This document shows, one piece after another, positions 1 to 36,514 of a DNA stretch of 36,514 nucleotides. A program made the position numbers and the translations under genes. The notes beneath the pieces were generated by a model. That model was given only the letters and a program-made list of their open reading frames with translations, was not told the origin of the DNA and did not search any database. How positions within the stretch are numbered: the first letter of the stretch is position 1; every line of letters starts with the position of its first letter. The DNA comes from a virus (Duplodnaviria > Caudoviricetes): positions 1 to 36,514 of the IMG/VR virus record IMGVR_UViG_3300008448_000285, one strand, 5' to 3'.

Positions 1-48
1 CACGGTGATCAAAACGGTCTACAGAACTGACTACTACGAACATGGCGG

Positions 49-1251
49 TCATACCGTGATGGCCTGCAACTCGGCATTGCTCAGGCGGCGGGGGTAGTAG
101 GTGATGCGGCGAATCCAGCCGTTGTAAAAGTTTCCACCTAAGTTAGCGTTGCCAATATACAAAGTCGTAACTGTTGGAATCGTTGCAACCGTATCCGTCA
201 ATGCAGCACTAGAATTTGTTGAAAATGCTATGTCGTTAGTTGCGTAGCCAAGTGCTGCTTTTGCGACAGACCCAGAAGAGACGTTTGTAGATGCTGAATC
301 AAGTGTATATTGTTGAACACCACCGACAGTACCTGTAGCATTTACTCTATTGGTCCCCGAAGAATTGAACGTAAAAATAATTGTTCTGTTATTTATAGTT
401 CCGTCAGTAAACCCCGCCTGTTGGGGGAAGGATGATGCCGGAACGGTGTTGTTTGTCAAAGACTCCGCAAACAACGTCCCAGCACTCGCGTTGTACCAAG
501 GGCTCAGCGTATTCACTGAAGCCACATCGGCTGCACGGGTCAGCGCGGTGGTGGTGGTGGGGATGACGGAGGTGGCAAACGCGCCGAGTTCTAGCTGGGG
601 CAGGCCGATGCGGAGGGTGATGTCGATGGCTGCGCCGTTGTTGCAAAACATTGCTAAGGCGGCATACGCCCCAGTTGCACCTGTTGTCAATGTTCCAGAC
701 CCTGCAACCCTAGTAAAAGTTGCAGTTGGGGTAAAGGGAGTGTCAAATGTTGGAGTTGCTCCGCCTGTTTGACGTAAGTTTATATTTACAGAAGTTATGT
801 TTGCAGTAGATCCACCGACCAAAGATACCCAAAATGATTCCGTCCATACTTGCCCTGACGATGCAGCGGCGGCAACGCTATCAAATACCAAAACAATAAA
901 TGTGCTCGTCGTTGTCCCGTTCAATCTTAGATCAATATAATTGATGCCGTTTTGCGTACCTGTGCCAATGACGCTGGTTGTTAACCCCGCAGTTGAAAAA
1001 TAGGCCCACCCGTTTGTAGGCAACGTCCCCGGCGTCCCAGCCACCGCACCCACCATCGTGTTATTCCGAATGGAATTGGTGCGGGACTCCTCAATCAGCA
1101 GCCCCTGAGCCGCCAGCGTGCTGGGGTTGTAGTCCAGGCGTGGGGAGTCAATGGCTGCGCTCTGCAGGGTGCCCGTGCTGTCGAAGTACGTGGCCGTGCT
1201 CGCACGGGTGAAGGTGATGATGTCGCCAAACGGCTTGCAAACCAGTGCCAT
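49..1251 (-). CDS. Head spike/fibre-like virion protein with lectin-like (ConA/LamG-type) C-terminal domain
   Basis: N-terminal FTRASTATYFD...PRLDY...GLLIEESRTN, central QLELGAFATSVIPTT...TRAAD and C-terminal NGWIRRITYYPRRLSNAELQ motifs, typical of phage fibre/spike proteins; Thr/Ser/Gly-rich. Confidence 0.7.
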   Translation of the reverse strand: MALVCKPFGDIITFTRASTATYFDSTGTLQSAAIDSPRLDYNPSTLAAQGLLIEESRTNSIRNNTMVGAVAGTPGTLPTNGWAYFSTAGLTTSVIGTGTQNGINYIDLRLNGTTTSTFIVLVFDSVAAAASSGQVWTESFWVSLVGGSTANITSVNINLRQTGGATPTFDTPFTPTATFTRVAGSGTLTTGATGAYAALAMFCNNGAAIDITLRIGLPQLELGAFATSVIPTTTTALTRAADVASVNTLSPWYNASAGTLFAESLTNNTVPASSFPQQAGFTDGTINNRTIIFTFNSSGTNRVNATGTVGGVQQYTLDSASTNVSSGSVAKAALGYATNDIAFSTNSSAALTDTVATIPTVTTLYIGNANLGGNFYNGWIRRITYYPRRLSNAELQAITV

Positions 1252-1254
1252 GTC

Positions 1255-1722
1255 TTACTCCCAAACGGTGTACGAGCAGGCCGAGCAGTAAGTCCCGGCC
1301 ACAAAGTTCAGATCAAGCGAGATGTCTGTCAGCGGATCGTCAGACGCCACACCAAACACCAAGTCCAGCGTTGGGCCTGATGTGATTGGCGCCACGGTGG
1401 CCGCTACCGCGCCCGCAGAGTCATACGGGATGCCGCTTGAAACAACAGACACGGGCTTGTTGCTGATGCACACCCTGTCGCTGCTAATGGGCAGACCGTT
1501 GAGCCACACCACGTTGGCAGGAAGGCCCGAGGACGCGTCTACCAACGACACTTGGCCGGTGCTTGACATCGGGATGCCTTGATTAAAAGACGTCCCGGTG
1601 CTGGTCGTTGAACGCGCAGCGCCTTCTTGCGTGAATCGAATTCCCGCCGAATATCGGTCGCTGTCTACGTTGGCTGACGCGTCAAAACGCGCTCGCCCAT
1701 CGACTATTGGAAACAGGCTCAT
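1255..1722 (-). CDS. Hypothetical virion-associated protein
   Basis: 155 aa ORF tightly packed in the late operon; repeated GIP/GLP motifs. Confidence 0.55.
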   Translation of the reverse strand: MSLFPIVDGRARFDASANVDSDRYSAGIRFTQEGAARSTTSTGTSFNQGIPMSSTGQVSLVDASSGLPANVVWLNGLPISSDRVCISNKPVSVVSSGIPYDSAGAVAATVAPITSGPTLDLVFGVASDDPLTDISLDLNFVAGTYCSACSYTVWE

Positions 1723-1730
1723 TCAGTGCC

Positions 1731-2603
1731 TCACATCAACAAGAGGATTTCCTCATCGCGTCGGCGTTTTCGCAACCGATGCTCATTTTCCACCCGAATG
1801 CGCTCGATGACAATCCGAGCCTGAGCACGGGCTTGCGCCTGGCGCGTGCGCTGCGCCTCGACGCCCATACGCTCCAGATGCCGCACCACCATCCGCGCCA
1901 CGTTGCGCGGGTCAAATGACGGCGGAATCGGGAACGAAACGCTGTCGCCGCCCTCGGGGATGACGGTGATCTTATCCTTGACCGTGACAACCTTGGCCGC
2001 TGGAGCCTGAATCGGGCTGACGGTGCGCTCGATGATCTTGCGCAGCTCTTCGCGGTCTTCGCGCTCTTTCTTGCGCTGGCGAAAGCCCATCATGCCTTCG
2101 CCGACTTGCAGCACGAACTGCGGCACTACCGGGTCGGCTTCGCCAACAATTACCGCGCCACTGCCTTCCAACGCGCCCGACGTATCGTGAACAGGCGCCG
2201 CGAACGGCTGCGCATCCGCGCTGCCAACAATAATTGCGTTGCTTCCAGACAACACACCATCTGTGGTGTGCTTGCGCGAGTAAAGCGCCGCGCCAGTAAC
2301 CGCAGAGCCTTGCCCGGTCAGTGCGCCAGACGTTGCAAACGCACGGAAGTTGGTAGACGCGCCTGCGAGGGATGCGCCAGGCCCAGCCAGTACGCCGCTG
2401 GTGGCGTGTGGCGTGAAGTTGGAAGAGGCGCCCGCAACGCTGCCAAGTTGCCCCGCCAGCGTGCCGCTGGTGGCGTGGCTGACAGATGCGCCAACGCGGG
2501 CGGCTGAACCTGCAACGCTTGAGTCTGGACCTGTTAACGCGCCGCTGGTGTCGTGCGTTACCGGCCCTGCCGTGCCCTGACCAAGTAGCAGCGGCAGCAG
2601 CAC
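1731..2603 (-). CDS. Repeat-containing structural protein (beta-solenoid-like N-terminus, charged C-terminus)
   Basis: Six H/F-x-T-S/D-G-x-L-x-G repeats at roughly 22-27 aa spacing; C-terminal DEEILLLM tail; operon packing. Confidence 0.6.
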   Translation of the reverse strand: MLLPLLLGQGTAGPVTHDTSGALTGPDSSVAGSAARVGASVSHATSGTLAGQLGSVAGASSNFTPHATSGVLAGPGASLAGASTNFRAFATSGALTGQGSAVTGAALYSRKHTTDGVLSGSNAIIVGSADAQPFAAPVHDTSGALEGSGAVIVGEADPVVPQFVLQVGEGMMGFRQRKKEREDREELRKIIERTVSPIQAPAAKVVTVKDKITVIPEGGDSVSFPIPPSFDPRNVARMVVRHLERMGVEAQRTRQAQARAQARIVIERIRVENEHRLRKRRRDEEILLLM

Positions 2604-2606
2604 GGC

Positions 2607-3260
2607 TTAGAACACCTCAAACGTGATTTCAAACGACAGGCTACCAACAGACGCCACGGTGCCCTGCACAAAACGCAGACCCGTGTTTTCGCGCACGATC
2701 AGGTCAGCACCCTCGTTGCGCACAAACTCCGCGCCCAATACGCCAGCGATGCCAGACGATGCGTTGGTTTCTTCAGTAAACACAAAACGCTGCCCAACTA
2801 ATGCGCCAGCAGTGGCACCGCCCGTTGGAGATGACCGCGCCGTGATGTTGGCCGACAGTGCGGCAGCAGCGGTGTCCATCTTGCTGATGGTGATGGCCGT
2901 CAATGAGGTGCCGTCCGCCGTTGCAGCCGTGCCGCCTGTACCTACTGCCGTGGTGCGAGTCAGATTGACCTCAACGCCCAGCGTGCCGGTGACCGCCGTA
3001 TCGTTGTCCACAAAACAGAACGCTGACAGCACGCGGATGGATACCCCGCTGCCGGTGGCGTTGAACAAGTCCAAGAAGACTTTGGAAGCACCCACCGCTT
3101 GGCTGGGGCATGTCAGGCGGTACTGGGGCAGGCTGCCGGTGAGATGGCCGTCGGGGTAGGCCAACATAACGATTTGGTACTCTTTGGCCGACACCAACTG
3201 TGTGGCAACCGTCGCCCCCGAGCCAGGGGTGACGTTGATTGAGTCGTTTGGCAGCGCCAT
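2607..3260 (-). CDS. Hypothetical structural protein (beta-rich)
   Basis: 217 aa Ala/Gly/Thr-rich ORF with 2-3 nt gaps to neighbours. Confidence 0.6.
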   Translation of the reverse strand: MALPNDSINVTPGSGATVATQLVSAKEYQIVMLAYPDGHLTGSLPQYRLTCPSQAVGASKVFLDLFNATGSGVSIRVLSAFCFVDNDTAVTGTLGVEVNLTRTTAVGTGGTAATADGTSLTAITISKMDTAAAALSANITARSSPTGGATAGALVGQRFVFTEETNASSGIAGVLGAEFVRNEGADLIVRENTGLRFVQGTVASVGSLSFEITFEVF

Positions 3261-3262
3261 GA

Positions 3263-3652
3263 TTACGCGCTCAGTGCCGTGTAGGTCAGCGAGCTGCAGC
3301 TCACGGTGTCCCCCGCTGCCACCGTCAGGCCGTTGGTCATGTTGATGTCTGAGCCCGATGCCGCCACCGCGCAGTGAATCACCACCGTGCCGCCTGACGT
3401 CTGCAGGGTTGCCGTCGCCACAGGGCTCGCGTTACCCGCAGCGTTGGTGTCGCTGGTAATCGCGTTGGCCGTGGCAGTGCCGTTGCTCGATGCAGCAAAA
3501 CCAGTGGCGCTCAGCAACAACGTAGCCACCGCCGTGCCAGGCGAGCCCACCGTGCCAGACAGGCGGAACACCAAACGCCCGCTGGCGCCAATCAACGCCG
3601 TTACAGCGTCAGTTGCAGCGTTGCGTGCTGCCGTCGAGTGCGTCACCGCCAT
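3263..3652 (-). CDS. Small virion protein, head-fibre base/decoration-like
   Basis: 129 aa; AARNAATDAVT...ATGFAASSNGTATANAI...VAAGDTVSCSSLTYT pattern common in phage fibre-base proteins; AGGAG RBS upstream. Confidence 0.6.
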   Translation of the reverse strand: MAVTHSTAARNAATDAVTALIGASGRLVFRLSGTVGSPGTAVATLLLSATGFAASSNGTATANAITSDTNAAGNASPVATATLQTSGGTVVIHCAVAASGSDINMTNGLTVAAGDTVSCSSLTYTALSA

Positions 3653-3782
3653 CGGTCAACTCCTTCAGTTGTGCTTCAGTAATCTTGCCGACGAGCGTGA
3701 ACTCTTCGACTTTCCCTGTCTCAGCGCGTGTGATCTGAACCTTGAAGCTCAACTCACCCACTTCACCCGACAACTCCGGCAT
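3609..3782 (-). CDS. Small hypothetical protein (57 aa; absent from ORF track)
   Basis: Hand translation MPELSGEVGELSFKVQITRAETGKVEEFTLVGKITEAQLKELTDGGDALDGSTQRCN; fills the gap between portal and the next gene. Confidence 0.55.
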   Translation of the reverse strand: MPELSGEVGELSFKVQITRAETGKVEEFTLVGKITEAQLKELTDGGDALDGSTQRCN

Positions 3783-5973
3783 TCATCGCCCCTTGAGGTT
3801 GCGGCAGCATCGCCATCCCGTCCGGTGTGTCATCCTCGACTTCCCGAACTTCAACGATGTCGCCGTTTTCATCCCTGATTGGGACTCGCTTGGTCTTGCG
3901 ACTGAGCTTGTCCATCAACGTCTGCATCTGCATCGCAGACATCTCGTTACTCTGCGCAGAACCCTGCGCCAACTGAGCCACAGCACCCGCCAACTGCTCC
4001 AACTGCGGCGCCATCTGCCCAGTTGTGTTCATGGCCTGCATGATCTGCTGATACTGCTGAGTCACGCCATCAAGCGCGGCCTTCATCTCGATCTTCTGCA
4101 GCTCTACGCTGGCCTTCAGGCTCGCAATCTGCTGATCCGACTGCGCTTCCATCATCGCAATCTTCTCAGCACTCTGAATCTTGGCCTGCTCAATCTGCGC
4201 CTTGATCACGGTGTCAGGATCAGGCTGAGGAGGTGCAGGCGGCGTCTGCAGCTTCTGTTGCATGCCTGCAACAGCTTGATCCAAGATCGACTCAATTTGC
4301 GTGCTAACGCGGAACTTGGATACCGCCCACTGCATCATGCGCATCAGGTACGGGCCAGCCTCGGGAACTTGCTGAGCCATCGGCGCGACTTGAGAAATGA
4401 ACGCACCCAGGCCATTCATAAACTGCACAGCCGCGTCACGCTCAGCCGCCCAGTCCATCGCAGCCATTGAGTCAGCTTCGACCTTGATGCGGTACTGAGA
4501 AACGTGCTCATCCTTCAGCAACGCAATCGCAGCCTGCGCAAACGGCGCATCCGGCGTGCGCAGGACGTTTGAGCGCTCAATGATCGTCTCAGGCTGGAAG
4601 TGCTTGCAGATGATCTCGGCCTTGATCCGCAAAGCCTCGCTGATCCACTCAGCAATGTAGAACTGCATCAACTGAATGCGCGTAGAACCAAACTGCGCCT
4701 TCAACTGCTGAGCGCTCGCCGTCTCGTTGGCGTTGGTGCTGCCGCGCATGATGTCCGAGATGCCCAGCACCTCGTAAATCTGCTGCGTCTTGTCGCCGCG
4801 ATACACGCGCAACTGATTGATGGCGTTGACCACCTGATCAATCGGCACCCAATCAACCTTGCCCTTAATGCCGCCAGACTCAGCAAACATCGCCCAGTTA
4901 TCCACAGGAATCAACTGGTTCTCAGCGGCCTGCTGGAACATGCGCTGAATGCCATCAGCGCTCTTGTCATACACGCCCACCACCTTGGCAGCACGCGTGA
5001 GCCAGGTAATGCGCGTGTTGATCTCATCCAGCTCGTTAAACTGATCCTGAGCAAAGATGTAGTCTGCACGCGGGACAAAGTTGCTGGTCGTGGTGTTCGC
5101 GGCAATAGGCTTGGGACACGGGAAAAAGTTTTCCAAGTCCAGCGGGTCATCCTTGACGTCCAAGATGACCTCAGTACCCGGCGAGTACCAATAGACCTTC
5201 TCGTGCTCCTTGCACCAGATTTCGTACACCTCAGCCTTGGCCCACGGATCGTGCTGCGGCTGCTGCTTGTCGTCAGTCTTGGACGCAGGCTTTTGCAGAG
5301 GCACCACCTTGGCGATCTCCTCGCCAAACCGCGCCTCTAGCTGGTCCTTTGTCATGTAAACGCGCCGCGCAACCCAGCGCACCTCGTTCCATGTGCGAGC
5401 AGGACTGTAGAAAAAGTCCTTCCAATGCACATAGTCAACGCACGCATCCTCTTCCTTGATGCGCTCAACCATCTGCATGGGGGCAATCTCGTTGCCCATC
5501 TCATCAAAGACCGCAGGAACCTCCTCCTCTTCGATCTCGACCTCGTAACGCATCCAAATCTGGCCAAGACCAATCACCAGCCAGTCTTCAATGCCGTTAC
5601 GAACAGCGGTATCCCAAGCGCTGATGTCCTCATCAAAGCCCTTGTTCAACATGCGCTGCAGCATGGTCCCAGCCACACGCGCTTGGTCATCCTCAAAGTC
5701 TTGGAAGGACCGGCTGACATCCGCCTTTGGGGGCCGCGCATACAGCATGGACAAGAGCACCTTCATCGTGCTCCAGAACAGGTTGACGCGACTCTCATCG
5801 CGCCCCCAGTCCTCACGCTTGTCCAAATACCGCTTCAGAATCCGCTCGGCATCGTCATGGAACTTCTTAAGCTCCTTGCCAGCAGCCTCAATCTCCGTGC
5901 CCCAACGCTGCGCCAAACCCTGCGGCGTGCTGCCAAACTGGTCATCACGCTCAATCTTGTTGACGTCTTCCAT
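3763..5973 (-). CDS. Portal protein (podovirus type, long Gln-rich C-terminal helix)
   Basis: 736 aa directly after terL; VHWKDFFYSPARTWNEVRWVARR, GISDIMRG, ETASAQQLK and coiled-coil tail. Confidence 0.85.
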   Translation of the reverse strand: MEDVNKIERDDQFGSTPQGLAQRWGTEIEAAGKELKKFHDDAERILKRYLDKREDWGRDESRVNLFWSTMKVLLSMLYARPPKADVSRSFQDFEDDQARVAGTMLQRMLNKGFDEDISAWDTAVRNGIEDWLVIGLGQIWMRYEVEIEEEEVPAVFDEMGNEIAPMQMVERIKEEDACVDYVHWKDFFYSPARTWNEVRWVARRVYMTKDQLEARFGEEIAKVVPLQKPASKTDDKQQPQHDPWAKAEVYEIWCKEHEKVYWYSPGTEVILDVKDDPLDLENFFPCPKPIAANTTTSNFVPRADYIFAQDQFNELDEINTRITWLTRAAKVVGVYDKSADGIQRMFQQAAENQLIPVDNWAMFAESGGIKGKVDWVPIDQVVNAINQLRVYRGDKTQQIYEVLGISDIMRGSTNANETASAQQLKAQFGSTRIQLMQFYIAEWISEALRIKAEIICKHFQPETIIERSNVLRTPDAPFAQAAIALLKDEHVSQYRIKVEADSMAAMDWAAERDAAVQFMNGLGAFISQVAPMAQQVPEAGPYLMRMMQWAVSKFRVSTQIESILDQAVAGMQQKLQTPPAPPQPDPDTVIKAQIEQAKIQSAEKIAMMEAQSDQQIASLKASVELQKIEMKAALDGVTQQYQQIMQAMNTTGQMAPQLEQLAGAVAQLAQGSAQSNEMSAMQMQTLMDKLSRKTKRVPIRDENGDIVEVREVEDDTPDGMAMLPQPQGAMNAGVVG

Positions 5974-7310
5974 TACCCAATCCTTTGACTAGGACGCACG
6001 GCAGTGTCCCAAAGCTGGTCCATCGTGAACGCGTAATGCGCTCCCTCTGGCGCGTTTGGAGCCATTTTAGCCACATGTTGTCGTTTTGCCACCAGTGGGC
6101 GCACGCTCAAGGCTAAATACCTGAACGCGTCACTCGCGTGGCTGTGTTGGTCGTGCTTGGGCTTGTTGCGGAACGTCTGCGTCTTCTCATCCCACTCGCG
6201 CATGTACGCCCGTAGGTGTTCAACGCCCTCGTAGGTCGCGTCTTCATCGAAGTAGCACTTGGGCAAGATGAGCCTGGCTGCTTCGATGCCGTCTTGCAGG
6301 CTCAATTCGGTCGTGATGTTGGGCCTGATTCCATTTGTCAGGAACTGCTCGATGATCGACTTGCCCGTTTGCAGGCTCTTGGCCTTGGCATCGTGTGGCA
6401 GGAAGACAGTGCCGACTCTGTACGGGCGCGTTTTGATCCAGTCGATGTAGTGCTGAATCGGCTGGCCGTCGGCTTCGTAGAAATCCACGATTCGGTAGCC
6501 ATCCGGCGTCTCTTGCCATCCCCACCAACTGCAGGAGTCCGTATATCCCAAGTCTGCGGCAAGATTGACCGGGAAACTTTGGTCTATTGGGTATTTCGCA
6601 ACTCTTTGTTCGTCATACGCCTGGCCAATCAGCTTGGCGTAGTACGCGCCAGGTATCGCGGCGTCAAAACTGATCTCATATTCCGTCGCATACGCCTCTG
6701 GCGTCATCTGCGCCTGCGCGTCTCGCAGTTCTTCGGCGTCGAGAATCCCTGTTTTACTGGCTGGCAGCTCAAGCAGCAGGTGCGTGTCTGGATTTAGACG
6801 CGCTTCTTCGCGTATCTGCCAAAAGAAGTTCTTGCCTGCGGGCGTTCCGGCGAATATTGCCCAGCCTTTTCTGTCGCTTAGTGCTGGGCGCAGTACGCTG
6901 TACCACGCGCTTGGGCGTATTTGCCCTGTTTCGTCGAGCACTACGCCGTCAAAATACATACCACGCAGCGCGTCGGGATTATCAGCGCCCGCTACATATA
7001 TACGGCTGATGTCTTTGTGGCCGTTTTGTATGTCGATTCTGAGTTCTGACTCGTTTGGCGGGCTGGCTTGGAAGTCCTTTGTCAGCTCCTTCAGATACTG
7101 CCAGGCAACTCGCTTGGCCTGCTCGCGGAAGGGCGCCAGGTATGCGAACTGTGGTCGCGGAAGGTTTGTTTCTAGCGCGCCGATCACCAAGTCAGCGCAC
7201 ATCGCCACCGTCTTTCCAGCGCGTCGGTGCGCCACCACCGTAGTCCAGCGCTTCTGCCTGTTGTGCAGCGGCAGGAAGACGTCGCGGGGCTGGTACTCCT
7301 GCAGTTTCAT
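5973..7310 (-). CDS. terL: Terminase large subunit
   Basis: Walker A VAHRRAGKT, Walker B GVVLDE, coupling motif GTP, nuclease DLG...D and HASDAFRY; ATG at 7310 overlaps the upstream stop (ATGA). Confidence 0.95.
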   Translation of the reverse strand: MKLQEYQPRDVFLPLHNRQKRWTTVVAHRRAGKTVAMCADLVIGALETNLPRPQFAYLAPFREQAKRVAWQYLKELTKDFQASPPNESELRIDIQNGHKDISRIYVAGADNPDALRGMYFDGVVLDETGQIRPSAWYSVLRPALSDRKGWAIFAGTPAGKNFFWQIREEARLNPDTHLLLELPASKTGILDAEELRDAQAQMTPEAYATEYEISFDAAIPGAYYAKLIGQAYDEQRVAKYPIDQSFPVNLAADLGYTDSCSWWGWQETPDGYRIVDFYEADGQPIQHYIDWIKTRPYRVGTVFLPHDAKAKSLQTGKSIIEQFLTNGIRPNITTELSLQDGIEAARLILPKCYFDEDATYEGVEHLRAYMREWDEKTQTFRNKPKHDQHSHASDAFRYLALSVRPLVAKRQHVAKMAPNAPEGAHYAFTMDQLWDTAVRPSQRIG

Positions 7311-7513
7311 TTGCTCAGCCGCGCTATTTCGCGGTCCAAATACCAACGCGCTTTGCGTAAGTCTTCAATCGGGTCATCCGTCTTAAGGCCAGCGCGGAGC
7401 GTGTACTTGATGACGTTGCCCAAGCAGAAGTTCATGTGCTCCGTTATCTGGATCACTTCGATGCCCGAGGGGTGCTCGGTGTAGTGCGCGGGGTGGTTTA
7501 CGGGATCGTGCAT
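7307..7513 (-). CDS. DUF3310 / SaV-like protein
   Basis: DPVNHPAHY...FCLGNVIKY..RAG.K....EDLRKARWYLDREI signature. Confidence 0.9.
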   Translation of the reverse strand: MHDPVNHPAHYTEHPSGIEVIQITEHMNFCLGNVIKYTLRAGLKTDDPIEDLRKARWYLDREIARLSK

Positions 7514-7631
7514 TTTTCGCAAAAGGTGTTTTTTGGAATGCTAGATGAGCGAGGAGGGACCCGGTTCTTGCCACCCCCCCCTCCGCGTTTCGAGGGGGGA
7601 TGGGGGTCGCACCCCGCCGCCGCGCCGGCCC

Positions 7632-8168
7632 CTAGCGGCCCGCAGGAGCGTCCGAATCAGGCAGCGAAGGGCTAGGTAGCTTGGCGTCCTCTGCGTGGCT
7701 CACAGAGGCTTCTACTCCCTGCGCTTGATCCGTCGCATTGTTAGTCCAGTGACTAGGCGGGGAATGCTCAATGGCATCAACCACTTGCGCGTCCACGATC
7801 TCGGCTTGTGCCGTTTTTGTGCCGATGTTGCGGCCCGCCAGCCAGTTTAGGCTGATGCTGATCCCGCCTTGCACCGACTGGTTGACCTGAATCGGAATGA
7901 CCTTTGCCACCATCGTGGCGAAGATGGCCCGGTCCTGCACGCCGCCATTGGCCCGGTCCACCAGCCAGCCAGCCAGCCCCTGCGGGTGGCAGTCCCTGGC
8001 CGCGATCTCCACGGCCTCTTTGAGCGAGCGCGTGAACGCGGTAGGAGCGCCAGTCTTGCGCCCGGCAGGGTTCCCGGACTGCCCCGGCTTGAACAGGTGC
8101 GCGGGCTTCTGCTTGGGCTTTGCGCTTGGCAGAGTTGCGGCTTTCGCCTCATGTTGCGTTGTCTGCAT
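7632..8168 (-). CDS. terS: Terminase small subunit (probable)
   Basis: FKPGQSGNPAGR motif and position upstream of terL. Confidence 0.75.
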   Translation of the reverse strand: MQTTQHEAKAATLPSAKPKQKPAHLFKPGQSGNPAGRKTGAPTAFTRSLKEAVEIAARDCHPQGLAGWLVDRANGGVQDRAIFATMVAKVIPIQVNQSVQGGISISLNWLAGRNIGTKTAQAEIVDAQVVDAIEHSPPSHWTNNATDQAQGVEASVSHAEDAKLPSPSLPDSDAPAGR

Positions 8169-8212
8169 GAAACAAGACTAGCATAAGGTCAAAAGATTAG
8201 GGTTTGTCCTAG

Positions 8213-8241
8213 TTGCATCATCGTGCGGAAACCTCAACAAT
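8213..8241 (+). promoter_or_regulatory. Sigma70-like early promoter with operator in the spacer
   Basis: TTGCAT-17 bp-AACAAT; TGCG-N5-CTCA palindrome at 8224-8236. Confidence 0.55.
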
Positions 8242-8278
8242 ACATCCCATCGACAACGCAACCCCAACGGAGCCAACC

Positions 8279-8464
8279 ATGACCAAGATCACTACTCACA
8301 AATCAGGCGCTTGGACTACTTTCGAGAAGCTCACGCCCTCAGGGCTTTACCTTGTGAAGCTGTACAGCGCCGCTGGCAACCTTATCGACAAGGTGCGCTG
8401 CGACAGTTACCGCGAAGCGCAAGCCTATTTGCGCTGCTTCAACCTTACTGCCCGCAACGCCTAA
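8279..8464 (+). CDS. Small early hypothetical protein (61 aa)
   Basis: GGAG RBS then ATG at 8279. Confidence 0.65.
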   Translation: MTKITTHKSGAWTTFEKLTPSGLYLVKLYSAAGNLIDKVRCDSYREAQAYLRCFNLTARNA

Positions 8465-8495
8465 ACCCAACCCCAACCACGCAACGGAGCCAACC

Positions 8496-8756
8496 ATGCA
8501 AACCACGCCAACCAAATCCATCCTTAACAACAGCCCCTACATCACGGCCACCTATCGCGGCACCGAGTACACGCTCAGCCGCTTGTGCGATGCGTGGTTT
8601 GTGTCAACGCGCCGCATTGCCCTTGGGCGCTGGAACATGGGCGGCGGCAAGTACTACGCCACGCTGGCCGCTGTCGCTGCAGGCTGCAAGGCTTTCGGCA
8701 CCGAGTCCGACTTGCACGCGTTGGTTTACGGCGTGCCCAGCACTGTGGATGCCTGA
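8496..8756 (+). CDS. Small early hypothetical protein
   Basis: Same 17-nt leader CAACGGAGCCAACCATG as the previous gene. Confidence 0.7.
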   Translation: MQTTPTKSILNNSPYITATYRGTEYTLSRLCDAWFVSTRRIALGRWNMGGGKYYATLAAVAAGCKAFGTESDLHALVYGVPSTVDA

Positions 8757-8757
8757 C

Positions 8758-8844
8758 ATGCGCCAGCGCACCACTTGGCGCGATGTCGCCTTCTCCCTCG
8801 CCTACGGCCTAGTTCTGGCCCTACTGCTGGCCGCGTTCATCTGA
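8758..8844 (+). CDS. 28-aa single-TM peptide
   Basis: MRQRTTWRDVAFSLAYGLVLALLLAAFI fills the gap between neighbours. Confidence 0.5.
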   Translation: MRQRTTWRDVAFSLAYGLVLALLLAAFI

Positions 8845-8865
8845 CAACCTCAACGAAAGCAAACG

Positions 8866-9159
8866 ATGCAAACCACACACCCCCCAGGACTTTGGCGCGT
8901 TGTCGGCGGCACTGAAGTGCGCGGCGCAGACGGCACGATCATTTGCAACACGGCGGATTACCGCGTACCTAAGCCCGATATGGTTGCTTTCGCGCAGCCC
9001 GATGCGGCGCTCATCGCCGCAGCGCCCGAACTGCTGGCCGCGCTTCAGGCCATCGTAGCCGAGGCGGGCCCTCGCATGGGCCTGGACACCGCCCCCGGCA
9101 CGATCAACACCATCAGCCGCTTGGCCCGCGCAGCCATCGCCCGCGCTACCGGCACCTGA
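8866..9159 (+). CDS. Conserved phage early protein (DAALIAAAPELLAAL family)
   Basis: H-P-P-G-L-W start and LIAAAPELLAAL...ARAAIARATG motif. Confidence 0.75.
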   Translation: MQTTHPPGLWRVVGGTEVRGADGTIICNTADYRVPKPDMVAFAQPDAALIAAAPELLAALQAIVAEAGPRMGLDTAPGTINTISRLARAAIARATGT

Positions 9160-9182
9160 CGCTCCCGCCATCCCCTAACCCC

Positions 9183-9205
9183 AGCCCGCCCCGTGCGGGC
9201 TTTTT
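9183..9205 (+). terminator. Rho-independent terminator
   Basis: AGCCCGC-CCCGT-GCGGGCT followed by a T run. Confidence 0.8.
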
Positions 9206-9218
9206 CATGCCCGACCTG

Positions 9219-9355
9219 CCGGACGTCGAACCCGGACAGGACACCCGGACAGGACGGACATACCTAGGGGTATGTCCTTGTCCGTCCGGCTCGGACGTGT
9301 CAACGGGACATTCTGTCCGGGCAATGTCCGGCCTTTTGTCCGGCTTTATGTCCCG
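9219..9355. repeat. Iteron-like GGACA/TGTCC array around a palindrome; putative replication origin
   Basis: Multiple (CC)GGACA copies left and TGTCC(G) copies right of GGACATACC-TAGG-GGTATGTCC (9256-9277); abuts the 3' end of the primase-helicase gene. Confidence 0.65.
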
Positions 9356-9362
9356 CTCCCAT

Positions 9363-11381
9363 TCAAATACCCAACCGTTTTACTAAGCCATCCGTCCCCA
9401 ATGCCGCCAGCGCTTTGTCAGCCAGCGCAGAGCAGGCGCGTTGAAAAGCCTTCCGCGCCGTGTCCTGAACGAACGTTTTGCCGTCCCGCCGACACTCCCC
9501 GGCCAGCGCGTCATAAAACGCATGTCGCAGTTCAGCTTCTTTGACCTGCCCGCCCATCGCATCCAGAAGCTCCAGCAGCACCTTCTCATGCCCCGCCAGC
9601 CGCACAGCCGCGTTAGCCAGCACCCGCTGTGCCACATCCGACCAGCAAGCCACCAGCGAAGAGAACTCCTCGCCGTCCTCATCCTGACCGAGAACGACAC
9701 GGCGCAATTCAAAGCCCTGCGAGCCCAGCCGGTCGCCGTCCTTTTGCTTAATGAAGTCCAGGCGGGCCAAGAGCGCGCCAGCATCGGGCCGATACGCGCC
9801 CAGCATGAAGTCCACATTGGCCGTGATGGCAGAAGAGCCACGCGGGCGCTCCGTAGCTGCATGGCCTGAGTGATGGATCACTATGACCGTGCAATTGAAG
9901 CGTGCGCGTATGCCCGCGTTGAGCTGGCGCAGATAGCCCGCGATGTCCGTCGCTGAGTTTTCATCGCCAGCAAAGGTCTGCGACAGCGTGTCCACATAGA
10001 CCAGCGCAGGCTTCACGGGCATCGCATCGATGGCCGATGCCAGAAGCTCCACCTGATCAGATAAGCTCAACACCAACGGCGTGATACAGACGGAGAACGC
10101 GTCAGAAACAGGTAGCCTTCGCTCCTGATGCCACGCAGCCACGCGCCTATAGATACCCGCCCCGCCCTCGGCAGCAACGTAAACAACGTGCCCGCGTGCC
10201 GTCTTCTTGCCTAGCCACGGCATGCCATGCGCAACGTGCAAAGCATGATCAAGCGCCACAAAGGACTTGAACGTCCCCGACGCGCCAAACAGCATGCCCA
10301 AGGAGTCAGCCGGGATAACGTGCTTGACCTGCCAACGCACAGCCGCAGAGCGTTTGGCTAGCTCTTCCAGGCTCAGCAGCAAGTCGCCAGGCGCGTCAAC
10401 TGCAGGCGCATCGCCCAGCCGCACCGTGACCGCCACAGGCGCCCTATCAGGCGGCGCAAACTTCTCAGCACTACGCACAGCCCGTGGAATCTCAGCCCGC
10501 CTAGCCGCCCAGCGAGACACTTCCTCCGCAGGCCCTGCCGGACGCACCTGATCCATGAGCGAATAAAGAAAGTCCACCGCCGCGCCCGGATACATGCCGC
10601 CCTTGACCAGCGAGGCCGCCATGCGAATCAGGGCATCGTGATAGGACCGCTCAGACAACGGCGCCGACAGCATAGACAGGGCGTCCCCCGCTGCCGAGCC
10701 CATCGAAATGACCCCATCCGTGCTGTTGCGCGTACGCAACGCCTCGACAGGTTTAGCCCGCAAATCGTCCAGCTCAATGCCGAAAGCGGCGCACGCGTCA
10801 GCTAGCGACCACCGGATCGACGGGTGCCACTCAGCGAGTTGGTGCCGCCACGGGCCAGCGGCTCTAGGCTTGGTGTTAGTCCCATGCGGCAGGCGTACAT
10901 AGCGGGAGATGGCATTGCCAGACTTGTCAGCGCCTAGATGCCCACGCGAGGCCAGCGAGGCCATTACGCGGTCAACCAAGCCCATATCGGCGCAATCCGG
11001 GTCTGCAGGGTCCAGCATGACGCCCACCTGCCACTTACCCGGCGAAGTCTGCAGCGCCCATGAATAGCCCAGCACGCGAGACGGGTCCACATCGTCCGCG
11101 ACCAAAGCCGCCAGGCGCTTGAACGTGGACTTCTGCCGCGCCCACTTACCCGACTCCGCGAAGCCCGCGAGGACTGAAACCGAAAAGTAAGTGTTATCGA
11201 ACGAGGCTGAATCGATCAATTCCGCCTGTCTGTCAGTGCCTCGATAAGCGCGGCCAGACCAGTCGCCGTGCTCAGGAGAGGCCCTAAACGTACAGACCCA
11301 GCCGTATTCATCGACCGCGAGTGGGCCGTAGACCTCGGCCAGGAAGTCGCTGTTTTGCATCGTTGGTGCCGCTGCATCCAT
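9363..11381 (-). CDS. RepB-like primase fused to AAA_25 (RepA-like) helicase
   Basis: Primase motifs LVADDVD, QTSPGKWQ, RYVRLPHGTNTK; Walker A GASGTFKS, Walker B LVYVDT, IHHSG, RGSSA; start may be 11360. Confidence 0.85.
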   Translation of the reverse strand: MDAAAPTMQNSDFLAEVYGPLAVDEYGWVCTFRASPEHGDWSGRAYRGTDRQAELIDSASFDNTYFSVSVLAGFAESGKWARQKSTFKRLAALVADDVDPSRVLGYSWALQTSPGKWQVGVMLDPADPDCADMGLVDRVMASLASRGHLGADKSGNAISRYVRLPHGTNTKPRAAGPWRHQLAEWHPSIRWSLADACAAFGIELDDLRAKPVEALRTRNSTDGVISMGSAAGDALSMLSAPLSERSYHDALIRMAASLVKGGMYPGAAVDFLYSLMDQVRPAGPAEEVSRWAARRAEIPRAVRSAEKFAPPDRAPVAVTVRLGDAPAVDAPGDLLLSLEELAKRSAAVRWQVKHVIPADSLGMLFGASGTFKSFVALDHALHVAHGMPWLGKKTARGHVVYVAAEGGAGIYRRVAAWHQERRLPVSDAFSVCITPLVLSLSDQVELLASAIDAMPVKPALVYVDTLSQTFAGDENSATDIAGYLRQLNAGIRARFNCTVIVIHHSGHAATERPRGSSAITANVDFMLGAYRPDAGALLARLDFIKQKDGDRLGSQGFELRRVVLGQDEDGEEFSSLVACWSDVAQRVLANAAVRLAGHEKVLLELLDAMGGQVKEAELRHAFYDALAGECRRDGKTFVQDTARKAFQRACSALADKALAALGTDGLVKRLGI

Positions 11382-11387
11382 GCGGCC

Positions 11388-11624
11388 TCAACGCTTGGCA
11401 AGTTCTGACAGCGTGACCGATACGCCCCGCGCTTTGGCCATCTTCTGCAGCGCAGACCAATGGCGCACGGGCACGGTTCCCCCGGTGCCCTCTGGCACGG
11501 GCGTACACCAGCGGGACAAAGTAGACGGCGCAACCTTCAACTCTGCTGAGACTGCCGACTTACCGCCCAGGCGCTCAAGGATGCTGAAGGCGGGCTCTAG
11601 TTTGTGTTTGGTTTCTATGCTCAT
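11388..11624 (-). CDS. Cro-like HTH regulator
   Basis: LGGKSAVSAELKVAPSTLSRW...GGTVP HTH; divergent from the cI-like gene. Confidence 0.75.
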   Translation of the reverse strand: MSIETKHKLEPAFSILERLGGKSAVSAELKVAPSTLSRWCTPVPEGTGGTVPVRHWSALQKMAKARGVSVTLSELAKR

Positions 11625-11653
11625 AAGGAAATGATGTTGATGAATGGGGATGG

Positions 11654-11693
11654 TGCGATTGACGCAACAGTGACTTTAGCGCAATCTAAGCCG
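11654..11693 (+). promoter_or_regulatory. Switch region: tandem operators and probable leaderless repressor promoter
   Basis: TGCG-ATTGA-CGCA (11654-11666) and TGAC-TTTAG-CGCA (11671-11683); TTGACG-17-CAATCT ending 6 nt before ATG 11694. Confidence 0.55.
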
Positions 11694-12275
11694 ATGAACA
11701 CCAAATGGTTCCGGCGACAACTTCACGACAAGCACTTAAGCCAGCGCGGCCTAGCCAAGCTGCTGAACATCGACCCTGCGGCGGTTTCCCTGATGCTCAG
11801 GGGACAGCGCAGGATGACGCTAGCGGAGGCGCATCGTATTAGCGAAATCCTCGGCGTTGCAACCTCGGAAGTCCTGCGGGAAGCTGGCATACCCACCGAT
11901 GACGGCATCAAGCGCGTCCCCATCAGCGGCATCTGCGGCAGCGAAGGCATCGTGCAACTGCTGGCGGCGCGTACACATGAGAAGGTGGTTGCGCCCGCAG
12001 ACGTCCCCTCGGACGCGTACGCCATCCAATGCCGCGAGCCAGGGCACTGCAAGGACGGGTGGTTGCTGTTCATCTCCGCAGCTCAGCAAGACCCAAAAGA
12101 ACGCTTGGAAGCAATGAACCTGTGCGCCTTAACAGACGGGCGCCAAGTGCTGGCGTACATCCGCCGTGGTTACCGCCGCGACACGTTCAACCTCACGCTG
12201 ATCACAGACGCGGCCAAGCTGCTGCAAGACCAGCAGGTGAGCTGGGCCTCGCCCGTGCTCTGGATACGTCCGTAG
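11694..12275 (+). CDS. CI-like repressor (XRE HTH plus degenerate S24-like domain)
   Basis: LSQRGLAKLLNIDPAAVSLMLRGQR HTH; beta-rich C-terminal domain laid out like S24. Confidence 0.75.
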   Translation: MNTKWFRRQLHDKHLSQRGLAKLLNIDPAAVSLMLRGQRRMTLAEAHRISEILGVATSEVLREAGIPTDDGIKRVPISGICGSEGIVQLLAARTHEKVVAPADVPSDAYAIQCREPGHCKDGWLLFISAAQQDPKERLEAMNLCALTDGRQVLAYIRRGYRRDTFNLTLITDAAKLLQDQQVSWASPVLWIRP

Positions 12276-12367
12276 CGGATACGCAACTGCCCGACTGAAT
12301 TACTCGGCAATGCTCCGTGTGTGCGCTTTCCTCATTACGATGGCGCCACATCAACCCCGGAGCAACC

Positions 12368-12559
12368 ATGAAATTACTCAACCCCTTTCGCAACCTGTCC
12401 GCAGAAGAACTGATCGCCCGCGAGCTTGACCAAGCTAGACGCGGCTTGCTGGAAGCCCAGACAGCCCGCGACTACGCCAGCGCAATGGTTCTCTACCACG
12501 AGACGCGCATCGACCGCCTGCGCTCGCAACTGGAAGTGATGAGCCAGGAGGAGGCATGA
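12368..12559 (+). CDS. Small coiled-coil hypothetical protein
   Basis: GGAG RBS, ATG 12368, ATGA coupling to the next gene. Confidence 0.7.
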   Translation: MKLLNPFRNLSAEELIARELDQARRGLLEAQTARDYASAMVLYHETRIDRLRSQLEVMSQEEA

Positions 12560-12774
12560 CCCGCGACAACATCATTCGCATGGCGCACACGGCCAACTTT
12601 GAAGGGTTTGGCAATGGCGATTGGGTTTGCACTACAGAAGAGATCGAACGCTTCGCCGCCCTTGTCGCCGCCGCCGAGCGCGAGGCGTGTGCAGACATCT
12701 GCGACCAGCACGCCAGCATTGAAGGCATCTCGCAACGCTGCGCTGACGCAATTCGCGCAAGGGGGCATGCATGA
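12556..12774 (+). CDS. Conserved phage hypothetical protein (ERFAALVAAAEREACA family)
   Basis: Recurrent phage motif; GGAGG RBS. Confidence 0.75.
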   Translation: MTRDNIIRMAHTANFEGFGNGDWVCTTEEIERFAALVAAAEREACADICDQHASIEGISQRCADAIRARGHA

Positions 12775-12953
12775 GCAACCACAGCAACGTGCGCGACTAC
12801 ACCATGAACCAGCGCGGCTCTGGCCCCGGCATGGCGTTTCGTAAGAATTGCTCAGCCTGCAACCAGAAAAAAGAGATACGCGGCGGCTCGCTTTACACGC
12901 GGCTGAAGTTGTGGCGCTGCGCTGATTGCACGCAGAAAGCGAGCGCCAAATGA
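12771..12953 (+). CDS. Small Zn-finger protein
   Basis: CSAC and CADC pairs; ATGA overlaps at both ends. Confidence 0.65.
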   Translation: MSNHSNVRDYTMNQRGSGPGMAFRKNCSACNQKKEIRGGSLYTRLKLWRCADCTQKASAK

Positions 12954-13171
12954 CCGTCAAACTGAATGGCGACAAGTCAGCCGCAGTAGATCAAGACTAT
13001 TTCTGGAGGCCGCTGCACACCTGCCCACTGTCGGCCAAAGTGCAGCTCTTAACCACGGGCGGCGTTGCTGTTTACGGCCAATACGCGCCAGGCACGGGCG
13101 GCTATCTCGGCTGGGCACCGTTGCCCAAAAAGCCGGGATGGATGGAAGGGAGTCAGCCTCATGGCTACTAA
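12950..13171 (+). CDS. Hypothetical protein (DUF551-like)
   Basis: WRPLHTCP...KVQLL...GWAPLP pattern. Confidence 0.6.
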   Translation: MTVKLNGDKSAAVDQDYFWRPLHTCPLSAKVQLLTTGGVAVYGQYAPGTGGYLGWAPLPKKPGWMEGSQPHGY

Positions 13172-13180
13172 GGAGCGCGC

Positions 13181-13567
13181 ATGAACACCTACGAAGAATA
13201 CGCCCGCAAGCGCCAAGAGATCGTGGAGCTGTGCAAGATACCGCGCACAACGCGGGAAATCTTGGACCGCGTTGACTGCAGCACAACCACCATCAAGCGC
13301 GTAGTGCGTGAAGGCCACATCCACAACATCGGCCATGCGTACAAAGCGCAGTACAAGACCATCCCCAAAGCGCCTGAGCTGCTTGAGGTGCGCAAGAACG
13401 CCAGCAACCCGCCCGCAAGGGAAATCATCCAGGCCGCGTCGGTCTGGGAATACGCAAGGAGAGTGCAATGGAACGTACAGAAAGCTGCTGCAGCAACCAA
13501 TGCAGCCAAGGCCGCGCCTGCCCAGCCCGCCAAGCGTGCGAGCTTCCAGAAAACAGCTCACGCATGA
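13181..13567 (+). CDS. Hypothetical protein, possible winged HTH
   Basis: AAGGAG RBS; PRTTREILDRVDCSTTTIKRVVREGHI. Confidence 0.55.
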   Translation: MNTYEEYARKRQEIVELCKIPRTTREILDRVDCSTTTIKRVVREGHIHNIGHAYKAQYKTIPKAPELLEVRKNASNPPAREIIQAASVWEYARRVQWNVQKAAAATNAAKAAPAQPAKRASFQKTAHA

Positions 13568-13656
13568 GCGTGTACATGGTCGATCTGCTTATGGCTATTG
13601 GCGTGACCGCATGCGTAGCCTTGGTCGTTATCGCGTTAGCGCACCTGTACCGATGA
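13564..13656 (+). CDS. 30-aa membrane peptide
   Basis: Hydrophobic run; ATGA overlaps at both ends. Confidence 0.45.
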   Translation: MSVYMVDLLMAIGVTACVALVVIALAHLYR

Positions 13657-13847
13657 AGTGCCCAACCTGCCACAAATGGTGCGAAGTGCTGGAAACCGTG
13701 CAACGCCGCGACAACTCAACCCGTCGCCGCTACCAATGCGCCAACCTGCACCGATTTACAACACTTGAGAAAGTTGTTGACTCAAGTATTGCGATTCCCG
13801 CATCAGCATGCTCCAATCCAATCCCCAACCCAACGAGCCAACGATGA
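13653..13847 (+). CDS. NrdR-N-like Zn-ribbon protein
   Basis: MKCPTC...VLET...TRRRYQC...HRFTTLE. Confidence 0.75.
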   Translation: MKCPTCHKWCEVLETVQRRDNSTRRRYQCANLHRFTTLEKVVDSSIAIPASACSNPIPNPTSQR

Positions 13848-13972
13848 ACACACTCCCCAATGGTCGCAAGGCGCCCACCGCCCCACCCGGCTGGCCCTTC
13901 GGAACCGTCAAGCCGCCGACACAGGCGGCAGCCAGGCGAGAGGCCGCTAACGGCCCCGCCGCACCCTTCTAG
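13844..13972 (+). CDS. 42-aa Pro-rich hypothetical protein (absent from ORF track)
   Basis: MNTLPNGRKAPTAPPGWPFGTVKPPTQAAARREAANGPAAPF, preceded by the CAACGAGCCAACGATG leader. Confidence 0.5.
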   Translation: MNTLPNGRKAPTAPPGWPFGTVKPPTQAAARREAANGPAAPF

Positions 13973-13998
13973 ACCCACCACAACCAACGAGGCCCAAC

Positions 13999-14385
13999 AT
14001 GAGCGAGATAGACAAACTGGCAACGCTATGGAGCATTGCCAAGCAACGAGAAGAAGCCGCTAAGGCAGAGCGCATTGGCATTGAGGAAGAAATCCTCAAG
14101 CTGCACCCAGCAAGAGAAGAAGGCTCCGACACGTTCACCACGGACAAGGGCACGCGCATCAAGCTCACCGGCAAGGTGACGTACAAGTGCGATGTTGACG
14201 CGCTCATCCTGCTGACGGGCTCATGGCCCGCCGACATCCGCCCCATCAAGACCAAGGTGGAAGCGGATGACACGCGGCTGAAGGCCATCCGCGCAGAGCG
14301 CCCTGACCTGTGGCGCTCCATCGCGCAAGCGGTGGAAACCAAGCCCGCCAAGACCGCAGTCGAAATCAAGTTTGCGGGCAAGTGA
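13999..14385 (+). CDS. Conserved hypothetical protein of the recombination module
   Basis: 128 aa, GAGG RBS, upstream of Sak4/SSB. Confidence 0.7.
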   Translation: MSEIDKLATLWSIAKQREEAAKAERIGIEEEILKLHPAREEGSDTFTTDKGTRIKLTGKVTYKCDVDALILLTGSWPADIRPIKTKVEADDTRLKAIRAERPDLWRSIAQAVETKPAKTAVEIKFAGK

Positions 14386-14693
14386 TGCTCGGCGCGTCAC
14401 TGCGAGACGCGGGGATTGCACGCGTCATGGAGTCTGCGCAGCCGTGGGCAGATGAGGCGCAAGCCGCGTTTGCTCACTGGCTCATCCACTGCGCTACTGA
14501 AGAGTTTTCATTGGAGCAGTTCAGAGCTTGGGCGGAAGCCAACGGCCTGCCGCAGCCCCATCACCCAAACGCGTGGGGTGGCCTGACCAAGAAGCTGGCG
14601 CCCTACATCACACCCGTTGGATACACACAGAGCACACGCAGTGCAGCGCATGCACGCGTGACTCGTACATACAGAAAGAAGTCACATGTTTAA
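14385..14693 (+). CDS. Hypothetical protein (LRDAGI...PHHPNAWG family)
   Basis: TGATG coupling; recurrent phage motif. Confidence 0.65.
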   Translation: MLGASLRDAGIARVMESAQPWADEAQAAFAHWLIHCATEEFSLEQFRAWAEANGLPQPHHPNAWGGLTKKLAPYITPVGYTQSTRSAAHARVTRTYRKKSHV

Positions 14694-15411
14694 CCTCAAG
14701 TCCATCAAGAAAAACACAGCCCTCGCGGCGCCGCGCATCTTTCTTTACGGCGTCGAAGGCATTGGCAAGACCACGTTTGCATCGCAAGCGCCAAAGCCCA
14801 TCTTTATCTGCACAGAGGACGGTCTTGGCTCGCTGCAGGTGGATCACTTCCCGCTGGCAACTAAGGCCAGCGAAGTGCTGGACGCCATCGGCTCGCTGGT
14901 CACTGAGCCCCATGACTTCGGCACGGTGGTGCTCGATAGCGTGGACTGGCTCGATAACCTGATCTGGGCAGAAGTCGAAGCCACGCATGACGCCAAAGAC
15001 TTGGCCTATGGCAAGGGCGCCATGATCGTTGCGGACAAGTGGCGCGAGGTGCTGGCTGGCCTGAACACGCTGCGCAATGACAAGGGCATGGTGGTCATCC
15101 TGATCGCGCACACGCAGATCAAGCGGTTTGACTCGCCAGAGGTTGAGCCCTTCGACCGCTATCAGCCCAAGCTGCAGGAGCGCAGCAACGCGATTCTGCG
15201 CGAGTGGGCAGACGCTGTGCTGTTTGCCAACTACAAGACGCTGATTAAGAAGGATGACGTCGGGTTCAACAAGACGTCCAACCGTGGCATCAGCACGGGC
15301 GAGCGCCTGCTGTATACCAGCGAGCGCCCCGCGTACATGGCAAAGAATCGCTACTCCCTTCCAGACTCAATCCCGATGTCGTGGGAGTCTTTCGCTCAGG
15401 CAATCGCCTGA
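14686..15411 (+). CDS. sak4: Sak4-like ssDNA annealing ATPase (AAA_24)
   Basis: Walker A GVEGIGKTT, Walker B TVVLDS, LIAH, AKNRY; adjacent to DUF669. Confidence 0.85.
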   Translation: MFNLKSIKKNTALAAPRIFLYGVEGIGKTTFASQAPKPIFICTEDGLGSLQVDHFPLATKASEVLDAIGSLVTEPHDFGTVVLDSVDWLDNLIWAEVEATHDAKDLAYGKGAMIVADKWREVLAGLNTLRNDKGMVVILIAHTQIKRFDSPEVEPFDRYQPKLQERSNAILREWADAVLFANYKTLIKKDDVGFNKTSNRGISTGERLLYTSERPAYMAKNRYSLPDSIPMSWESFAQAIA

Positions 15412-15440
15412 TTTACCAACGAGCCAACCAAAGGACAAAC

Positions 15441-15899
15441 ATGGCCCGCTTCACTTTCAACGCCAACGATGCCCCCGTTTCACAAGCGCCCACCCGTGGC
15501 CCGCTGCCCCCTGGCAAGTACGAATGCATCATCACCAAGTCAGACATCCGCGATACCAAGGCTGGCACCGGCCAGTACATCGAGCTTGAGATGCAGATTA
15601 CTGACGGTGAGTTCTCAGGCCGCCGCCTGTGGGAGCGCCTGAACATCAGCAACCCAAACAAGCAGGCCGAGGACATCGCCAAGGCTGCGCTGGGCGCTCT
15701 GTGCATGGCAGTCAATGTTTTGGACATGGATGACACTGAGCAGTTGCATGACATCCCGTTCCTGATTCAGGTCGAGATTGACCGCAAGGAGCCGGATCGC
15801 AATCGCATCGTCGGTTACGGCGCCGCCAAGGCTGCAGCGCCAGCGCCTGCCGCTAAGCCCGCCGCGCCTGCAGGTGGTTCGCGCCCCTGGGCACGTTGA
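15441..15899 (+). CDS. DUF669 ssDNA-binding protein
   Basis: PLPPGKY...TKAGTGQY...GRRLWERLN...PW tail; AAGGA RBS. Confidence 0.8.
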   Translation: MARFTFNANDAPVSQAPTRGPLPPGKYECIITKSDIRDTKAGTGQYIELEMQITDGEFSGRRLWERLNISNPNKQAEDIAKAALGALCMAVNVLDMDDTEQLHDIPFLIQVEIDRKEPDRNRIVGYGAAKAAAPAPAAKPAAPAGGSRPWAR

Positions 15900-15984
15900 T
15901 CAATAGGTGGCCGGTAGTCCGGTGAGCGTCGAAGTCTCCAGTGACGCAATAGCCCACGGTTGCGCGTGGGCCACCTCCTTAACC

Positions 15985-17154
15985 ATGAAGATACCCATGA
16001 GCCAACACACAACCAGCGCGGCCATCGTCAAGTGGTACGAGAGCAAACCGCAAGAACACAGGCCGCACATGGGCGCCAGCCTCATCGGCCATGACTGCGA
16101 ACGCTACATCTGGAACACCTGGCGCTGGGCGCTCAAGCCCTCGTTTCCTGGCCGCATCCTGCGCTTGTTCAGCAGTGGCGTGCGCGAAGAGCCGCGTCTG
16201 ATTGAAGAGCTGCGTGGCATTGGCGCGACCGTCTGGGAGACAGACCCCGACACTGGCGCACAGTGGCGTGTGAGCGCGTGCAACGGCCACTTCGGCGGCA
16301 GCCTCGATGGCGTGGCGCAAGGCGTGCCAGAAGCGCCGAAGAGCCCATGCGTGCTGGAGTTCAAGACACACAACGACAAGTCATACACGGCTCTCGTTGC
16401 CAAGAAGGTCAAAGAGGCCAAGCCCCAGCACTATGACCAGATGCAGGTCTACATGGGACTCATGCAGATCGACCGCGCTCTATACATGGGCGTGAACAAG
16501 AACACAGATGATGTGTACACCGAATGGGTCCATTTCGATGAGGACCGATTCAAGCATTTGCTACTGAAAGCACAGCGCCTCATTGACATGACAGAGCCAC
16601 CACAGCGCCTGTCAGAAGACCCGGCACATTGGCAATGCAAGATGTGCAACTTCCACCCCGTGTGTCACGGCGACAAGGCGGCGGAAGCCAACTGCCGTAC
16701 CTGCTGCCACGCCACGCCAGCGACCAAGGCTGAATGGAAGTGCGAGGCCAAGGGCGTGACGCTTAACGATGCCATGCAAAAGGCAGGCTGCAGCCAGCAC
16801 CTGATGATCCCCGCGCTGGTGCCGTATGCCACGCCCACAGACGGCGGCGACAACTACGTCATCTACACGCACAAGGCATCAGGCAAGCAGTTCAGCAACG
16901 GCCCCGGCCCTGAGCCACGCTTCTCATCGCGTGAGCTGGAGCACTGCCCAGGCGCGCTGATTGAGGATGTGGGCGCGATGAAAGAGGTGTTCACCACGGC
17001 CAAGGTGGTTAAGCCTACGGCAGTTGACCCGTGGCCTGATATGCCCAGCGATGACTTGGACGCGATACCCACCAAGCGCGACACGCAGGCTGTGCGCGAG
17101 AAGAAGACGCGCATCAGCAAGTCACTTGATACGTTGAGGAGCTTTCAGCCATGA
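15985..17154 (+). CDS. Cas4-like / PD-(D/E)XK exonuclease with Cys clusters
   Basis: GASLIGHDCER, GSLDG, LEFKT, QMQVYM, CKMC....C, CRTC. Confidence 0.85.
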   Translation: MKIPMSQHTTSAAIVKWYESKPQEHRPHMGASLIGHDCERYIWNTWRWALKPSFPGRILRLFSSGVREEPRLIEELRGIGATVWETDPDTGAQWRVSACNGHFGGSLDGVAQGVPEAPKSPCVLEFKTHNDKSYTALVAKKVKEAKPQHYDQMQVYMGLMQIDRALYMGVNKNTDDVYTEWVHFDEDRFKHLLLKAQRLIDMTEPPQRLSEDPAHWQCKMCNFHPVCHGDKAAEANCRTCCHATPATKAEWKCEAKGVTLNDAMQKAGCSQHLMIPALVPYATPTDGGDNYVIYTHKASGKQFSNGPGPEPRFSSRELEHCPGALIEDVGAMKEVFTTAKVVKPTAVDPWPDMPSDDLDAIPTKRDTQAVREKKTRISKSLDTLRSFQP

Positions 17155-17399
17155 GCGGGAATTTTGAGGTGTTGCCACCGGGCAACTACATCAGCGTGGA
17201 AACGCATGGCCGCATCTGCAAAGAGCTGCACGCAGAGATTCGCAAGCTGATTCTGGAGAACGAGCGCCTGCGTAGCCGCCTGCACAGCCCGCTGTGCATC
17301 GAGGACATCGAGCAAGCGTGGGATCGCACGCAGTTCAACGGGCGGGCGCCCATCAGCTTTGCGCGTGAGATTGAGAAGGTTCTGAAAGGCGAGGTATGA
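17151..17399 (+). CDS. Hypothetical protein
   Basis: GAGGAG RBS, ATGA overlaps. Confidence 0.65.
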   Translation: MSGNFEVLPPGNYISVETHGRICKELHAEIRKLILENERLRSRLHSPLCIEDIEQAWDRTQFNGRAPISFAREIEKVLKGEV

Positions 17400-17560
17400 C
17401 CACTCAGGAATTGCTGGCTCAGATGCGACTGCTAAGCGGGCTGGAATCGTTTTGCTTGAGTAGCAAAGAACGCATGCCCGACTACTTGCTTGAACGCCTG
17501 TGCGATTGCGTTGATGTCTTGGAGCGCGAGCTTCTGAAGCGAACGAAAGAACACCAATGA
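17396..17560 (+). CDS. 54-aa hypothetical protein (absent from ORF track)
   Basis: MTTQELLAQMRLLSGLESFCLSSKERMPDYLLERLCDCVDVLERELLKRTKEHQ; ATGA overlaps at both ends. Confidence 0.6.
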   Translation: MTTQELLAQMRLLSGLESFCLSSKERMPDYLLERLCDCVDVLERELLKRTKEHQ

Positions 17561-18042
17561 ACTATGTGATCGGCGTGGACCCAGGCATCCACGGCGCAGT
17601 GGCCGTGCTGACGCAGGACGGCAAGCTGGTCGAGGTGTTTGACATGCCCACGATGGAGGTGAAGGTGGGCAAGGCCACCAAGAACCGCATCAGCCCGGAA
17701 CTGCTGGCCGCAGAGCTGCGAGGCCGCGCTGAGTACACGGTTGCCGCTTACATTGAGTCTGTGAGCGCCAGCCCACAGATGGGCGTGACGTCAGCGTTTG
17801 CCTTTGGCGAGGCGCTGGGCATCGTCAAGGGCGTGCTGGCTGCGATGCACATACCAGTCACTCTGGTGCCGCCTGCCAAGTGGAAGCGGGACATGAACCT
17901 TAACCAGAGCAAAGATGGTTCACGCGCCAAGGCCATTGCGCTGTGGCCCGCCCAAGCGGGTGAGTTCAAGCGGGCAAAGGACGATGGCAGGGCAGAAGCC
18001 TGCCTAATCGCACACTGGGGTATTGCGCTTTCCGCACCTTGA
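17557..18042 (+). CDS. RuvC-like Holliday junction resolvase
   Basis: IGVDPG, YIESV, PAKWK, DGRAEA catalytic pattern. Confidence 0.85.
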   Translation: MNYVIGVDPGIHGAVAVLTQDGKLVEVFDMPTMEVKVGKATKNRISPELLAAELRGRAEYTVAAYIESVSASPQMGVTSAFAFGEALGIVKGVLAAMHIPVTLVPPAKWKRDMNLNQSKDGSRAKAIALWPAQAGEFKRAKDDGRAEACLIAHWGIALSAP

Positions 18043-18051
18043 TGTGAGAAT
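18023..18051 (+). promoter_or_regulatory. Putative integrase promoter overlapped by an operator
   Basis: TTGCGC-17-GAGAAT with TG extension; TGCG-CTTTC-CGCA at 18024-18036. Confidence 0.45.
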
Positions 18052-18075
18052 GACTCCACCTAACAGGAGAGTCAC

Positions 18076-19026
18076 ATGCCCCTCAAGCTGCGTAATGAAG
18101 TGTATTGGCTAGACGTCCAGATCAATGGCAAACGCATCCGCGAATCGCTCAAGACCGGCGACAAAGCCGCAGCCAAGCAAGCGCATGACATGCGCGTGGG
18201 CGAACTCTGGCGCGTGGGCGTGCTCAAGGAGCGCCCGAAATGCACGTTTGGAGAAGCGTGCGACCGCTGGCTGATTGAGAAGGCAGGCAAGCGCAGCATC
18301 GAAACAGACAAGCTGCGCATTGGGCTGATCAAGCCCAAGCTGGGCGCCAGGCAGTTGAGCGAGATCACGCGGGAGCGTGTCGAGAAGATTCTGCCCAAAG
18401 ACGCCAAGCCCGCCACGCGCAACCGATACCGGGCGCTGATTCGCTCCATCCTCAAGGCCGCTGAGCGCGAGTGGGACTTGATCGACCGCGCCCCGTTCAT
18501 TAAGGCTGAGCGCGAAAACAACAAGCGCGAGACGTTCCTGACGCGAGAACAGGCAGAAGCACTGCTGGTTAACCTGCTGCCCAAGTACCGGCCTGCAGTG
18601 CGGTTTGCGATGCTCACCGGCTTACGCCGCGCCAACGTCCTTGGCCTGCGCTGGGATGCCGTCAACCTTGAGGCGGCGACGGCCAAGGTGGCGCCTGAAG
18701 ACGCCAAGGGCGGCAAGCAGATCGTTGTGCCGCTCAATGAGGCCGCTATGGCGCTGCTGAAGGCGCTGCCGCATCGTCAGGGGTCTGTGTTTGGCATCGC
18801 GCACATCAGCCGCAGCGTGTGGCAGGGCGCGTGCGAGAAGGCTGGAGTGCCGGGGTTTAGGTTCCATGACCTGCGCCACACTTGGGCGTCCTGGCACGCT
18901 CAGGCGGGCACGCCAATTCAGGTGCTGCAGGAACTCGGCGGTTGGGCCTCGCACAGCATGGTGCAGAGGTACGTTGCTTTTGCGCCGCAGCACTTGGCGG
19001 ACGCGGCGCGTGCGGTGACGATTTGA
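18076..19026 (+). CDS. int: Tyrosine integrase
   Basis: TGLRRANV (R), AKGGK (K), FHDLRHT (HxxR), LGGW, MVQRY (Y); AGGAG RBS. Confidence 0.95.
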   Translation: MPLKLRNEVYWLDVQINGKRIRESLKTGDKAAAKQAHDMRVGELWRVGVLKERPKCTFGEACDRWLIEKAGKRSIETDKLRIGLIKPKLGARQLSEITRERVEKILPKDAKPATRNRYRALIRSILKAAEREWDLIDRAPFIKAERENNKRETFLTREQAEALLVNLLPKYRPAVRFAMLTGLRRANVLGLRWDAVNLEAATAKVAPEDAKGGKQIVVPLNEAAMALLKALPHRQGSVFGIAHISRSVWQGACEKAGVPGFRFHDLRHTWASWHAQAGTPIQVLQELGGWASHSMVQRYVAFAPQHLADAARAVTI

Positions 19027-19078
19027 TGTGCCAGAATCGTGCCGCCGGTTAACCGGCAGCTCTCCTCTCGCAAGAGTT

Positions 19079-19106
19079 AAGCCCCTGATTGCAGGGGCTT
19101 TTTTTT
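19079..19106 (+). terminator. Integrase terminator
   Basis: AAGCCCCTG-ATTG-CAGGGGCTT plus T run. Confidence 0.85.
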
Positions 19107-19117
19107 GGGCTAGACCG

Positions 19118-19157
19118 AATTCCAGTCCAGCGCCTTGAGCCTCTCGGCCACCTCTCC
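19118..19157 (-). other. 5' half of tRNA-Ser(GGA), allele A (att core; not a full tRNA)
   Basis: GGAGAGGTGGCCGAGAGGCTCAAGGCGCTGGACTGGAATT: acceptor 5' strand, D arm, anticodon 5' strand, loop CTGGAAT. Confidence 0.8.
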
Positions 19158-19219
19158 AATCAATGACTTGCGTGTGAGCGATGGACACAATGTGCCATTT
19201 TTGTGCCGTTGAAGTCCAC

Positions 19220-20083
19220 TCACTCATCGTCGCGCTTCTTCTTTTTCTCTTCCTCGCGCTTGTTGCGTAAAGCACTCACAGTCGCTGCGGTAGTTGTACC
19301 AGCGGCCAGCGCGGCGAGCAACTTCGGGTCTGCCGCGCCTAGAAGATCGTTCTTATTGGCTTTGGCTGGGTCAAAGGCTGCGAAGCGCGACCTGACAATG
19401 GATGGGTCAATAACTATGACCCTGCCATCAGACAACACTTTGATCGACTGGAACCCAGCATCTTTTGCTTCTAATAACGCACCAGACTCAACCATTGGAT
19501 TACTACTAAACGCATCAACAGTTTTCTGATTGTTGTTACGCACAAGAAGCGGCATCACGTTGCCGCCTTGACCTTCATAGCCTGCATACGCTGGGCTTGA
19601 TGCGAATCTAGGGTCTTCTGATGTAAAAAACGAATTCGCAATGCGTGACTTTTTAGGGTCTATGTTTTTGATGTCTGATTTTGTTCCATGATAGACATCA
19701 TTCACAAATCCAAGGGCCTGTGCCCTATCCATCGCCGTGTTGTTCTCAGGAAGGCCAAGCATCTTGACTGCGTTCTTCCGAGCAGTCTCCAAAGCCTCAT
19801 CACGCGGCGCAGCGCGTAAGGCTTTAGCAAGTAGAGGAGCCGCTGCCATAGCCTTCACAGCGCCCGCAGGAGCCCCAACGCCAGGGACGTTGCTGAACGC
19901 GGCTGCATTGCGGTAAGCGTCCATGCCCAGCGCGTCCGCGTACTCTGGCGCGTCTAGCCCAAAGTAGCCGCGAACGCCGCCCCCGACTAGCTGGCGTGCA
20001 GGGTTGCCCACGTTGCGCATGTAGGAGTCAGAAAGCTCGTTAGCTCTCTTGCGCAATGCTTCAATGATGGCTTCGCTAGGCAT
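19220..20083 (-). CDS. ADP-ribosyltransferase-like (ART-PolyVal-type) domain protein, possibly virion-ejected
   Basis: VYHGT, FFTSEDPRFAS..YA, GNVMPLLV, PSIVRSRFAAFDP within Ala/Gly-rich helical flanks. Confidence 0.6.
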   Translation of the reverse strand: MPSEAIIEALRKRANELSDSYMRNVGNPARQLVGGGVRGYFGLDAPEYADALGMDAYRNAAAFSNVPGVGAPAGAVKAMAAAPLLAKALRAAPRDEALETARKNAVKMLGLPENNTAMDRAQALGFVNDVYHGTKSDIKNIDPKKSRIANSFFTSEDPRFASSPAYAGYEGQGGNVMPLLVRNNNQKTVDAFSSNPMVESGALLEAKDAGFQSIKVLSDGRVIVIDPSIVRSRFAAFDPAKANKNDLLGAADPKLLAALAAGTTTAATVSALRNKREEEKKKKRDDE

Positions 20084-20086
20084 CAG

Positions 20087-20431
20087 TCAACCTTTTCCAA
20101 TGTTAGCAGCCGCTCTGACAATAGCTCTGCGGGTGGCGGAAAATGGATTGCTTCCATACGTCTCGGAAAAATGCTCCCTGTAATAAGCGGTGGCTTTCGG
20201 TACAAACCGACTGCTAGCAGGGATTTCCTGTGTAATTTGAATGCCCAACTTCACCGCCAGTCGCAGGGCATCTCCATCGTCTTTCAGTGGATTCCATTCA
20301 CGGCCAGTTGCCACGCCAGTGAGATCAACGCAGCGGGTAAACATCATGTCGGACTGCCATCCGTGGCCCCAATGCGCTTCAATCCCCGCCGCCTTCGCAG
20401 CGGCCTCAAGCAATTCTCGGTCATTTTCCAC
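20087..20431 (-). CDS. Conserved phage protein (NinX/ABA-sandwich-like)
   Basis: RELLEAAAKAAG...WNPLKDDGDALRLAVKL...ATRRAIVRAAA; GTG start after AAGGAAG. Confidence 0.65.
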   Translation of the reverse strand: MENDRELLEAAAKAAGIEAHWGHGWQSDMMFTRCVDLTGVATGREWNPLKDDGDALRLAVKLGIQITQEIPASSRFVPKATAYYREHFSETYGSNPFSATRRAIVRAAANIGKG

Positions 20432-20441
20432 GGCACTTCCT

Positions 20442-20622
20442 TGTGTCAGAAACGTGCCGGATTGTGCGTGAAACGCACTCGGGTCTAGGGAGAGACCCTT
20501 TGATTTGCTTGGACTTTTTTAGGTCGATGCTTAATTCCAGTCCAGCGCCTTCGACCACTCGGCCACCTCTCCGATCAAACACTTAGCTCACCTCGGCACT
20601 CACCGTGTGCCATTTTTGTGCC
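20442..20622. other. attP-like site 2
   Basis: Arm repeats TGTGTCAGAAACGTGCC (20442-20458) and TGTGCCATTTTTGTGCC (20606-20622); IHF-like GATCAAACACTTA (20573-20585); core 20533-20572; all offset 1415 bp from site 1. Confidence 0.85.
20533..20572 (-). other. 5' half of tRNA-Ser(GGA), allele B (att core)
   Basis: GGAGAGGTGGCCGAGTGGTCGAAGGCGCTGGACTGGAATT; 36/40 identical to allele A. Confidence 0.8.
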
Positions 20623-21066
20623 CTAAATGAGCGAACACTCTGCGGCCCGCCTTCGGACCAGTCCGGGCAGAACCTTACCACCACCCCGCACCCATTTCAT
20701 CAGTTCTGTGCGGGCGCCAGCATCATCGTCCGCGTTGATACGCCTACGCAGGGTGCTGTTCTGCAGGGCGCCTGTGCCGCAGTTGAACGCGAAGTCTAGG
20801 ATGGCCCCGGTGGCCTGCTCGCCCCACTCAGGCAGCCCAGGGCAGAGCTTTAGTACACGCGGCAGGCAGTGCTCTAGCTCCCACTCCAAAAGCGCCATAG
20901 CCCGCTCACGCGTGATAGGCGGGTCTTTCAGCGATACGCGGACGCCGCTTTCGTAGAAGGTGCTGCCAACGCCAATCGTGGGGACCGCTGCGGGGCACAG
21001 GTAAGGCTTGAGGTACATGCCCTCAAACACCAAGCACAGGTCACGCGCAACCTGTATGGCGCTCAT
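20623..21066 (-). CDS. Endolysin, GH24 lysozyme
   Basis: FEG...YLCPAAVPTIGVG (E-x8-C-x5-T), FAFNCG, STL, GGKVLPGLVRRR. Confidence 0.92.
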   Translation of the reverse strand: MSAIQVARDLCLVFEGMYLKPYLCPAAVPTIGVGSTFYESGVRVSLKDPPITRERAMALLEWELEHCLPRVLKLCPGLPEWGEQATGAILDFAFNCGTGALQNSTLRRRINADDDAGARTELMKWVRGGGKVLPGLVRRRAAECSLI

Positions 21067-21530
21067 TTCCCACGCTTGCCCAGCGACCTGTCAGCGAAGA
21101 AGAAGCCCAGCACGGTTCCAGCCAAGGTGACGTCCCACTCATCCATCTTCCAGTTCTGCGAGGCCAGCTTAAGCACCCACAGCGTCAGCGCTATGGTTGC
21201 AGCAGACGGGCGGATGATGCCGTTCCAGATGTCCACGATGGCCCAGCCGGTAGGCTTGAAGGCGTTTTCCATGACCTTGGCAAAGGCGCTGGCCTCGGCT
21301 ACGGCAACGTCTGCTTCGGCCTTGGCCTCAACCATCTGGATGCCAAGCTGGTGCTGCAGCGTCAGCGCAGCCTGCATGCGCTCATGCGCCTTGTCTTCCA
21401 TCTCGCTTTGCAGGCGCATGCGCTCGATCTCATGTGCGTGGTCTTGGCGCTTGTTGTACCAAGCAGACACCTCGCCCCAAATCATGCGGAAGACGCTTCC
21501 GCCAAGGAAGGAAAAAAGCGCCTCAATCAC
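21063..21530 (-). CDS. Holin-like membrane protein
   Basis: N-terminal hydrophobic segment, IIRP-TM and TM-FFFADRS; adjacent to the lysozyme. Confidence 0.6.
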   Translation of the reverse strand: MIEALFSFLGGSVFRMIWGEVSAWYNKRQDHAHEIERMRLQSEMEDKAHERMQAALTLQHQLGIQMVEAKAEADVAVAEASAFAKVMENAFKPTGWAIVDIWNGIIRPSAATIALTLWVLKLASQNWKMDEWDVTLAGTVLGFFFADRSLGKRGK

Positions 21531-21793
21531 TTAATCCACCTCGACCCAAACTGCACCAGCGTAAACAGCACAATGGCCGCGCCCCACACGCCAATGCCAC
21601 GGTTGACCCACTGCTCAACCTTGCGGTCAGTCTTGTTGATCATCGTGTCATGGACTGCAAGCGCTGATTCGCACTTGCCTATGCGCTCGCCCTGCGAGGA
21701 CTGACGCTCTTCAATCAAGATCAGCCGCGTCACCGCGTCTGTCAGCTTGTCCACTTTGCGCTCAAGGCGGGCGAAGTCATCATCAGTCATCAC
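21527..21793 (-). CDS. Coiled-coil plus single-TM protein (XhlA/holin-like)
   Basis: Heptad repeats then GIGVWGAAIVLFTLV. Confidence 0.55.
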   Translation of the reverse strand: MMTDDDFARLERKVDKLTDAVTRLILIEERQSSQGERIGKCESALAVHDTMINKTDRKVEQWVNRGIGVWGAAIVLFTLVQFGSRWIK

Positions 21794-22512
21794 ACATCCG
21801 CTGTGTTAGTTGACGGGAAGGCGCGTCCTACGCCCCAAATAATACGCACGGCGCCACCAGCGCCGCTACCGTAAACACCGGAGGATGTAGGGCCGACCGC
21901 GCCACCACCACCATATGCGCCGCCGCCGTAAGACGTTCCGTTTGCGCCGCCCGACCCACCAACACCATTTGCAGCGCCGTTTGTCCCTTGGCCAAGAATT
22001 CCTACCCCGCCGCCGCCTGTGCGGAATCCACCGCCTCCGCCAGCACCGCCTGATCCTGCGTTTCCGCCTCCAGTATTGCCGTTACCGCCAGAGCCAGCAT
22101 AACCGCCTGCGCCGCCACCACCATTGTTTCCGTTCGGTCCACCCGATCCACCTTGGCCTCCACCATCACCAAAATAAATTCCGGGAGATGAAGATGCAGA
22201 CCCAAAACCAGCGACAGTGCTTGTATTTACAAAATAGCTATTTTGACCTGCGGTTAAACCAACGCCTCCAGCGCCGACTACAACGGTGTATGAATTTCCA
22301 GGCGTAACTGAAATGCTGTTTTTCCAACCAAGACCACCGCCGCCGCCCGATTCTGTTGTTACGCCGTCGTCATATCCTGGCCCGCCGCCGCCAACACAGA
22401 CCACGCAAACAGAGGTAACTCCAGCAGGAGCAGTCCATGAGTAAGTTCCTGGCGTTGTATAGGCTTGTTGTCCAGAAGGAGGCGCGGCGGCGGCAGTGTT
22501 AGAGCTAAACAT
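21790..22512 (-). CDS. Glycine-rich tail-associated protein
   Basis: YTTPGTYSWTAPAGVTSVCVVCVGGGG...VTPGNSYTVVVGAGG...GAVRIIWG. Confidence 0.8.
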   Translation of the reverse strand: MFSSNTAAAAPPSGQQAYTTPGTYSWTAPAGVTSVCVVCVGGGGPGYDDGVTTESGGGGGLGWKNSISVTPGNSYTVVVGAGGVGLTAGQNSYFVNTSTVAGFGSASSSPGIYFGDGGGQGGSGGPNGNNGGGGAGGYAGSGGNGNTGGGNAGSGGAGGGGGFRTGGGGVGILGQGTNGAANGVGGSGGANGTSYGGGAYGGGGAVGPTSSGVYGSGAGGAVRIIWGVGRAFPSTNTADV

Positions 22513-22515
22513 GCG

Positions 22516-23661
22516 TTACACCGTGTAGTTCTGGCCGCCGTTGCTGCCGTACCAGTTAGTGCCGTCAGCGGTAAAAACGAACTTGTCCAATCTGCTTGCT
22601 GTGCTGGTAACCGCTGGAGTTGTTCCTCCAGGCCACTTGACGCTTGCAGGCCATGTAACAGTCCTGCTGCCAGTGCCGTCTTGCTTCAGCAAGATCATAA
22701 AAGACTTTCCGGCAGTTGCAGTCGGGAACGTGAACGTGCAGTTGCCAGTCAGCGTCAGAATCTGAATCGTGCCATCCGACAGGTTGATGGTGTACGCGGT
22801 GCCGGTGTTCGCGGTGTTGACCTTCTCGCGGTAGTCGCCGCCGACGTCGAGCTTGGCTTGCGGGCTGGCTACGCCGATGCCAAGGTTGCCGCTTGCATCA
22901 ATACGCGCCGCTTCGGTGTTGGCAGTCCAAAACACCATTGGCGATGAATCGCGCCCGCGCAGGTTGATGCCGTTTGCAGCGCTGTCCGCGTACAACTCAA
23001 AGGAGTTAGACGCAGTGCTGTTTTCCAAGCGCAATGTGGCAATGCCTGCGCGTTGAATTTCAACGCCAGAGCCACTGCCAAAAGCCGGTGATGTAGTGCC
23101 AACGCCCAAGCCAATGCTGTCAAGCCGCATGGCTTCTGTTCCAGCGTAATTGAACGCCAGAATAGACCCGTCCAACGTCAGTTTGGCGTAACCAGAACCT
23201 GCGTTGTTGGTGCCGATGATGTTGGTGCCAGAGCCTGATGCTTGAGGCTCAATCAGCACACGGTCTTTGCCAGTGTCGGTGGCAATGTACGTCTTTGACG
23301 TTGTAGCACCGCCAATCGTTGTGGCACCGCTGATCGTTGTGGTCCCGCTTATTTCAGTGCCGGTTGTAGTCCACTTCTGAATCAACCCCGTCGCCACCAC
23401 GGCCCGCATGTCCGAGGTGCCAGCGCGGTAGAACCCAGTTGCAGTCTCAGAGCCCCACGCAATGCCAGGCAGCGCACTAGAACCATCGGCAGCCCTGAAT
23501 GCGCCTGTCATCCCGCCAGCGCCCGTGCGGCTGAGCGAGTTTGTGATCTCGTTGCCGATGTCGCTCAGCGTGGTGTTGGCCCACGATGCTTCAATCGTGG
23601 TGCCGGTGACTACCGGGTTGCCAGATGGCAATGAGTACGAACCAGAACCGTTGCGGGGCAT
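22516..23661 (-). CDS. Tail fibre protein
   Basis: MPRNGSGSYSLP anchor; repeated TEA.R.D..G.LG.G..SP fibre units; QDGTGSRTVTWP C-terminal domain. Confidence 0.8.
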   Translation of the reverse strand: MPRNGSGSYSLPSGNPVVTGTTIEASWANTTLSDIGNEITNSLSRTGAGGMTGAFRAADGSSALPGIAWGSETATGFYRAGTSDMRAVVATGLIQKWTTTGTEISGTTTISGATTIGGATTSKTYIATDTGKDRVLIEPQASGSGTNIIGTNNAGSGYAKLTLDGSILAFNYAGTEAMRLDSIGLGVGTTSPAFGSGSGVEIQRAGIATLRLENSTASNSFELYADSAANGINLRGRDSSPMVFWTANTEAARIDASGNLGIGVASPQAKLDVGGDYREKVNTANTGTAYTINLSDGTIQILTLTGNCTFTFPTATAGKSFMILLKQDGTGSRTVTWPASVKWPGGTTPAVTSTASRLDKFVFTADGTNWYGSNGGQNYTV

Positions 23662-23670
23662 GTTTACTCC

Positions 23671-25245
23671 TTACTGTGCGCCGAGAACAGGTGCGGCATA
23701 CCGCGTGCCGCGCCTGAGTGCTTCAATGAACGGATCAGCTCGGCCAGCAAAGTAAGCAGCCTCGCCCATCAAACGCGGTGACGATGTGGCAGCCGCAGCG
23801 ATGCCGCCAGGAATACCAGCCACAGAACCTGTTGCCAACGATGCCAGCGGTGCCGTTGCACGCTGAATGCCACGCGGCATAAAGTCGTTGAGCGCCTGCC
23901 CTGCCAACTGCGGCATCAACTGACGCCCGCCTTGCTGCTCAAGCTCCTGCAGCGATGACAACCTAGCGCCATAGTTGGTGTTGACGTTGTTACGCATCAC
24001 AGACTGCAGCTTGCGCATGGCAGTGTCTGCGCTGGCTCGATTGCCCAGCGACAGACTGCGTGTGATCTCATCCAACAACTCAGACGCCTGCGTGTAGTCC
24101 TTCATCGCCTTTGCATAGTCAGGCGCTTGTGACTCAATCTGCTGCTTGACGCTGTTGTAGACGTTGCCGATGGCCTTGCGAACGGCAGTAGCCTCAATGG
24201 GCTGACGCTCACGGATGGCACTGATACGCTGCTTGAGAGCGTCTAAGCCTTCTGGCGTGTGGAACTCTGCCGGGTCCAGCTTGCTCCAGTTCAGCACCTC
24301 TTCCTCAACGTCCTTGAGCGCGTTCAAAACTTGCGGATTACGCGCTTGACCCTTGAATGTGAATTGGGTGATGGAGTCCTGCACAGACTGACCAATGGGC
24401 TTGAGATCAAGCACGGTCTTGTCGGCAGTCACAGGCGCCATGTTGGCCCTGTATTCTGCTGACCGTGCTTGGCGCATCGTGTCAAGATTGGCGCGAGCGT
24501 CATCGAGCACATCAGTCAAGTCCGCTTGGCCGCGCATGTTTTCGCGAAACGCCTTGGCTTGTGCGCCGCCAGCCTTGCCAGACTCATACGCGGTCTTCAG
24601 AGCCTGATCGCCTGCGCCGGTAGCAGCGCCAACGATGTTGCGCCCAGCACTCACAGCGCCACGCGCTGCACGCATCGCCAGCGGCAGGCCGCCACCAATC
24701 AGTGCGCCAGTGCCAGCCTCTTCAGGGTTGACCAGCGCGGCAGATGCGCCGCCGCTGGCAGCCCCGCCAGCCACACGCGTTGCCATGTTGGGGCCTGCAG
24801 CCATGCCGCCACTGCGCAGAGCCTGCGCCAGCATAGGAGCCCTGCCAGTGACTTCCACAGCCTTGCCAAGCATGCCACCAGCGCCAGCAGTGCCAGCGAT
24901 CTCGCCGGTAATCTTGCCTGCCTGGTAAGACATTGACTCAGGATCAGCGCCAAGTGAGCGCAAGCCTTCATCCATCGCAGCGCGGCGCTCACGGTTGCTT
25001 TGCAACGACAAGCCGCGCCCCTGCAAAGCGTCCTGCAGCATGTCCTGCGGAGCCAGCAGCGTAGCGCCAATGGAGCCTGCGCCACGCAGAGCACCGGCAG
25101 CCAGGTTGCCAGCAACGCCTGCGGCTTGGCGCAGGAATGATGGTTCTGGCTTGGCTTGCGGTTGCTCAGTTTGCACAGGACGTCCAGCCTTGGCCTCAAG
25201 CTCGGCCAAGCGGCGCAGCATCTCAAGTTCTTGGCGCGGGTCCAT
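23671..25245 (-). CDS. Internal virion / DNA ejection protein
   Basis: Ala/Gly-rich helical with hydrophobic stretches; position in podovirus ejection cluster. Confidence 0.65.
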   Translation of the reverse strand: MDPRQELEMLRRLAELEAKAGRPVQTEQPQAKPEPSFLRQAAGVAGNLAAGALRGAGSIGATLLAPQDMLQDALQGRGLSLQSNRERRAAMDEGLRSLGADPESMSYQAGKITGEIAGTAGAGGMLGKAVEVTGRAPMLAQALRSGGMAAGPNMATRVAGGAASGGASAALVNPEEAGTGALIGGGLPLAMRAARGAVSAGRNIVGAATGAGDQALKTAYESGKAGGAQAKAFRENMRGQADLTDVLDDARANLDTMRQARSAEYRANMAPVTADKTVLDLKPIGQSVQDSITQFTFKGQARNPQVLNALKDVEEEVLNWSKLDPAEFHTPEGLDALKQRISAIRERQPIEATAVRKAIGNVYNSVKQQIESQAPDYAKAMKDYTQASELLDEITRSLSLGNRASADTAMRKLQSVMRNNVNTNYGARLSSLQELEQQGGRQLMPQLAGQALNDFMPRGIQRATAPLASLATGSVAGIPGGIAAAATSSPRLMGEAAYFAGRADPFIEALRRGTRYAAPVLGAQ

Positions 25246-25248
25246 GCT

Positions 25249-26451
25249 TTACCTTTCCCCAGGCTTGCGATTCAAAGACTTCCGCAATTGCTCAAGCTCA
25301 GCCTGCTCGGCAGGTGTCAAGCTGCCAGCGCGAGATGGCGCTGGCGCGGGAGATGCCCCGCCCAGCTTCTGCTGATTCAGCTCGCGGTACTTCTCCTGCA
25401 AATCCTTGAGCGTCTTCAATGCATCCTTACGCTCAAGAACTGGCACCGTCCTGTCGCCAACCTTACCGGCCATCTCGCGGTAAACCTGCACATCAAAGTT
25501 TGACTGCGGGCCTTCCATACGCGGCACGTTGGCAACAAGCCAGCCAGAAAGCGTTTCAAGCTGCGATGCAACGCGACTGCTTTGAGTTGAAGCCCCAATC
25601 AGACGCCCAGCCGCATCACGGGCGGCACCGATGCCGCTCTGCGTCGGACCAGCCGACAAGAGAGATTCTGCGGTCCTGATCTGACCCAGCATCTCATCCG
25701 CACGCGAGACGTTTTTGCGCGTCTCAACGGTGGACTCAACGCCAGCCTTTGCCGTCTCGCGTGCTCCTGTCAGAGCGCCTTGCAATGCAGGGTCTGCAGC
25801 CGCGCCAAGAATCGGCCTGCCGTCAGCGCCCATGACAGGCTCCATGCGACCTGTGCGAGAGTTGAAGGCCATGACGCCTTGCGCGGTCTGCAGGGGCTGG
25901 AAGTACGGCTGTGCGCCTTGGCTGGATCGTGCAATAGCCGCCAAATCTCGACGCGTGGCATCAGCCTGCCCCGCCAACTCCCGCCGCAGTTGGTCCGACT
26001 GCGCAGCCCTCTCAGCCGCCGCTGCACGCCGCTCAGCCTCTGCCTGCTGCTGCGCCGCCAACCGTTCAGCCTGCAACTGCTGCGCACCTTCCTGCCGGTC
26101 AGCAATCTCAGCCTCACGCATCAGCCGCGCCAGTTGCGCCTGTGTCCGCGCCTGCGGAGACGATGCAGATGCACGCTTGAGGTACTGGGCTTGGATGGGG
26201 GCGAAGGACTCGCCAGCGAACTGTGCAGCCAGCGCGTTCAGCGTGGACATGCCGCCATCGTCTTCAGACTGCGAGCCTTCCAGCTCAGCAATCTTGCGGC
26301 GCAGTTCAAGTGAGCGCGGCAACGAAGCCTGGTTAGCCTGACCGCCCTGCACATTCTGTGTCAGCACACCGCTAGGCGACTGCACGCCAAGCGACATGGG
26401 CAGCATGCGCCGCCGCCGCTCCATCGTGTCTTCGTAGAAGCTCGTTGCCAT
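25249..26451 (-). CDS. Internal virion / DNA ejection protein
   Basis: Gln/Ala coiled coil; VPRMEGPQSNFDV motif. Confidence 0.65.
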   Translation of the reverse strand: MATSFYEDTMERRRRMLPMSLGVQSPSGVLTQNVQGGQANQASLPRSLELRRKIAELEGSQSEDDGGMSTLNALAAQFAGESFAPIQAQYLKRASASSPQARTQAQLARLMREAEIADRQEGAQQLQAERLAAQQQAEAERRAAAAERAAQSDQLRRELAGQADATRRDLAAIARSSQGAQPYFQPLQTAQGVMAFNSRTGRMEPVMGADGRPILGAAADPALQGALTGARETAKAGVESTVETRKNVSRADEMLGQIRTAESLLSAGPTQSGIGAARDAAGRLIGASTQSSRVASQLETLSGWLVANVPRMEGPQSNFDVQVYREMAGKVGDRTVPVLERKDALKTLKDLQEKYRELNQQKLGGASPAPAPSRAGSLTPAEQAELEQLRKSLNRKPGER

Positions 26452-26460
26452 GATTGCTCC

Positions 26461-26826
26461 TTACATCGAGCCGCCGTAATCGCCCGTGTCCATTGCGCCA
26501 GTCGTGTTGGTCATACCGGCACGGCGACGGCGCAATTCTTCCTGCATCTGCTTCAAAGCAGCCCGCTGGCGCTCGTTCATGTTGGTCATGGCAGAGTTTT
26601 GTGCCTTCTGTCCCTGACCTGCCATGTACCCCTGCCCCAACTGCGCCGCGTACTGCGTAAATGACGGCGGCACATAGTGCTTGCCAATCATCTGCCCCTG
26701 CGGCGTTTCCATTGACTGACCACGCAACGCGTCAATCTGCTTTTGCTTGCGCATCATTTCCACCTCTTCAGGACGCATGGCGCCCATCTGCAAGAGGTAC
26801 TCAAACATCATTTCGTCTTGATTCAT
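26461..26826 (-). CDS. Small internal virion protein
   Basis: Gln/Met-rich; GQMIGKHYVPPS motif. Confidence 0.55.
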   Translation of the reverse strand: MNQDEMMFEYLLQMGAMRPEEVEMMRKQKQIDALRGQSMETPQGQMIGKHYVPPSFTQYAAQLGQGYMAGQGQKAQNSAMTNMNERQRAALKQMQEELRRRRAGMTNTTGAMDTGDYGGSM

Positions 26827-26829
26827 GGC

Positions 26830-27969
26830 TTACCTTCCAAATCCAAACAAGCCAACAGGGTTGCCAAGCGCGGCGCTACCCAACGAGAACAAACCGCCCA
26901 TCATGTTGGCCGCACCCGCCTGCTGCGCGTTGTACGCACCCAGCGCCGCGTCATAGCCCATCTGCGTGGCACCCAAGATGTTGGGCGTCTCTGACCGCTG
27001 CGCAGACACAAACGATGGCATCTGAGGCATAGCAACCTGCTGACCAGACAGCAGCGCGTTCATCTCGTTCAACGACATGCCACGGCGCTGCATCTGCTCG
27101 GCAATCGCCTGCTGGCGCAACCGGTTCTGCTGGTCGGCAAAGTTCTGATTCAGGCCCTGCTGCTGCGACAGCGCGGCGTTCATCGCGCCCATGCGCTGCA
27201 TGTCCAACGCGCCTGCCTGGCCGAGTGCCTGATTGCCAAACTGACCGCCTTGCAGGTCTTCGCTAAAGGCTTGCTGACGCGAGCCCATGCCCATGTTGAA
27301 CAGACGCTGAGCCTCGTTGCCAGCCGTGTCCAGAGCGTTGTAACGCTCTGCTGCTTGGCGCCCCTGCAGGTCAGCCAAGGCTCGCGTGTAGCCCTCAGTG
27401 CCTACCGTGAAGCCCTGATTTGCCAACTGCGTCTCGAGCTGCTGCTGCTGGCGCTCATGCACAGGCTGCATACGCTCCATGAGCGAGTTGGCAACCGTGT
27501 CGCGGTAGCTTGAGTCAAACTGCGGCAGCGCAGGATTGTCCTGCGTTTGCAAAGACGTTTGCAAGCCTGGCGCGTAGTCGCCAAGCTGCGTCAGCAGCTT
27601 TGTGTCTTTGTCCAAGCCCGCCATCTTTGGCAGGCTTTGCCAGTCAAAAGGACGCGAGTATTCCTGCTCAACGCGGCCCATGAAATCAGATGCAAGCTGG
27701 CTGCGATCATTCTGCAAGCCAATCTGAGCACCTAGAGCCTGCTGGAGTTCTGGCGCAAGCGTGTTGTTTTGCGTCCAAGACGTAACAGTCTGACCAGTCG
27801 CAGGGTCAACCTGACTAGACGTCTGCCAAGATTGCGAACCAAACGGCGTGTTGATTGTCGGGCGATTCGCAAAGTTCTGAATGTTGGTCAGCTCTTTGGA
27901 AGCTGCAGCCTGCTGTTGCGCAGCGCCGACATAGTCCGGCGCGGCTGGCGCTCTACCTTTACCGCCCAT
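26830..27969 (-). CDS. DNA ejection/pilot protein
   Basis: MGGKGRAPAAPDY start, NTPFGS, Gln-rich body, Gly-rich hydrophobic C-terminus. Confidence 0.65.
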   Translation of the reverse strand: MGGKGRAPAAPDYVGAAQQQAAASKELTNIQNFANRPTINTPFGSQSWQTSSQVDPATGQTVTSWTQNNTLAPELQQALGAQIGLQNDRSQLASDFMGRVEQEYSRPFDWQSLPKMAGLDKDTKLLTQLGDYAPGLQTSLQTQDNPALPQFDSSYRDTVANSLMERMQPVHERQQQQLETQLANQGFTVGTEGYTRALADLQGRQAAERYNALDTAGNEAQRLFNMGMGSRQQAFSEDLQGGQFGNQALGQAGALDMQRMGAMNAALSQQQGLNQNFADQQNRLRQQAIAEQMQRRGMSLNEMNALLSGQQVAMPQMPSFVSAQRSETPNILGATQMGYDAALGAYNAQQAGAANMMGGLFSLGSAALGNPVGLFGFGR

Positions 27970-28375
27970 CTTTAGCTCCTTTTAGCCAACGGCAATCTTC
28001 AACTTTCATCTCAAACATCACGCAGTCGATTGTCTGCGCGATCTCCTTAAATCCCAACTTCCGATTCATGCTCAGCGCCTCTTCTAGGTGCTTGGGCGTT
28101 AAGCCATACACGGCACTCTTGCCGCATGTGATGAACGGGTACTCAAACGCCGCCCGCCACAACGAACGCGTAAGCGCGTGCTCATGGTCAAAAGCAACGT
28201 GCATCCAGCACGTTTGTTCAGTCCACGCGTTGTAACCAACAGCACAAGCAATCGTCCCATCATCACGCATTGAGGCAATGCACCGCAGATCACTCGACCA
28301 AGGCAGGCGCGTCTGCCTGTTCATCCATTCCCAGATGACAGGCAGCTGGCCTGGTTGGTCGGTGACTAGCCTCAT
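27959..28375 (-). CDS. GNAT-fold tail assembly protein
   Basis: AAFEYPF...ALSMNRKLGFK...CRWL; typical position after the nozzle. Confidence 0.7.
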   Translation of the reverse strand: MRLVTDQPGQLPVIWEWMNRQTRLPWSSDLRCIASMRDDGTIACAVGYNAWTEQTCWMHVAFDHEHALTRSLWRAAFEYPFITCGKSAVYGLTPKHLEEALSMNRKLGFKEIAQTIDCVMFEMKVEDCRWLKGAKDGR

Positions 28376-29508
28376 CTCTCTTGCAAGTAAGGATCATCCA
28401 TCAAGAGCTGATCCCAGTAATCATTACCAGTCAGCAACTGCTGACTCAGCATGTCAAACAAGGCCATCTCATCAAGATCGCGCTGCGTCAGACCTTGTGT
28501 TGCAGTGTCTACCGCAACAGATGGCTGCACAGTGTCTTCCGCAACTGCTGCTGGAAGTGTGCTTGTGATGTCCGTGTTGAGCAGAGCTGCGTAGTCCTCA
28601 AGCTCAGTCAAAGGATCAATCTGCGTTACCGAATTGGCATCACGGATTGTGTTGATCGTTGATGCATCTTCCTGCACAGGAGCATCAACAGTGGGCAGCG
28701 TGCTCGTTATGTCCGTGTTGAGCAGGTCAACATACGAAGACAGCTCATCCAAAGGATTGACAGCCGTGACGTCTGAAGCATTGTTCAACGCATCGCGTGC
28801 TGCTTTGTACGCGTCAGTAACTCCTGTCTTAACCTCAATTTCGCCTGTCGGTATGTCATAAACAGTTGGATCAGGATCGGCCTCTAATACAGGTGGATCA
28901 GGATCGGCCTCTAATACAGGTGGATCAGGATCGGCCTCTAATACAGGTGGATCATAATCCGCTGTTGATCTAGGCGGGCGCGGCGCAGGCGATGGCGGCA
29001 CAGGCGGAGGAGCACTAACATCTGCTTCCAATGGCGGAAGGTCAACGATGTCAATAACTTTGGGTTCATCTACTGCAATAGCATCGGCCACCGGGCCTGG
29101 ATCAGCAGGGTCCGGTTCAGCCTCAAAAACACGATCATCAAACAGGTCATCTGTGTAATCCGGAACATCCGGAGCATCTGGTTCAATAGGTGAAGTTTTA
29201 GGCTGAACAAACGGCGGCAATTGCCGTGGCGGCGCGGGCGCAATAGGCGTAGGAGCAACAGGCGCTAGCGCGGGAGGGTTCGGAGCAGGCGCAGGTGGAG
29301 GCGCAGGAGCAGGCAACTGCGGACCAATATTCAGGCCAGGCGGCAACGGAGGCGGCACATACACAGGCCGCACACGCGGCGTGTAAACGCTGTTCTCAGG
29401 GTTGTCGTAGAACTTCAGCGTAGACGCTTGGCCCTGCATCGGCGTAGCGCCGCGCAAAGCCATGATCAACGCATCGGCTGGGGCCCCAGTGGCCGGTGCT
29501 GTTGCCAT
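28372..29508 (-). CDS. Pro-rich acidic, probably disordered repeat protein (378 aa)
   Basis: ATG 29508 coupled (TAATG) to nozzle stop and ATGA-coupled to the GNAT gene; Pro tracts and DPPVLEADP x3. Confidence 0.7.
   Translation of the reverse strand: MATAPATGAPADALIMALRGATPMQGQASTLKFYDNPENSVYTPRVRPVYVPPPLPPGLNIGPQLPAPAPPPAPAPNPPALAPVAPTPIAPAPPRQLPPFVQPKTSPIEPDAPDVPDYTDDLFDDRVFEAEPDPADPGPVADAIAVDEPKVIDIVDLPPLEADVSAPPPVPPSPAPRPPRSTADYDPPVLEADPDPPVLEADPDPPVLEADPDPTVYDIPTGEIEVKTGVTDAYKAARDALNNASDVTAVNPLDELSSYVDLLNTDITSTLPTVDAPVQEDASTINTIRDANSVTQIDPLTELEDYAALLNTDITSTLPAAVAEDTVQPSVAVDTATQGLTQRDLDEMALFDMLSQQLLTGNDYWDQLLMDDPYLQER
28867..28954. repeat. Perfect 27-bp tandem repeat (3 full copies plus 7 bp)
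   Basis: TGGATCAGGATCGGCCTCTAATACAGG at 28867, 28894, 28921. Confidence 0.95.
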
Positions 29509-31091
29509 TACATCATTCCCCCAACATTGACCATCAGATGCGAAGACATGAACAGCGTCTGCGGGACGCCGCGCACCTTCATGCGAATTGAGCCGTAATA
29601 GCCAAGACCAGTCGCACCAACCCAAGACTCATAAGTGTCAGTTCCGCCAACCCACAAAGCAGCGTTCCACACCGCAGAATCCCAAAACGCCAACGCGTCT
29701 TGAGAGAACGCTGGAGAGCCTTCAACGCCAGTGAACTGATACTGAGTGTTAACGCGCAGCTTGACGCTTGGCGCTTCGGGTGCCACAAACACAGGACGCG
29801 CCAGACCAAAACGCTTGATCTGCCCAGGCGACTCAAATGATTGAAACGATGTCTGCACATCGCCTTCAATCGGGTCGCCGCCAGTGCCATCCAGCGCAAC
29901 CCCATCTCGCTTGCCATACAAACCGTGGCAGACAACCTCACCAGTGCAGAAGTACAACTCACCATCCCAAATGGCCGTCGCAAACATTGGCATGTTGCTG
30001 AACGTACACCACGCGCCCGTGGTGATGTTCATGGCGAACTGCTGATACACACCGTTTTGCGGCGGCAGCTTGATGACCAGAATGTCCTGCGACGGAACAA
30101 TAAAGATGTCCCAGCCTTCGACATTGCGCAGTTGACGCACCAACGGCGTCAGGACTGACTGAATCTTGCTGCTGACGCCATTGTTGGACTCAACAAACTG
30201 CCCGTTGACCAGTTTGCTGACGGGCACCAGACCCATCTCAGACAGGATCATCACATCACCGCCAAACGCGGTGAAGAAGCGACCGATGGTCGGCACAGGG
30301 CCAACGTACCAAGTGCCCTTGATGGCAAAAGTGGTCGCGCTGGCCGGGTCAGTACCAGTCCACACAGACAGGTCGCCTTGCGAGCCAACCACTACCAAGT
30401 GATCATCAATGCCAACGCCAGCGTCCAGCGTCCAACTGATCAAGCCGCAGATGTAGCCGCCATTGCGCAACTGCGAGCCCATGTTGAAAGGAGAAGTCGC
30501 GCCAGTCACAACATTGACGTTGTGCATGTAATAGATGTTGGCGCTGTTCTTGACGGTGAAGAAGACACGTTGCTTCCATACCATCACAGAACTCAAGCCA
30601 GATGTCGGCAGGCTTGACGGCGTGCGCTTGATCCAACCGCTTGCGTTTGAATAAGTCCAGTAGCCGCCACTCGCAGACACAGCCAGCAGAAAGTTGTCAG
30701 CGCCCGTCGAAAACATCGTGGTAGACCAGATGTCATCCGTGCTGCCAGTGGCAGATTGCGAGACAGCTACTGTGCCGTCAGTAATGTCATAGATGTTGCC
30801 GTTGGCAGCAGCAAACAGCTTGTCATCGCCATCCAACGCGCTGTAAGCAAAAACGGACTTTGGCTCATAGCCAATGGACTCCGTGAACACTTGATAGCCA
30901 TAGCGCAGTTCAACGCCGGTCTGGCGCGGAACCATGTTGTCCAGCACCACAGCGTCAATCGGTGACATGGCGCTGATGGGGTCACGCAGATTCAGTCCCC
31001 CAACAGGGGCAGGCACGTTGACCAACGATGACGTCTGCGTAGCCGCTGCCCTGCGCGGCGTCTTAAATGGGGCCAGGCCCTGCAAAGGCAT
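29508..31091 (-). CDS. Tail nozzle / packaged-DNA stabilisation protein (beta-propeller)
   Basis: PAPVGGLN.RD start, beta-rich 527 aa, after the adaptor. Confidence 0.75.
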   Translation of the reverse strand: MPLQGLAPFKTPRRAAATQTSSLVNVPAPVGGLNLRDPISAMSPIDAVVLDNMVPRQTGVELRYGYQVFTESIGYEPKSVFAYSALDGDDKLFAAANGNIYDITDGTVAVSQSATGSTDDIWSTTMFSTGADNFLLAVSASGGYWTYSNASGWIKRTPSSLPTSGLSSVMVWKQRVFFTVKNSANIYYMHNVNVVTGATSPFNMGSQLRNGGYICGLISWTLDAGVGIDDHLVVVGSQGDLSVWTGTDPASATTFAIKGTWYVGPVPTIGRFFTAFGGDVMILSEMGLVPVSKLVNGQFVESNNGVSSKIQSVLTPLVRQLRNVEGWDIFIVPSQDILVIKLPPQNGVYQQFAMNITTGAWCTFSNMPMFATAIWDGELYFCTGEVVCHGLYGKRDGVALDGTGGDPIEGDVQTSFQSFESPGQIKRFGLARPVFVAPEAPSVKLRVNTQYQFTGVEGSPAFSQDALAFWDSAVWNAALWVGGTDTYESWVGATGLGYYGSIRMKVRGVPQTLFMSSHLMVNVGGMM

Positions 31092-31092
31092 G

Positions 31093-31842
31093 TCAGGCTC
31101 CGTAGCCGGTGTCAGGCGTATTCGTCAGCGGTTGCAAGTATGGGAACGTGTAGTCCCGCACCATCGTCAGCACTGGTGCTCCTCGCTCGTTGCCCTTGCG
31201 ATTCTCCAAGTTCACTTGGAAGTCACGCATGGCCGCAGCGGAATCAAAGCCCTTCATCTCCAGCCACTTCACACGCGCCAAGAGTGTGACCAGATACGGG
31301 TCAATCAGGATGACGTCACCGTTCTTGGTGACGCGGTTCTTGTATAGCGTGGCGTTATCCGCATCGCGGACCCACGCTACCGACAAGTAGAAGAAAGTCA
31401 GGTCTTGCGCACTGTCAGGCGGCGCCAAGATGTAAATCTGGTTGTCGCGGACCTGCCAGTAAAAGGACAGCGTTGGCAGCGTGGTACGCACCAACAACTG
31501 CTGCCAAAACTGAGCACTAATTGGACCCAGCGCAGGCAACTGATTCGTCTCGTTCCACTGAGTCTGGTCAACAAACTCGTAGAAGTCATCCGGCAGCGCA
31601 AACGCCTTCTCCTTCTGCCCGCTCATGTCTGAGACGATGCTGATGGTGTAAGGCTTTGTCAGCTCCTGCCAATCGTGCATGGACAGGAGATCAACCCCAG
31701 CGAGGTTGACCGCCTGCACCATCTGCTGCACTGCCGGATCAGTCGATCCAGCGGCGTCTGCTGGGGTCGGATACCCCACCATAGACGCCATGTTCTGAAC
31801 AACGGCAAGCAGCGATGAGTCGTCTACAAGCTGGAATGCCAT
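31093..31842 (-). CDS. Head-tail adaptor protein
   Basis: HDWQEL...FALPDDF...P.TGYG; position between head genes and nozzle. Confidence 0.7.
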   Translation of the reverse strand: MAFQLVDDSSLLAVVQNMASMVGYPTPADAAGSTDPAVQQMVQAVNLAGVDLLSMHDWQELTKPYTISIVSDMSGQKEKAFALPDDFYEFVDQTQWNETNQLPALGPISAQFWQQLLVRTTLPTLSFYWQVRDNQIYILAPPDSAQDLTFFYLSVAWVRDADNATLYKNRVTKNGDVILIDPYLVTLLARVKWLEMKGFDSAAAMRDFQVNLENRKGNERGAPVLTMVRDYTFPYLQPLTNTPDTGYGA

Positions 31843-31857
31843 TGCTCAGTCCTTACG

Positions 31858-32460
31858 TTAGGCTTCTTCGGTAGCCGCAACCTTGCGCTGCTTGGTGTTA
31901 GCCATCAGCGCAGCCATCTGCGCCTTCAGCGTCTCAATCTCTTCATCACGCTTGGCAAGCTCAGCGTGCATCTTCTCGATAGGCGCGTTGCCTGCAGCCA
32001 CCTCAAGGAATGCCTTGGCCTTCTGCTTGTCCGAGTGGAAGCTCATGAACTTCTGACCCAGATTGTCATTGGCATCAGCCAACTGCTCAACCGTGACAAT
32101 CTTGAAGAACTTGTATTCCTCAATCTTCACCGGGTTCATGCCAGGCAGCGCGGTCAATGGCGTGCCAACAATCGCGTCGGCCTGACCAGACTTCCACTTG
32201 GCATAGCGGTCAGCAAAACGCTGCTTGTCCTGCTCAGTGGCAATGCGGTCAATGACGCTGGTCTTGTCACCAGGCACATGGATGCGAATGAAGTCGCGCT
32301 CTTCATAGATCGCACGCCCAGCGTCTTGGCTCTTGCCAGAGATCATCACGGGCTTGCGGTGAAACTCAACGTACAGCCGCGAATCCGCTGCAAAGCGGGA
32401 CTCATCAAGCCGAGGCAAGTTGCTGAAATCTTCAAACTGTGTAGGTGTGGTGGTTTGCAT
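31858..32460 (-). CDS. Conserved phage protein (SQDAGRAIYEER...GTPL...TVEQLA family)
   Basis: Recurrent post-capsid gene; TAAGGA RBS. Confidence 0.7.
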   Translation of the reverse strand: MQTTTPTQFEDFSNLPRLDESRFAADSRLYVEFHRKPVMISGKSQDAGRAIYEERDFIRIHVPGDKTSVIDRIATEQDKQRFADRYAKWKSGQADAIVGTPLTALPGMNPVKIEEYKFFKIVTVEQLADANDNLGQKFMSFHSDKQKAKAFLEVAAGNAPIEKMHAELAKRDEEIETLKAQMAALMANTKQRKVAATEEA

Positions 32461-32482
32461 TTTTTATCCTTATGAGAACGTG

Positions 32483-32514
32483 AAAAGGGGGCAGCAGTCG
32501 AAACTGCCACCCCC
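32483..32514 (-). terminator. Rho-independent terminator after the decoration gene
   Basis: GGGGGTGGCAGT-TTCG-ACTGCTGCCCCC-TTTT. Confidence 0.8.
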
Positions 32515-32522
32515 GCGTGCCA

Positions 32523-33029
32523 TTACAGCGTCCGGCCAACGGTCGGATACGAGAACATCGCATCCGCGTTAGTCGCTGCAGCGCCGCCCGTAGCGGTGCC
32601 CAGCACCAGACCATTGATGACTTCAGCGCCAGCGGTGGCATCGTCATCAACCGCGCCGCCAGTAGCGGTGCTGTTCAACTGGGTGCCCTTTGCAGCAGAA
32701 GCCAACGTGCGAACGCTGCCCTTGCCGTAAATCTGGAACCAGCCGTACTCGTTGTCAGCCATAACGGCCTGAGCAGCACCAGCGCGAGTGCCAGGGCCAG
32801 ACGCGCCAGGAGCGGTCGTGGTCGTGGTCGCCATGATGAAGTCAAAACCCGTCTCTTCGACGCACAGGTAGCCAGCACCCGTGACAGCGCCATCAGCGCG
32901 GCCATAGATGAACTCCTGATATCCGTTGGTGGGATCGTCGTAACCACCAACAGTACCGAGACGGAACGCGGGCACTGCGGTAGCCGCAGTGATTTGGTCT
33001 TTGCTAAGACCGATGACAGCTTGTGCCAT
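32523..33029 (-). CDS. Capsid decoration/cement protein
   Basis: Directly after the capsid gene; YGWFQIYG motif; AGGAG RBS. Confidence 0.65.
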   Translation of the reverse strand: MAQAVIGLSKDQITAATAVPAFRLGTVGGYDDPTNGYQEFIYGRADGAVTGAGYLCVEETGFDFIMATTTTTAPGASGPGTRAGAAQAVMADNEYGWFQIYGKGSVRTLASAAKGTQLNSTATGGAVDDDATAGAEVINGLVLGTATGGAAATNADAMFSYPTVGRTL

Positions 33030-33040
33030 TTGGAACTCCT

Positions 33041-33094
33041 AAAAAAAACCCTCGGGAAAGTGGGTCACACGATCCCGAGGGAAAGGTGACCCAC
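33041..33094 (-). terminator. Terminator with pseudoknot/antiterminator potential
   Basis: Two interleaved perfect 9-bp inverted repeats followed by an 8-T run. Confidence 0.75.
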
Positions 33095-33109
33095 CACAGG
33101 CCCACCAAA

Positions 33110-34087
33110 TCAGTTCTGCAGACGGCCCTGGAACTGAGCGCCAGAGCAGGTCAGGTTACCCGCCCAACCAATCACGGACACTTCCGCGTCCTGATTGATT
33201 GCATACCGCTTGTTAGGCGACAGAGCGACCATGTTCCGGTCGCGGTGGGGGCGCCACTTCAGGTACTTGGTGTTCAGGAAGAAACCAGTGCTCGACGGGC
33301 AGAAGCCGCCGATACCGCCGTCCAGAACCACATCGGCGTCCATGAACTTGATGGTCGGGAAGCCAAGGTTGGCGCTGTCAGGCGAGGTGAAGCGCTGGAT
33401 GGCCTGCAGAGAAGCCATGTAGTAGCCCCAATACACCGTATCCAGCACGATGAGGTCAGGACGATCATTGCCGCGAGTGCAAGATGCCCAGAGCGTGTTC
33501 ATCGCGTTCTGGATGGTCGTGGGACCAGGCGTGACAACAGCGGTGCTGAAGTCATACAGCTGCGAGCGCCAGAAGTTCCAAGTGCCACGGTCAATGCCAC
33601 CGTAGGTGCCACTGCCAGGAGACGAAGGAACAGCAGCGTTCAGGCCGGTGATTTCCTTGCCACCGCTGCCGGTGCCATCGGAGTACACAGACTGCGCCAG
33701 CTTGTTCATCATCGTGGACTCAGCCACGTTCAGACGCGCTTCCAGCAGGTCAATCAGGGCTTCCTTGCCGCTGTTCTGCAGCATCTCCAGACCGGAAATG
33801 ACCACAGGGCAGGCAAGCTGCTTGATCTGGAACTCAGCGGCGCTGATGACGTCCTGAGCCGCAACCGGCAGCAGGTCGTAACCGCTGTAGAAGCCAGCGT
33901 TTGCGTTCTCAGCAAACGACAGCTCTTCCAGAATCACATTGCCACCGCTGATGGTGCGGATGTTGCCGCGCTGGCCCAGACGGGCGAGAAGCGCGTTGTT
34001 CTTGGTTACGTTGTCCGCGATGGTGCGGGAACGGTTTTGAATGGTACTAGCAATTACGTCTGTGATTGACGTATTGGCAAAAGCCAT
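33110..34087 (-). CDS. Major capsid protein
   Basis: IADNVTKNNALL, YSGYD, ISGLE, YSDGTG, YGGIDR; AAGGAG RBS; follows the scaffold. Confidence 0.9.
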   Translation of the reverse strand: MAFANTSITDVIASTIQNRSRTIADNVTKNNALLARLGQRGNIRTISGGNVILEELSFAENANAGFYSGYDLLPVAAQDVISAAEFQIKQLACPVVISGLEMLQNSGKEALIDLLEARLNVAESTMMNKLAQSVYSDGTGSGGKEITGLNAAVPSSPGSGTYGGIDRGTWNFWRSQLYDFSTAVVTPGPTTIQNAMNTLWASCTRGNDRPDLIVLDTVYWGYYMASLQAIQRFTSPDSANLGFPTIKFMDADVVLDGGIGGFCPSSTGFFLNTKYLKWRPHRDRNMVALSPNKRYAINQDAEVSVIGWAGNLTCSGAQFQGRLQN

Positions 34088-34328
34088 GATGAAACTCCTT
34101 CATCTGAGAAATAAACGGGCTTACGCCCACCCTTTTTCAGATGCGCCTACGCGAACCTTTCAGTCCGTTTCGCCGTAGGTGGGCCGCTTTGCGCGGCTCC
34201 TAAGAGCTTCGGTGGCTGGGGTGCTTGGGCACACCAGAGGCACGCATGTAGCGTGCCCCACGGTTGCAATCATACAACACAATCTTGTGCTTGCAACATC
34301 GCGTTGTGTTTTCCGCGATAATGTCTCA

Positions 34329-34910
34329 ATGCCGAAAGCACCTTGTGAGACAAAAGTCTGCCCCGTTTGTAAAGTTGAAAAGAACCGTAGCGAGTACTAC
34401 AAAAAGTGCGACACCATTAGTCACAAGTGCAAGCCATGCTCACTTGCTGACTCAAAAGCTAGGGCGCACAACTACCTTGGTGTGTACCGCTCTTATCAAA
34501 ACGATTGGCGCCGCAACAAGTACAAAGAAGACCCAGCTTACAGGGAACGTATTGCCAATCAAAAAAAGACTATTTACGACAGACGCAAAGAAGAGCTAAA
34601 TGCAAAGCGCCGAGAGCGATGGGCCACAGACCCGTTGAACCCTGCTAAAAAGTACTACAGGCGTAAAGACGTCAAAGACAAGACGCCGCCTTGGGTAGAC
34701 CTAGATGAAGTGCTTGAGATTTACTCAAAATGCCCGCCAAGGCATCACGTTGACCACATCGTTCCGTTGCGTGGTGTGATAGATGGCAGGCCAGTCAGCG
34801 GGCTGCACGTTCCTTGGAACTTGCAATATTTGCCCGCTTCTGAAAACCTAAAAAAGAAGAACAAGATTACCGAGATGTCATTGCAAGCGCAGCCTCAATC
34901 GCGCTTCTGA
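34329..34910 (+). CDS. Free-standing HNH endonuclease, antisense to the late operon
   Basis: CPVC/CKPC Zn finger; HVDHIVPL...GLHVPWNLQ...EN; A-rich composition. Confidence 0.9.
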   Translation: MPKAPCETKVCPVCKVEKNRSEYYKKCDTISHKCKPCSLADSKARAHNYLGVYRSYQNDWRRNKYKEDPAYRERIANQKKTIYDRRKEELNAKRRERWATDPLNPAKKYYRRKDVKDKTPPWVDLDEVLEIYSKCPPRHHVDHIVPLRGVIDGRPVSGLHVPWNLQYLPASENLKKKNKITEMSLQAQPQSRF

Positions 34911-35955
34911 CGTCATTGTTCTGAACCTGCGGCGCACCCATCGGCGCACCGCTAGAACTCACGCTGACGGCAGCCGATCTCGCCTTTTGCGCAGCCTGCG
35001 TCTTGTTTTGGAACCCGCGTTGCTGCGAGCGCGTCTGCAGCACCTTGCGCACGCTGGGGTTCATCAAGCAGGCCTGCTTGTACGCGTCGGCCAGGCTCAG
35101 TTCACGGCCATTTCTCTGAGCAACTTCCATCAAGTCGGCCATCTCGTTGCGCACATCGTTGCCAAACTCGGCTTTTTCGATGAATTGCGCAACCTCGCTT
35201 TGAGCGCGGCTAGCCAACTGTTGCTGTTGCATGGCTTGCGCTTGTTGAAACTGCGACATGAACTGCTGCACGGGCGCCAACTGCTGTTGAATGACCTGCT
35301 GCAGTTGATGCTGCTGCGGGTCAACATTTGGCGTAGCACCAGCTAACGCGCCGTCCAGCATCTCGATGAAGTTCTGACCGAATCTGCCAGTACCAAACTG
35401 CTTGACCATGCCAGCCATCAGATTGGCAAGCTCAGGGCCGGTCGCCGTGCGCAGACGCACCGCCGTGCCCATCAGGTTGTCAATGACCTGCATGGGCGTT
35501 GCGCCCTCGGCGCGTATGTAAGCCTCGTAGGGCTGAAAAGCCTTGCTGATGGACTCAGCATACTTACGAGCCTCTGCGGTTTCCTGCAGCGTTCGCTGCA
35601 CCTCGGCTTCTCGACGCGCCACTTCTGCGCGTACAGGCTCAGGCAGCTTGCCCCAATGGTCACGCAGCTCAGGCTTCCACGATGCAGGCGCCTTGTCGCC
35701 CTTGGGGCCAGGCTTAGGCCCAGGCGTGATCTGCGGTGCGTCTTCCTGCGGCTTGACCTCTTGCGGCGTGCTTTCTGATAGCGCGTTCAGGTCTTGGGCT
35801 GGAGCTGCTGGCGCTTCGCCGTCTGCAGTCTGCGTCTCGGCTGCAGGTGCGTCAGCGTAATCGACCGTCTCTGGTGCGGGCGCAGCTTCAGTTTTTTCTG
35901 TGCCAATGGCCGCTTCAAGACTGTCGCGCAGGGATGGTGTGGTGGGTTCTGACAT
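34867..35955 (-). CDS. Capsid scaffolding protein (probable)
   Basis: Acidic disordered N-terminus, APASWK...W..LP, Gln-rich helices, terminal SLRDSLEAA/DVRSAIEAA helices. Confidence 0.75.
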   Translation of the reverse strand: MSEPTTPSLRDSLEAAIGTEKTEAAPAPETVDYADAPAAETQTADGEAPAAPAQDLNALSESTPQEVKPQEDAPQITPGPKPGPKGDKAPASWKPELRDHWGKLPEPVRAEVARREAEVQRTLQETAEARKYAESISKAFQPYEAYIRAEGATPMQVIDNLMGTAVRLRTATGPELANLMAGMVKQFGTGRFGQNFIEMLDGALAGATPNVDPQQHQLQQVIQQQLAPVQQFMSQFQQAQAMQQQQLASRAQSEVAQFIEKAEFGNDVRNEMADLMEVAQRNGRELSLADAYKQACLMNPSVRKVLQTRSQQRGFQNKTQAAQKARSAAVSVSSSGAPMGAPQVQNNDVRSAIEAALAMTSR

Positions 35956-36284
35956 TATCTAGTTCTGTTTTGGATTTGATGAAACGCTCGCTCTACGTCT
36001 GTGCGTCTGAACGAGCCGCCTTGCGTAACGTAACGCTCACGCTCTTTTTGAGCCTTGGCCCATGTATCTTTAAAGTCATCCGCCGTGGTCAGGTTGTGAC
36101 GGCGCATGTACTCGCGGTGTTTTGCCCTGGTGCTGATGTCAGTGCCATCAGGAGCCTTGACGCCATCGTAGTGGCGGTCCCCCCACAAAGCGCCTGAGTC
36201 GTTGCGCGTGACCGGCTGATAGTCAGCCGTCACCTCGATCATCTCAAACGTCTTGGGGTCTTGGATGTATCTGCGGCGGGTCAT
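35955..36284 (-). CDS. Conserved phage hypothetical protein
   Basis: DGTDISTRAKHREYMRRHNL motif. Confidence 0.7.
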   Translation of the reverse strand: MTRRRYIQDPKTFEMIEVTADYQPVTRNDSGALWGDRHYDGVKAPDGTDISTRAKHREYMRRHNLTTADDFKDTWAKAQKERERYVTQGGSFRRTDVERAFHQIQNRTR

Positions 36285-36454
36285 TTCTTTCTCAGTGCTT
36301 GGGCGTGCATGGCCTGCTTGAGCAGCCTGCCGCCCTTGTCTTCTTGGTTGTACTCTTTGGCGACCTTGACAGGCACGCCAACCTTCTTTGCAAACTCAGG
36401 ATCGTGCGCAGCAGCGGCCATCATCCGCGCTTGCTCGGGTGACTTGCTTGGCAT
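36281..36454 (-). CDS. 57-aa conserved phage protein (absent from ORF track)
   Basis: MPSKSPEQARMMAAAAHDPEFAKKVGVPVKVAKEYNQEDKGGRLLKQAMHAQALRKK. Confidence 0.7.
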   Translation of the reverse strand: MPSKSPEQARMMAAAAHDPEFAKKVGVPVKVAKEYNQEDKGGRLLKQAMHAQALRKK

Positions 36455-36457
36455 GAT

Positions 36458-36514
36458 TTACGCCCATCCTCGCTGCGGATTCTTCGGGAACACGCGGAAA
36501 GCCTCCAGCTCCGG
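36458..36514 (-). CDS. C-terminal fragment of a gene cut by the window edge
   Basis: ...PELEAFRVFPKNPQRGWA-stop, 3 nt before the next ATG. Confidence 0.45.
   Translation of the reverse strand, partial: PELEAFRVFPKNPQRGWA

Follow-up and report, generated by a model that had tools for sequence, protein, structure and literature searches.

Twin att modules in a temperate phage are the hybrid ends of an integrase-less cassette that the phage integrase probably inserts and removes

Introduction

Accessory genes pile up beside prophage att sites, and the usual causes given are imprecise excision and homologous or illegitimate recombination. PMC13492144 names these routes together with plain attP x attB integration and attC-based integrons. 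Several described systems come close to the locus studied here. CIMEs, as outlined in PMC5704250, are decayed ICEs or IMEs in chromosomes that are moved by conjugation; like the cassette reported below they are integrase-less and retain att sites, and they form tandems with elements that have an integrase, linked by a chimeric internal att site, and can be co-excised and carried with them. In the phage-ICE tandems of Streptococcus and other phyla (as presented in PMC13651849), the phage integrase binds the att sites of its partner and drives excision of the accreted composite, the partner being a large self-transmissible ICE that has its own integrase and is transferred by conjugation or transformation. 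Integrons, including those in phages, consist in the account of PMC9892861 of an integrase beside a site that takes exchangeable, apparently promoterless cassettes in one orientation, as is likewise seen here. HE-PICIs are described in PMC10111431 as smaller elements that reside in a phage genome via att recombination and in whose attP a doubled arm motif occurs twice, in one orientation and at a fixed distance. The lambda and mv4 attP (bioRxiv 10.1101/2023.11.06.565760) have arm sites, IHF sites, a 7-bp overlap and a tRNA-Ser target in common with this locus, and the variable core-binding sequence seen here is tolerated in mv4 as well.

The window, i.e. the whole stretch of DNA that was analysed, is a 36,514-bp IMG/VR record (linear, 100% complete) in which we examined two att modules placed around a small insert. 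We regard this system as a probable variant of CIME-like accretion that would work like a one-slot integron, and as neither an integron nor a PICI. As in CIMEs, integrase and transfer genes are absent and att sites are present at both ends in all nine cassettes found, whereas the cassettes differ from CIMEs in their size (0.9-1.7 kb), their location inside a phage genome, two complete arm sets, an arm lineage of their own and tightly packed, co-oriented cargo; they would travel in the virion, and a chromosomal state was not found in the searches of 401 and 151 genomes. No int or lysin remnant was recognised among the cargo ORFs, which, together with inner arms unlike any phage attP seen, argues against recent decay from an autonomous element. 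Unlike integrons, the locus has no IntI, attI or attC hairpin and instead combines a lambda-type phage integrase with double-stranded attP-like arms; its platform is the phage's own attP, and no more than one cassette was seen per phage, as opposed to a cassette array. HE-PICIs have an integrase and replication genes of their own and are inserted within late genes (PMC10111431), whereas the cassettes encode neither an integrase nor replication genes and use the phage attP. In the lambda/mv4 account there is one attP per phage, whereas here the 5' half of the tRNA is phage-borne and the site is doubled around cargo. Of the traits expected of a heterobivalent recombinase system, an intact tyrosine recombinase, phased arm and IHF sites (by sequence pattern) and a 7-bp overlap identical to the host attB are present, and binding and recombination of these sites by Int are predicted. 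Searches of the open-access literature yielded no description of a phage in which exchangeable cargo is flanked by two attP sites. Considering that near-identical phages occur with empty and filled sites and that the recombination arms are intact at both cargo ends, the locus offers a testable site-specific route by which temperate phages may gain and lose DNA-modifying and host-takeover genes, in a whole system of less than 3 kb, and raises the question of whether integrases of the lambda type are able to drive a cycle of cassettes at their own attP.

Two att modules between the integrase and endolysin genes

Gene content of the window includes portal, terminase, capsid, tail, primase-helicase, repressor, Sak4-like, Cas4-like exonuclease and resolvase genes, and this set of structural, packaging, replication, repressor and recombination genes identifies it as a temperate tailed phage. 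The tyrosine integrase (316 aa, 18076..19026, plus strand) matches phage integrase families (phrog_1, E 4e-71; PF00589, E 2.9e-27, score above the cut-off) and has all catalytic motifs (R, K, HxxR, W and Y) intact. Its best isolate relatives are about 41% identical, no close prophage match to it was detected in five host genomes, and no excisionase was identified. The integrase stop codon adjoins the first arm site, and from the other side the endolysin gene (20623..21066, minus strand; PF00959, E 2e-31; phrog_7), which is the last gene of the late operon, ends at the far arm and points into the cassette; the two genes are convergent and the twin-site insert occupies the gap between them.

The original prediction of two real, colinear 181-bp modules was borne out, as positions 19027-19207 and 20442-20622 align gap-free at an offset of 1415. 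In the recomputed alignment, the left arm pairs are 15/17, the cores 36/40 and the right arm pairs 17/17 identical, with all four core differences lying within the D-loop, where the tRNA strand reads AGGCTC in module 1 and TGGTCG in module 2. Each module opens with an arm pair, which is followed by a weak IHF-like box, the 5' half of the tRNA (minus strand), an IHF box and a second arm pair, and in sequence pattern the arm repeats and IHF boxes sit at fixed, phased distances on either side of the core. Identity is 9/13 for the right IHF boxes (one perfect, one with a single mismatch) and 7/13 for the left TGATT boxes (weak, with 1 and 2 mismatches to the consensus), 10/42, 11/19 and 6/20 for the spacers between elements, and 28/100 and 31/100, i.e. 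chance level, for the 100-nt flanks. The module self-match has a BLAST E value of 1.6e-11. Five copies of the arm-pair motif are present in the window, each on the same strand, vs 0.04 per simulated window (200 Markov-1 simulations), although the significance of this comparison is overstated because the motif was defined from these very sites. As had been proposed, the two modules appear to be complete att sites for this integrase that have been kept by selection. The structure was also found in an independent contig (L259), which spans both modules and has an identical 1,415-bp insert with a few base differences in the left arm; since it repeats the structure independently, a chimeric assembly is less likely.

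The fifth arm pair, which the original prediction had overlooked, lies with an IHF-like box at 7775-7823 (plus strand), without a tRNA core, inside a terminase-small-subunit-like ORF (7632-8168, minus strand), and is kept in all three relatives that have this gene.

Filled and empty sites in related phages

The two modules mark the boundaries of one insert of 1,415 bp that sits in a single attP, and each of them is a hybrid whose outer half (L1 or R2) belongs to the phage and whose inner half (R1 or L2) belongs to the insert. L1 starts with a predicted arm-type site pair (19027..19043, plus strand) made of two direct repeats with an 11-bp period, which tracks the integrase tree and probably binds Int; further inside L1, a hairpin at 19079..19107 (plus strand), which resembles an intrinsic terminator for int by pattern match, overlaps the weak IHF-like box. 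Identity with the host tRNA stops at the anticodon loop of tRNA-Ser(GGA) (19119..19125, minus strand), which is the left end of the cassette, and it stops at the same loop in module 2 of L002 and L013 and in L009 and L270. The loop is likely to be the 7-bp strand-exchange region. Measured from loop to loop, the integrase-less cassette occupies 19119..20533. It begins with a tRNA 5' half carrying the AGGCTC D-loop allele (19119..19157, minus strand) and the arm half R1 (19158..19207, plus strand; perfect IHF consensus at 19158-19170, arm pair at 19191-19207), and it ends with L2 (20442..20533, plus strand; arm pair at 20442-20458, weak IHF-like box near 20493-20505). The phage resumes with a second tRNA 5' half, which has the host-type TGGTCG allele (20534..20572, minus strand; anticodon loop 20534-20540), followed by R2 (20573..20622, plus strand; IHF box at 20573-20585, arm pair at 20606-20622). 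In the host, the stem forms an inverted repeat around the anticodon loop; on the left of the loop, the phage sequence differs between modules.

Comparison with relatives identified which halves belong together: an empty site reads L1-core-R2 and a filled site L1-core-R1-cargo-L2-core-R2. The L1-side and R2-side halves occur joined in the empty relatives L264 and L260, whose right halves are 94-96% identical to R2; in L264 (Int 98.4% identical), L1 runs directly through a TGGTCG core into R2 and then into the endolysin gene. The 1,415-bp cassette is absent from these two phages, and other cassettes are present instead in L002, L004, L265 and L266. Considering that both modules are hybrid and that the phage halves are joined in L264 and L260, the suggestion that site 2 had been captured intact from a related phage was wrong in detail.

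The core pattern matched 11 contigs in IMG/VR, seven of which have two cores, and a contig with a one-base core variant (L004) is the eighth two-core contig in that collection. A metagenome scan gave 17 contigs, partly the same as those of IMG/VR; identical contigs were merged before counting, and three that are cut short (L006, L011 and L269) were left out of the counts of cassettes and empty sites. No contig has more than two cores. A looser 16-nt core pattern in IMG/VR yielded no new cassette (the 15 extra single-match loci examined are 14 chance matches and one intact tRNA), and an inner-arm pattern search returned three already-known contigs and no others. Related phages show both one and two sites: the tRNA-Ser(GGA) clade contains nine distinct inserts of 916-1,662 bp and six distinct empty single sites, although a small number of related freshwater data sets is probably the source of most of the contigs, which are therefore not many independent samples. 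The inserts measure 1415 bp (window, L259), 1662 bp (L002, L003, L276), 1331 bp (L004), 916 bp (L007, L008, L271), 1148 bp (L010, L267), 1535 bp (L012), 1125 bp (L013, L014), 1193 bp (L265) and 1616 bp (L266), and the empty sites are those of L005, L009 (the same as L272 and L274), L260, L263, L264 and L270. An Int at least 96% identical to that of the window accompanies five of these cassettes (1415, 1662, 1331, 1193 and 1616 bp) and one empty site (L264); L002 and L265 even have an identical Int and different cargo. Similarly, the L012 backbone has an empty counterpart in L263, with 98% identity in both halves.

Separate lineage of the inner arms

The outer-arm tree agrees with the Int tree, in which L010, L012 and L013 are grouped (100/100); Int of these backbones is about 64% identical to that of the window, and the empty forms L263 and L009 group with them. 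The inner-arm tree rejects the same group (AU test, p 6.3e-61, for a group named beforehand from the Int tree, with 153 columns and long branches present). A single clade (100/100) unites all nine inner arm pairs and excludes the 13 outer pairs, and the inner arms of L010 group with those of L265 and L266, which both have the backbone of the window. The same crossing is visible in pairwise comparisons, as the R1 of the window is 100% identical over 52 nt to that of L013 and its L2 shares 97% identity with the L2 of L012, in both cases with an Int of 64% identity. Hence, the inner halves are a lineage of their own that crosses between phage backbones. Inner halves of different types are about 60% alike, and neither those of the window nor those of the other cassettes match any single attP seen.

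Both inner arm pairs are kept in all nine cassettes, at 92-93 bp and at 33 or 54 bp from the core. Considering that one working site suffices for lysogeny by a twin-site phage and yet both inner halves are kept, selection appears to act on an att site of the cassette itself. When all modules are considered, left arms lie 92-93, 100 or 103-104 bp from the core and right arms 32-33, 43 or 54 bp, and these distances differ mostly in steps of 10-11 bp, or about one helical turn. Such phasing fits sites that must face the intasome, as presented for lambda-type attP in bioRxiv 10.1101/2023.11.06.565760.

The tRNA target and the D-loop alleles

The 39-nt half matches tRNA-Ser(GGA) in at least 120 genome loci (about 570 estimated in the collection), and the host genomes among the matches listed are mostly named Steroidobacteraceae or unclassified Gammaproteobacteria. 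Judged from these matches, the single attP most likely targets tRNA-Ser(GGA) of Steroidobacteraceae. The 7-nt anticodon loop is identical in all but one of the 120 listed host loci, the exception (L173) differing at the last base. Integrases that target tRNA genes often cross over in the anticodon loop, and because identity with the host tRNA ends there, the crossover is probably located in this loop; identity up to the loop would also mean that the phage restores the 5' half of the tRNA. When the 5' half of either allele was joined in silico to the host 3' half, ARAGORN called a tRNA-Ser(gga), and in the window itself it found no whole tRNA. An IHF-like box within 22 nt upstream of the tRNA is present at 39 of the 120 listed host loci vs 36 of 7,534 control windows, an excess compatible with past integrations from that side.

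The two D-loop alleles are distributed very differently. TGGTCG is frequent among hosts (36 of the 120 host loci listed) and is also found in the empty L264, whereas AGGCTC is absent from the 120 listed loci and from 401 genomes of the host family, as assigned from the taxon names of the matched genomes. In a control search, YGGTCG was found in 47 of 61 genomes, some of the matches being tRNA-Ser(GCT); in three genomes with two control matches each, all six are intact tRNAs (Ser-GGA or Ser-GCT), with no prophage junction. Within the phages, AGGCTC travels mostly with the cassette: it is in module 1 of eight of the nine cassettes, in module 2 of none, and in two of the six empty sites (L260 and L009). 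Because this allele interrupts the identity between modules, the exact repeat between them is 18-21 bp in eight of the nine twins, compared with 39 bp in L004, whose cores are identical; a role of AGGCTC in preventing deletion of the cassette would be a guess.

Cargo genes and their expression

The cassette of the window contains two genes. One encodes a predicted ADP-ribosyltransferase of 287 aa (19220..20083, minus strand), which consists of a conserved N-terminal leader and a variable ART-PolyVal-like domain; its match to PF18760 (E 4.3e-6, 28 bits) is under the cut-off of 31.2, whereas the homolog in L012 passes with 46.2 bits, and a search of the PDB with the protein gave nothing below E 0.1. 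The other (114 aa, 20087..20431, minus strand) belongs to phrog_5086, a family without assigned function (E 3.6e-29), and its putative ribosome-binding site lies inside the L2 arm (20436-20442). An RBS-like AAGGA is present in the arms of seven of the nine cassettes, at the left-arm end. A search with the 114-aa protein as cargo query confirmed no relative; a homolog of 43% identity is present in a cassette at another tRNA (L316). ART-PolyVal-like proteins occur in five cassettes, the Pfam cut-off being passed by L012 alone, and other cargo includes a weak GNAT match (L013), N6/N4 DNA methylases (L004, L007) and Vut_1 with a TGT-like protein (L002); the remainder are small ORFs without assigned function, one of which has a weak HTH_17 match (L013, E 0.029). 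None of the nine cassettes has an integrase gene. All family-matching cargo ORFs are on the tRNA and late-gene strand and are packed against the arms. ART homologs elsewhere mostly lack a flanking att repeat, which was found at 1 of 30 loci. Arm and cargo types occur in mosaic combinations, which imply shuffling inside cassettes, and L012 holds a partial type-b left arm internally, which may be a decayed tandem.

No minus-strand terminator or sigma-70-like promoter match was found between 18900 and 20800. Based on gene order and this lack of matches on the cargo strand, the cargo would be read by read-through from the lysis operon in lytic growth and, in a lysogen made through module 2, from the displaced promoter of the host tRNA. 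Capture of a host promoter as a general rule was considered and dropped, as the cargo of L307 and L316 is opposite relative to the tRNA.

How the cassette may be gained and lost

We consider it probable that the modules are the hybrid ends of an integrase-less cassette in a single attP and that the phage integrase inserts and removes this cassette by crossing over in the anticodon loop. The cassette would have its own attP, L2-core-R1; a crossover at the loop between L1-core-R2 and L2-core-R1 gives exactly the order observed. Two routes may be envisaged. In the first, a CIME-like accretion in the host, the cassette would reside in tRNA-Ser as attL-cargo-attR and an incoming phage would integrate at its L2-side junction; excision at the outer sites would then carry the cassette into the phage genome, and the cassette would stay in the host if the inner site were used. 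CIMEs provide a precedent for accretion through a chimeric internal att site and for co-excision (PMC5704250), and accretion and composite excision are also described for phage-ICE tandems (PMC13651849). In the second route, the attP of a cassette circle would recombine directly with the attP of phage DNA that is being replicated. We regard accretion as somewhat the likelier of the two. Int-promoted attP x attP crosses are known in lambda. Neither a free-circle junction (L2-core-R1) nor an arm/host junction was found in the 17 metagenome contigs, with a pattern that misses arms having G three bases before the loop, and in 151 genomes no left-arm and core junction was found (the lone match is due to chance, beside an intact tRNA). 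The absence of circles and chromosomal cassettes has little power, because plain prophages of this clade were likewise not found. Cargo is also reshuffled inside the arms, probably by homologous recombination.

That homologous recombination did the whole work, i.e. that an old att duplication is kept and gains, loses and swaps its cassettes across the 40-bp cores and conserved arms while the integrase uses the modules for lysogeny alone, is rather unlikely, although several observations support it. The empty L260 carries AGGCTC and switches to the phage arm in a 15-bp identical stretch beyond the D-loop, which is not obtainable by a loop crossover alone and points to homologous recombination acting too; the two cores of L004 are identical; breakpoints fall within about 45 bp of near-identity, enough for such recombination; mosaic cargo and arm types are found, such as the partial left arm inside L012; and the window encodes a Sak4-like annealing protein and a Cas4-like recombination protein. 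However, this explanation accounts neither for the arm pairs, IHF boxes and phased spacing of the inner halves in all nine cassettes nor for their separate clade, and the longest exact match between modules is as short as 18-21 bp in eight of nine twins.

Each of the remaining explanations appears very improbable. Under the proposal of a dual-attP host-range device, each site would fit the tRNA-Ser allele of a different host; both modules are indeed complete, both 5' halves give a called tRNA-Ser(gga), and the host family is sampled rather than exhausted. Nevertheless, the two sites have the same 7-bp loop, the D-loop alleles, some 20 bp away from the likely crossover, should not set specificity, AGGCTC is missing from the 120 and 401 host sequences while the YGGTCG control was frequent, and six phages have an empty single site while spacing and cargo vary, so that this device is not supported. 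A one-off illegitimate capture of the intact attP and neighbouring genes of a second phage is more doubtful still: the cargo does consist of ordinary phage accessory families, which at 29 of 30 ART loci have no flanking att repeat, but the right half of module 2 is the phage's own, nine inserts share the same boundaries, the inner halves match no single attP seen, and the empty L264 and L263 largely refute it. Least probable of all is a chimeric assembly in which co-occurring strains were joined at the tRNA core. The data do consist entirely of metagenome assemblies, and strains of the same backbone with different cassettes co-occur, but L259 repeats the whole twin structure, exact repeats are just about 19 bp, and identical cassettes recur in at least two contigs (L002/L003, L007/L008/L271 and L013/L014).

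If the phage integrase does insert and remove the cassette, as we favour, it is likely to load and unload accessory genes much like an integron. A broader interpretation, which we offer tentatively and place somewhat below an even chance, is integron-like gene capture on attP in a clade of freshwater temperate phages. Under this interpretation, the integrase would load members of a distinct lineage of integrase-less cassettes of 1-2 kb, which would move to and fro among phage backbones and the tRNA locus of the host; every cassette would have an attP of its own and a tRNA half recoded in such a way that the exact repeat is shorter and accidental loss is limited, and morons would be left beside att as the second site decays (as in L320). 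If true, this would amount to site-specific gain of morons beside att sites.

Twin modules at other tRNA genes

The two-module layout was also found in three of 73 more distant integrase loci (L307, L316 and L320); the 73 comprise 69 of 80 loci, from which five with scant downstream sequence and six belonging to the Ser-GGA clade had been removed, and four further loci, and five of the 73 have about 1 kb or less of downstream DNA. The twin layout is therefore common in the Ser-GGA clade and occasional across the wider integrase clade. L307 (898 bp) and L316 (about 1.28 kb) have tRNA-Ser(CGA) as their target, via its 3' half, and have a common cassette-side allele of the tRNA variable arm, unlike the phage-side allele. 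Single-site counterparts are also present (L323 and L321). The target of L320 is tRNA-Cys; its cargo includes a 562-aa methylase-like ORF, named from a sequence motif, and its module 2 is decayed and has lost the far arm, with L321 as its empty counterpart.

Arm sites and tRNA targets across the integrase clade

Integrases of the clade to which the window's tyrosine integrase (Int; 18076-19026, plus strand) belongs are 57-100% identical and share one arm code, despite having different tRNA targets, namely tRNA-Ser(GGA) via its 5' half and tRNA-His, tRNA-Cys, and tRNA-Ser(CGA) via their 3' halves (fragments were named by reading the sequence, and His was confirmed with ARAGORN). In many tRNA-His relatives, int is followed by a whole tRNA-His gene and then by attP, as exemplified by two related loci in which this tRNA gene lies immediately 3' of int (L015:5964-6039 and L022:1372-1447). 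This attP is of two types: one has a short core (L022 type), whereas the other contains the tRNA 3' half (L015 type). The layout of the L022 type resembles tRNA-dependent lysogeny as outlined in PMC10865867.

An arm pair identical in orientation to the att arms, the fifth in the window, was detected approximately 11 kb away from attP (7775-7823, box included), within a terminase-small-subunit-like ORF (7632-8168, minus strand) and with an IHF-like box 32 bp before it. This pair is conserved in all three relatives that have the terminase-small-subunit-like gene (L523, L506, and L515), including at synonymous positions, and no tRNA core is present at it. Through it, packaging or the regulation of late genes may be connected to Int or IHF.

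Cargo of the att region

Cargo proteins similar to ART-PolyVal (predicted ADP-ribosyltransferases) in the window cassette (19220-20083, minus strand) and in four relatives holding other cassettes in the same att site (L010, L012, L265, and L266) have a common N-terminal leader of approximately 90 aa and differing enzyme domains, and a related N-terminal start is fused to a GNAT-like domain in the cargo protein of L013. The ART-like proteins look like a polymorphic effector family, and they are perhaps loaded into virions. Inside the L012 cassette, at approximately 1197-1234 from its first core, there is also part of a left arm belonging to a different cassette type. The end of a 103-aa ORF overlaps this arm, and the arrangement may represent a decayed tandem of two cassettes. 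In L004 (5949-6170), as well as in L308, L318, L323, and other relatives, int and the first arm site are separated by a short additional gene. Thus, the att region accepts cargo on the int side too.

Host tRNA-Ser(GGA) loci and minor repeats

Among the matches listed, 39 of the 120 host tRNA-Ser(GGA) genes (likely Steroidobacteraceae) have an IHF-like box immediately 5' of the tRNA, and neither an integrase nor a displaced tRNA half was found nearby within the locus DNA examined. Old integrations on the 5' side may have left these boxes behind as fixed scars. In one host locus (L160), the intact tRNA-Ser(GGA) gene is preceded, 205 bp upstream, by a near-complete tandem copy that is truncated within the T-arm.

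Within the window itself, structural genes contain two short internal direct repeats (2346-2477 and 28553-28725; BLAST E 6e-4), which are probably protein repeats.
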